Shown: piece by piece, positions 1-64,000 of the stretch
Layout of the letters: each line of letters opens with the position of its first letter
Numbering within the stretch: the stretch's first letter is position 1
Assembly: GCA_964270895.1 (NCBI GenBank)
Contig: OZ185443.1
From: Podarcis filfolensis
Taxonomy: Eukaryota
Reading direction: 5' to 3' (one strand)
Length of the DNA stretch: 64,000 bases
The notes under the pieces: model-generated
Database searches by the model: none
What the model was told of the DNA's origin: nothing
What the model saw: the letters and a program-made list of their open reading frames with translations, nothing else
Translations under genes and position numbers: made by a program

Positions 1-765
1 CAGGTGCAAAATGCACCTGGTGAATTTTAAACGCTGCTGTGCATAGAAGTTCCTTTTCATTGCTATGCTACACAGGCCATGTGCACATCTGCCTTTGCTT
101 CTGTATTTATTTAGTACATTCCCTTTTCCCTATGCTGTGGCCCTGAGCACCTGCTTTTCATTAAGAAAGAGGCACAGCAGCCCCTAAGGTCAATTAATCT
201 CATGTGTGGCTTGGCCCTATCAGACCTGTGGTTTTGGCTTATGGTTCGGTGGTTAAAAGTTACAACTAGTGACTGTGTACGAGGGTTAGCACAGTGGCTG
301 AGTGTGCCAGCTGGAAGTTCTCTGATTTAGGCCTTCCTCATTTGCTTAGTAGCCTTTAAAAGCAATCCAGCCCCATCTTGTGCTCGGCTTGGGGCTTGGA
401 GTGAGCAGAGCTCTCTCTCCACTGAGCTGCTCTTCTGCTAGTCACCCAACGTAAGGGTTGGTAGGATGCTCACTGGTGGAGTCTTCACTGGCAGATCCCA
501 GCAGAAAGCCCTGATGGAGGAGATGGGGCAGGGCTGAGTCAGCCCAGAATCCACTCTGTCCCAATCTGGTCTTGCTGCTGTCATACAGTGGCATTCATTG
601 GCCCAGATCTGGGCTTGACCACTACATCAGCCTGGAGCTGGTGTTGACCTCAGGGCTGAATGCCCCACACCTTCTGAGTGGCTGGGCTCAGCATACACTT
701 TGCAGTGACCTGCTGAGAGTGGGTCATTGTTTGGATTATGCCCTTAGACAAGCTGCCTTCTCCAA

Positions 766-1016
766 GAAGAAGAAGAGGAGGAGTTTGGATTTGATATCCC
801 GCTTTATCACTACCCGAAGGAGTCTCAAAGCGGCTAACAATCTCTTTTCCCTTCCTCCCCCACAACAAACACTCTGTGAGGTGAGTGAGGCTGAGAGACT
901 TCAAAGAAGTGTGACTAGCCCAAGGTCACCCAGCAGCTGCATGTGGAGGAGCGGAGACACGAACCCGGTTCACCAGATTACGAGTCTACCGCTCTTAACC
1001 ACTACACCACACTGGC
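766..1016 (-). mobile_element. CORE-type tRNA SINE with (CTT)n tail (probably Squam3-like)
   Basis: Head ccagtgtggtgtagtggttaagagc, CORE-like ggtgaccttgggctagtcac, end atatcaaatccaaactc(ctt)n. TSD tctccaag. Confidence 0.85.
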
Positions 1017-1100
1017 TCTCCAAGCTTCAGTTTCTCCACCTGCAATGTGGGATAATCATACTTACCCCTTACAGGGCTCTTTTGGTTACGAGATAATGTA

Positions 1101-1313
1101 CAGTTGTACCTTGGAAGTTGAACAGAATCCATTCCAGAAGTCCGTTCGACTTCCAAAACCAAATTGCGACTTCTGATTGGCTGCAGGAAGCTCCCCTTGG
1201 ACGTTCAGATTCCAAAAGAATGTTCGCAAACCGGAACCATCACTTCTGGGGTTGCAGCATTCGGGAGCCAAAACGTTCGAGTTCCAGGGCATTCAGGATC
1301 CAAGGTACAACTG
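1101..1313. mobile_element. Tc1/mariner (pogo/Tigger-like) MITE
   Basis: TIR CAGTTGTACCTTGGA...TCCAAGGTACAACTG with TA TSD. Confidence 0.88.
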
Positions 1314-1920
1314 TATATTAAATAGCTTGAATGCTCTAAAGTGATGCAGTGCACTGTTATAATTTAGCCTCTACACATAAATTCACCTGGATTCAGATTT
1401 AGTTCTAAGCAGCTGAGACAGTACCTTCCTGTTTTGACGCTCCCCAGGGAACCCCCTCCTGCTCCTGCAACAGCCCATCAATTCTCAGGACGTGCAAATC
1501 TATGCAAGGTCAAACTTTCCATGACCCCACTAGCAATTCTGGTAAAAGCCAAGTAAATGGACGAGGGGACCAGTGCCAAAGCAGTAGTGACTGAACTAAG
1601 CTAAGAAATCCCTACCTAGGGGACATGTACAAGCTGTGCACTTATCTATTCTAGAAATAGCACCATGCAGAGATCCAGAGTCAGTCATTGAGTCTTGGTT
1701 TCCACATGGCAGCTGTCAGATCTTGCATGGTGTCAGTCCCACTGGGGAGGGAAACTCAAGTATAGGGTTGTCTACTCTGTAAAGAATCATGCAATCTGGG
1801 GAATCGATCCGCTAAGCAATTCTTTGTTGCAACTCCCCTGTGTGGAGCCGTAGAAGGCAGCTGCCATTGGGCTGTGTTGGCCGTGTGAACTGACACTCAT
1901 TGTTGCTATTAAAAAGATTG

Positions 1921-2271
1921 TAAAGGTAAAGGAACCCCTGACCATTAGGTCCAGTCGTGGCCGACTCTGGGGTTGCGGCGCTCATCTCGCTTTATTGACC
2001 AAGGGAGCCGGCGTACAGCTTCTAGGTCACGTGGCCAGCATGACTAAGCCACTTCTGGCGAACCAGAGCAGTGCATGGGAACACCGTTTACCTTCCCACT
2101 GGAGTGGTACCTATTTATCTACTTGTACTTTGACGTGCTTTTGAACTGCTAGGTTGGCAGGAGCAGGGACTGAGCAACGGGAGCTCACCCCGTTGCGGGG
2201 ATTCGAACCGCTGACCTTCTGATCGGCAAGTCCTAGGCTCTGTGGTTTAACCCACAGCGCCACCTGCATCC
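1921..2271 (-). mobile_element. Sauria SINE (Squam1-type)
   Basis: Head gggatgc.ggtggcgctgtgggttaaaccac, (ACCTTT)n tail. TSD ttaaaaagattg at 1909 and 2272. Confidence 0.93.
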
Positions 2272-3706
2272 TTAAAAAGATTGCAGTTACCTGGAAACAC
2301 TGGCTGCTTGTTCTGGTTTGGGCTCAATAATGCTGGTTCAGTGTGGCTTCACCCCCTTCCTGTTCCAAAAGGCCTGCTCTTCAGCATCAACATGGGTCTT
2401 TAAAAAGAGAAAGAAGAAGTAATTAGAATCATTGCCAGTATCCTCAAGGCAGCGCTGGAGACCAGGAATGAGCAAGTAAACAAAGCTTGAACCTTAAATG
2501 TCCCTCTCTGCACACTATTTGCAGTCAGTGAGAATGGGCTGGGGCATATCAGGGATTCTCAGTTGTGTGTGTGAAAGGGAGGTTACTGGTGGCGAGTCTT
2601 CTGACTGCTGGGGGGGCAGGATTGCCCCACAAATACCCTTGTGAATAGGTTACTTTTGGGGAGGGTGCTAGCAGAACTAGCGGCAGTGGAAAGTGGGAGC
2701 TGGAGGGAATTGCAACATGTTTTTCCTCTCTCCTGCAATTACTCCTCCAAAAATTTCCCTTGAAAATTCTGCCCTGAGCTCTTGACTCAGCCCTAGGCAT
2801 ACTGCAGCATCATCTGTTGTTAATGCGTAGCATTTGGGGAGTTGTGAGGAGGGGGAATATGAATTTGGGTTGAATTGAATTCCCTGCCCCTTAGTTATGG
2901 TTCCACCTGTGGACTTAAAAAAGGAAACAAACATTGGCTAACCAAATTGGGCTTGTGGGAGATGGGAAATGGTTGGTTCACACTGCAACCGAATGACAAG
3001 CTCTTTGGGTACAGATAAGCTAAGTCATTAGTCTTCCAGTCTCAAAATGAGGATAACCAAAGCAGTCTACTTTGCAGGGCTCTTTGTAAAGATTACTAAG
3101 ACTGCATGAAAGGCCCTTTGAACAATTGAAGTGCACTATGTGTGTACTTTGCGAACACTCAATTCGTATAGTACATTTGCACCTTGTGACTATTTTGAAC
3201 ATTTTTACACAAATCATCGCTGATGATTTCAAAGAACGTGGAATTTTTTTTTTTTACACTGAAGGAATGAAAGGATGAGAGAGACCCATTTTCCATGACT
3301 ACAGAAAGTCCTGCCCAGGCCCTGTCTGACTTTTGCACATATAGGGGCAATGCCTGGTGATACCGTCAATCACGGGGTCTAGAAACATGCAATTTTTTTT
3401 TTAGATTAAAAAGCTGGAGTTAGTAGTATGCACAGTTCTGTGCTGGACAGCAGATTCTGCCATTGAGTAAAACTTCTATAGGTTCATCACCATGTGCCCT
3501 TCCGAATATGATAGATACCTATTGCTTTCCTGACATGTTCTGTCACTTATATAGTGTAGACATAATGAATGCTTGGTGTAGGAGACCACCTGGGGACATT
3601 GTATATGCCACCCCCAGTCTTTCACCAATGGGTGAGAAAGAAGTGTATTAAATGAATAAAAACATAGCAGGGAAGGGTGGAGACCAGTTAGCATTAGCAT
3701 CTAGAA

Positions 3707-3842
3707 CTGTGTCCTTCAACCTTGGTTCCTCAGGTGGTGTTGGACTACAACTCCCATCATCCCTGACCATTGGCTAAGCTAACTGAGGATGATGGGAGTT
3801 GTAGTCCAACAACATCTGGGGACTAAAGGCTGTAGAACACTG
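3707..3842. mobile_element. hAT/Charlie-like palindromic MITE
   Basis: Same internal hairpin. TSD atctagaa / atccaaaa. Confidence 0.78.
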
Positions 3843-4450
3843 ATCCAAAAACAAATACAGAACTTTATGCTGCATGTGTCTGGTGGATGTCAGAGCACTG
3901 TAGGTGCACATCTTTTCTAGTACAATTGCTTCATCTGAAAAGCTGCCTTGGGTTCTCTGGGCTTTTAAGCTGCTTTCCTGAAGGAAGCCACACACCCCTA
4001 AATTCCTAGCCAGTGTATCTCCTTGGGCTGTCACGTGCCCAGTGCACTCATTCCCGTTTTTGTTGAATAAGGACTTTCTCTTGGATGCAGCTTGTCTGAC
4101 CTTCCTAAAGCAATTATCGTGTTGCAGTGCATCCACGAGAGGGTTCAGTGCTTTACCTCCATGGCACCTTCATAAACCACTGGAGAAGAAAATTGTCTTC
4201 TCTCCCTTTTTTTGTTTTGCTTTCAGGAACACTTTGCAGTCTTGACAATGTGCAGCTTGCCCAGGCATTGAAAACTTGTCACTTCACAGCCTTCGTTCGT
4301 TGCTGGAAGTGGGTTTGCGTGTATCAGCCGCTAGGTGACCTTCAATAGCTACATCCAGTCGATTGCTCCTCACCTTAAGAATCTGAGATATGAATGGACC
4401 TTTGGTCCTCCCTTTGCAGCATCAGTAACCATTCTAGGATTCTGAACTGA

Positions 4451-4809
4451 AAAAAGGACCCCTGACAGTTAAGTCCAGTCGCGAACGACTCTGGGGTTGC
4501 GGCGCTCATCTCGCTTTACTGGCCAAGGGAGCCGACGTTTGTCCGCAGACAGTTTTTCCGGGTCATGTGGCAAGCATGACTAAGCCGCTTCTGGCGAAAC
4601 CAGAGCAGTGCACAGAAACGCCGTTTACCTTCCCGCCGGAGTGGTACCTATTTATTTACTTGCACTTTGACGTGCTTTCAAACTGCTAGGTTGGCAGGAG
4701 TTAGGACCGAGCAACGGAAGCTCACCCCGTTACGGGGATTCGAACCGCTGACCTTCTGATCGGCAAGCCCTAGCCTCAGTGGTTTAGACCACAGCGCCAC
4801 CTGCTTCCC
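4451..4809 (-). mobile_element. Sauria SINE, second subfamily
   Basis: Full length. TSD aggattctgaact at 4436 and 4810. Diagnostic segment aaaaactgtctgcggacaaacg. Confidence 0.92.
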
Positions 4810-5361
4810 AGGATTCTGAACTAGGAAACCTCTAATTAACCAAAGTTTCCTGTTTTGTCACTAACCATTACTATGATTGCCAGCTTCAGAATGAGCCAGA
4901 ATATTAAACTTCAAACCATGGTTTGATGTACTGACTTGTTCTGAAGCTGGTAACCGTGGGTTCTCAGTTTAGAAACCGTGGTCAGTTGGTGGCTTCTTGG
5001 CTTTCTCTCACTACAGAAGTAACAGCAAAGTGGCTGCATGTGTAGGCAACAGGTTCTTCGGTTTATTAAGCTGAGATCTCTGCCCTAGGGATAAGGGCAT
5101 AAGGAGTGCTTGGTGGAACAGGCCAGTTGACCCACTGAGTCCAGCATCCTGTTTTCACTATGGCTAACCAGATGCCTGCAGAAAACCCTTAAGTAGGACC
5201 TGAGCACAAGAGAGGGAAATTTGTGCCGTGGGAGGAGAAGAAACTACATTTCTGTAGCTAGCTGTGGATTAACAAACCATCATTAATGATAAAAGAGTTA
5301 TGTTTGCACTAACCTGTTTGTCCGCAGATCGCAAGGCTGAACCTCAACATTGTGTCGTTGG

Positions 5362-5408
<47 letters not shown>
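5362..5408. repeat. (TTA)n microsatellite
   Basis: About 15 units. Confidence 0.97.
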
Positions 5409-5409
<1 letters not shown>

Positions 5410-7209
5410 TTTAAAGCCTGTGACATCAACTATTTCACTGTGTGGTCTTCAGCAAGGAGCTGCCCCCCTCCGCAAAATAAAACGTGGGAATTTCAGTAAC
5501 TGTTGAGGTCTTATTTCATCCCTATTATAGGCATATTAATGTAAACTCTTGATGACATGCCAACAAGAGAAGAAAACGAGCAATTAACATATATTGGGTA
5601 CTTACAGATTTGCTTTTTTTAAACGATTATCTGGATTTTAAGGTATTAGCTGGAGAAATATGCTCCCCCCCCACAATCCCTCTTTAAAGACAAAAAAGAC
5701 TAGTTGTTAGGAGCAGCAGAGAGCTGTGTGCAGGATCCAATGCATATTGAAAATTTGCCTGGGTTCAACTGACCGAATGACTTTGGGATCCAGCACTGCC
5801 AAGCAGCTCGGCTTAGTTGCCCCTCTGCAGACGGGTATTCCCCGCCTCCCAATTTCCCATGTGTTCAGAAAAGGTTGGTGGGGGCAGTCTAAGACAAAGA
5901 GACCCTTGTGAGTTCCAGCAAGTTGCTTGGCAGTGGGCTAAAGTCTTGTTGAATATCTTGCTTCTCAGCTCCTGTGCTTTGAACTGTGCAGAACAGACAG
6001 AAGTTGAACTGTATAATTCTGTCAGGAATTCCTGGAAGATCTACAAGCTGATATAACTGGAGTTCTCTTTGGTACACCAGACTTCAAAAAGTTTTGTAAT
6101 GTTCCCCTGCCACAGTCATCTCCCCGTATAGCATCCATCTCTCTCTCTTTCTTGGGGTATAAGTAAGGTTCCAATATTCAAGGTGCCCAACTTTTTTTTG
6201 GCAGTGCTTTGAATAACACCAAAATCTGACTTTAGGCACAATTGGGTACACCTTCATGGGTTTCAGTGAATTTGGGAGAAAGCCCACACGTTTTCTGTAT
6301 TCCTCCCTTTCTGTTCTAAAATCCACCCCCAACAACTTTAAAGTAAATAATCAAAACTCACCAGTACATTTGTGATGGGGCACAATATTGAAAGTCTGTC
6401 TTAAACCTCTTCTTTCTCTCTTTTCATTCATCCATTTTGTTACTTGTATGGCATAATGTAGGCCTTATTTCTTTTGCTTTCCTCCATTTAAGTTGAGTCT
6501 ATTTAAAGTTACGTTTCTCCTTAGTGCCCTGTTTTTCTTCCTATTCCATCCCTTGTGCAAGGCTTAAGTGGAAACTGTTAATGGGTTGTCCACATTTTTT
6601 CCTTCAGCTGGAAGGTTGTCAAAATATTCCTCTCCTTTATGACCTTCCTCCTCTACACCCAACTATGGGGTAATCACAAGATCCATGCTTAATCCAGAAG
6701 GTACCAGCTTGGAGGCTTGCAAATTGCAAATTGTTGCTTTATGTGATCCAAATTGCTATAAACATGACCTCCCAGCTGTTCTTCCTTACCTTGTTGACTA
6801 ATAACTAACAAGCTATTTAGTGCCGAACCAAAAACACCCCCACCAATTTACTCTTAAAGCACCAGGAAAATGACATGTAAATGGGTTGTAAAATGCTTCT
6901 CTAAATGCCATGCAATTACTTAAAGCGGTAATTGCTAAAGTTTCATTAACAGAGCTTGAAGAAGAAAAAGCTTGCTTAGGTGGAACTGTAATTAGGTTGG
7001 AGGGGGGGAAATCCATTAAATGGGTTTGAGTTGTGTTTTTTTTTTTATTGTATTACAGCTGTCTAGGTGGGAGTAAGTCTAAACAGGCCAGGGCAACTCA
7101 AGTTCACTGCAGATTCTATCCTCTAATAATGCTATTTAAAATTAAAGGCCTTATTGTGAGTCAAAATCTTGCAGTGGGGATGCTGGGACAGGGGCTTCTC
7201 AAACATTTA

Positions 7210-7395
7210 GGGAAAGGACGTATCTCAGTGGCAAGACATCTGCCTCATTTGCAGAAGACTCCAGGTTCAATCCCTGGCATGTCCAGGTTGAGTTGAGGAA
7301 AGAAATTGACCTGAGACCTTGGAGGAGCTTCTGCTGGTCTGTGTAGATAATGCTGAGCTTGGTGGACAGCTCATTTGACTCAGTATTGCAGAGTT
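7210..7395 (+). mobile_element. Old tRNA-Ala-like SINE (possibly Squam2-type); related copies at 11468-11625(-), 14590-14750, 25650-25775, 25890-26078, 50140-50220(-), 57800-57965
   Basis: Shared motif ctcagtgg..agca..tgc..tgcagaagg..ccaggttc.atccctggcat.tccagg...gtgtagacaat.ctgagct.gatggacc. Confidence 0.65.
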
Positions 7396-8706
7396 ATATT
7401 GTGCAATCTATTTAGGGCTACAAGAACACTCTTTTATTTTATCTGACTGCTCACAAATGAGTGTCGTGCTCATTGATTTAGCACAATAGGGAATGCTGGT
7501 AAAAATAGGAATATTGATTGAGCTTCTTCTGCAAGACGTTGGCTAAAAGCAGCAAAATCAAGGTGACAGTTTGCTGTTTAGTTGGTGTGCTTCTTGGCCC
7601 TAAGTCTTCTCTCTGCCCCACTTAATCCTCATACTTCTTATTTTTTTATCACATTTTGAGCACATGGATATGTTGAATTCCACCCATCGGAAGAAAGGGC
7701 ACTAGCGGCACAAGCACGTTTTTGTTCTTCTAATAACTATAATTTTCCCAAACCAGCTTTGCACCTGGAATCTCGTTTCTTTGCTACCATAAACAGAGGA
7801 TGAGTGTGTAAAAATATCCACTGAGCTTTGTCGTAGCCCCCGCTTTTAAAAGAGTTTCCTCCTAAAAGTTTTGCATATCATTATGCTTCTGTTTCTTTCT
7901 CACACAGGATAGTTTTCTTCACATCTTGCTGCTCACACCCCAAAATAGATTTTTGTGTTTGAAGGATAATCCCATGTTTAAAAAAGAGCTATAAGCACTT
8001 ATTTTAAAGGATTTGCTAATTAAGGCATCACATCCATGCGTGCCTGATAAAATTCGAAACTAACCCCACCCACACCTAAAGTTTCATTTTTCTCAGTGTA
8101 CCTGTTACATCTGTCTTACTTATTGAACTCGGGTAGATAATTAATTCTGAAGTTCAATCAATATTGCTAGAGGAGTGATAGAATACAGAGCACAATAGCC
8201 TGTTGGTTCAGTTGTATAATGCTGAATGACAGATAAAACAAGCCCTTGAATGTCAAGTAATCTGAGTAATTTTTATCAGAACAAGCAAAGCCTTAATTTA
8301 TGTTGCATCCTAACATTATGTGTGGCACAGCTCACACAAAACAATTTCCCAGTTCTTTCCTATTCATTTCCCATCAATATATGGGTAGGACTTTCAGCAG
8401 GGGTTGTGAACCCGAGGACCAGACCTGTTCCACAAAGCTGTCTTTTTGCCTTCAATACAACTTCCTTAACTTTTGAAAAGTGCTACCTCTCCCTCTGTCA
8501 AGGTACCCTTTTATAGAAAGTCTAGACATTTGAAGAAACAGGAAGGAGCGCTTCCTTCCATTTTTTGGTCCAGATACGTCTCTCTGTTCCCCCATCTCTA
8601 CTCAGTGTGCAACTGTTCATGTGTGCATTGACCTTGGCCACATCTGCGGCCGGGATGCAAGCTCTCTTTTGGCAGATCTGCAAGAAAAGCCATAATAAAA
8701 CATGGT

Positions 8707-8892
8707 TTCATGGACGAAAACACTATCAATGGCTACTCATGGAGGACGAGGCTATCAAGGGAGAGTGCTCTTATGCTTACGTCCTACTAGGGGTTTCCCA
8801 CATTTGGGCATTTAGTTGGCCATTGTAACGCGATGCTGGACTAGATGAGCCATTGGCCATTGTATAAACAGCAGGCTCTTCTTGCATTCTTC
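8707..8892 (+). mobile_element. Old CR1-type 3' remnant; relatives at 5099-5215(-), 10790-10875, 29170-29306 plus 31784-31855
   Basis: Shared tggttggcca.tgtgagaa..ggatgctg.actagatg...agcaggctc motif. Confidence 0.6.
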
Positions 8893-9016
8893 TTCTTCTT
8901 CCCCTCTGTCCTCTCACACTGGAAAGGGACGCCAAAGGAGGCATTTGGATATGTGTGAGGGAGTGCTAGGGCTAGGAGCTGTCCTGGAGAGCAACTGCCA
9001 ATCAGTGTTGACAGTA

Positions 9017-9243
9017 CAGTGGTACCTTGGGTTACAGACGCTTCAGGTTACAGATGCTTCAGGTTACAGACTCCGCTAACCCAGAAATAGTGCCTCAGGT
9101 TAAGAACTTTGCTTCAGGATGAGAATAAAAATTGCATGGCAGCAGCAGCGGGAGGCCCCATTAGCTAAAGTGGTGCTTCAGGTTAAGAACAGTTTCAGGT
9201 TAAGAACAGACCTCCAGAATGAATTAAGTTCTTAACCCGAGGT
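9017..9243 (+). mobile_element. Tc1/pogo MITE (cagtggtacctc family)
   Basis: ta|cagtggtaccttgggttac. Interior matches 32103-32328. Right TIR eroded. Confidence 0.8.
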
Positions 9244-10069
9244 AGCACCTTACTCTGCTAGATGGGCCAGACCTCTGACTTTGTGGAAGGCTGCTTCCTG
9301 TGTTCATGTAAGCTGTTTGCACAACGCTTCAGAATCTTCTTCATCCTGCATATATTTATTTCTTTTCCACTTAGGCCTAATCCACAAGCAGCCTCCTTTA
9401 ATCTCAGCTTCTCTTCCTCTCCCAGAGTTTGCTTATTTCGAAGCTGACATTTGGCTGCAGCACCTGCTGTTTGGATCCTTCCTGGTCTCCCTTTTGGCAG
9501 AATCAACCGTTAATCCTCAGGATCTGCTTTATGCACCTCAAGGCAAAACTGAGGACAACATTTGCAAACCATTTTTCTTTACGGATTTGTTTCTCTCTTC
9601 TTTCTTTTCCTGACCATTGTTTTGGTCTCTTGGCCTGTTTTTCGGTTCCATCTGATTGTTCCCCTTTTCATCTCTGCTTCTCTTCATCTCCCAGAGTTGC
9701 TTATTTCTGGCGCTGACATTTTGCTGCAACACCTGCTGTTTGGCACCTCGCTAGCCTACCTCTCTGAATCCGCACTAATGAGCTCAGGCAGAACAGAGAG
9801 CTGTCATTCAGGGACCTGCCCTCATTCAAAGCACAGAGCGCGTCAACGTCTCCCCCTCCCCATCACAACAACTGTAGAAGAGGAAACGCTGTCCGTCAGG
9901 AACTATTAATTGGCTGCTCCTACCCAAAGGTCACCAAGGCCTCTTTGTTTTTTCTTAATGAATGGAGGCAGATGATACTAGGGACCTGAGCACACTTGGA
10001 TCCTTTTTGACTGTTCACCTGGACGCAGGTTGAGTACAGAGCAATGGTGGGCATCGAGAAATTCCCCTC

Positions 10070-10240
10070 CCTGTGGAACACCCTCCCATCAGATGTCAAG
10101 GAGACGAAGAGCTTCAAACTTTTAGAAGACACCTGAAGGCAGCCCTGTATCGGGAAGTTTTTCATGTTTGACATTTTACTATGTTTTATATGCACTGGAA
10201 GCTGCCCAGATGGGCAGGATGTAAAACAACAACAACAATT
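10070..10240 (+). mobile_element. L2 3' fragment
   Basis: ctgtggaacaccctcccatcagatgtcaagga...agacacctgaaggcagccctgtatcgggaagtttt. Confidence 0.75.
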
Positions 10241-10420
10241 CCAGTGGTTTTTGTTTTTTATGAATGAATCTATATTCATACAGTGTGTGTGCATGAGAGT
10301 ATCATCTAGAGACCTTGCTTGTCTTATCAACTGCCTACCCCTTCTGAAGATCATTGAGTTCAATCATCCATGTAGTTTGGTGAGGGATATGCCACAGCCC
10401 ATGCGAGAGCATATGCTTTC

Positions 10421-10550
10421 CATAGAACTGTTGAGTTGGAAGGCTCATTTAGTCCAACCCCCTGCAATGCAAGAATATGCAGTTGTCCCATACGGGGATT
10501 GAACCCGCAACCTTGGTGTTATCAGCACCACGCTCTAACCAGCTGAGCTA
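10421..10550 (-). mobile_element. SINE with tRNA-Ile-like head and CR1-derived tail
   Basis: Minus strand tagctcagctggttagagcgtggtgctGATaacaccaaggttgcgggttcaatccccgta resembles tRNA-Ile. It is followed by ttgcattgcagggggttggac...ccttccaactc..ttctatg. Confidence 0.75.
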
Positions 10551-12795
10551 TTGGGAGTGCTCAGTCCTTTGCATCTCTGCTTCAAAGTTTCTAGTAACAA
10601 GTGATAAGTAAGGCTTCTGAAGCTGTCGTAGCTAACCAGAGACTATACTACCTGGTACACAGCACAACATTGCAAACAAATTATGTTCACCATCTTTGTT
10701 CTGTTCCTCTGAGAAGTTTTGGAGCTTGTTTTAAAATCAGTTGTTGAGAATTGCAGATGGCGAAAGAAATCTGCTGTGCTCATGTCTTGCCTCTGGGCTT
10801 TCTATTGGAATCTAGTTGGCAACTGTGAGAACAAGATGCTGTGCCCTTTGCTCTTCTTAAGTTTTCTTAAGTTCCTTAAGGCCTGGTTCGTTTTTGGGCA
10901 TTTTCCTACCTCCTGGGTGAAATTAGGTAGCAAAACTAAAACATGTGGATCAGACGAAAGAGCTTTATGCAACAATCGACTGGGAGAGCTGGGAACAAAT
11001 TGTATGGAAAGAAGTGGATCTTGAACTTGATTTGTTTCTCTCATGTTCAATAACCGAAATGTCACTATTTCATTTGAACTGTAGTTGGGGAACAGAGTTA
11101 TTTCATTTCATTAGAACTCAAGGGCTGCCTTTGGGTGGTAAGAGAAGCACATGTTGCCAAACCACTTAGAGCTAAAGTTGGGGTTATTAAATTTAGGAGC
11201 ACGTGCCGCACTCCTAGCAGCGTCTGTCTTTCCCGCTGAGCTGTGGTTGCAGAAAAAAAGCTTAATTTTAGGTGTGGGTGGGTGGGGGGTAGATTGCATT
11301 GGCACAGGAAGGAACCCATCATTTAGACGAGAGCCCCACTAATTTTGACCTCCACGCAGCATTTCAAGAACAGCCCACTCCATACTGTAGCCTCAGGACA
11401 CATAGCAGCACCAGAAAAGAGCACCAGAAATGTGCTCAACATGGAATTAAACAGAATATAAAAATATTTAGGAACATATGCTATGGCTTTTGGTCCATCT
11501 AGCCCAGTATCGCCAGCACTGACTGACAGCATCTGCCCAGGGTTTCAGGCAGGGCCTCTGGTCCTATCTGGGATCTTCTGCATGGAAAGCAGATGTTATA
11601 CCACTGAACCACAGCTCTTCCTTCTAAGAGAAAGAGAGGGAGCACCACTTACAGCTAGCCAATGGGTGACGGAACTTAAGAGTTCTTTGCATGCATAACC
11701 CACACCTAAATGAGACTTTGCAGCGAGCTTATTTAAAAAATAGTCATGAAATGGACTATATCAGCCTTGGAGGTCAGGACAAGGTACATTTCCCATTAGC
11801 AACAGGGAAATAATTTTAAATATTTTCATAATAGCATCTTGGGAACACCACAAGACAGTAGAATATTTATCAGTGTTATACAGATAAAATTTCCTGAATT
11901 TCAAAACAAGTGCTGTTGCCACTGTTCCCAAAACGATTTACAATACAGTAAAAACATACGTAGAACTGTTGCTCATGTAAAAACAGTTAAAATAGTTTCA
12001 CATATAAAAACTGTAACTCCCTAAATGTCTATACATCTGTCTATCTGCACATACATAAAGTCAATTCAAATCCAATACAGATACATAACTAAAGTGTACA
12101 TAACTAAATTATGTAGACTACATCCAAGTAATTTCTGCTCAGAGTTGACCCATTGAAATTAACAGGTGTAAGTTAGCTGTGGCTGTTTATCTCAAAGGGT
12201 GGGTCTGCTTTGACTCTGATTAATGTTGGATGCAGCTGAATGTCCGGAATCTAGGCTTGCTGAAAAGATTTTTAAAAATCATTTCTGGAGTGGCAGCCAA
12301 ACGGTGTGGCTTCTTTTCATGTGATGCCTCATTAACAGGGGAACAGATGAACCGGGGGCTCTGTCTGCCACTTGACAAAGCCTTCACAAATGTGCAAAGC
12401 AATTAATTAATTAGGAGGTGTGTATTGCTGCCCAAATTTAATGGTACGTGGCGCTGATCTTTTGCTTTGGCAGGGTGACGAATTCCAGAGGGGAAAGCTG
12501 TGCCTGTCTGTCTGTCAGCAAAAACAAAAGCAAGTCTCTTGCTGACAGCTTTAAGTGGAAGTTGCCAATTTGTTTGAGTACAACTCCCATCGTCCCTGAC
12601 CGTTGTTCATGTGGTCTGTGGTGGGTGGGAGCTGGGATCCAACAGGTATCCTGTTGACTAATGCTGCCTTGAAGATTAGCAGTTTCATTGTAGCATTAGT
12701 TTTAACCAGTGCTATTTTGCTAGAAAAAGAGGTGCCGGAACTTGCTATGAACACCTCCTTCGTTTTCTTAGAATGGCAACGTGCTGGAACCAAGT

Positions 12796-12796
<1 letters not shown>

Positions 12797-12848
<52 letters not shown>
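12797..12848. repeat. (TAA)n microsatellite (L2 tail)
   Basis: About 17 units. Confidence 0.97.
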
Positions 12849-12852
<4 letters not shown>

Positions 12853-13290
12853 TTTCTTTATACCCCGCCCTCCCTGGCTCAGGGCGGCTAACACCAGTAA
12901 AATTACAGTAAAAACATAATAGGGAAAAAAAACCCAATTTAAAATACGGGTTAAAATGCAATTTAAAATGCAGCCTCATTTTAAAAGTAGCCCATAGATC
13001 AAAACCATAAGGGGAGGGAAATATAAGGGTCAGACTGAGTCCAAAGCAAAGGCCAGGCGGAACAGCTCCGTCTTGCAGGCCCTGTGGAAAGATGTCAAGT
13101 CCCGCAGGGCCCTAGTCTCTTGTGACAGAGCGTTCCACCAAGTCGGGGCCAGTACTGAAAAGGCCCTGGCCTTAGTTGAGACCAATCTAACCACCTTGCA
13201 GCTTGGGACCTCCAAAGTGTTGTTATTTGTGGACCTTAAGGTCCTCCGCGGGGCATACCAGGAGAGGTGGTCCTGTAGGTACGTGGACCT
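12849..13290 (-). mobile_element. L2 LINE 3' fragment
   Basis: Encodes RAFSVLAPTWWNALSQETRALRDLTSFHRACKTELFRLAF, then a 3'UTR and (TTA)n tail. Confidence 0.85.
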
Positions 13291-13991
13291 ATGAGTTCCT
13301 TCTGAAAGAAAGCCCTGGTTTTAATGAGCTAAAATGCTTCAACACACATTCATGAATAGTATAACAAAAGACTGTGAAATGCAAGGTGTTGCAGTTGTTG
13401 GCATCCATCTATTTCAAGAGACAATGGAGTGCGCCTCTGGGGGTGAAGTAAAACCACTTCGTTAGCGGCACTGACGTGACCTCCCTGGGGCACAAGCCTG
13501 GCAGTGTGTATGGAGGTCCTGAGCTGCCCAGACGACAGGACCTTCCTCTCAGCCTTGCTGATGTGGTCCAAAGGAAAGCAGAGCAATATGTTTGGCATCA
13601 GCTTGGCTGCAAGAGCTGCTGGAAGGAGGTGTACAAGACTGCCTTAGGGCTTCACTCTGGATTTGTGTAGGGTTTTCTCTTTCGCCTTTTCTTCTCGCAA
13701 AGATATCCCACAAGGCAGCAGAGGTTCAGGATCGGTTTTCCATCTCCTAGATGGGCTGCCTTCCCAGGTTGACAAGCCCATCTGCCCCCTCATTTCTGCA
13801 CATGCAGAAACCACCTTCTTCACTGTTGGACCCACTATTGGTTTAATCCGCTCAATCTCCCAGAGCTTGTCTTCACATGCAGGGGAAGTCCCTCCCTAAC
13901 TCACTGAGGGTTTGCAACCCATCAGCTACCCTCACTTCATTTAGCCAGCCAGTAGAAGCCATTTCCCAGGGTGTGGCTGCTGTTGCATGCC

Positions 13992-14126
13992 GACGGCTCA
14001 GTTAGTAGAGCGTAATCTCATGGCTGTGGGTTTGAGCCCCATGTTGGGTGAAAGATTCCTGCATTGCAGGGGGTTAGACTACATGATCCTTGTGGTCCCT
14101 TCCAGCTCTATAATTCTATGATTCTA
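13992..14126 (+). mobile_element. SINE with tRNA-Lys(CTT)-like head and CR1-derived tail
   Basis: gctcagttagtagagc..aatctca.ggctgtgggtttgagccccatgttggg, then cctgcattgcagggggttagac...attctatgattct. Confidence 0.75.
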
Positions 14127-14328
14127 GGACCCACAGCTGAGAACAGAGTGCAGGGTGGGGACCAAAGGTGGCTGAAGTACCCCAGAAGGAACACAATGTG
14201 TCCTCCATCAGATCTGACGTTTCTACATAGACCCTACATTCTACATAGAGTATTGGTTTATCTATTACTTAACTTGTTTGAAGGTTCCTCTCTGCTGTCT
14301 AAAAAGAAAAGAAAAGCTTTCTGTACAT

Positions 14329-14483
14329 NNNNNNNNNNNNNNNNNNNNNNNNNNNNNNNNNNNNNNNNNNNNNNNNNNNNNNNNNNNNNNNNNNNNNNNN
14401 NNNNNNNNNNNNNNNNNNNNNNNNNNNNNNNNNNNNNNNNNNNNNNNNNNNNNNNNNNNNNNNNNNNNNNNNNNNNNNNNNNN
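14329..14483. other. Assembly gap (155 N)
   Basis: Run of N. Confidence 0.99.
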
Positions 14484-15487
14484 CAAATTGGGAGACTTTC
14501 ATTGTACATCTTGACATGAAACCCCTCTCCTGTTTCCATATGAACCCCCTGCACCACTTATTTGATTCAGATGTACTGCTTCAGGAGAAGGGCTGAAGCT
14601 CAGTGGCAGAACACATGCTTTGAATGCAGAAGGCCCCAGATCCAACCTCTGGCATCTCCAAGCAGGGCTCTTGCCAGAAAAGTGTAGACAATGCTAAGCT
14701 AGATGAACTCATTTGGCACAAGACAGCTTCCTATCTACCTTGTTTCTGTTCGCAGGATATATTGCCCTCTCATTTTTGTTTGTGTGGCATAACCCTCAGC
14801 ACTCCCTGTCCTCAAACACCTTCCTACCAGCCAAAGCTTTTGAGGCCCCGCTCCCCATCCCCCATCCTAATTCTACAGAATATCTTTTCTATGAGTTTTT
14901 CCTGTTTGGTGCATCCATCTTGCTTTCAGAATATAGCCAGGTTCTTTGTTTTTCCGTATGTGTGTTCGTTCCCCTAATTTTGGCCCTTGGGATATTGCAG
15001 GTTGCAAAATGAAATATTGTTTCCAGAGAGGGGAATTTAGAATAGTGCACAAAGTGATAATAAACGTAGACTGTTTAGGGGAGAGAGGAGAGGAGAGGAT
15101 GTGCAGATCTCATTCAGCTTTTGGAGACAGTTGCCACCATTCATTAAAGTGGCCTGAAAGAGTCACAGTTAAACGATGCCAGGCACTTCCTCTAGTGCTG
15201 TCCAGGTTGCCTTTTCAGCAGAACTCTCCGTTCCTCTTGCCCAAAGGAGGCCATTGAATAGGACTTTAGGTCACCCGTTTTTCTGGCTTCACTTGAGCCT
15301 CTCAGTAGACACCAAATTTAACCCTGTGCTGTTATCTTCAAGTCGATAACCAATGCTTTATTTGTTTTCTCTTCCTGTGTGTTGCAGTGTATTTATTAAA
15401 TCCTTCCATGCCATCTACCTATTTATCTATCTATCTGTCTATCTGGCTTCAGCCAAAGCGGTGCAAAGGAAAAGTTGCATCAGGCTG

Positions 15488-16073
15488 TGTCAGGAGCGAG
15501 CCAGGAGTAAATCACACTGTGCAAGTTGGAGTTAACTCCTTATCAGCAAAAACAGGGTCTGCAGAGGCGTGTCAGGCCTAATGAGCACAGCAACTCATTT
15601 CCGCTGGTCTTGCCCCATGAAACAGTTTCTAAGACTGAAGGTCCCCACTTCCCCACAGATGCCTCCTTTCCAGAGTTTCCCCCTTAAGCAAACAGTACAT
15701 TGCCAATCTCTTCTCCTCCCTTTCCATGCCTCTTCTGGTTCTGGGAGACCACTGGGGAAAGGAACTTGTTCAGCAGGAGGGGGAGACATCTGTGACTCTT
15801 CACCAGCTGGACTTCATTCTGCCTCTTGGCTTCCCTCCTCCTACCCTCCTGCTTCAGCTTCTGCCTCTGATATGGACTTCTCTCTCCAACAGACTCTCCT
15901 AGCTCACTAAGTCCTGTAACCTCCTCAGTTTCCAAACCACCTCCTCCCAGTCTTCTCCCTTTGACCACTCATCATTGTCCCACCACCACTCCTCAAGCTC
16001 TGAGCCTTCTTCCCTTGGGGGTTCCCCAGTTGGTTCTTCCCGCCATTGCTCTGTGTCCAACCAGTTCATGACA
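15488..16073 (-). mobile_element. Solo LTR (586 bp), probably Gypsy-like; related fragment at 55267-55320
   Basis: Termini tgtca...tgaca, 5-bp TSD ggctg / agctg (one mismatch). Degenerate polyA signal gataaggagttaac on the minus strand near the 3' end. Confidence 0.65.
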
Positions 16074-17354
16074 AGCTGCATCAGTCAATGTGGTACATAA
16101 TAAAGTCCTTGGATAGTTTCCAGCACTTCATACGAGGAGTTGGGCTTGCTCAGTGGGAATTGCTCTTCCTCACCTTCTTCTCCATGCACCACCAAAATCT
16201 GTTCAGCAGGGTCCTCCAACCCTTTGGAACAGATTTTGTGGGTGAATGGAGTGGAGACTGCAGAGGAGAGGTGGGTGGAAGTGTTGTTGTGGAAGCAGAC
16301 ATTAGCTATGCTAGTGGAATCTGCCTTAAACCCTAAGTTTATTATTTTTAATAGCTTCTCTAAAAAATGCCACCTAACAAGTAGTGCCCATCATTCCATA
16401 CTGTGGTTGTGAACTCCACTTGCGACTGAACTGCTGTGTGAATAAATAGTTCCTTTTGGGTGTCCCAAACCTCCTGCCAATCAGCATAATGATAAGAACG
16501 CAATATAAGTTCATCTTAGTTTAGGAGCCACACTGTGCCATATTTGTTTACTTGGTTTGGAACAAGTCCCACATGAAATTGGCTTTAATTTGCAGATTTG
16601 CCTTTTTCAGTCACTGTGATAGGCTCAATATTTACTGAGCCCAAGCACCGAAGCGATTTTGGTTTGAAGGAAAGCGGCTGATGACACTTAGAGATATCCA
16701 GCTGCTGCTTGAGTTTATGAGATGCACACCTTCAGATAAACACATTTCCATCACTGCCGGTGTATGTTTGTTTATCTGCAATTCTCCGCCCTAAAGCCTT
16801 GAGAAACGAGTGGGTAAAACCAGGATTATCTGGCCACATCAAAGATATTTCATGTTTGTGTTCTATGTGAAATTAAGGCAAAGAGATTCACTGCTAAGAC
16901 AGGATGATGGGTCATCAGATTATGGAGCAAACATCTGACTAAGTTTTATATAGGTGTTTTTCTCTATGATACTAAAATGCTTTCAGCATTTCCTTCATCG
17001 CTGGCATTTTATTTTTTTTACTCTTTTTGGCCGAAGTCTGGGATAAAGATGCATCAAATAATATGTCATAAATAATTATAAATAAATAATCATAAATAAA
17101 TCTGTTGGCTAGAATGCACATTCATTTTTTAAACTGGATCACATCTTCTCTATTTCCTTTATTAACAACATTTATACTTCTGTGTGGTCTGGCAGTTTTT
17201 TTTATATATATTCTTGATAATCAAGTCCTGTGTTGTCATTTCTTCTAGTGCTCATGAGTTTAGAGCGAAGTTTGAAATGTGAAGGCAAAAAAAAATATTG
17301 CTGATGGATCCATTCTTATGGCATCTGCTTGCATGTTGGCTGCAGGAACCAGGC

Positions 17355-17504
17355 AGGCCCCACAAATAACCCAGAGATGCATTTTAAATAAAAGCACACA
17401 TTCTACTCATGTAAAAACACACTGATTCCCGGACCGTTTGCGGGCCAGATTGAGAAGGCGATTGGGCTGGATCTGGCCCCCGGGCCTTAGTTTGTCTACC
17501 CATG
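17355..17504. mobile_element. hAT (Charlie-like) terminal fragment
   Basis: gcgggccagattgagaaggcgattgggctggatctggcccccgggccttagtttgtctacccatg, a typical hAT right end. Confidence 0.6.
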
Positions 17505-17593
17505 GACTACATGACTCCCAGCTCTAGAACTCGTATTATTCTATTATTGCAGTTGTCTCTTAAATTGTCAGCTGTTGGTTTCCTCATTCAGTA

Positions 17594-17844
17594 CAGTGGT
17601 ACCTTGGTTACGAACTTAATCTGTTCCGGAAGTCCATTCTTAAACCAAAGCGTTCTTAAACCAAGGTGTGCTTTCCCATAGCAGTGGGGGACTCAATTTA
17701 CAAATGGAACACACTCAACAGGAAGTGAAACATGTTCTGCTTCCAAGGCAAAGTTCACAAACCAAAACACCTACTTCTGGGTTTGCAGCGTTCTTAATCC
17801 AAGTTGTTTGTAAACTAAGCTGTTCTTAAACCAAGGTACCACTG
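17594..17844. mobile_element. Tc1/pogo MITE
   Basis: TIR CAGTGGTACCTTGGTT...AACCAAGGTACCACTG with TA TSD. Confidence 0.88.
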
Positions 17845-20800
17845 TACGTAATGGACATGATTTAATTTGATTGGCTGATTAATCCTATGCTCCAAGGACC
17901 AGAATCCCTTTCTTAGGTCTCTATGCATGATGTATGATTTTTGGAGAGAGAGTAGGGTAATATATGCATGTGGTAAGCACAGGCTTTTAACTTGGATGGT
18001 GAACAGATTGGTTATGTTTGCTTTGCAGCAAACAAACATATGGTTTTGGTAATGTGATACTGGAATGTGTGAATCACTCAGTGATGTTGATGGGGCAGTA
18101 GATTGAAAACAAACTATAGAAAGAACTTCACACCATCATACAGTGTACAATTGACATGAAACGTTTTGATGCTCTAGCATGTCTCTTTGCTCTTGCAAGA
18201 TCTTTGAGATTCCTCCAACCCTGATGGAAATTGCTTTTTGCCTTTGGGTACTTGAGGGCATAACTTCAACACACAAGAGTGGCCTTAGCCGAACTCACAA
18301 GAAACTGCTGACGTGTGTGATCTCTAGATAGCAATTTGTTCATTTTGAAATCCATTGTAGGCATTTGCTACATCTTGCAGATGAAACAAAATAGGTGGGG
18401 TGCATGAGTGAGTTGGGAGTCCTGCTCCATTTGCTTCATTCAGAGCAGCTCCGTTGGAATGAATGAAAGCTCTGAAGAAGCAAAACATTAGTTCTGGGGA
18501 AAGAAGATGCCACAACATGAGTTTAGGAAAAACAAAATCAATGGGATATGTATGCATATGTACATACATAAACTGATAGGTGCTGCCGCGCAATTTTAGA
18601 AAACAGAATGTGCAGAAGTTTTGCAAGTACGTCAGTCTATGGTAGTCATTTGTGGGATAAATGTTCCCTTAAGAGGACAACCTTACTCCTGGCAAGTTAA
18701 CATCTGAAATATTTCAGACCTTTTTATTCCACCAAGGCCATTACTATTTATAAAAATTGATCTTTTATCCCTTTTCAAACCTCTTCTTTTGCTTCCTTTG
18801 GTCTTTTGCTCCCCTATCCCCATAAGTCCACCTGTGGTAGCCACTTACTGCCTAAAACACAGATGATACTTATTTTTTAAAGCTATGTAAAACATTCTGT
18901 GCATGGTGTGCCATTGATTGATTATGAGTCCATGAGATTATGGATATCAGTTTTCTAATATGCTTACAGAGTTGAGGCAGTAACAAAAAAGAGAGGAAAA
19001 GTTGTACACCTAATGGCTGTTCTTCTCATTAATGCTACTACCTTTTGGTGGCTAGCTGAGTATGATTTGAAGAGTAGAGGGGGAGTTTAGGCTGGTGGAG
19101 TCTGTGTGCGACACATGCAGGTCAAAGAGGAAGAGGGAAAGGTTGGTAGTTCATTACTTCGGGTTAATTGGAGCTCTAGCTTGTAACTTGGGCTTGGGAC
19201 TTGCGGTGTTTGCTCTCAGCACATCCTGTTCCCTCCAGCGGCCAACATGAAAATATGCTGTTCTTGCTAAAGAGAGCATGTAAATAACCAATGAACGGCC
19301 CATTAATCCACAGTGGCACTAAAAAGACCAGTGCGGTGAAGTTTGAGCTGCGGCAGACCTTGTGACCCAGCAAATTCCGCATTTGGATTTTGGACTTTTA
19401 ATGTGCATGTTTTAAACGCACAACTGAGGCTTAAATAGAGAGGGAGGGGGAATCTGTGTTAACATGGTATCCAATTTTAATGCGTCTGGGCATGAGTGCA
19501 TTCAGTTTTACCAGAGTAGCACGCGGTATAGTTTTTTCTGGGATGTGCAGCAGCAAGTGCGGAAGGGCTTTCATTTATTTATGTATTTATTTAAAAGCAT
19601 TTCTAAGGTGCTTAATGCGTGTGTGTTTTTAAAGAAATCCCTAACTGGCATATAAAAATAACACAAAAGCAATAATAGCAGTGAAACACCCTTGTAAGAA
19701 CAGGCAAAAACAGGAATAAAATCAACCAATCTTGTGGGTCAGGAGAAGCTTGGGCAAAGAAAATGCATCCTCACACGGCATCTGGAGCAGATAATAGTTG
19801 ATGCTGTGTGCACAGCAGAGGGGAGGCCATTTCACAGGGCAGGGGCAATTGTAGGAAAGGGGTTTTGCTTAGCTTTCTCCCTAGAGGGGGGACAGGCGAG
19901 TAGCATTCTAACATGCAGTCTGCTACCTGCAAGCTAGAAAAGGAATAGGGAAGGAAGGGTCATGTGCCACTTTTGTGCGACTGAATGGCACTCAGACACT
20001 ACTCAAATTGAGCACCTTCCTCAGGGCTCCCTGACACTGTGTGAGGTTCAGAGGCTGGGTCAGAATTCAAAGGCTTTTCGTGCTCTAGGAGCAAAAAAGT
20101 GTTGTCCATTCTCTATGAAGAAGGCATGCCTGAGCCCATGCTTTGATACTTATCAGAAGTTAAGTGAAGACTTTTGTTTTTGTTTTTGTTGGGTAGGCTT
20201 TTTTGAATATATGTACAACATTACTGGGATAATTGGTAGTGTATTGCTTTGCTGCATCCAGACACTGTCTCTAGACCTGCACATCCATTCCTGATTCAGA
20301 TGTGACCTGGAACAAGAGCTAGGTGTCACCAGCATGCTCAAGACTTTGTCCTTCAGGTCTGCTGATGGCCTGTCTCAACAGCTTCATATGTATATATTAA
20401 ATAGCATTATGGACTAAATACATGGCTCCTACGCTCAAATAAATATTGGCCACTGGCATGAACTGAACTCTGTGTTTCCTCAGACCCTAATGCCCTGTTC
20501 AATTGTTATCCTCCTCTTGTGGTTGCTACCCTGTGAAGTGGGGTGAAGTGGGGAGAAGCCTGTTGCTCCTTCCCCCTCCTGCATTTCTCCTCCTACCATG
20601 CCACACATGTTTGGGGCTGAACAGCTGTAGCATGGAGCTTGCTGAAGTCAAACAGATTCAGAATCCGTATCTTCTAACCACATGGGTAGTGTTACTGAGA
20701 GAAAGAGGCTCCTTGCTGCTGATGTTCAGCCCCCTGAGATGTTGGAGGTTGCAGGAAATGCAGCGTGGACATGCAGGAGGGACAGGGCCTGTGAGCTGGT

Positions 20801-21749
20801 TCCTATTTCCCTCTCGCATGGTGGCAATTGTACGTGTATGTGAATGCTCAAATAGGCCTTATGCATAAATCTCTGTATGGAAGGTTGGTGCCCAGAGAAG
20901 AGGCACTGCCCAGGCTTGGTACAAGGGCAAGCAGGTAACAGCGTGAAGCAGGGATAGCCAATAGGATGCTATCAGCCCCAGCCTGCATGGCCAGTGGTAT
21001 GGGATGATAGCCCATGCATGTAGTGCAAGTCTAAAGTCAGCACCTTGGTCAGCGCATGGTGGGAGTCAGAGATGAGACTAGGCTCACTGGCAGGCCCTTG
21101 AATAGAAAACAAATAACCTGGAGACTTCTGAAGCAGGGAGGTGTGTGTTCTAGGTCTTGCTTCCTTGTTCTAGGTCTTGTGTGTTCTAGGTCTTGCTTCT
21201 TGGTGAAATTGGCTGTGCTCTGTTCTTGGGGCATCCTGCAGTGCCTCCTGATGCATTTTGGAATGTCTTGGCATGGAAAGCAGGATCCCCAGAAGTGAGG
21301 GAGTTTCTGTGAGGAAGAGTTGGTGCTGGATGACAGAGTAAGCAACCTTGCCTGGAAAAAGGAGATGGAGGTACCACAGCCCTTTCTTCCTCCTGCTAGA
21401 GGGAGAGGGCCTCTCTATTTTTGAAGAGGGTCCAGGACTCTCTTACTGATGTGGAAGTGTCTGGGTTGAGGCCCTGTCCCATGGGAATGAGATACATTTC
21501 AACTACGGAAAGAGGGAACGGTTCGGTCAAGCTTGAATATTTCCCAACCCTCGCCCAATTTGAATGAGTTGAATTCTGAGTTTTTATCCATCCAAGTTGC
21601 TCCATCCTTTCCCTTCCCAGATTTCCTGTGGGTTTAATAACTCTTTTGCAAATGCCTTGACCTGGTCATGACCAGGTAGCATTTTGAGAAAGTCTCAGCA
21701 TAGTCAGCGTTCCACACCACCTGCCAAAAGGTGACACCAGCCCTGCATA

Positions 21750-21972
21750 TTTTATTTACTATTACTACCTTATTTTTTGCACCCTGACCATCTGACTGGG
21801 TTGCCCCAGCCATTCCAGGCTGCTTCCAACAAAAATACAAAGACACAGCAGAACATCGCACATTAAAACTTCCCGATACAGGGCTGCCTTCAGATGTCTC
21901 TGGAAGATTATATAGTTATTTATCTCTTTGACATCTGACAGGAGGGCATTCCACAGCGGGGAGAGCACCACT
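21750..21972 (-). mobile_element. L2 3' fragment (same family as 10070); further L2 piece at 22195-22345
   Basis: Minus-strand frame PLWNALLSDVKEINNYIIFQRHLKAALYREV. Confidence 0.78.
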
Positions 21973-23997
21973 AAAAATACACTACTTGTATTGTTTCAAA
22001 AAGCAATACAAGTCTAATTTTACAGAACTTGAATCGAAATCGGGAGCTGTGAGAGAGTAGACAACAGTTAACTATTCATTTCATTTATGAATCGCTTCCT
22101 ATAAAACATTCTGAAGTGTATATACTCTCTACTAACAAGGCTTGTTGGAAATGGAAGGTTTTCAATAGGCACAGAAAAAAGACCCACTTCCTTACGTCAT
22201 ATAGAAAGGGCCTCCTGGTGAGATGTGATCAGCAGGAGTGATTGGCCGGGTATATAAGGGGCAAGACAATCTTTTAGGTAGTCTGGTCCTGAGCTGTGTA
22301 TGGCTCCGTACATTAGTACCAGCACCCTGAAGAGAATAGGCATAAAAAGAGTTTGGAGATAGCTCAGGATCCAGGATTCCATGTCAGACAGAATTCCTCC
22401 TCAAGTTCATGTCTTCTGCTCCCCCTTGCTGACTCACATGTATGAATCAGAAAACAGAGGTCAGCAGCTGAGGTGCAGAAGGCGAGAACTTTTAGCTGAA
22501 GTTTTGTTGCTGCCCCTGCTTGTGGTGGAAGGGACCCGTTGCCCTCTTGGTTTGCATGGGAAAGGAGTAAATATAGCTTGCTCTTTGACCCTTTTGTTCT
22601 GTTCAAAATATGACCCCCTGTGTAAAATAATAATAATAATTCTATCATCTATCTATCTAAAGTTGGTGACCAAGGCAAAATGCAGATGTAAATAATGGAC
22701 ACGGGGACCCTTGAATTTTAGATGGACTGCTGAGCGAATTGTCAGTTACATCAGCACCAGGCTAGAAAGAACTACTTGGATTTGTCTTGAGTCAGAAGAT
22801 ATTGGCAAAGTTTTCAGTTCTTTAGCTTGGATGCATGTAATTAATACAGTATTGTGCTTTGATTCACCAGGTGGGTTTACAAAACAACTACCTCTCCTCT
22901 CACTAAAAGGTTTTTTTTATGATCCCTGTCTCCCCCAATCTCTCCCCCCCCACCTTCAGTTAGAATGGATCTTGATCCTATTCTGTGTTTTAAAAACAGA
23001 AACAGAATAGGTTTGATATTCTTGTCTTGTTTGTCTCACGATGGGAAACTTTTGTGGCAACAGGAAACCAGGGAGAAAATTGTATTTAAAAAGCTGTTGT
23101 TGTTATTGTTGTTTTAAGTAAGAGTTCTTTAGACTATAGTTGCAACTCCTGATTTGCTCAACCCACTCTTAGTCTAGGAACTGGATCTTGATTGAGTTTT
23201 CATAGCTGTTACTTTAATTATTTTCTCCTCCGTTACATTATTTTTTAAAAATAAACTAATTAAAATTATATCCACATATTGTACTAACTCAGTAATCCAA
23301 AAAACCTCCACGTGTTGCAGTAACACAGCAGTCCAAATTAACCTAAAAGTACACAAACCAGACATAATGAGTGCACAGTGTCCTGAAACTAAAGAATACC
23401 AAGTATAATCCAAGGAAAAAAGGAAAAGAAAAACACAGAAGCAGAATGCAACAACACCTCCTGAAAATGCTTAATTAACAACAACAACAACAACAGCGAA
23501 GCCATGTATATAAGAACCATAACTATGAAAATATATCGGTGAAAGAAGAAAGTTGAACCCAAATAAAATCCTTAAAAGCAAAGGATGATATCACTATGCC
23601 AATCTTGTAGTTTTATCTGTTTTGGAAGCAGTTTAGGTTGAAAGGTGGGACATAATTGTCCTAGGCTTGTGGCTTTTTTCCATTAGAACATGTTATAGTC
23701 ATGCAATGTAGGGAGAAAAGACATGGGACAAAGGCTTTTCTGAGTTTTCCAGTAAATCTAAAGAATGGCACAAGGTGTGGTAAGCTCAGGCTGACAGCCC
23801 AAGGAGACTGCAGAAGTAACTTCCAGTGACTTGTTTCCAGATGAAACATATATCAAGACCCAGATGCCCAAAGAGTCTGAACCAGGGATTCCCAGAACTT
23901 TGACATGCACACTTGCTTTCTGAGTTAAAATACGGGAGGTACATTTTACCCTTGCAGCCCAAAGGAGTAAGAAGATGAGAACAACTCACTTTTGAGC

Positions 23998-24135
23998 AGG
24001 GTTGGGGAATCTATGGCCCTCCAAAAGTTGCAGAATTACATCTCCCATCATCCATGATTGTTGGCTGTGCTGGCTGGGGTTGTTAGGAGCTGGAGTCCAC
24101 CAGCAATATCTGGAGGGCTACAGGTTCCTGTATGT
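23998..24135. mobile_element. Degraded hAT palindromic MITE; similar relics at 12565-12655, 37400-37530, 38325-38450
   Basis: ggccctcca...ctcccatcatcc...atatctggagggctacaggttcc. Confidence 0.6.
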
Positions 24136-24789
24136 ATTTGACAGCTTTAAACACAATCAGTCAATTAGGCATGCAGTTATTCCTTTGGGTCTGGTATGAA
24201 AAAGAACATCTTAACAGTGGTCTTTCCCCCCTCTAATTTTGAACAGTAGCTTTCATCAAATGCAGCATCTTAAAGAAGTGGCACTTGCTGAGTGTTAGGT
24301 GATGTGGAAATGCCTTTAAACATAAGTTGCTTGGATGGTTGACGGTTAGTTGCAGTTGGAGATGCCTGAGCAAAATGTTAAAACAGCAAGACATTACAGA
24401 GCAGCAGGTGTTAATGGTTCTAGCCTAGGGATGGCATGTTCTAGGTATGGCATGGTATAGCAGGTGTAACCTACATGTGACCAAAACTAGTGTTCTTTTT
24501 AGCTACACCGTGGCTTACCTGTGGATGGGTTGATTGCTTTGTGCCTTTCTGCTCCTTCCCTTTTCCTCACTGTGTTTGATACTTGACTAAATGGACCAGA
24601 GTACACAGCTTCCCATGCAAAAGAAGAGCTGGGCTATTTTGTTAAATGTTCCCTTTTACGCTGGTAATGAGTGTTGCCTCACAAGCCAATGAAAGTTCCA
24701 GCTTTGTACAAACCGGGGGGGGGGGGAGTTGGCAGTGGGAAGCCACTTCCTCTTCCCGAGGTGCCCCCCAAATAGTTTTGGCTGGAACT

Positions 24790-25122
24790 GGTTCTCTGCC
24801 TATAAAGAAAAAGACTTTAAAGGACCTCGGCTGATCAGAGTACTAAAGGTCCCTGGGCATGCACCATAGAGCAAATTGGTGCTGAGCCTGGAAGCTCTCT
24901 CCTGTTTTTTTGGACGAGGAGCTGTGTGGGTCTGCTGTGAACACAGAGCTTAGAGGAGTGGGGGAAGAAGACGCACGTCCTTTTGAACTTTACCCCCAGC
25001 TTGAAAGTTGTTTTCTTTTTTTAAGAAGTAAGTTGTAAGAAAAGAGAGACTTGAGAAGTAGGCACCTAGCAAATAATAATAATAATAATAAAAAGAGCCG
25101 ACAGCCCGCACTCAGAGCTGAG
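24790..25122 (+). promoter_or_regulatory. Candidate intronic promoter and 5'UTR of the NBCe1-A transcript
   Basis: TATAAAG at 24801, about 320 nt upstream of ATG 25123. G-run at about 24715-24726, short uATG ORF at 24859, (AAT)6 at 25072-25089. The TSS cannot be determined from sequence alone. Confidence 0.4.
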
Positions 25123-25382
25123 ATGTCAGATGGAGCAGGCGACGAGGAGAAGCAACCAAATGGATGTGGAGAGAAGGGAAGGGAGAGGAATCGCACCTCC
25201 CTGATCATCCTGCAGTCCGTTAACCGCAGTATTTTCACCTCTGCAGTCTCCCCCGCCGCCGAACGCATCCGCTTCATTTTGGGCGAAGACGATGACAGCC
25301 CTGCGCCACCCCAGCTCTTCACGGAACTGGACGAGCTCCTGGCTGTGGATGGGCAGGAGATGGAATGGAAGGAGACCGCAAG
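25123..25382 (+). CDS. SLC4A4: SLC4A4 NBCe1-A (kidney-type) first coding exon: 42-aa unique N-terminus read through into the shared exon
   Basis: ATG at 25123 gives [51 protein letters not shown]. This matches the recalled human NBCe1-A start [50 protein letters not shown]. Donor AG|GTGAGT at 25383. Spliced A-form length to 59394 is 1368 nt = 456 codons. Confidence 0.85.
25247..25382 (+). CDS. SLC4A4: SLC4A4 shared exon (136 nt), [45 protein letters not shown]
   Basis: Acceptor ttttcacctctgcag| ends at 25246, donor gtgagt. Near-identical to recalled human NBCe1. Confidence 0.97.
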
Positions 25383-25554
25383 GTGAGTTGGCATTGCTTT
25401 GTCTTTTCTGGGGGAAGCGGACGGCCCCTTGAGGAAGAAGTTGTGGCAAGCCATGTGTTAATTTTGGGGAGCACCTTCTTCTGGAAATTTGGGGGGTTCC
25501 ACAAGTATCATTAGGACTGTAGCTCAGTGGTGGGACCTGAACTGGATAGGTCTG

Positions 25555-25645
25555 TTGGCAGAGCATGAGGCTCTTAATCTCAGGGTTATGGGTTGAGTCC
25601 CACATTGGGACTCTGTCCCTTCCAACTCTCTGATCCTATGATCCA
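25555..25645 (+). mobile_element. tRNA-Lys-headed SINE, internally deleted
   Basis: gagcatgaggctcttaatctcagggttatgggttgagtcccacattggg joined to gtcccttccaactct...cctatgatcc. Confidence 0.65.
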
Positions 25646-26201
25646 CGGTTTGCAGCATCTCCAGGTATGACTGGGAGAGAGACTCCTGCCTGAATCCTGG
25701 AGGACCTCTGCTAGCCAGTATAGGCAATGTGTGGACCAATGGTCCGACTCAGTAGAAGTCAGCTTTCTCTGTCCCTTTCCTCCTTATTATTCTCTGGTGG
25801 CTCTGGAAAGCTTTTCCAATAAAAAGGAACCAGAGGGATTTCCCAAGCATTTGCTGGTGAATAGAGCTACTATGTTATCCTTAATTATGGGGAAGGGTCG
25901 TATCTCAGTGGCCGAGTGTTTGCCCTGCAAACAAAAGGTCGCAGGTTCGATCCCTGGCATCTCCAGGTGGGGTTGGGATGGACCTCTGCACGAAATCCTG
26001 AATTGTCACACCCAGTCAGTGTATGTAAGACTAAGCTAGACAGACCCAATGGTCTAAAGCAGCTTCCTAATGTTCCTGTCCTTTATTCAGAAGATTAGCA
26101 CACAAACAACACATAGACAGTGATCTTTGCACGGCACTTGTCAGAAAGGTGATTGAGTTATAACATCATTAATTCATATTAAAACCATCTGTGCTTAAAA
26201 A

Positions 26202-26330
26202 NNNNNNNNNNNNNNNNNNNNNNNNNNNNNNNNNNNNNNNNNNNNNNNNNNNNNNNNNNNNNNNNNNNNNNNNNNNNNNNNNNNNNNNNNNNNNNNNNNN
26301 NNNNNNNNNNNNNNNNNNNNNNNNNNNNNN
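26202..26330. other. Assembly gap (129 N)
   Basis: Run of N. Confidence 0.99.
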
Positions 26331-26384
26331 ATATAGGATCTCAGACAGGAACTCTCACCTCAACCATTAACTTGCAAGATTGTT

Positions 26385-26490
26385 TTCAGGCAAGGTGCTA
26401 TTTCTCAGCTTCAGTTTCCCCTGTGCAGTATGGGGACAGTAGCACCGTCCTACCTCACAGGGTTGTTTTTAGGGTTGAGGTAGCTGAAGT
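26385..26490 (+). mobile_element. MIR/CORE-like remnant
   Basis: ctcagcttcagtttcccctgtgcagtatggggacag...ctacctcacagggttgttt. Confidence 0.55.
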
Positions 26491-27405
26491 GATACAAAAT
26501 GAAGTGTTGTTGTTGTTATATCCCTTGGCTTGAATAATTTCTGACTGAAATAATTTTAAAGTAACAGAATAAAGCTCCCAAAAGGCGGTCATTCAAACAT
26601 TTAGATATTTTCATTTTGGGATTAGCATGAATTTAACACCTCGAGGTTGGGTTTTAATTTGCATGCACACCATGCTTAGTTTCTTATTAGACTCATAAAA
26701 AACATTTTGGTCACTTACGAGCAATGCAGTATGCAGATAAATTGTGCTGGAGTGATGACACAATTCAACAATAATTAATCAAGTCACTATCGTGTAATCA
26801 ACCTAGCCGTAATTCCAGTGGGGCTTGCTTGAGCGAGACTCTGCTGTGACATTACAATAACTGACCCCTTTCCCCAAATCTAGACTTCTGTTTTTCTCTT
26901 CGAGTGCTGAGTCATTGTTTTCCAGGGCCCTCCACCTCTCCCCCCACACTTTTAAATATTAGCTCTTCGGTTTTCTCTTGTTATCAGAGCTCTGCTAATC
27001 TTTTCCCCCACCGTCTGCCTTAAGAGCTTCTTACTGTGTTTGGATATATTAATCCCTACCTGTGAATATCACCTTGTTCTCCCTAACTCTGGGATTCCCA
27101 CTTCTCAAGGGAAGCTCCATGCATGAGGATTACTGAGTGGGACACTGGTCTTACACACCAATCCTAACCCAAAATCTAACCCTCTTACAACAAATGCATG
27201 CCATGGGGCTGTCGCAAAATGTGTGCGCCTTTTTCTACACCAGTATACACTTTTCTAGGAAAACTGATTCAGACAGGTTTCCCAGATGAGTGTACACTGG
27301 ATGATTAATGTATGTGGCCATACTTTCCATGCAGGGAAATGTTGATGTTGCGTGATGTGATCATAAAACGAGGAGCTCATACTTTTGCTTCTGTAAGGTT
27401 TAGAG

Positions 27406-27541
27406 CAGGCATAGGCAAACTCGGCCCTCCAGATGTTTTGGGACTACAACTCCCATCATCCCTGACCACTGGTCCTGTTAGCTAGGGATGATGGGAGTTG
27501 TAGTCCCAAAACATGTGGAGGGCTGAGTTTGCCTATGCCTG
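27406..27541. mobile_element. hAT/Charlie-like palindromic MITE
   Basis: TIR CAGGCATAGGCAAACTC, perfect TSD gtttagag. Internal hairpin actacaactcccatcatccc...gggatgatgggagttgtagt. Confidence 0.9.
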
Positions 27542-27555
27542 GTTTAGAGGCTCTG

Positions 27556-27808
27556 AAGAAGAAGAAGAAGAAGAGTTTGGATCTGCTATCCCGCTTTATC
27601 ACTACCCGAAGGAGTCTCAAAGTGGCTAACATTTTCCTTTCCCTTCCTCCCCCACAACAAACACTCTGTGAGGTGAGTGGAGCTGAGAGACTTCAAAGAA
27701 GTGTGACTGGCCCAAGGTCACCCAGCAGCTGCATGTGGAGGAGCGGAGACGCGAACCCAGTTCCCCAGATTACGGGACTACCGCTCTTAACCACTGCACC
27801 ACACTGGC
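27556..27808 (-). mobile_element. CORE-type (CTT)n SINE
   Basis: Same family as 766-1016, with a (GAA)6 tail on the + strand. Confidence 0.85.
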
Positions 27809-29306
27809 TTCCTCTGGGTTGCTTTGCATTAGATAATCTGCTCCCCCCCCAAAAAAAATAATAATTGCACTTGTCCTACACATCTCTAGCTTTCCCAAAA
27901 TTTTTATGCACATTGCATAAAAATGGCCTTTTAAATGTGTTTGTTGTAGGGGAGTTATGGGTTGGTTTTTGTTTTTATTGTGTATTTTGTATTCTCATTT
28001 TGTGTTTTTCTGTTATGAACTGCCCTGGGATCTTCGGATTCCAGGGCACTATGCAAATTTAAATAACAACAGCAATGAGGTTAATAAAAAATGAAAGAGA
28101 AAACTTATAAATTCCTCACAGCTGATTCAGAGGTGAAAGAGGAGAGACCCTTAGATCAATTAAATCACTGTGTTTATTATCAAAAACTTCATATAGATGC
28201 TGTTTTTTGGTAAATAATCTTTTAAAATAAAATTTAAAGAGAAAATACCAGTATTGAAACACCTTTTTTAAAAAATATATATAAAAGGGCAGCTTTGAAA
28301 AAGACAACAAAATGTTGTTAAATACAGAAAAAGCAAAGGGTACTCATAAAGGGCATTTTGTATACAGTTCCTTTAAAGAAGAACGAAGCATCATACACTG
28401 GATTCACATATTGGTATACAGAAAAGTGGGGAGGAGAGAGGAGACAGGGAGATGCAAGATTCATACAGGTGACTTTTCAGATATTGAACTTACAGCTGAA
28501 TAAATGAAGCCACCACTGATTCCTTATTCCACACTCAGAAGCACACCAATAAAAAAATTGGTCCTGTCTTGTTTATCTACCTATTTTAAAATTGAGTGAA
28601 TGCCTCTCTTCTCCCAAGTTCCCACACACAATTGTGATTAGACTTGTGATGCAAATTTTCGTAATGAATTGTCCAGAAGAAATAAAGTGAATTCAGGTTG
28701 CCCAAGACCATCCCTCAGGGTATCTAAAGCTAAACAGATCTGGATTTTGTACCCTCCCCAAAATGGATACTTTTAAGAGAAAATGTTTTAGGGAGAACAC
28801 TTCCTTTTATTATTATTAACGCCCTAATCTAGCCATCTAACAACAAACATACCGGTAATCATACCCATTATTACGCAAAACAAACAGAATTAGGAATTCA
28901 CAATATACTACAACTTTTAAAACAATACTGAAACTAACTATATGGTGTGAGCTGAACTGTTATGGATTTGGAACAATCTACATTTTGTGAACAAGAGTTA
29001 GGTTGGCCAAAGACTAACCATGGCACGCCTGATAGTTTCCACTTAGACAGGGCTCCTGCTCTAGAATGATTTCCAAATGTTTCTGTATAGCTGCTGAAGA
29101 AGTTTTGGTAGCCAGAGGGGTAAAAAGCTTTTGGCTTACGATAAAAGAAACATCTGGTATTCTTACTACAATCCACTGCCACAAAATGTGCTGATGGTCA
29201 CCAACTTGGATGGCTTTAGAATAGGATTAGACAAATTTATGGAAGATGGAGGCTCCGAGTGGCTTCTGTCTTACACCTCCAGCAATGCAATCATAAGGGC
29301 AATTGC

Positions 29307-31783
29307 CATAGAATCATAGAATCATAGAATCATAGAGTTGGAAGAGACCACAAGGGCCATCGAGTCCAACCCCCTGCCAAGCAGGAAACACCATCAGAGC
29401 ACTCCTGACATATGGTTGTCAAGCCTCTGCTTAAAGACCTCCAAAGAAGGAGACTCCACCACACTCCTTGGCAGCAAATTCCACTGTCGAACAGCTCTTA
29501 CTGTCAGGAAGTTCTTCCTAATGTTTAGGTGGAATCTTCTTTCTTGTAGTTTGGATCCATTGCTCCGTGTCCGCTTCTCTGGAGCAGCAGAAAACAACCT
29601 TTCTCCCTCCTCTATGTGACATCCTTTTATATATTTGAACATGGCTATCATATCACCCCTTAACCTCCTCTTCTCCAGGCTAAACATGCCCAGCTCCCTT
29701 AGCCGTTCCTCATAAGGCATCGTTTCCAGGCCTTTGACCATTTTGGTTGCCCTCCTCTGGACACGTTCCAGTTTGTCAGTGTCCTTCTTGAACTGTGGTG
29801 CCCAGAACTGGACACAGTACTCCAGGTGAGGTCTGACCAGAGCAGAATACAGTGGCACTATTACTTCCCTTGATCTAGATGCTATACTCCTATTGATGCA
29901 GCCCAGAATTGCATTGGCTTTTTTAGCTGCCGCGTCACACTGTTGGCTCATGTTAAGTTTGTGGTCAACCAAGACTCCTAGATCCTTTTCACATGTACTG
30001 CTCTCAAGCCAGGTGTCACCCATCTTGTATTTGTGCCTCTCATTTTTTTTGCCCAAGTGCAATACTTTACATTTCTCCCTGTTAAAATTCATCTTGTTTG
30101 TTTTGGCCCAGTTCTCTAATCTGTCAAGGTCGTTTTGAAGTGTGATCCTGTCCTCTGGGGTGTTAGCCACCCCTCCCAGTTTGGTGTCATCTGCAAATTT
30201 GATCAGGATGCCCTTGAGTCCATCATCCAAGTCGTTGATAAAGATGTTGAATAAGACCGGGCCCAAGACAGAACCCTGTGGCACCCCACTAGTCACTCTT
30301 CTCCAGGATGAAGAGGAACCATTGATGAGCACCCTTTGGGTTCGGTCAGTCAGCCAGTTACAAATCCACTGAGTGGTAGCATAGTCAAGACCGCATTTTA
30401 CCAGCTTCTTTACAAGAATATCATGGGGCACCTTGTCAAATGCCTTGCTGAAATCAAGGTAGGCTACATCCACTGCATTCCCTTCATCTACCAGGCTTGT
30501 AATTCTGTCAAAAAACGAGATCAGGTTCGTCTGACATGACTTATTTTTCAGAAATCCATGCTGACTATTGGTGATCACAGCATTCCTTTCTAGGTGCTCA
30601 CAGACTGTTTGCTTAATGATCTGCTCCAGAATCTTCCCTGGTATTGATGTCAGACTGACTGGGCGGTAATTATTTGGGTCCTCTCTTTTCCCCTTTTTGA
30701 AAATAGGGACAACATTTGCCCTCCTCCAGTCTTCCGGGACTTCGCCTGTTCTCCAGGAATTCTCAAAGATGACTGCCAGTGGTTCTGAAATCACATCTGC
30801 CAGTTCTTTTAATACTCTTGGATGCAGTTCATCTGGCCCTGGAGACTTGAATACATCTAGACTAGCCAAGTATTCTTGTACTATCTCCTTAGTTATTCTG
30901 GGCTGTGTTTCCTCTGCTGAATCATTTGCTCCAAATTCTTCAGGTCGGGCATTGTTTTCTTTATCGGAGAAGACTGAGGCAAAGAAGGCATTGAGGAGTT
31001 CAGCCCTTTCTGTGTCCCCTGTTTGCATTTCACCATCTTCTCCTCTGAGTGACCCCACTGTTTCTTTGTTCTTCCTTTTGCTACGAACATACCCATAAAA
31101 GCCTTTTTTGTTGCTTTTAACCTCTCTAGCAAGCCTGAGTTCATTCTGTGCTTTAGCTTTTCTGACTTTGTGTCTACACGTGCTGGCTATTTGTTTGAAT
31201 TCCTCTTTGGTGGTTTCCCCCCTTTTCCATTTTTTGTACACATCCTTTTTTAATCTTAACTCAGTTAAAAGTTCTTTAGATAGCCACCCTGGCTTCTTTA
31301 GGCACCTTCCATGTTTCCGTCTCATTGGTATTGCCTGAAGTTGTGCTTTTACTATCTCCCTCTTAACAAACTCCCAGCCATCATGAACTCCCTTTCCTTT
31401 TAGTATTACTGTCCATGGGATCTCACCCAGCACTTCCCTAAGTTTTATGAAGTCGGCTTTCTTAAAGTCAAGAAATTGAGTCCTAGTATGCTTGGCTGCT
31501 CCTTTCCGCTGTATAGTAAACTTCAGAAGAGCATGATCACTCGCGCCTAATGATCCTTCCACTTCTACGCCACTAACCAGGTCATCAACATTGGTTAGGA
31601 CCAGATCTAAAATGGCTGTTCCTCTTGTTGCTTCTCCCACTTTCTGGACAATGAAGTTGTCTGCAAGGCCAGTGAGGAATCTGTTTGACCTTATGCTCTT
31701 GGCTGAGTTTGACATCCAACAAATATCCGGGTAATTGAAGTCCCCCATTACTACTATCTCCCTTCCTTTATGTCCTTCTTTCA
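29307..31783 (-). mobile_element. CR1-clade LINE, 5'-truncated and young
   Basis: 3' end carries (ATTCTATG)n octamer repeats (catagaat x3 on + at 29307). ORF2 is open for 801 codons. The 5' end abuts an older CR1-type remnant. Confidence 0.95.
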
Positions 31784-31799
31784 GGAATCTGGTTGGCAA
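29394..31799 (-). CDS. CR1 ORF2 fragment: C-terminal part of APE endonuclease plus complete reverse transcriptase
   Basis: Motifs [55 protein letters not shown]. The first few codons come from flanking DNA, so this is not a true start. Confidence 0.9.
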
Positions 31800-31934
31800 C
31801 TTTGAGAATGGGATGCTGAACTAGGTGACCTCTGACTTGCTCTAGCAGGGCTCAAGCCGTTGCTACGTTATGCAGAGAAATTGTATTTTACCTCCGTAAA
31901 GGGGTGAGCACTATATTTCTGTGTGACAGAAGTA

Positions 31935-32388
31935 CAGTGGTACCTCTGGTTATGAACTTAATTCTTTCCGGAGGTCCGTTCTTAACCTGAAAGTGTTCTT
32001 AACCTGAGGTACCACTTTAGCTAATGGGGCCTCCCACTGCTGCTGCGCCGCCGTCATGCGATTTCTGTTCTCATCCTGAAGCAAAGTTCTTAACCCGAGC
32101 TACAGTGGTACCTCGGGATACAGACACTTCAGGTTACAGACTCCGCTAACCCAGAAATAGTACCTCGGGTTAAGAACTTTGCTTCAGGACGAGAACAGAA
32201 ATTGTGTGGCGGTGGCGCGGCGGCAGCAGGAGGCCCCATTAGCTAAAGTGGTACCTCAGGTTAAGAACAGTTTCAGGTTAAGAACGGACCTCCGGAACGA
32301 ATTAAGTTCTTAACCAGAGGTACCACTGTACTATTTCTGGGTTAGTGGAGTCTGTAACCTGAAGCGTCTGTAACCCGAGGTACCACTG
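31935..32388 (-). mobile_element. Tc1/pogo MITE containing a nested, inverted copy of the same family (32103-32328)
   Basis: Outer and inner TIRs CAGTGGTACCTC, each flanked by TA. Confidence 0.9.
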
Positions 32389-33542
32389 TACAGAAAAGGT
32401 GCTATATGTGAACCTGTGTCTGCAACACATCTGCAATTTTTACAGAAATGTTTGGATCAGAGATTTATGTTTTTAAACACAACTGTCATGGTCTGCCCCT
32501 GTTTCTCAGACCAAGGTTAGGCTTGAGTTTTAAGGCTTTAAATTAATTCTACAGGCATCTTCCAAGTCAAACACATTTTTCTCCACCATCTGTGGCACAA
32601 GGCAGGTTTTGAGCTCTGTATTGTCTGCCTTGAAGCCCATAAAATTCCCCCAGGGAGCTGGTTTTTGCACTGTAAACCAAACTTTGGTTTGGTGAGACTG
32701 TGTGAACAAGCAGGTTCTCAGAGAGCTTCCTCTGCAGTCTTTTTTGCTACACTGCACCATGGTTTGACTTAACACACTTGTCTTGTGGTTAAGGCCTCTC
32801 CAGAATAACTGTGAGTTTGTTCTGCTAAGGTTTGTTCTTGTGTACAGCTCATGGTCATTAAAGTATGATCTTAACCACGACTTCTGGTTTGGACAACATA
32901 CTAAATTAAATGAAAAAGAAGATTGCCAACAAAAAGGACAGAAACGAACGTTTCCTTATTTTTCTGCTGTGAAAAATGATTGACTGGGAAAATTTGTCCG
33001 GACAAACCATGGTGGGGTGGGGGTGGGGAAGCAAAGTCTTGTCTTTATCTTCTTTTAGTTGTAGATTAGGACAAAGGGCAAATGCCGTTTGGTGTAGAAA
33101 CATTTTTCCACACCTAAGGGCTGTTTCATAAGCACAGACAAGGGTTGTAAACTCCTGACCTGTAGGGTAGCTTCTTTAGCTTTTAATAGCTGTGTGTGGG
33201 AGAGAGGCCCAGCAGGTGCATAATTAAATCTCCACCACCGTAATGATGGCAGGTTGAGCAGCTGCAGGATTTCGCATTAAATCAACACTGTTTTGAAGGG
33301 AGATCATGCAGGAACTGGAAAGAGCGGGTTGCACGGGGCTCCCTTGAGACATTGCGTCAAACCACAATTAAATAAACTTTACTTTGTCTTGAAGATCTGA
33401 ATAGACAAACCACGATTTGCAGTTGGCTGGCAAACCATAATAAAAAAAATTCTGTTTATTATTTATCAGGCCTTATTTTATTTCCCCTCCATAATATACC
33501 GGTAGTCAAATCACCAAAAAAATACAAAACAATAATTTAGTA

Positions 33543-33908
33543 CCAGAAACAGTACCTCGGGTTAAGAACTTTGCTTCAGGATTAGAACAGAAATCATGCT
33601 CCGGTGGCGCGGCAGCAGCAGGAGGCCCCATTAGCTAAAGTGGTGCTTCAGGTTAAGAACAGTTTCAGGTTAAGAACAGACCTCCGGGACGAATTAAGTA
33701 CTTAACCTGAGGCAGTGGCGTAGCGTGGGTTGTCAGCACCCGGGGCAAGGCAAGTAATTTGCACCCCCTAACCCGTGGATCTGCGCCCCCTAACCCGTGG
33801 ATTTGCGCCCCCTAACCCATGGATTTGCCCTAACCCCAGATGTTGCGCCCGGTGCGGCCGGCCCCCCCTGCACCCCCCACGCTACGCCACTGACCTGAGG
33901 TACCACTG
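33543..33908 (+). mobile_element. Tc1/pogo MITE, 5'-truncated and interrupted by a hAT MITE
   Basis: Matches the 32103 family. Right TIR gaggtaccactg|ta. Confidence 0.85.
33713..33892. mobile_element. hAT-type MITE with internal 22-bp tandem repeats
   Basis: Perfect 17-bp TIR CAGTGGCGTAGCGTGGG and perfect 8-bp TSD acctgagg at 33705 and 33893. Confidence 0.92.
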
Positions 33909-35165
33909 TAAATGACTTAGCTAACATGAATTCATACTTTTTTTAAAAAATGTTTCTTTAAATTATTGATCTAAATTATGGAAAAACTATACTGTGCATT
34001 CGAAAATATTGTGTTACTTTTACAATAATCAACAAAAATAACAAAATTTCCCCCCTTTGAAGCCATAGTTGCTGGTTTATGCTCACGGTGGTTTTGTGTG
34101 TTGTCTGAATTCATGTCTCGGTTACTGCCATTGCTCTACTTCTGGGGGCTAGGGGGCGGCGGCGGTGGTGTGGCTGGAAATGTAAACAGACTTTGAAAAG
34201 CTGGTATCACTGGATCATTTCATCAATTCTTATTGTTTTGAATTTTATTGTGTTATCATCTTCCTTAGTGGGTCATGCAAACTGCTATTCTATTTTATAA
34301 GGGTAGGGGGCATTGAGGATGGAGTGGGTGGTGGCCCAAAAATGTTTGGGGACCACTGATTTAAACGATAAACATCTCTGGTATAGAGGTGAAATTGAAC
34401 TGAGTGGTTTCTTTTTTGAATGAATGAAGACCACTGTTCATTCGAGACCGAAGAAGCAGTCACGAAAAGCACAGCTGGAATCAGAAAAGATGCTCCCTGG
34501 AATCCATTTGGGCTCCACAGTTGCAGAGATATTTGTGGCTCATGCGTAGCAAATAATAAACAGCGGGAGGCATAGAGACATGTTTCTAGTGGATACTCTG
34601 CCTTTCTGAAACTGCCTTTCCCTATATCATAGAATCATAGAAACATTGAATTGGAAGAGACCCTGAGGCTCATCTAGTCCAGCCCCCTGCAATGCTTATG
34701 TTCTGTGTACAAATCCGACTGTATTTCCACAGGGGTTGGTTTATAACCAATATGCAAAACCAACTTTAATCCAGTGGGAGAATGTGCACCAAAGATGAGA
34801 GATAGTATTGTGTTGATGGCTGGTTTTTCTGTTTCTTTGCCTTGGAGCTGACTGCTGCTCCTAATGCATACCCAGTTGTTTGTTTGTTTGTTTGTTTTAT
34901 TTAAACAAATGCTAATTTATATCATTTTAAATTGATGTGATGCATATTTTATTTGGTATTTTAAAGGCCGCCAGGCCAAAAATCGGTATATAAATAAGCC
35001 ATAACATGTAAAAAGAGGAGGGAAAGAACTTTGCAATACTTTTGAGACTAATGGCTTTGTTGTGGCACGAATTTCTTAATGAAATATCTGATGATGTAGA
35101 TGCTTGTTCTTGAAAGCTCATACAGCAGCGCTTCTTTGTAAGTTCATCCTTACAAAGTCTCTCTC

Positions 35166-35167
<2 letters not shown>

Positions 35168-35209
<42 letters not shown>
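35168..35209. repeat. (CT)n microsatellite serving as polypyrimidine tract
   Basis: About 21 units ending 1 nt before the acceptor AG at 35211-35212. Confidence 0.97.
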
Positions 35210-35211
<2 letters not shown>

Positions 35212-35212
35212 G

Positions 35213-35373
35213 GTGGATAAAGTTTGAGGAGAAAGTGGAACAGGGTGGAGAGAGGTGGAGCAAACCACACGTTGCCACATTGTCCCTTCACAGCTTGTTT
35301 GAGTTGAGGACGTGTATAGAGAAAGGGTCGATCATGTTGGATCTGGAGGCCTCATCGCTCCCTCAGGTAGTAG
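35213..35373 (+). CDS. SLC4A4: SLC4A4 exon (161 nt), [53 protein letters not shown]
   Basis: Acceptor (CT)n-acag|, donor G|gtaggt. Contains the SLC4 signature [18 protein letters not shown]. Phase matches both neighbours. Confidence 0.96.
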
Positions 35374-35894
35374 GTAGGTGCTTTCGAACGCAGTGCTCTG
35401 GACTGTCCTACATCGCAAGAACCAACCTGGTCCGTTGAATGGGATGTTGGATCTGGGCATGTGTTTATTTTACGCTGCTTTTCAGCAAAACAGCAACAGC
35501 AACCAAGCTTCCTGGGGTGGGTTGCAGATCAATGAGAACAATATGGCCTCTACCGTCAGACTTACAATCTAAAAAGACATAACACAAAAGGAAAATGGAT
35601 TTTGAGGAAGGAGGAAACAAGCAAACTTGGGTACCAGTTCTTTTAGGTGCAAGTTAATTGCCTACCGGGATGGAAACAGTTCAAGGAGAGGATGACCCAA
35701 AAGTTGCTGGGGTCTCAGCTGTCTTGATAGTGTGTCTGTTCATCTCGTTCAGTATCTTGGATAGTCTACAAGATATGAGTGGGGGATCTGTAGTCCCCTA
35801 GATGTTGTGGGACTCCTAACTCCCACTTTGTATACCTCTTGCTAGTTTCTTTGTTGTTGTTGTTGTTTAAGGATTAAAACACATCAGTGTACAC

Positions 35895-36032
35895 CAACCT
35901 TTCTCAACCTGTGGGTCCCCAGATATTGTTGGACTACAACTCCCATCATCCCTGAGCTCTGGCCTTGCTAGCTGGGGGTGATGGGAGTTGTAGTTCAACA
36001 ACATCTGGGCACCCACATGTTGAGAAAGGTTG
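35895..36032. mobile_element. hAT/Charlie-like palindromic MITE
   Basis: TIR caacctttctcaac...gttgagaaaggttg. TSD gtgtacac / gtgtagag. Confidence 0.82.
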
Positions 36033-36038
36033 GTGTAG

Positions 36039-36333
36039 AGGGTTGGGCAATATATCAATCCATTGTCCAAAACTGGTTTGAAGTCCATATCATGATACCT
36101 GTTTCATAATTTTTGACCTGGCAATATATCGCACATCATGATGTGTATGTGTGTATGTGAGTGATGCAAAACAAAACAAAACAAAACAAAAAACAACAAC
36201 AAACAAATCCTGAAGCCAGCCAGTGCTTCTACAAAGCGCCACCCTTATTTCAGACATCGTGATATATCAGTATATCGCAATGTTTCGCTGGTGGTATATC
36301 ATGATGTTGAAAACCAGATACTGCCCAGCCCTA
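36039..36333. mobile_element. Non-autonomous DNA transposon, hAT-like
   Basis: Termini agggttgggcaatat...atactgcccagcccta, with repeated (c)gatatatcg-type subterminal motifs. Confidence 0.6.
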
Positions 36334-36453
36334 TGCGTATGTGAACTTACACATACCAGCCTACTCTGAAACCGTTTTTATTTTTGTTTACATGGATTTA
36401 CTCCTTTTCTTCTCTCCCTGCCTCCCCCTCTCCCCAAATCCTCGTGTTTGCAG

Positions 36454-36633
36454 AGATGGTTGTTGACAACCAGATCGAGACAGGCCTGTTGAAGCAAGAA
36501 ATGAAGGACAAGGTCACTTACACCCTGCTCAGGAAGCATCGCCACCAGACCAAAAAATCCAACCTGCGCTCCTTGGCCGACATCGGGAAGACTGTCTCCA
36601 GTGCAAGTAGGATGTTTACCAACCCAGATAATG
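36454..36633 (+). CDS. SLC4A4: SLC4A4 exon (180 nt), [11 protein letters not shown]...[16 protein letters not shown], including cassette I
   Basis: Acceptor tgtttgcag|, donor G|gtaatg. Frame is continuous. An internal donor at 36607 removes 27 nt. Confidence 0.96.
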
Positions 36634-36965
36634 GTAATGCAGAAGCCAGTGGGCTTTGGCCTTCCCGTAGAGACCCACCGAAACCCTGCTCCCAACTAAC
36701 TCCATCACCATCTCATGGCAACGCATCTAACCCCACGAGTAGAGTAGCAGACCATACTGACGGATGTATCAGTTATGGGCTCTGAAGGCTTCTTAATGCT
36801 GTGGCGCATTGCTCTAACCATATCTCCGTGGGCTAACTGAGAAGAGACATGGGCGCGCTTCGTTTTCGTTAGTCTGCTTTAGTCAGTCATTTCGGTAAAA
36901 CACTTGGCGTGACACACGCACAAAACGCACAACACAAACAACGATGTGTCCTCCAGAATAGAATC

Positions 36966-37278
36966 GGGCTGCATCCACACAGCAGCTCATCCCGTTTCCC
37001 TGACAGTTAATTTCCTCATTATATTGGAACGTTCATGTGGTGTAAAATCAACTTCCAGAAATGGAATACAAGCTTGGCACTCATTTCCATGTTATTGGCT
37101 TCCAGGAAAAAAAAAATCTGTTTGCAAACAACATGGAATTGAGTTCTAACCTTGCACTACGTCCCACTATATTCCCAGGAGTGGCTTTTATGTCACGTGA
37201 ATGCAGAAATAGAAGGTGGAAATTACCAGTTAGGGAAACGTCAGGAAAATGGGAATGAGCTGCCACACGAATGCAGCC
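36966..37278. mobile_element. PIF/Harbinger-like MITE
   Basis: Imperfect long TIRs ggctgcatccacacagcagctcatcccgtttccctgac / gtcaggaaaatgggaatgagctgccacacgaatgcagcc. Confidence 0.6.
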
Positions 37279-37702
37279 TATGACACATTGAGCTATCTAG
37301 AATGTGTTAGACCGTAACGGCGGGTGAAAATTGTCCCGAAGTCATTTTGAGTGTTGGTGTGCAAAATAGCAGATGGGCTGTGTAATAGTCCTCTGTGAGC
37401 TCGGGTGTCTCACCCATGGTCCTCTGGGTATTGGAGGACTCCAGCGCCCATCATCCCCACCAGCATCATCCATGATCATGGATGATGGGGGTTGTAGTCC
37501 AGCAATATCCAGAGGACAGGTCCCATCCCAACCCTGCAGCTCCGGAGGCTTTTGTTAGAATTCTGGGAAACAAGTGCATTAACTGGAAAGAGAGGGATCC
37601 TCTCTACTCCTCAAGTATGAAAGGTCAACAGTTCTATAGTTGAGTTGAGAAACTTCAGAAACGCAAAAAAGGTGAACAGAGCAATCATCAGCTATATTAC
37701 TA

Positions 37703-37905
37703 CAGGGGTACCTCGGTTCTAGAACACAATGTGTTCTGGAAGCCTGTTCGGCTTCCAAAACATTCAAAAACTGAGGCGCGGCTTCCCATGGGTTGCAAGA
37801 GCTTCTTGCACTCAGTGGAAGTTGTGTTGCATGTTCGGGTTCCAAAATACATTCAAAAACAGAAGCATTTACTTCCGGGTTTTCAGCGTTCGAGAACCGA
37901 AGCAT
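37703..37905. mobile_element. Tc1/pogo MITE, degraded
   Basis: ta|caggggtacctcggttct...cgagaaccga. Interior resembles 17594-17844. Confidence 0.7.
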
Positions 37906-40900
37906 ACGACAGTGGAGGTGTATGGGAACCTAGGTAACACTGTTTTCTGAAATCTCATGATTGAGTGATGTTGTCTATTGGGGGGATCAGCATTGTTTAA
38001 GGCCGTGCATCCCTGCTGGGATGAGAGGGGACTTTTCTTGCTTCTCAACATGCGAGGGAAAAATAATCTGATTGAAGAAAAGAGGGAGAGAACCACTAAG
38101 GCCAAGAATCATGGCTTCTCATATGATCTCAACAAAACTTGCAACATGTGAATATTCATCCCCCCCCTCCACACTTTATTATTCCAAGAAGCGCTCCTTC
38201 TTGGAATGCAGGTGGTAAGTTGCATCTTTTTAATAAAAAGTACTTGGCTCAAGGCTGTGATAAGCAAAATGTTTTATCTGTTGGGGAAATTCCTCTTGGT
38301 AAGTATACAAAGTAGCCTTCTTCAGCCTGGTTCCTCCATCCAGATGATTTGGACAATATTTCCTACCAGCACAGATGTAGCAGCTGAGCCAGATGATGGG
38401 AATTGTACTCCAAAACATCTGGAAGGCACCAGGTTGAGGAAGGCTGATTTAGAGAGAGTGGAGACAGGTATTTCTGGCTTCAGTGTGATGCACTCTGCAG
38501 AAGCCAGAGCCAGTTGTTGTGAACCTTCTTAAATTCTAACACTGCAAGTGGCGCAAGAGCTCTCCATGCAAAGAACAGAAAATAATGAATTGCATGTAAA
38601 AATAATAATGAGCATGCTGGGGAGAAATCTTCCAAAATAGTCTGCTCTTATATTCTACTTTTCTACGAGGAAATTACAATGCATGGGATTATTGAGTATT
38701 TTACTATTGAACTCCCCATCTGCAGACTTTAGTGGGGTAGGCCTAACATGGCAGCATAATATGATTGCTGCGAATGTGCAGATCGGCTGTTGGACTTCAG
38801 TTGACCTGGCTTGTTGAACCATAGCATGATCCGAGACTTTTTAAGATGCAGACTTCGGAAGGCAAGGTGGCTTTTAAGTCCGTGCCCTACCATTCATTTT
38901 CTAGTGGATATTAGGTGCCTTAGGGCACAATCCTGTGACACTTTCCTGGAGAGTAGGCACCCATTGAGCCCAGTAGGGCTTATTTATGAGCTGCTGAAGA
39001 GAGAGGTTTCTCTCTAGCAAAGAAATGCAGCAAGCTCATTCAGGAGGCAGAGAGCTCTCAGCCCTTCCACTCATTTTTGCGGGCTCATTTAGAAGTCTGT
39101 TCTTGCAGAGACGATGCAAGGATCACAAGATTATGCATGTGAAAGGTTTGGAACACTCCAAAGTGCTTCGCAGCAATGTGTTGCCAAGAGCATGCTTACA
39201 GGTGTGGAGCAGACACCTGCTTTGCACGTAAATGGAAGGCACACAGAAAAACATCCTGCACTTAAACCTGTGGCCTTCCACAAGTAGACTGAGCAACAAG
39301 GAATTACATACCCCAACAGATGACACAAGGGTGAAGCAAAAGGTTGGGCTCAAACCTAAAATCATATGCATGTTACCAAGTATCCAATAAGAATAATTTA
39401 AAGTAGCAAATCAGAGAAAAGCAAATAATCATTGTAATCGGTAAAATGGATAGTCAACCTTCCACGAGTACATCATCTCTCAATCTTGTTCAACAACCTA
39501 GTACAAAACTTTTGAATTCTTTATATACTGTTTATTAAATTCCTGGCCCATCATGAGTGCTTGGTTTTATTCATTCATTTTTATTCATGTGTACAGCTCC
39601 ATTAATGTGCATGGTCAATAAACATAGATCAATAAAATGAATAAATGAAACACTCATGTAAAACGCAACATTTGATCAAAATTTACCATTGAAAGCCAGC
39701 CCTCCAAAGGGAACAAGTTGCAATCCTCACTCCCCAGTGTAGATAACCCTGATTTGCATGATGACTTGCTCATGTTTTAGGAAAAAAGAAAACATTCCAT
39801 GTGGTTCATTCCATATATGTTGATTTAGAATATTCTATAAATTTGTTGGCATGCAGTGATTTGTAGTAAATCTGTTGCTAAAGCTATGCTGTTTAAATCT
39901 GCATCCAATAATTGATTCTGACTGTAAATCTTATGTCCAAGCAAGTGGAGCTTTCATTGAATTATGTGGCTAGCACTGTGTAATTTTGTCTCTAGAGGTG
40001 GTTTCACCCATCTCGTGTTTGGCTACTCTGTCCAATGATAAGTTCTTCTGCTAATTTTTTTTCTTATTAATGTAAATTAGTAGCATCTTTAGCAAGGGTT
40101 GTGTTCATAGAGTCCTACATTCAACTATTTCAGAAGCCAACTTGCTGCAATGCTATCCAGAGCAGCCCTAATAGGGAAGGATGGGAAATTAAATAACTGA
40201 TGGTTTATCTGAAGCGAGACAAACCATGAGCCTGGGTCCAGATAACATGTTAAGCTTAGCTCCAGGTACCATGGCAGCAGCAGAACTGGGAGAGGAATGC
40301 AGTGGTCATAGTTTCCTCTCTTAGTGCCGCTAAGCTATAGTTTGGCTTAGCGTGACGTGTGAATTATGTCATTGGCAGATTCATGTGGAGGAATGCATTC
40401 TTTAAGTTGTTCCCACTTTGCTGATGGGAAGCTGAGGTCGGGGAGAAAGTTGCTTGCCGCAGCGAGTCCATAGCAGAAGCTGGATTCCGCATTCCTCACA
40501 TCCCAAACCCCATCTCTTTGTCCTTTAGACCCCATAGACTCTAGAATATTTTATTTGTTAAGAAAGTATTTCAATGCAAATGTTCGAGAACTGGGTCCAT
40601 CTCCAAATGCTGCTCTTTGCCAATCCTTGTGTTTGGTTCCAGGCTGCTTTGCATATACTGCATATTTCTGCATGCTCCATATTTCCTGCAGATCTTTTCC
40701 TTGGTGCTTTTGTTTGCTATAGTGCAAACAATAAACTTGGTGCTGTAAACAGGTGAACAAGATGGGATGGGAGCGAGGGAATTGACATAGCAGGTGATTT
40801 GGTGAGGGAGAAGATTTAAAGAACTGCTTGAATGAGCATTTAGATTTTGGTTTAAGGATATTTTTACTCAAGTGGGACTTTCATTGGGCTGGTTCTCACC

Positions 40901-40936
40901 ATGGTTTAGTGTTACATGCACAAGCTAGAATAAACC

Positions 40937-41111
40937 TAGGGTTGCCATACGTCCGGAATCTCCCAGACATATTCGGAATGCTGCTGTCTCTTACAGTGTC
41001 TGGGTGGAAATCGGTAAAACCCAGATGTTTGGCAGCCATGTTGGCTCAAAAATGGCATTTTTCTCTGCGATTTTGAGCAACAAACTTTTCACTGTTTGAA
41101 ATATGGCAACA
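40937..41111. mobile_element. hAT-like MITE (tagggttgccata termini)
   Basis: tagggttgccata...tatggcaac. Confidence 0.55.
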
Positions 41112-41659
41112 AGCTTCTCCTGTGTGGAATGACCAGTAGGAGAATATTCTGATGTTTAGATTTATTTTAAAATAATATTGGCTGCTTGTTCTGTATGAAC
41201 CAGACACTGAGGTTTAAAACAAACTCTAGTCCTTTTCTAAACAAACAGACTACAATACCTGTGTTTTGCTGATTTCAACAACCCTTCAGTTTCTTATTTT
41301 GTATGTGACAACAACCCAGGATTAGTGGAAAGTGAAACCAAATTCTGGCTGCACAGGAGGAGAAGCTCAAGACTTTGCTCAGGCTGGTTCTAGCTTGGGA
41401 ACACAGTGCAGCTAAACCATGGTTTAGTGTTACATGTGAACCAGCTCGTTGAATTACGTGGGCATGCTCAGTAGCACTGGTAGAACAGCTGCTAGCAAGG
41501 AGAGGCTGAGATAATTCAGAAAAGGCTTGCTGAGAGTCTGGTGGGCCTTGAACCAAGAATCTGAGGGTCTGGGAACAGAACTAGGAAGTTACTGTGGACT
41601 CAGGCATCATAGTCCTTTGGGACATGACTGGCCCTATGGGTCTTCTGTATTGGCCATGG

Positions 41660-41795
41660 CAGTGTTTCTCAAACCTGGATCTCCAGCTGTTGTTGGATGA
41701 CAACTCCCATCATCCCTGGCTGGCAGGATCAATGGTAAGGGATGATGGGAGCTATAGTTCAACAACACCTGGAGACTCAAGTTTGAGAAACACTG
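41660..41795. mobile_element. hAT/Charlie-like palindromic MITE
   Basis: TIR cagtgtttctcaaac...gtttgagaaacactg. TSD ggccatgg / ggctatgg. Confidence 0.85.
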
Positions 41796-42539
41796 GGCTA
41801 TGGTATGGCAGGTGAACAGAGCAGGGCTTTGGGTTGGTGTAGTTCAGTCAGAAGCCAACAGCTTGAGCTATTGACCTAAGGACTTTCCTCCCAAATATTG
41901 ATTCAAAGAGAAATGCCTTAAAAGTTGAGCTAGTAGCCATGCTAGAAATTATTTTTTTATCTCAATGCTACCCTTTAGGATAAAACAATAGTTTGGAAAC
42001 ATAGAATTTATCATTTATTCATCACAATTACTTATTCAAACTGAAAGTTGTTAAAAATGCATTGAGGCAGCAGTTGACAATAAGGCGTGTTGTTGGACAG
42101 AACAATGGGGTTTTATTCCTTTAAGTGTCATTCAGGTTATTCTAAGTAGCTGAATAATGCATCAGCAGAGTTTAGAAATAATGAGAGTAGAAAGAGGAAC
42201 AGAAGGGGAAGGGTGTGCGAAAGAAGAGACGTTTCTCCAGGTGATGCAAATCATTGGCACGTTATTTGAAGTGTTACAAAATGGAATACATCCCCCCCCC
42301 CCATTGTTGTGCATGTTGGCTGTGAGTAACAGCCAAAGAAACCGCTTTCTTTCTAAATTCTTCAGATGTTTTCTGGGTACCGTTGTCAGGTTGCGGGTTA
42401 CAAACCAGTGACAGCAAAAGTTTTGGCCATCTCTTACGACCTTTGGTTGCAGAATTTGCCATGGTTATTTACAAAGCGTTAAGCCACAGAAGCATCCGAC
42501 AACCTATTCATTGGACGTAGGTGTTCAGAAGGAATCCCA

Positions 42540-42770
42540 TTCACAGAATACTAGAGTTGGAGGGACCCCAAGGGTCATATAGTCCAAGAATCTCAGCTAA
42601 AGCATCCACGACATATGGCTGGTCATCCAACCTCTGCTTAAAAACCTCCAGGGATGGAGAGTCCACAACCCCCTAAGGGAGTCCATTCCACTGTCAAACA
42701 TCTCTTACTGTCAGAAAGTTCTTCCTGATGTTTAGTTGGAATCTCCTTTCTTGTAACTTGAATCCATTGG
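42540..42770 (-). mobile_element. CR1 3' fragment; smaller tails at 34626-34695(-), 50270-50330, 55855-55925
   Basis: Minus-strand frame [22 protein letters not shown], homologous to the C-terminus of the 29394 ORF. Confidence 0.85.
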
Positions 42771-43503
42771 TGGCAAAATAGGACATTGCAGCCCATGTAA
42801 TACATTCGTTATTGGGCAAACTAGGAATATTTACACTCGGACATTCAATTCCAATGTCATGGAAAAACACTATTTCTCCCACAAACTACTATTTCAGCTT
42901 CAAGTGAGTGATCTTGCTTAATGTCCTTACATCTCTACATAGATCAACAAACAGATGCTGCCATAAGTGAGCATTTAACCTGCAGTGCTCAGGTATCAAC
43001 TCACATCATCCCCAGCCAGCATGCATCTGTTTGATTGCTAGGATAAAATACAGTACTGTCACTCAGAGGTAATATTTTTCAGCCTAGGGCTCATTCCCAG
43101 AGGTTAGCTTCCAGATCTTCATTAGTGAGGGGAGAAAAAAAACCAGTTGTATGAATGAGCCACCCAGTTGAAGGCCAAATCCCTATGATTCTGAACTAGT
43201 TTCTTGGATTGAATCTGAGTAAGTTGTGGCAATTATGTGTTTGCACCTTGCCATTTCCTCTTTCTCCTTTTATTTTGAATATTTAATATCTGTATATACA
43301 GACGTCCTTCACGTTTGAGGGTTGCAAAAGGGCAAATATCACAAAACACTGAAAATGCACTCAGTGCCACGTTTTCTACATGTACACGGCAAAATCTGGT
43401 GTTGGAACGGTCTCTAATTGACCTGCGGATGTGCGTAGCTCTCTGTGGTGTGTTAACACGAGTGTCTGAATGCTTTTCTGTCTTAACTCTCTTGCTTCTG
43501 CAG

Positions 43504-43724
43504 CTGCTTTGGCCTTTCTTTTTCTCCTCTGCCTTAACTCTGCTGTCTTCCTCCTCCTCCTCTTCCTCCTCCTCCTCTTTGCTGCTGCTCTCGAATGTGT
43601 GCTCTTCCTCCTGCTTGCGACTCTAAAGCCCGCAGCCCGCTTGAGAGTTCTGTGCCCTGCCTAGCAACCCGCACGTTGGATGATGAAATCCGGGTGCAGC
43701 GCAGCCCCAGCGTGGGATGGCTAA
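43504..43724 (+). other. Candidate alternative first exon or poison cassette exon of SLC4A4
   Basis: Acceptor-like tcttaactctcttgcttctgcag| ends at 43503. ATG 43595 opens 43 codons, then donor A|GTAAGT at 43725, phase-compatible with exon 45099. Local CpG enrichment. Confidence 0.35.
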
Positions 43725-45098
43725 GTAAGTGGATGACGGGAAAGGAGTTGCACTTTCCAGGGAAACGGTGTGCATGAAGGGGGTGTGGTTGTGTGTCAGG
43801 GGATCAGTCTGGAGATGACGACGGCATGCAAAAATGGTGGGCTTCCAAGGAATTAAAGCTCCAAAATACATCTTTGCATGGGGAAAACTGACCCTATCCT
43901 TGAACCGGGAACTCTGTGAGCTAAGATGCTTCTGCTACTGCAGACTGCAAGGATAGGGGAATGCAACAGCATGCCCTGTGACTGGCAGGCGGACTAAGTA
44001 CCCCAAAACCATCCTTCTAGTTTAGTTTGGTCAACAGAGCCATACCACATGGTTGCTACAAGCCAGTCTTAAGTCCACTGCTCTCTAAACTCGCTGACCT
44101 CAAGGACCCAGAACTAGATGTTCAGGTAGAACTGCCCTTGGCTGTAGCCTGGCCCCAAACCATCTGTTTGACGTCGTATCTAGGTTGGTTCAGTGCAGGA
44201 CAGCTGCAAAGTTGGGGTGTAGGACCTGATTTCCATGATGCTACTGAATTGAACTCACCAGGCCTCCTTGTGTACATGACCTGATAATTTCCTTGCAGTG
44301 GTGGTGAAGGTTTATCACATATGGAGAGTTACAATTCAACTTCCCTCACTAATGCAGTGATTAAGGATGTTGCCTAGTGACTTGTTAATTCTATCAAGTT
44401 GTGCCTGAATAGAGGTTTGGACCATATCTCAACCCAACATGGAAGCACTACATGCACAAGCTCTGTAATTGATTTTACCCTCTTATTTATTTTGCATGTT
44501 CTTTATGTGACTCAGAGGCAAAAACAAGCTGAAGATGAAGGGAGCCTCCATGGGATTATTATGTGCCCCCAGCTAACCAAATCAGGATGTTTTTGTTTTA
44601 CACTCATGTTGATCCTAAATCTGTAGCTCAGTCAACATGCTGCTTCTTGCATTATCTTCAGTTAGTAGAGTGAGCAAATCTTTCACCCCTTCTTTCTGTC
44701 AGCTTTTGGTTTAGATGTACATAAAAGTTCAAACTTTTCTGATCAAGGCCTCTGGAAACATAACCTTTTGCATGTTAGTGAAGTCTCCTGGCTGGCCAGT
44801 TGTGATCTTAATGGAATCCAGCCAAAATTAAACACCTATTGAGTCAAGTGGGGAGAATCAAGAATTTCTCCAAATGAAATTGTTGAGGATAAAAGAGATA
44901 AAAGAGCCATATATATATGTATTCTGCCATTGCTTGGTGTTGGTACTTGCTTTAGCAGATAGCGGCCGTCTTATATTGAGCTTTCAACTACCCTTCATGT
45001 AATTGGCAAACTGCCTTGCTCAGGTATTGCTGTGGCCCGAGACTCTGTGTGTCCCTTAGCAAACGGTATTTTAACAGACCTTGGTCTTCTTCTTGCAG

Positions 45099-45175
45099 GC
45101 AGCCCAGCCATGACGCACAGAAACCTGACTTCCTCTAGTTTGAACGACATCTCTGACAAACCTGACAAAGAACAG
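45099..45175 (+). CDS. SLC4A4: SLC4A4 exon (77 nt), [26 protein letters not shown]
   Basis: Acceptor cttcttcttgcag|, donor CAG|gtaagc. Confidence 0.96.
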
Positions 45176-45831
45176 GTAAGCCTGGAATTCCTGATCATCA
45201 TTTCCTTGCAAAGATGTACCGGGAAAGAATGTGATGCTCAGGAGGAGATGAGCACTTTAGGATGAAGGGAAAATGTGAGCAGTTGCAATTTTTAAAGCAC
45301 TGGCTGTTTTAAGAGGCTATCGTCTTATTGCCAGTGTTGCGTTGAAGGCTCCTGACTTGGTGGTTTATCACTTTGCCCAAGAGATCTTGCAGAATTCTTT
45401 CAGCTTTTCAATAGGCCAAAGCAAGCCTGCCTGCCCTTTTTCTGTTGGAGAATAAAGCTCTTAATTTCTAGAGTTTTTCCTCTATCTTTCACATAAGGAG
45501 GTCAAATGCAAGTGGTGCTGCAGGTCTAAATTCATTCCCCACTGCTGCCCTTCCCTCATACTCTTGCTTGCATTCAAACTTCTTAATTATCAATCGCTTT
45601 AGAAAAATTCATCCTTAACTAAGACAAGGAGCAGGAACAAAGCTTAGATGAAGATAAACAAGGTTTAGCAAATGATGGAAAAGTTCGATTGGCCTGTTTT
45701 GTTTATGTGTGCGTAATCAGTTGTAGGTTTTTGTTTTATGTTACACCAGCATTTGACAACTTGGAGCCCTCCACCCCGGAGCTCTGAGGAATCCTATCCC
45801 AAGTTCAACACCAATTCCTCCCATCGATCCC

Positions 45832-45832
<1 letters not shown>

Positions 45833-45867
<35 letters not shown>
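45833..45867. repeat. (CA)n microsatellite
   Basis: About 17 units. Confidence 0.97.
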
Positions 45868-45869
<2 letters not shown>

Positions 45870-46044
45870 GACACAGCAAGGTTCTGGTGAGCTGAAGTAC
45901 TGCAAATGGTTTTGTTAATCTCATAAAATTAACAAAGAAATCATTTTGATGGGGTGGGTGGATGAGGGTGTTGATTTGATCGTGCTGATCCTTCAAATTC
46001 TATCTCACACCAGACAGATTCAGGTGATATGTGTGTGCTTTTAT

Positions 46045-46045
46045 T

Positions 46046-46078
<33 letters not shown>
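46045..46078. repeat. Compound (TA)n(GA)n microsatellite
   Basis: tatatatatatatat followed by agagagagagagagag. Confidence 0.9.
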
Positions 46079-49000
46079 GAGTCAATCTAAGTGCAGCAAG
46101 GGAATAATACATTATTTAGTGGCATCTTGAGGTAGATGAAAAGACCTTTGTCTTTCCCATGATGGCTGACTGGCTTGCATTCATTAGTTTGCTGTGCTTC
46201 CTACAAGTTTGACAATCCTCAAGGCTTTGTTTTGAAATGCCATTCTGTTCAGAAAATAAATACCGAAAAATTGGAGAGCTGTATCACTCTCTTGTTTTGT
46301 TTTGCTTTTTTGTCCACCGGAGGCTAGGGGGTGGGGTAGTATGTGCTAATATACTGACATTTCCTTATTGTTTTTATTTTCCTTATTATTATCCTTATGC
46401 CCATGACAACCTCATTTGCATCAGGATGGAAACCCATCCTTCCTCAAACAGAGAAAGCGATAAAACTGAGCAAAGACGCTCATCTGACCTACCCTAATAG
46501 GTCATGTTTCATTGTAGGAAGCTATGGCTATTTATGACAGTCAGCCAAACAGAACGGACACTGAGGTCACCATTCACTTCACGTTAAATCATTTAAATCC
46601 CATCGACTGCAGAGAGAGGGGATTAGGTCCATGCAGCACTCGTCTATATAGTGGCAGTTAAATATACTCTGTGCTTACTTCCCAGCTCATCTAGAAACCC
46701 TGTTCTGCTCAATCCATCGCTGCTCTTTCAACTGCACAGAATATTTTAAGTTGTGCAATGGAGCTCTCCACTTCTCTTCTCTGCAGCCCCCTGCCCTCCA
46801 CACCCTCAAATTTTTCTCCATAGGTTTGTGGAACCATCCAGAAAAGACTCAGGGTGCATGATGGGAGAGGACAGGATGGGGAAAGACCTGTTACATGAGC
46901 AGAACTATACTTGTATTACATTAGGTATCGCCCCATAAATTTGGTCATCTAGTAAGTGGTCTTGCTTGGTGCCTTCGCACGTGTACACAGAGAATAAAAA
47001 TAAATAATTTCAAATTGCCTACTTTGTCTCTAAGCAGATGATTTCATGTTCCAAAAGGTTTGTGTATTCCGTGTCAGCTAAACTTAGGTTCTACAAAATT
47101 TCTGTTTCACCACAGGCCGACATGATTTCTGGCAGCCAGTTAGCATGCATCTTTATTCAGGAACTGTATCAGTTAAACAATGGGATAACTGATTTATATT
47201 ACTGGTTTTAGACAAGCGTTTGTCTCACTGATTTTTAACTCCCCGTTACTGAATCAGTCTACCCTGATCATGTTTTCTGTTTATGGGTTCAGCCACTTTG
47301 CTCATGTCCAGAAAATAGTGTTTCTATTTCTTTTAGTGACCCTGGGATTTCTAGTGTGAAAAACCTGCAAGTGTGTGGTATCAGAATAGTGGACTCAGTT
47401 ATGCAATGTCATAAATGAGAATGTTACAGTCAGCAGTATGGTAAGACAGTAACCAGGACTCAGGTTAATCTGTGTTCCAGTAGGGCCTTATTTATTTATT
47501 TAAAAAGCACCCAGAGCCGTTCAGAAGTTGCTGGAGATGCATTTTTGTTGCCTTGGGCAGTCCAGTTGCCTAACTTGGTGTCTGCTGGTGCTACAACAGT
47601 GCTGGATACAAGCCAGTGAGGGCAATAGCCACGGAATACAGTTTGTGTGTTTGTGTGTATACATGCATGTGGATCCACATGCTGGAGAAGACTTGTGTGA
47701 TAGGACCCCTGCTTTTTAAAAATGTCCCTCATCTGGTTTTATTTGAAAACAGAAGCAGACTCTAGTATCTTCCAACATAAAAGACCCCAAATTTATTTCT
47801 TAACTCCCTCCTGTTTGGGGATTATGCGAAGGCTCCACAGGAAACCGGGTTCCAAGTGCTTTCACCCTCCCTTAACGGTGTCGCTGTTCCCAGAACCCTG
47901 CAGAAATCTTTCAGTTCTCTGTGCTTTGTTTAAATGTCCTTGGCAAGCCCTTATGGACGATGAATCTCAAGGACCTTCCCCCCCCCCACAATCTCTCCTC
48001 CTCCCCACACCAGCTAGCATTTTAAATGCATGCAAGTTAAATAAACTTTGGGTTAAGCAGCATTGGGGGCTGTGCTTGCTGCTCAGCTTCACGCAGTTCC
48101 ATATAGAAACCGCAGGAGAATATGCACGGATGTTTACAAACGCTCTCAGAGCACGTTGAAGGGAAGTGGGTTCCTCTGCCTTTGGGGAAAAGTGCATGCT
48201 TAAGATGCATAATGTGTTCAGATGAGTGTAGCCAGCTGGACCATTGATTTGATGATTTACACAAAAAACCCTTGTCCCCAGTGTTTGCAGCACTTCCCTG
48301 ACTCCTGTGTTTCCATATCAACAGTAAAGTCTCTCTCTCTCTCTCTCCATTCCTCTGCTGCTGGCCAAAACTAATTCTAAAGTTTAAAAGAAGTTGGCCT
48401 GGATGGAGGGGGGGTGTACCCCATGCTTGGTTCTGCTAGAGATGTTTCCAGGACTTCCTGCTTCTCGGAGCTCAGTTCATTGATGGATTGTGTAAGGGCC
48501 TGTTGCAGCCTCTCTTTTCTTTCTTCTGTCTGTGCTGGCGATTGTTTAACCTTCCCCGTTGCTGGGACTATCCTAATTACCGTATCTGATTGCCACGGTG
48601 ACCTGGATTCACCCTAGACCAGCCTTGCCCCACCTCAGCGGAGGGCACCAAGTTGAGGAAGGCAGACCCAGAGAGGACTCTGGTGTAGGAGGGAGAGCGC
48701 AACTTTTTGCTTTGACACCTGTTTGAAGGGAAGCCAGTTTACAGGTCGCCAGCTAAATTTCAGAAGATATGCTGTCAGATCTCTGAACTAAGAGTGTCAG
48801 GTGCAAAAAGGGCAGTAGAGAAAGCAGAGGGAAATGAAGAGGGAACGGAACGCAGGGTGCAGCTGTGAAATTTCCGTAGAGCTTTCTATGAATTATAGCT
48901 TGGACATTCCAAATTCTTCACATTCCTCAGTGCCTGCATCAAATTCCTAGGAAGCCAGGTGGTTAGATATCTGGGGTTTCCACCCCACCTCCTGCTCTTC

Positions 49001-49452
49001 TGATACACTGGATATTTCAGAGCAGAGCTGAGTAATGCCTTTGGCGCCAAGCCATAACAATGGTGAGTTCATGATAGGAGAGATACAGGTCCCTGCAACC
49101 CTTGCCTTGGTTTCTCTTCTGTTCAGATCCAGGCCTGGTTGTATACTATATGGTAGGCTGCTGTGTTTTCTGCATGCGCTGCTCATAGCGTGACTTGGAA
49201 GCTCTGCATGCCTCTTTCCTCAGCAGCCCCATGACCTCAGGAGCTCTTCCTGAGCCACCTAACCCGCCTCGAGGCTCCCCCTGTCCTCATACTTGACATA
49301 AAAGATAATAAAGAGCAGGCAGCTACTTGATCTTGTTGTTGGGTTGTTTTTTTGAACCAACTTATTTGAATTTTACAGTCTGCTGCATCTAGAAGACTGT
49401 AGCTTAAAAGTAGAAAGCAAGTTTAAAGTCTGACTAAAGCAGCACTAAAGCA

Positions 49453-49805
49453 GGGACGCGGGTGGTGCTGTGGGTTAAACCACAGAGCCTAGGACTTGCC
49501 GATCAGAAGGTTGACGGTTCAGATCCCTGTGACGGGGTGAGGTCCCATCGCTCGGTCCCAGCTCCTGCCAACTTAGCAGTTCGAAAGCACGTCAAAGTAC
49601 AAGTAGATAAGTAGACCTCCAGCAGGAAGGTAAATGGCGTTTCTGTGCGCTGCTCTGGTTCGCCAGAAGCGGCTTAGTCATGCTGGCCACATGACCCGGA
49701 AGCTGTACGCCGGCTCCCTCGGCCAATAAAGCAAGATGAGCGCCGCAACCCCAGAGTCGGCTATGAGTGGACCTAATGGTCAGGGGTCCCCTTTACCTTT
49801 ACCCT
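49453..49805 (+). mobile_element. Sauria SINE
   Basis: Full length with ctttacctttacc tail. TSD core taaagca. Confidence 0.92.
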
Positions 49806-50634
49806 TAAAGCAGCACAAACATAGCAACAGATCCCACTCCTCTCAAACAGGCACAGTAACTCCTTAACACCCAAATGAAATAAAAGTGGGGGCCAGAGAT
49901 CTACAGAAAATGTCCCGTTTTCTGGTCTGAGAAGAAGCCAAGTGCCTTGAGTAATGCCCACTCACTTTGTGGCCATTTAAGATTGGGAGTCTCCAGGTGC
50001 TTCCACACTGAATGCATCTGCCAGTCACCAAAAGCCGCAGCTCCTTTAGGCATGGGGGAATTCGCAGCAGAGTGAGGTTACAACACTCTGTTTGTGTTGC
50101 TAGATGTTACTGGGATAGAGAGGAGGAGGGATATAGAAAGCTGCCTGTTGACAAGTCACACTATTAGCCATCTAGCCCAGTGTTGTCTACACTGACTTGC
50201 AGAAACTCTCCAGTATGCCGGGCAGAGAAAAGTCTCAAATCACATCTGTCATGGACGCTTTAGGTAAGTTTCCTGCCTTGCCGGGGGTTGGACTAGATCA
50301 TGCTCCCTTCCAACTCTACAATTCTGTGGTTCTACACCCCCTTCTAACTGACCATGTTAACTTATAATGTCAGGGGCCAGGAGAATCTATGCATACCATG
50401 TGCTTTATTGCTAAGCGATGGGTCGTCTCTCCCTCCCCGAAAAGGAAGAGTGGGGAAGCCTCCATTAATTGTTCCTGTTGGTTCATGCTAAGTGAGTGGT
50501 CTACCACTGGAGCTAATTCCCCTCCACGGAGAGTCACAAGGCTTTGTGTTCAGCAGCTAGCACCCATCTTCCTCCCAAATCTGCAAACGCACCATTGGGA
50601 ACAGTATTTTTGTGAGTGTGTAATGTATTGGATT

Positions 50635-51005
50635 GATGCTTTTGAATTATGGTGCTGGAGGAGACTCTTGAGAGTCCTGTGGACTGCAAGGAGATCAAAC
50701 CTCTCCATTCTGAAGGAAATCAGCCATGAGTGCTCACTGGAAGGACAGATCCTGAAGCTCAGGCTCCAATACTTTGGCCACCTCATGAGAAGAGAAGACT
50801 CCCTGGAAAAGACCCTGATGTTGGGAAAGATGGAGGGCACAAGGAGAAGGGGATGACAGAGGACGAGATGGTTGGACAGTGTTCTCGAAGCGACCAGCAT
50901 GAGTTTGACCAAGCTGCGGGAGGCAGTGGAAGACAGGAGTGCCTGGCGTGCTCTGGTCCATGGGGTCACGAAGAGTCAGACATGACTAAATGACTAAACA
51001 ACAAC
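50635..51005 (+). mobile_element. Bov-B (RTE) LINE 3' fragment
   Basis: Encodes IDAFELWCWRRLLRVLWTARRSN.SILKEI...LRLQYFGHLMRREDSLEKTLMLGK. Ends gagtcagacatgactaaatgactaaac(aac)n. TSD aatgtattggatt at 50622 and 51006. Confidence 0.92.
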
Positions 51006-52480
51006 AATGTATTGGATTATCTGTGGAAGGGTAACTCTGGATTAGAAGGGGCAGGGAGAAATGGGGTTGGCATTTTGATGCCAGTGATGCCGTGTGGATG
51101 CTGCAAAGAACTTGGATGCGCAAGGAGCACCCATTGCAGAGTAAACATCCACTCTTAGCCTTCAGTTCAAGCCCGCTATAGGTTCAGTTTAGGCTTTTAA
51201 GTCCAGTTTAAGGGGAAAGCTCTTCGTATGTTCTTATCAGACAAACAGCTGTTTCCTTCGCCCTAGGCGCTCTGAGATTTCTAGCTCTGAGAGGGCGAGT
51301 GTAGCAGTTTCTAACAGAGAATCCTCACAAAATAAAATTCCCAGGATTTTTTGGGGTAGAAACTATAACAGTTAATCTGGAATGATACTCTTGTATTGTA
51401 GTAATATACACTTTTAGCTGGGATAGATTGGAGGGAAATGCTTTTGTCTATAAAGGTATTCAAGCAAGGGAAATCCCAGTGCTTTTGATATTCCTTAATT
51501 GCCCTGGTCTGCTTGCCATCCTAGTTCCTTCACCATGTCAGAGTTGCCTGCTTTGCTTGTATGTATAAATTGCAACACACTTGTCTTAATTCAAAATGCT
51601 CCCCCCATCTTTCATTATCTGTATTATGTTATTACTGCAAACATGCACCCAGAGGTGCATGGTATATTTGGACACTGGGTGAATTTCATAAAATCCCAAT
51701 CGATGCATATTGAGTCAATATTTCTTGGGGTATGTGTGTGTGTGTGCAAGGTTTTGACTTTCACAGATCTCTTCTTCAGAGCAGCCTTTTCACCACCGAC
51801 TGGTATTGTCTGCTTTAAGTGGGAATGGAAGGAAAGAAGTAACAGCGGATAGAAAGATAAGGAGCTAACCCTGTTAGCATTTTTAAGCTGTTGGCAAAAT
51901 GTCTTAAGAGAACACATCACAGCAACTAACAGAGGCAGGACTTGATGAAGTTGGACGTATCGGGAGTGGTGAATTAATCTGTGAATTACTAGCATAAAGA
52001 TTTTAGCTGAAGCTTTTTGAGTGGATAGGGTCACTCCGGGACAATGTGGAGGAGGAGGAAAAAGGGGTGAGATACTATTTGGACCCAGGTAGGTGATGGT
52101 AGATGTTGGTGATGGAAGAGGACCCAGAAGACAAAAAGCCAAATTCAGGGAGAGAAAATAAAGTGAGTGCATTCTTTGGAAAGTACAAAACACTCGACAG
52201 CTGGAGATTATTCAATAAAGCCTAGCATCTTCTGTTAACAATACCTACCTGCATGTTGATGGCAGTTTCTCAGCTCTGCTGTTGTTGCTTTATCTTTTAG
52301 TACCAGATTGCCTTTATACTGTCAGTTTACAAATATAAACAGCAACAACAATAATATTCTTTGGGATGGAATCGAGCGCATACTGGAAATTTAGGTTTGT
52401 GTAATTAAAGTGGATTGCAGGCAATGACCATTTTAGGCATTTAGGTGTGGGATTTTAGGGACCCTGTAAACATCTGGGTA

Positions 52481-52810
52481 GGGATGCGGGTGGCGCTGTG
52501 GGTTAAACCACAGAGCCTAGGACTTGCCGATCAGAAGGTTGGTGGTTTGAATCCCCGTGACAGGGTGAGCTCCTGCCAACCTAGCAGTTGAAAGCACGTC
52601 AAAGTGCAAGTAGATAAATAGGTACTGCTCCGGCAGGAAGGTAAACGGCGTTTCCGTGCGCTGCTCTGGTTCACCAGAAGCGGCTTAGTCATGCTGGCCA
52701 CATGACCCGAAAGCTGTACGCCGGCTCCCTCGGCCAATAAAGCGAGATGAGCGCCACAACCCCAGAGTCGGTCACGACTGGACCTAATAGTCAGGGGTCC
52801 CTTGACTTTT
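52481..52810 (+). mobile_element. Sauria SINE
   Basis: Imperfect TSD taaacatctgggta / taaacattcgggta. Small internal deletion. Confidence 0.9.
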
Positions 52811-53534
52811 TAAACATTCGGGTATGTGGACCACAAGATTGCATAATTGGACACAGTGTTTTTGTGCTGCCAGGTAGTCTGTGAAATCTTCCAGGGGAGA
52901 AACTTGGTACGAGTGGTAAGAGATGGAAGCATCGCAATATCTCCAGTATGTGCTCAGTTTGCGTGGGCTTTCCGAAGCAAATGTGGTTTCGTGATTTATT
53001 CTCAAGGGATCTGCAGAACATCACGTGTGTTGTGTTGGCTAGAACACTAAGGACAAGATGAATAATTGCAGCTGGAATATCCTTCCAGCTGCACTTTTCA
53101 AAGAAGAAAGAATAAGAAGTGGAAACTTCTCTGCCCTTCACTGGAGCATCTAGGATCAATTCGTCACCTTAAGCTACTCTGAAATTTAGACCTTTTTCTC
53201 ATGCAGTTTCCACCAGCGGTTTCCACCAGCAATCTATCAAGGTGATGGTAGGGACGTATTTCATTCCACAAACATTTTTGCCTCCTTCCCCAGTTCTGCA
53301 TTTACCTCCAAATGGAAATGCAGCTCGGGCACTTCTGCGTAATACTGCACACGTAAATGGGACACTCTTCTTGTTGTTGTGGCTGTTATGGTGTGCTGCC
53401 ATTATTAAATTGCAGTGACATATGGGTAAAAGGCAATTTGTAAATTAATAATAAACAGTATATCTGAACTGTCCAGTAGATACAATTGCATATATTACAA
53501 ACTTACGTGTTGGTGTTAACTGGAGGAATTGAGG

Positions 53535-54190
53535 GTGGGATCCTGCTTGTGGAATGATCCCCCTAGGGAGGTTCGTTTGGCACCTTCATGATAAATCTTT
53601 AGGCGCCAGGCGAAAACGTTCCTCTTCAGCCAGACCTTTGGCTGATTAATATTCTACAGCCTTTTACATCTGTCTATGGGAAAGGGAGGGACGCGGGTGG
53701 CGCTGTGGGTTAAACCACTGAGCCTAGGACTTGACAATCAGAACGTCGGTGGTTCAAATCCCCGCGACAGGGTGAGCTCCCGTTGCTCGGTCCCTGCTCA
53801 TGCCAACCTAGCAGTTCGAAAGCACGTCAAAGTACAAGTAGATAAATAGGCACCGCTCCGGCGGGAAGGTAAACAGTGTTTCCGTGCGCTGCTTTGGTTT
53901 GCCAGAAGCGGCTTAGTCATGCTGGCCACATGACCTGGAAGCTGTATGCCGGCTCCCTTGGCCAATAAAGCGAGATGAGCGCCGCAACCCCAGAGTCGTC
54001 CGCGACTGGACCTAATGGTCAGGGGTCCCTTTACCTTTACCTATGGGAAAGGGAGAAGGATTATTGTTTTGTTGTTTTGTTTTAACTATTTCCTTGTTTC
54101 TGTCCTGCATTTTCTTCTGTGAACCGCCCTGAGATCTTATGATGAAGGGTGATATAGAAATCCACTAAATAAAAATAAATAATTAAAAAT
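53535..54190 (+). mobile_element. L2 3' end interrupted by a Sauria SINE
   Basis: tgtggaatga.cccctagggaggttcg...aggcgaaaacgttcctcttc...tgtgaaccgccctgagatc...(taaa)n. Confidence 0.72.
53688..54040 (+). mobile_element. Sauria SINE inserted into an L2 3' end
   Basis: Perfect 14-bp TSD ctatgggaaaggga at 53674 and 54041. Confidence 0.94.
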
Positions 54191-54329
54191 CTTGTTTTGT
54201 GAGTTGTACCTGGGAATTATTGTTAATTATCACTGTTTGTACTTTTCTGCATTTCATCAGATCTCACTGTTTGCAGTCCACCTCCTCCCCACCCAGCCAT
54301 GCACATATATGTCCGTAGGTATGCATATA

Positions 54330-54420
54330 CCGTGTTTTTTCCATGTATAAGATGACCCTCAATTTTTGACTAAAAATATTTTGGGGGAAAAGCATTATCT
54401 CATACACGGAAAAAATGTGG
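54330..54420. mobile_element. Short Tc1/mariner MITE
   Basis: ta|ccgtgttttttccatgtat...atacacggaaaaaatgtgg|ta. Confidence 0.65.
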
Positions 54421-54459
54421 TAAATCTATATACCTGACGACTGAAGATTGTATTCCATG

Positions 54460-54540
54460 CATCTGATGAAGTGGCCTGCAGCCCACAGAAGTTTCTGCCA
54501 CAATTAAACTTGTTTGCCTTAAACCACAAGAGCCTTTTCG
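54460..54540 (+). mobile_element. Possible Penelope-like element terminal fragment
   Basis: catctgatgaagtggcctgcagcccacagaagtttctgccacaattaaacttgtttgcct resembles recalled reptilian Penelope ends. Confidence 0.45.
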
Positions 54541-54580
54541 TTCTGACGAGACGCCTGTGTCTCTTCTCTCTCCCACGCAG

Positions 54581-54738
54581 CTGAAGAACAAGTTCATGAA
54601 GAAGTTACCTCGAGATGCTGAGGCCTCCAACGTCCTGGTGGGAGAAGTCGACTTCCTGGAAGCCCCTTTCATTGCCTTCGTTCGGCTGCAGCAAGCAGTT
54701 ATGCTCGGTGCTCTTACAGAAGTCCCTGTACCTACCCG
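54581..54738 (+). CDS. SLC4A4: SLC4A4 exon (158 nt), [53 protein letters not shown]
   Basis: Acceptor ctctctcccacgcag|, donor CG|gtaaag. Confidence 0.97.
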
Positions 54739-54771
54739 GTAAAGGAGCCTTTTCTTTTTCTTTTTAATATA

Positions 54772-55031
54772 TAGTCATACCTCATGTTACGTTTGCTTCA
54801 GGTTATGCGTTTTCAGGTTGCGTCCCGTGGCGATCCGGAAGTACCGTAAAGAGTTACTTCCAGGTTTTGCCATTTGCGCATCCGCAGACGCGCAAAATGA
54901 TGTCATGCGCATGCACAGAAGTGGTGAATCATGACCCACGCGTGCACAGATGCGCAGACGCAGGTTGTGTTCTTTTCAGGTTGCGAACGGGACTCCGGAA
55001 CGGATCGCGTTCGCAACCAGAGGTACCACTG
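54772..55031. mobile_element. Tc1/pogo MITE 33 nt downstream of an SLC4A4 donor
   Basis: Left tagtcatacctcatgtt, right aaccagaggtaccactg|ta. CpG-rich interior. Confidence 0.8.
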
Positions 55032-55340
55032 TATTTTTTTTAAATTTTACATAACACATTTCAATTTAAACATATCATTCACCTTCACATTTTAGATTCT
55101 CGGAATCCCTTGACCTCCCCCCGCCCTTCTCTGGTTTTCATTGTCAATCCCTTTTTCTTCCAGCTTATCCCTCCCAATTCATTATAAATATTATTAACTT
55201 TTCCATCGTGTTTTGTAGTTTACAAGTATTACTCTAATCCTGCCAAAGTTTTTAGTTGTTTACATTGGTCTTGCCCCCATGAAGCAGTTGCTGAGACTGA
55301 AGTCCCCACCTCCCCACAGCTCCCAGTTAAGGATACTTTT

Positions 55341-55582
55341 GGTATTGTGGTTAAGAGCAGTGGACTCGTAATCTGGTGAACCGGGTTCGCGTCTCCACTC
55401 CTCCACATGCAGCTGCTGGGTGACCTTGGGCTAGTCATACTTTTCTGAAGTCTCTCAGCCCCACTCACCTCACAGAGCGTTTGTTGTGGTGGAGGAAGGG
55501 AAAGGAGAATGTTAGCTGCTTTAAGACTCCTTCGGATAGTGATAAAGCAGGATATCAAATCCAAACTCCTCCTCTTCTTCTT
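55341..55582 (+). mobile_element. CORE-type (CTT)n SINE
   Basis: Same family, slightly 5'-clipped. Confidence 0.85.
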
Positions 55583-56192
55583 CCCTCCCACCCCCTCCGT
55601 TCCTATTCTTGATCCTGTTTTCTATTATTAAAAGGCAACTACGCGGCATGCCAAACTAAAACAGGGTCATGCCGGAATGTCTGATAGACATGACACAAAA
55701 TGGAAGAATGAAAAGGAAGAGGAAATAAGCAAAATTCAGTTACATTAAAGTTCTGTAATTACCCGATGGGATGACCAACTATTAGAATCGGCCTCTTCAT
55801 CTTAAGCAGGGATTTGGTCCCAACCAAATTAAGCAGGTTGTTGGAGAAGCGCTTTTCCTGCATTGCAGAGGGTTTGAACACATGGCCTTGTGGGTTCCTT
55901 CCAGTCCTACAATTCCATGATTCATAGCCTTCCAGTTTCCTTGGATCGCTGCCAGACGTTAAGTTTTTTTTTAATAAAGTTTTTCTGACGTTAATGATAT
56001 AACAAGTTCTGCTATATCTTCTTGTTGTTGATTAATGTCCAACTGATACAAATTTTATGAATCTCCATGTGCCACTGCTTTTATCTAATCTGGTGGTACA
56101 TATTTTACTGAATATATACTGTGTTGGTTTTTTTAAAAAAGTGAATCATGACAACATTTGTTTGTTCTTTCTTTTTCCTCCTTGGGGGTCAG

Positions 56193-56280
56193 GTTCCTCT
56201 TCATTTTGCTGGGTCCCAAAGGCAAAGCTAAATCGTACCATGAGATTGGCCGAGCCATCGCTACCTTGATGTCTGATGAG
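56193..56280 (+). CDS. SLC4A4: SLC4A4 exon (88 nt), [29 protein letters not shown]
   Basis: Acceptor ggtcag|, donor GAG|gtaatc. Retains the HEIGRAI Arg (human NBCe1-A R298). Confidence 0.97.
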
Positions 56281-57251
56281 GTAATCTCCCTTCTGTGTTG
56301 CTGAGTGCAGTTCGCTTAGCATTAACCGATATTTGCATTATTGTTGTTATTATTATATATTTACCACCCTTCATCACAATCTCTCAGGGTGGTTCACAAG
56401 ATAAAAGCTTTCGCTTTTCTAGCCACAGCCTCAAAAGAGCCAATCTTGCAATACTTCCAGGAAATGTTCAGGGCAGTCTTCTGCGAATTTCCAGGAATGG
56501 GAGATTTTGAAGGCTGTTCCATGTATTACATTGGATAAATTGTTCTGTTGCCACCAAGTAATAGGAAACAGCAACCGATCTTGACTGTCTAGAATCAGAA
56601 CTTCCCGGGACGGTGGCAGTCCTGTATCTTTGAACACAGGTTTCCACCAAACATCAGTAAAATGGCAGGATGGAGGTAACTTCTAGGCAACAGGTGGCCA
56701 ATGAGTAATTTCCTTGCCTATCACTCCTCTTTCAGCTCCTCACACCCACTTTATTTCCAGTTAGGTTCAGAGCAGTGATGTGGGGAGCAAACTTTTCCAG
56801 TGCTTTATTTTTCCATGGAAAATTCTCTGTCCCATAATTTCATTAGTAGCAATGAACAGGTGAAAAGGACCAACTTCAAATGCAGTATTAGCTGAGCTTG
56901 GTTGTTCAAGTGTTTGCTAAATACAGGTAAATTAACCGTCCTAAATTAGATCACTCTCCAGGGCATCAGGTAATCACCCAACGTGAACTGAAATTTTTGC
57001 AATCCCAATTAAACTAATTTGCACAGGAACATATTCCAATGCAAAACAATTTCCAGGAAAGCTGCATCGCTGGTTCAGAGACCAGAAATAAACCCAGCTG
57101 CAGGGGCAGCAGGAGTAGCCTGGGAAACTGTTGCACTGAAAAGTTGTGGGTGCAGGAAAAGTTAAGCACCCCTCTGCTGCTTCCTCCTTTGCTGAAAATA
57201 TATTGGCAGCTTTTCCCCCATTAAGCAAAAGCTCTGCAAAATAAAAGGTAA

Positions 57252-57742
57252 TGTGGCGTTTGCCCTCCTAGGTGTGTGACATCATACTGGGTTCATAAGG
57301 AAAGGGTTAACTAATTGTAAAATGACAAACCAATGGGAACCCAAGGGAAGGAGTTAGAGTTAGGGTGGTTGAGAAGTCAGTCTGGATTTAGAAGAGACAG
57401 AGAGGATAAGTCTGTGGGTTGGGCTAGTCTGATGTGAGAGAGTGAGAGAATCTGTTGAGAGGAGTTAGTCAAACCATTGATATAATCAGTCAGAAGGTAT
57501 TAGGAAGGTATAGGCCGGTAAAGAAACTAAAGTTAAGAAACTGACAGGAATATTATCTGAGAAACCATAAACTTGTTAATGCTTATAAAATAAACTTGTT
57601 TATTTGGTTCAATTTTAACAACTGTCTGGACTCAGTGTTTTACCCGAGAGTAACGGGTTGGTGGCAGCAGGGAAGCGAGCACAGTGGTGGCACAGGGATC
57701 AATAGACCGTTAAACGTCCGGGGACCCTGTGTGATCGCCACA
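57252..57742 (+). mobile_element. Solo LTR (491 bp)
   Basis: Termini TGTGGCG...CGCCACA (7-bp inverted), perfect 5-bp TSD ggtaa at 57247 and 57743, AATAAA at 57589. Confidence 0.85.
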
Positions 57743-58029
57743 GGTAATCTGTCAGTTTGGCTAGTGGCAATTTGACTAGTGCTACATAACAGGGAGGAAC
57801 CATAGCTCAGTGGGTAGTGGATGTGCTGTGGACTTTGAGGACTGCAGATCTAAAACGATCAGGTAACAGCTTATTGGAAAGACCACAGCCTGGAGAGTTG
57901 CTGCGAGGCAGAAGAGAAGAGTGTCAGGCTAGATGGACAAAGAGGATGACCTCATAAATGAGGCGTCTTTCTGTGCACCTGTAGAAGGATTTGCTAGATG
58001 GCAATCTTCCCATTCCTTCCTATGTGCAG

Positions 58030-58184
58030 GTGTTCCACGACATTGCCTACAAAGCCAAAGACAGACAGGACCTGATTGCTGGGATCGATGAGTTCCTGGA
58101 TGAAGTCATTGTGCTCCCCCCGGGGGAGTGGGACCCTGCCATCAGGATAGAGCCCCCCAAGTCCCTCCCGTCTTCAGACAAAAG
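58030..58184 (+). CDS. SLC4A4: SLC4A4 exon (155 nt), [52 protein letters not shown]
   Basis: Acceptor tatgtgcag|, donor AG|gtaaga. Contains the SLC4 motif [19 protein letters not shown]. Confidence 0.97.
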
Positions 58185-58738
58185 GTAAGAGAGGTGCATA
58201 TGCCGCAATAAGGCATGCCAACTTTTTCAACTTTCACATTCCAAAATCGAGGCATGCCAAAAAAGGTTGTATCAGGACTTGGGATATTTTGGTTAAATTA
58301 ACAGAATTTGGTTTTGCTTGCTAAGTAAAATGTGTGTAAAATTGCATAGGAATCATTAAAAATGATGACCAAGTACTTGCAGTTATACGTACTTATTTGT
58401 TTAGTATGACCCGGCATTTTCATTAGGTAAAATTAAAATTCTTTGGTTTTCCGAAAGCAATTTATGCGCTTCTTCGTCAAACCTAGACTTGCCAAGCTAA
58501 ATGTTGTCCAGTCACAAAAGTAATAGCATATTTGAATTCCTCACCCCCTCAAAAAAAAAAAAAAAAAAAGGTAAGACCCCGTCACTGGATATGGTTGCAG
58601 TAATTAAAGTTTCACCGCCTAAAATGGCACGCCTTAATGCCACGTGCCTCGCCGCAGTTGCAGCATCCAAAGTCACAGGCCAAAGATCCTGGATATATGG
58701 AAGCCCAGATGAATTCTCATTTCTTTCTTTCTGCTCAG

Positions 58739-58852
58739 GAAAAACATGTATTCGGGTGGTGAGAATCTGCAGATGAATGGGGACACTCCACACGACGGGG
58801 GAAATGGAGGTGGAGGGCACGGGGACTGCGAGGAGTTGCAACGAACTGGCAG
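58739..58852 (+). CDS. SLC4A4: SLC4A4 exon (114 nt), [38 protein letters not shown]
   Basis: Acceptor ttctttctttctgctcag|, donor AG|gtaagt. Confidence 0.97.
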
Positions 58853-58974
58853 GTAAGTGACAAAAGTCTGTGCGCTGATACGGGGCATCTCGCTCGATTG
58901 CATTGGCACACAGGCTTCTCGGTTCCAGATTCTCCTTTTGTGCCTTGACTCATGTAATTGTGGCGCATGGTTCT

Positions 58975-59209
58975 CCAATGTGGTTAAGAGCGGTAGACTC
59001 ATAATCTGGTGAACCGGGTTTGCTTCCCTGCTCCTCCACATGCAGCTGCTGGGTGACCTTGGGCTGGTCACACTTCTCTGAAGTCTCTCAGTCCTACTCA
59101 CCTCACAGAGTGTTTGTTGCGGGGAGGAAAGGAAAGGAGAATGTTAGCTGCTTTGAGACTCCTTCAGGTAGTGATAAAGCGGGATATCAAATCCAAACTC
59201 TTCTTCTTC
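58975..59209 (+). mobile_element. CORE-type (CTT)n SINE abutting the SLC4A4 acceptor
   Basis: Same family. The tail ends 10 nt before the end of the intron (AG at 59218-59219). Confidence 0.87.
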
Positions 59210-59219
59210 CCCTTGCTAG

Positions 59220-59394
59220 ATTCTGTGGCGGTTTAATCAAAGACATCAAGAGGAAAGCCCCTTTCTTTGCCAGCGACTTCTATGATGCATTCAACATCCA
59301 AGCCCTGTCTGCCATTCTCTTCATCTATCTGGCTACTGTAACCAACGCCATCACTTTTGGGGGGCTGCTGGGAGATGCTACGGACAACATGCAG
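59220..59394 (+). CDS. SLC4A4: SLC4A4 exon (175 nt), [58 protein letters not shown] (contains TM1)
   Basis: Acceptor cccttgctag|, donor CAG|gtgagc. Contains the TM1 motif ITFGGLLG. The next exon (GVLESFLG...) was not found before 64000. Confidence 0.97.
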
Positions 59395-59602
59395 GTGAGC
59401 CATGGCTCAGAGCAAGACAGTTCAGACTTCTTCAACTGCAGTACTCTGGGCTTGGTCAAAAACAGGTTTTTTTCTTTTTTTACGACCGCTTGAAACAGCA
59501 CAGCCTTACGACCTGCTGTGCAAAGAAAAACAAGTTTGAGATGCAAGAGTTATTGCTCCAGCGTCCTGTTGTGAGTCGTAGTGTTGCACTGGTCCAGTGA
59601 CA

Positions 59603-59980
59603 GGGAAGCGGGTGGCGCTGTGGTCTAAACCACTGAGCCCCTTGGGCTTGCCGATTGGAAGGTCGGCGGGTTGAATCCCCACAACAGAGTGAGCTCCCAT
59701 TGCTCTGTCCCAGCTCCTGCCAAGCTAGCAGTTCAAAAGCACGCCACTGCAAGTAGATAAATCGGTACCGCTGTGGCAGGAAGGGAAACAGTGTTTCCAT
59801 GCACGCTGGTTTCTGTCACGGTGTCCCGTTGCACCAGAAGCAGTTTAGTCATGCTGGCCACATGGCCCGGAAAGCTGTCTGTGGATAAACGCCAGCTCCC
59901 TCGGCCTGAAAGTGAGATGAGCGCCACAACCCCATAGTCACCTTTGACTGGACTTAACTGTCCAAGGGTCCTTTACCTTT
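59603..59980 (+). mobile_element. Sauria SINE, second subfamily
   Basis: TSD actggtccagtga at 59588 and 59987. Shares aaagctgtctgtggataaacg and gacttaactgtc with the 4451 copy. Confidence 0.9.
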
Positions 59981-61685
59981 TTTTAAACTGGTCCAGTGAG
60001 ACACTTGGGGTGTTGCACCTGTGCAGCAGTTTCAGGTGGTGCAAGATTACCTCTGCTGCATTGGCTGCAACTTTAAAAACCTTGCATGCATCAGATATTG
60101 GAGGAAAGTGGGCAGGGCACCAGGGCAAAAATGCTATAAGCAATCTTGTATATGCCAGCGAGATCAGTAACGTCACAATTTGCAAGAGCAAAACAGAAGT
60201 ATTCACTCAAACAAGCACTAAGAATGATAGCCCAGATTGGCCACAATACTCTAACTAGGTTAAACAGCACCAGGCAGTGATCAATGAGTGCTAAATCTTT
60301 AAAGAGAGTGCTGTCATGATAGTATTGGGAAGGTGCGTTCCCTGATCAGGAAAGCTTCCTAATCAATAACAAACATGGCGGGGCTGCATTGCTCACTTGG
60401 CGCAGGTTGCGTCACTGCTGGGTATTGGGATAGATAGGGGCAAGGTGGCGGTGAAGTCAGTGCAGTGCAAATGCGCTGGCAGAGAAAGTCTAGTGCTCTC
60501 CATTCTGGTGTTTGTCAACAGTGTAGAGGGAAGTCAGGTGAGTAGGACAGTTCTGCCATGCTATCCACTACTTCCCCATATCCTATGCATGCCGTGTGCT
60601 ATTGTGGTTGTATAATCAGGGGCACAGAATGCACTCTGCACATGCTCTTGACCCATCACTTCACTTTACAAATCTGCCATGTGTTTTAGGACTGAACCTT
60701 GATATTTGGAAGTTGTTCTGGGTCTATGTCACAGCACTCCTGTATTGAGCCCTGTCATATTCTTGGCTCCCAATGTTCCCACCAGAAGGGAACAAAGGAG
60801 GCTATCCATGGAAAGTGATTTGCCTTTGAAAAAAAGAAGCTTCCTGCTGGCGTGCATGGAGTGGAAAAAAAGAAACCTTTTCAGTTCCACGTTGAGTCTG
60901 CTGCAAATCTAAACAAAATTCATCTGCTTACATGAAACTCCAGGAGATGGGGAAATAAATCAGTGTCAAGTACTGTGAATGCCTCCTTCGCCTCCCTATC
61001 ACTGGCCAAATATTTGTTCTCAAAATGAAGGAAGTTAGCTTAACAAAGAACTCTCTGGTTTCTTTACCTCGAACAAAGCTTCCTGGTCTGTGAGGCTTTG
61101 CTACTAGCCTTCAATTTTTATAGCACATTCCCTTTTTACATTTGGCTTAGTTTCAGCTGGATCTTGTGTTGTGTTGTGTTTGTGTGTGTGTGTGTATGTA
61201 TGTATGTACACTAGAGTGGTTCCCCAACCCCCGGGCCCCCTCCAATCTTTGCGTTCAGTGGAAATATTAAATTCCTTGACATTTAAATGAATTATGCAGA
61301 GCAAATCACCCTGCATGTCAATCCTGAGTGTACCTTCAGAAGTCATAGTCAGGCAGGATTGAAATTAATTCTTGGCCAAGGCTAGAAAGTGAACTACTTG
61401 GTCCTTTGCCCTGGGCTCAGAGAAGTGCATTTGGGAAGAACATGGAAAGACACAGTAACTAAGGAGATAATGACTAGTGCTAAACAGTGATCTATCTTCT
61501 TCCTACTTTTGTTGTTGCTGTTGTGTGTGTGTGTGCATATGTGGCAGGGAGGGGCGGAGTTTTATTAATGCTGCTGTTTTTCCTGGGATCCAGCAAAAAG
61601 CTGATTCAGTTAGCGGCTCATTCAGCCCCAGAACCATGGGGAATAATTAATCTTGAAAAAGTCTAAAGCCTGTTGCCCTCTAGAT

Positions 61686-61833
61686 CAGCCTTTCTCAACC
61701 TGTGGGTCCCCAGATGTCCCCAGATGTTGTTGAACTACAACTCCCATCACCCCTAGCTAGCAAGGCCAGAGCTTAGGGATGATGGGAGTTGTAGTCCAAC
61801 GACATCTGGGGACCCACAGGTTGAGAACCACTG
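61686..61833. mobile_element. hAT/Charlie-like palindromic MITE nested in an older related MITE (61669-61945)
   Basis: TSD ctctagat / ttctagat. The flanks rejoin as cctgttgccctctagatgattgttggactcc. Confidence 0.87.
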
Positions 61834-64000
61834 TTCTAGATGATTGTTGGACTCCAACTTGCATCAGCTCCAGCATGGCCAGTGCTCAGAGATGAAGGGA
61901 ACTGTAATTCAGCAGCAATTAGAGGGCCACAGGTTCCCCAACCCAGGCCAAAAGCAAATCCACACAAAGTAGAGCACTTTGGTGAATGATATCCCAGTAA
62001 AATCCGGGCAAAGTTAGAACTTCAGGCTGTCTGTTGGATCCAGTGTTAGTTCTCTAGGACAGGGAGACAGATGAGGAAGGAGGTCAAGAAGGCTGAGCTC
62101 TAGGGTAGAGTCCATATGAAGAGCCAGACAAGCAGACAAGTCTATAGACCTCACCGCCACCCACTGCCTCCAGAGAAGCATGGAGAGCTGATTTAAGGAA
62201 GCCTCGAGCTGGATTTCACAGAAAACTGTTCTGTTTTGATCAACAGCCTCTGCAGTACAGAGGCAAGGCTCCAGTAGCACCCTGGACAGCTCCTTACAGG
62301 GCATAGGTTGAATCCTCCATATGAGCAGGGCTCAAATGTTGCTTCAGCAACAGTCACCCTTCAGCTGAGCCTGAAATAAGAGCTGGTGTAACTTTTTGTG
62401 AGAGCAACCTCTTCATTTAAATAGGCCTACTTTGATTCCAACAGAGCAGGGAAGACTGTGGTTCCATTAGGGCTTCTGAGCTGGAGTCAGAGGAGCTCAA
62501 CATGACCTTGGGCCAGAGAGGTAGAACTATAGTGGGTTCCTCTTGCACAAGCACCTTCTGGTTTACTGTGTGCAACTTGGACTGGCCCTGGGGGCCGTTC
62601 CTTCTCCCACTGACTCCCTGGCTTCATGCTCCAAAGAAGGGGAGTCTGACCCCAGGGACGTGACAGATACATACTCAAAAAGTCTGAGCAGCTCATCAGG
62701 CTCAGTCTGGTCAACAAGAAAGAGGTGGAGCCAGGAAAATGGAACAATGGAAAGCAGGCACAAAATTAGTGGCACATGTAGCATTATAGAAGAGCCAGAT
62801 TTCTGCATCAGTCAACTGGATCAGATGAACATCAGCAGCACAAAGGCATAGTGGGAGAGCTGTACTGCACCCCACTAACACACACTGGGCACAACTGTCT
62901 CTCATTCAGGGCAAGTCCATGTGTGTCTGTAGTATCTTCATGGGGGCCTGCACACATAAAATCCAGTGTACAGATATTTAAATCACACAGTCATTTCCAA
63001 GATTTTTATGTAGCTAAACAACCACATCCAGGTTGTTAAATGTTGAGTGTTGCATGCATGTAGTCTATATGCAAACATTATGCCCACAGGTGAGAGTTCA
63101 CTTGGCCCAGAGTTAGGTCAGACATTTCCACTGGGTGAAGCAGGAAGCAGGTGTGATCCTCACTGTGTGTAGCCTCCACAACAAACAGAGCTTTGCTTGA
63201 ACTGGGTCAGTGCAATTTGTAACTGCATTCTTTCCTCTCTGTGTTCAATGAAACTACACTATTTACATTTGCTGACGCACTGGAACATTTCCCTTATCTC
63301 TGCAAACAAGAGTTTTGAAGAAAGTGGATTCTTAGGAACAGTGCTACAATTCGGTGTATTGTATTCCTCGTGTAGTAGTTTGTTCAGTATTAGCACTGGC
63401 TCAGAAATACTTGAGGCATTTATCATTGCTATGTCCAGGATTTTGACTCTGTAACACAGAGTGAGGATGTTTACTTCTAATATGACTGGCGGTTTTGGTT
63501 TCCGAGTCCTTGAATCAAGGCTTTGTGTTTCTGAGAAAACAGGGTTCTTAGACATAGAATATCTTCTTGTATAATAGAATAGAATATTGTGTAAATCAGA
63601 ATTGAATTTACTTTTATTTGTTAATAAATAGGATTAACAAATAGGCCTTTAGCCTTTGAATTTATCATTTGAATGTGTAAAAAAAAATGTTAAAAGTGAC
63701 TGAGGTGGGTTTAGGGGCCCTTGGGATGATGGATCACATAAAACAGGCTGAAAATTATTGCTCAAGGGGTCAGGATGTGGGCCTCACTCACGGTTACCAT
63801 CTACAGGAGCCAGCCAAGGACTCTGAAATGTGCAGTATTTGGCCTCTTCCAAGTGCCTTCAGCAATGTAGTTCTCTCTTTTATTGCTTTTTATAACTTCT
63901 GCTGCTAAGAATTTTGCTTACGTTTAATTAAATAAGGTCAGGCAATCCATCCAGTTCCAGTTTTCTTCTCCCCCCCCCACATAAATATTCTGTACAGGTC

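Follow-up and report, generated by a model that had tools for sequence, protein, structure and literature searches.

A conserved 96-nt unit in an SLC4A4 intron of Podarcis filfolensis, probably an optional in-frame cassette exon

The SLC4A4 locus and the intron between exons 6 and 7

The 64,000-nucleotide stretch of Podarcis filfolensis DNA analyzed here (the window) is part of SLC4A4 (NBCe1), which is carried on the + strand. As an acid-base transporter, NBCe1 has a major part in the kidney, pancreas, eye, heart, and brain; mutations in SLC4A4 lead to proximal renal tubular acidosis. Exon translations from the window matched the Pfam families Band_3_cyto (PF07565) and HCO3_cotransp (PF00955). 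From its translation, an NBCe1-A-type first coding exon could be placed at 25123-25382, and more SLC4A4 exons were found up to 59388. The exon at 54581-54739 aligned with residues 226-278 of the NBCe1 chain 6caa_A with a score of 95 bits, compared with 65 bits for NBCn1. Judged by sequence, the host gene is thus SLC4A4/NBCe1, the nearest among the SLC4 members. The exons needed for what follows are listed here.

~35211-35371, + strand: SLC4A4 exon (exon translation)
36454-36633, + strand: exon 6, the upstream constitutive exon, ending ..RMFTNPDN plus G, phase 1 (translation, splice sites, Pfam Band_3_cyto, and orthologue in relative L009)
45099-45175, + strand: exon 7, the downstream constitutive exon, beginning GC (translation; orthologue in L009 at 15050-15144)
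54581-54739, + strand: exon 8 (best PDB match, NBCe1 chain 6caa_A)

The 27-nt alternative donor known to produce cassette alpha lies within exon 6. This exon is followed by an 8.46-kb intron, running from 36633 to 45099, and the element described below lies 6.9 kb into this intron. An earlier note on this DNA had singled out the region 43300-43860 as a CpG-enriched island holding a candidate undescribed SLC4A4 exon, to be read either as an alternative first exon or as a poison exon subject to nonsense-mediated decay (NMD). The count of about 20 CpGs in some 560 bp was borne out, with 21 in 43300-43860 (GC, 0.52). The observed/expected (o/e) CpG ratio is 0.56, whereas the window as a whole has 0.31; among 560-bp segments, the region ranks in roughly the highest 5.5%. 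The merged CpG cluster at 43513-43875 (GC, 0.54; o/e, 0.50) is the weakest of 15 clusters in the window and, measured against the usual criteria for a CpG island (GC of ≥0.5, o/e of ≥0.6, and length of >200 bp), falls short in its o/e. It is the sole nonrepeat CpG cluster lying off known exons. No second copy of the 43300-43860 region was found within the 64-kb window.

The reading frame and splice signals that the earlier note had described are all present. ATG 43595 opens 43 codons that run to TAA/GTAAGT (the slash marking the splice boundary), with the first G of the donor at 43725, and the one leftover base at 43724 combines with the GC of the exon at 45099 to encode Ser, so that the frame leaves in phase 1. 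Upstream of the ATG lie an in-frame TAA at 43535 and a CT-rich leader containing a (TCC)n tandem repeat at 43546-43579. An acceptor (...ttctgcag/) ends at 43503 and would delimit, with the same donor, a unit of 221 nt (43504-43724) that carries a TAG at 43662 in the frame arriving from exon 36454-36633. The earlier note had also allowed that the agreement of ORF and phase might be fortuitous. Using an approximate donor matrix, 14 ATG-initiated ORFs of at least 43 codons leading into an equal or better donor were counted in the window, two of them in phase 1; ORF, donor, and phase taken jointly are therefore within chance expectation. Exact look-up of the 60-aa ORF of the region and of an antisense 82-aa ORF found no record of either.

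The 96-nt unit and its relatives

A library-wide phmmer search with the 60-aa ORF returned 21 hits, 18 of which were clusters of genomic ORFs, from other animals, that carry the peptide. These 18 predicted ORFs, of 66 to 347 aa, matched residues ~11 to 45 of the query with 58 to 87% identity (85 to 87% for the closest), and all of them run into the intron right after ..GWLSK, where they diverge. The DNA of six ORF clusters (L001-L014) was compared, providing seven distinct sequences besides the window, and MAFFT alignments of the resulting eight sequences were made; the clusters P0007, P0010-P0012, P0016, and P0020 were not part of the DNA alignment. As the relatives were picked by a protein search in the cassette frame, the set carries a mild bias toward open and similar sequences.

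When aligned with the window, the DNA of the relatives matched only across a short block within ~43490-43745 (75 to 86% identity), and nothing else aligned in up to 4.5 kb. Each relative was found on one to four contigs, with orthologous flanks; the contigs showed no Alu motif and gave no other sign of human origin. The 19.7-kb contig of L009 carries exon 5, exon 6, the element, and exon 7 collinear with the window and on the same strand, with identical exon boundaries and phases, which places the block in the same SLC4A4 intron there; no other part of the intron aligns between the two. The restriction of the alignment to a short block, together with the collinearity of L009, argues for an orthologous single-copy element of this SLC4A4 intron. 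Between the constitutive exons of the window and L009, the raw synonymous difference was 0.45 to 0.62 and the nonsynonymous difference was 0.008 to 0.067; the two species are distant.

The following features, all on the + strand, could be defined at the element from the window sequence and the alignment of eight.

43481-43527, + strand: partly conserved upstream intronic block, where the earlier note had placed a branch point and acceptor (identity to the window of 0.64 to 0.74 per 12-nt bin; AG 43502-43503 not conserved)
43504-43626, + strand: AG-free pyrimidine tract by composition, 81% C+T, with the (TCC)n at 43546-43579 and eight YGCY motifs
About 43591-43603, + strand: lineage-specific 13-nt insertion holding ATG 43595 (gap in 7/7 other sequences; limits depend on the alignment)
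43627-43628, + strand: acceptor AG (aAG/C, weak at −3), invariant in 8/8 sequences
43629-43724, + strand: probable in-frame cassette exon of 96 nt (indel free and open in 8/8 sequences; peptide in 18 ORF clusters)
43725-43730, + strand: donor GTAAGT (A/GTAAGT invariant in 8/8 sequences)
43731-43830, + strand: G-run-rich intron start, with four runs of at least three G in 100 nt of the window sequence

The spacing between the acceptor AG and the donor is exactly 96 nt in all eight sequences. Indels of 1 nt and 13 nt occur just upstream of AG 43627-43628, and none interrupts the unit. Across the 96 nt, the relatives match the window at 0.80 to 0.98 per 12-nt bin; past the donor, the identity falls within about 10 to 20 nt to 0.31 to 0.52, a level comparable to that of unconstrained flanks (0.3 to 0.5). 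Some conservation extends beyond the 96 nt, for ~140 nt upstream and ~20 nt downstream. The unit enters in phase 1 from 36633 and exits in phase 1 to 45099, with the same phases in L009; the last G of exon 6, the unit, and the GC of exon 7 together make Ala, 31 codons, and Ser, without a stop in any of the eight sequences. This frame is likewise open in the 18 ORF clusters, and the two other frames contain stops in most sequences.

Substitutions within the unit are distributed as expected for a coding sequence read in this frame. Summed over all pairs, pN/pS was 0.32 in the frame required by the flanking exons, compared with 1.45 and 1.46 in the other two. Eight synonymous and no nonsynonymous changes separate the window from L001, and nine synonymous and one nonsynonymous change separate it from L012. 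By codon position, the variable columns number 13/13/26, third positions being twice as variable, and across codons 1 to 15 the window and L009 differ at third positions only. Constraint that is specific to one frame, and to the frame demanded by both neighbors, is strong evidence that 43629-43724 is an SLC4A4 coding exon. On these comparisons, SLC4A4 (NBCe1) probably has in this unit a conserved cassette exon that is optional and in frame. The core of the earlier proposal, an undescribed SLC4A4 exon whose donor at 43725 joins 45099 in frame, thus survives in the shape of a conserved 96-nt coding unit. Conservation in other species had been suggested as a check on that proposal; the seven other sequences retain 43629-43724, the donor, and the open frame, and the ATG is not retained. 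A word search of proteins of 190 to 607 aa recovered genomic ORFs only, with no spliced or annotated fragment bearing the peptide; among automated isoform models in RefSeq or Ensembl, the exon could well be present already.

Alternative readings of the element

As an alternative first exon, the region would begin transcription in the CT-rich tract, start translation at ATG 43595, and join a 43-codon leader to 45099, producing an NBCe1 whose cytoplasmic domain lacks its first half. This reading invokes an ORF, a donor, and a phase that are real, and so is the local CpG excess. Internal promoters and N-terminal truncations are also known among SLC4 transporters, as in kAE1, NBCe1-A, and MHAN-NBCn2, the last of which lacks Nt-VR1 and half of Nt-CR1 (PMC4664831). 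In systems of this kind, to which the earlier note had appealed by analogy, a new internal 5′ exon leads into a common body; the conserved element, in contrast, is preceded by an acceptor and lacks a start codon that is conserved. ATG 43595 itself falls within the 13-nt insertion (about 43591-43603) that is missing from all seven other sequences, and its context (tcgaATGt) is poor for a start, position −3 being C and position +4 being T. The ATGs at 43429 and 43470 would come earlier unless transcription began inside the CT tract. Upstream of 43629, the sequences are separated by frame-breaking indels, whereas a conserved AG acceptor behind a pyrimidine tract of 90 to 120 nt is the mark of an internal exon. 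Chance alone should bring ORF, donor, and phase together one or two times in a window of this size, and the CpG o/e is only 0.50 to 0.56. Seven CpGs lie inside constrained codons of the 96-nt exon, and the local excess at 43300-43860 appears to be in good part a by-product of these codons of a hidden coding exon and not a promoter island; eight more CpGs, at 43303-43459, lie outside the conserved block and are not accounted for in this way. An alternative first exon starting at ATG 43595 is, on this evidence, very improbable.

The second suggestion of the earlier note was a 221-nt cassette (43504-43724) that would be spliced from AG 43503, shift the frame, and expose the transcript to NMD through the stop TAG 43662. 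The window does contain the acceptor ttctgcag/ and, close to it, a branch-point-like CTTAAC at 43483-43488, and both the length of 221 nt and the TAG were confirmed. However, AG 43502-43503 is seen in the lizard only: the corresponding position reads CAA, TGA, or CCA in six of the seven others, and L008 has no AG there. With this AG missing elsewhere, the 221-nt form is at most peculiar to P. filfolensis and cannot explain the conservation. Moreover, the conserved unit is free of stops, a multiple of three in length, frame keeping, and under frame-specific purifying selection, none of which is expected of a stop carrier. AG 43503 might still see occasional use in the lizard, but as an account of the element, a poison exon is very unlikely. 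Thus, in the interpretation first offered for this region, the exon, its donor, and its frame stood, and both of the proposed 5′ ends found no support.

The conservation might instead belong to a noncoding element, such as an intronic enhancer or an RNA element, that has one open frame, and AG and GT at its borders, by coincidence. This reading would account for the spill of conservation ~140 nt upstream and ~20 nt downstream of the unit and for the lack of a spliced form among the proteins of 190 to 607 aa. Flanking intronic conservation is, however, usual for regulated alternative exons. A noncoding element also has difficulty with a pN/pS of 0.32 found solely in the frame that fits both neighboring exons, with eight synonymous against zero nonsynonymous changes in a single comparison (window and L001), with 96 nt kept free of indels across eight sequences while indels occur immediately outside, and with invariant splice dinucleotides. 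An Rfam search over 41500-45000 identified no family at the element. There is consequently only a slim chance that the block is a noncoding element, and an optional cassette exon of SLC4A4 remains the preferred reading.

Splicing, inserted peptide, and kinship with SLC4 cassettes

Without the cassette, the lizard exons total 226 codons before exon 8, and in the human NBCe1-A chain of the solved structure, exon 8 corresponds to residues 226-278. By this numbering, there is no space for an insert, and the cassette is thus skipped in the canonical form. The acceptor is a weak AAG or GAG in all eight sequences, and the donor is a perfect intronic GTAAGT. Ahead of the acceptor, all eight sequences have an AG-exclusion zone of 89 to 123 nt with 70 to 82% pyrimidine and two to nine YGCY motifs each. 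In the window, a single branch-point-like motif (CTTAAC, 43533-43538) occurs in the tract, ~90 nt before the acceptor, and in most of the eight sequences such motifs are found only 60 to 90 nt upstream. The first 100 nt past the donor contain four to eight G-runs in seven of the eight sequences, although this stretch cannot be aligned. Distant branch points combined with long AG-exclusion zones mark a class of exons that is PTB regulated and tissue specific, and the element resembles this class in its long AG-free pyrimidine tract, distant branch point, and weak acceptor. Taken together, the splice-site setting fits a regulated exon. Inclusion of the cassette may be regulated and tissue specific, as the weak acceptor, distant branch point, donor, and G-runs suggest, and PTBP/MBNL-type proteins, from what is generally known of them, could bind the CU-rich and YGCY-rich AG-free tract.

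If spliced in, the cassette would exchange the Gly codon at the junction for Ala, 31 residues, and Ser, a net gain of 32 residues. The insert would follow the 9-aa cassette alpha directly, enlarging the Nt-VR2 loop, a disordered part of the cytoplasmic domain, and would leave the remainder of the transporter unchanged. Within it, the motifs ARxPLExSVPCL and PSxGW are conserved, and the positions kept in 19 sequences can be written aRsPLE.SvpCLa.R...PSvGW, with two R-S-P sites among them. The peptide matched no Pfam family, and a phmmer comparison with all PDB chains (E value of ≤10) gave no match, including to the 1,214-aa NBCn1 chain 9ovr_B. This Ser/Pro-rich insert with its two conserved R-S-P sites could tune NBCe1 by acting as a module for phosphorylation or docking; such a phospho-regulated or partner-binding role is drawn purely by analogy with the cassettes of sister transporters.

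In reviews, the diversity of NBCe1 is ascribed to two promoters, the 9-aa cassette alpha, and an exon-24 (C-terminal) switch, which together give NBCe1-A to -E (PMC4664831, PMC3567025 of 2013, PMC8534249). No separate 96-nt cassette exon is mentioned in the reviews of 2015 and 2021 (PMC4664831, PMC8534249), and a literature search found neither the cassette peptide strings nor NBCe1 in connection with a 32-aa or 96-bp element. Nt-VR2 is variable and intrinsically disordered and is the site of optional cassettes in paralogues (PMC4664831). One close known counterpart is cassette alpha (cassette I, 9 aa; absent in NBCe1-D/E), which belongs to the same gene and the same Nt-VR2 loop and is likewise optional and in frame. 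Cassette alpha, however, is made through an alternative 5′ splice site located in exon 6, whereas the new unit is an exon of its own, 96 nt long and 7 kb into the intron that follows. Other counterparts are the stand-alone optional cassette exons that insert short or medium segments into the cytoplasmic Nt domain of Na-coupled SLC4 transporters, in NBCn1 (cassette II, 123 to 124 aa, which binds calcineurin, as well as cassette IV) and in NBCn2 (insert A, 30 aa, exon 9) (PMC4664831, PMC3567025). Insert A is similar in size to the 32-aa cassette. The Nt domain of NBCn1 can include the cassettes alpha, beta, and gamma; beta binds calcineurin, and beta and gamma raise activity. Some Nt cassettes of the sister transporters tune activity or bind partners (PMC4664831, PMC3567025). 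The cassette peptide showed no similarity to NBCn1 cassette II by phmmer against chain 9ovr_B, a chain that exon 8 does match.

The cassette is most likely a new addition to the N-terminal cassettes already known from SLC4 transporters. Purifying selection on a separate cassette would imply a further form of NBCe1 with a conserved job, placed in the loop that holds the regulatory inserts of the sister transporters. A more far-reaching picture, in which NBCe1 has a sixth structural option, an ancient 32-residue Nt-VR2 cassette present across distantly related vertebrates, included in particular tissues under PTBP/MBNL-type control altering regulation through a conserved phospho- or docking motif, and defining variants beyond NBCe1-A to -E, is put forward tentatively, as a possibility that falls somewhat short of an even chance. 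If real and expressed, the exon would supply a defined peptide for tests of kinase and partner binding, a splice event to seek in tissue-specific and disease RNA-sequencing data, and a stretch of supposed intron in which human variants could matter.

The position of the acceptor was also considered within the unit itself. Use of CAG 43633-43635 would give an 89-nt exon; this candidate was rejected, as it breaks the frame, L008 does not have it, and the codon-wise conservation starts earlier, at 43629. In the lizard, AG 43503 and CAG 43635 could nevertheless compete with the weak acceptor at 43627-43628 and lead to out-of-frame products.

CpG clusters and the known internal promoter

The new exon, most likely an optional 96-nt in-frame cassette of SLC4A4 (window 43629-43724) whose inclusion in mRNA is predicted, does not account for the eight CpGs in the 160 nt at 43303-43459. 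This stretch lies immediately upstream of the conserved block, the part of the intron that aligns with relatives' DNA, and alignment to the fetched relatives' contigs returned no match in any of them. Most of the remaining CpG clusters in the window are due to SINE-like, CpG-rich repeated elements that are mutual copies within it:

1781-2312, SINE-like element
4325-4903, SINE-like element
31953-32408, SINE-like element
33538-33982, SINE-like element
49386-49860, SINE-like element
53503-54108, SINE-like element

The strongest cluster, at 54481-55050 (34 CpG; observed/expected ratio, 1.0), spans the exon at 54581-54739 plus ∼300 nt past it, and its far end is similar to a repeat also present near 32374. 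A non-repeat cluster at 25056-25467 (20 CpG; ratio, 0.68) contains the following exon:

25123-25382, NBCe1-A-type first coding exon, from its ATG to the last base before the donor

Thus, judging from the sequence, the known internal promoter of SLC4A4 appears to be retained in Podarcis filfolensis.

The cassette alpha donor of exon 6

The known 9-amino-acid cassette alpha of NBCe1 is produced via an alternative donor of exon 6, GCAA/GTAGGA, located 27 nt upstream of the exon end and kept both in the window and in L009, a collinear contig from a relative:

Window 36600-36640, alternative donor
L009, about 4330-4394, alternative donor

Combining this donor with the new exon would change the junction codon to Thr rather than Ala, with the frame kept.

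Runs of N and a hairpin

Two runs of N interrupt the window:

14329-14483, 155 bases
26202-26330, 129 bases

Both strands of a palindromic hairpin at 41686-41769 matched Rfam mir-5408, scoring 37 and 35 bits (E values, 3e-4 and 1e-3). These scores fall far under the family gathering score of 90, and the hairpin is probably repeat derived.
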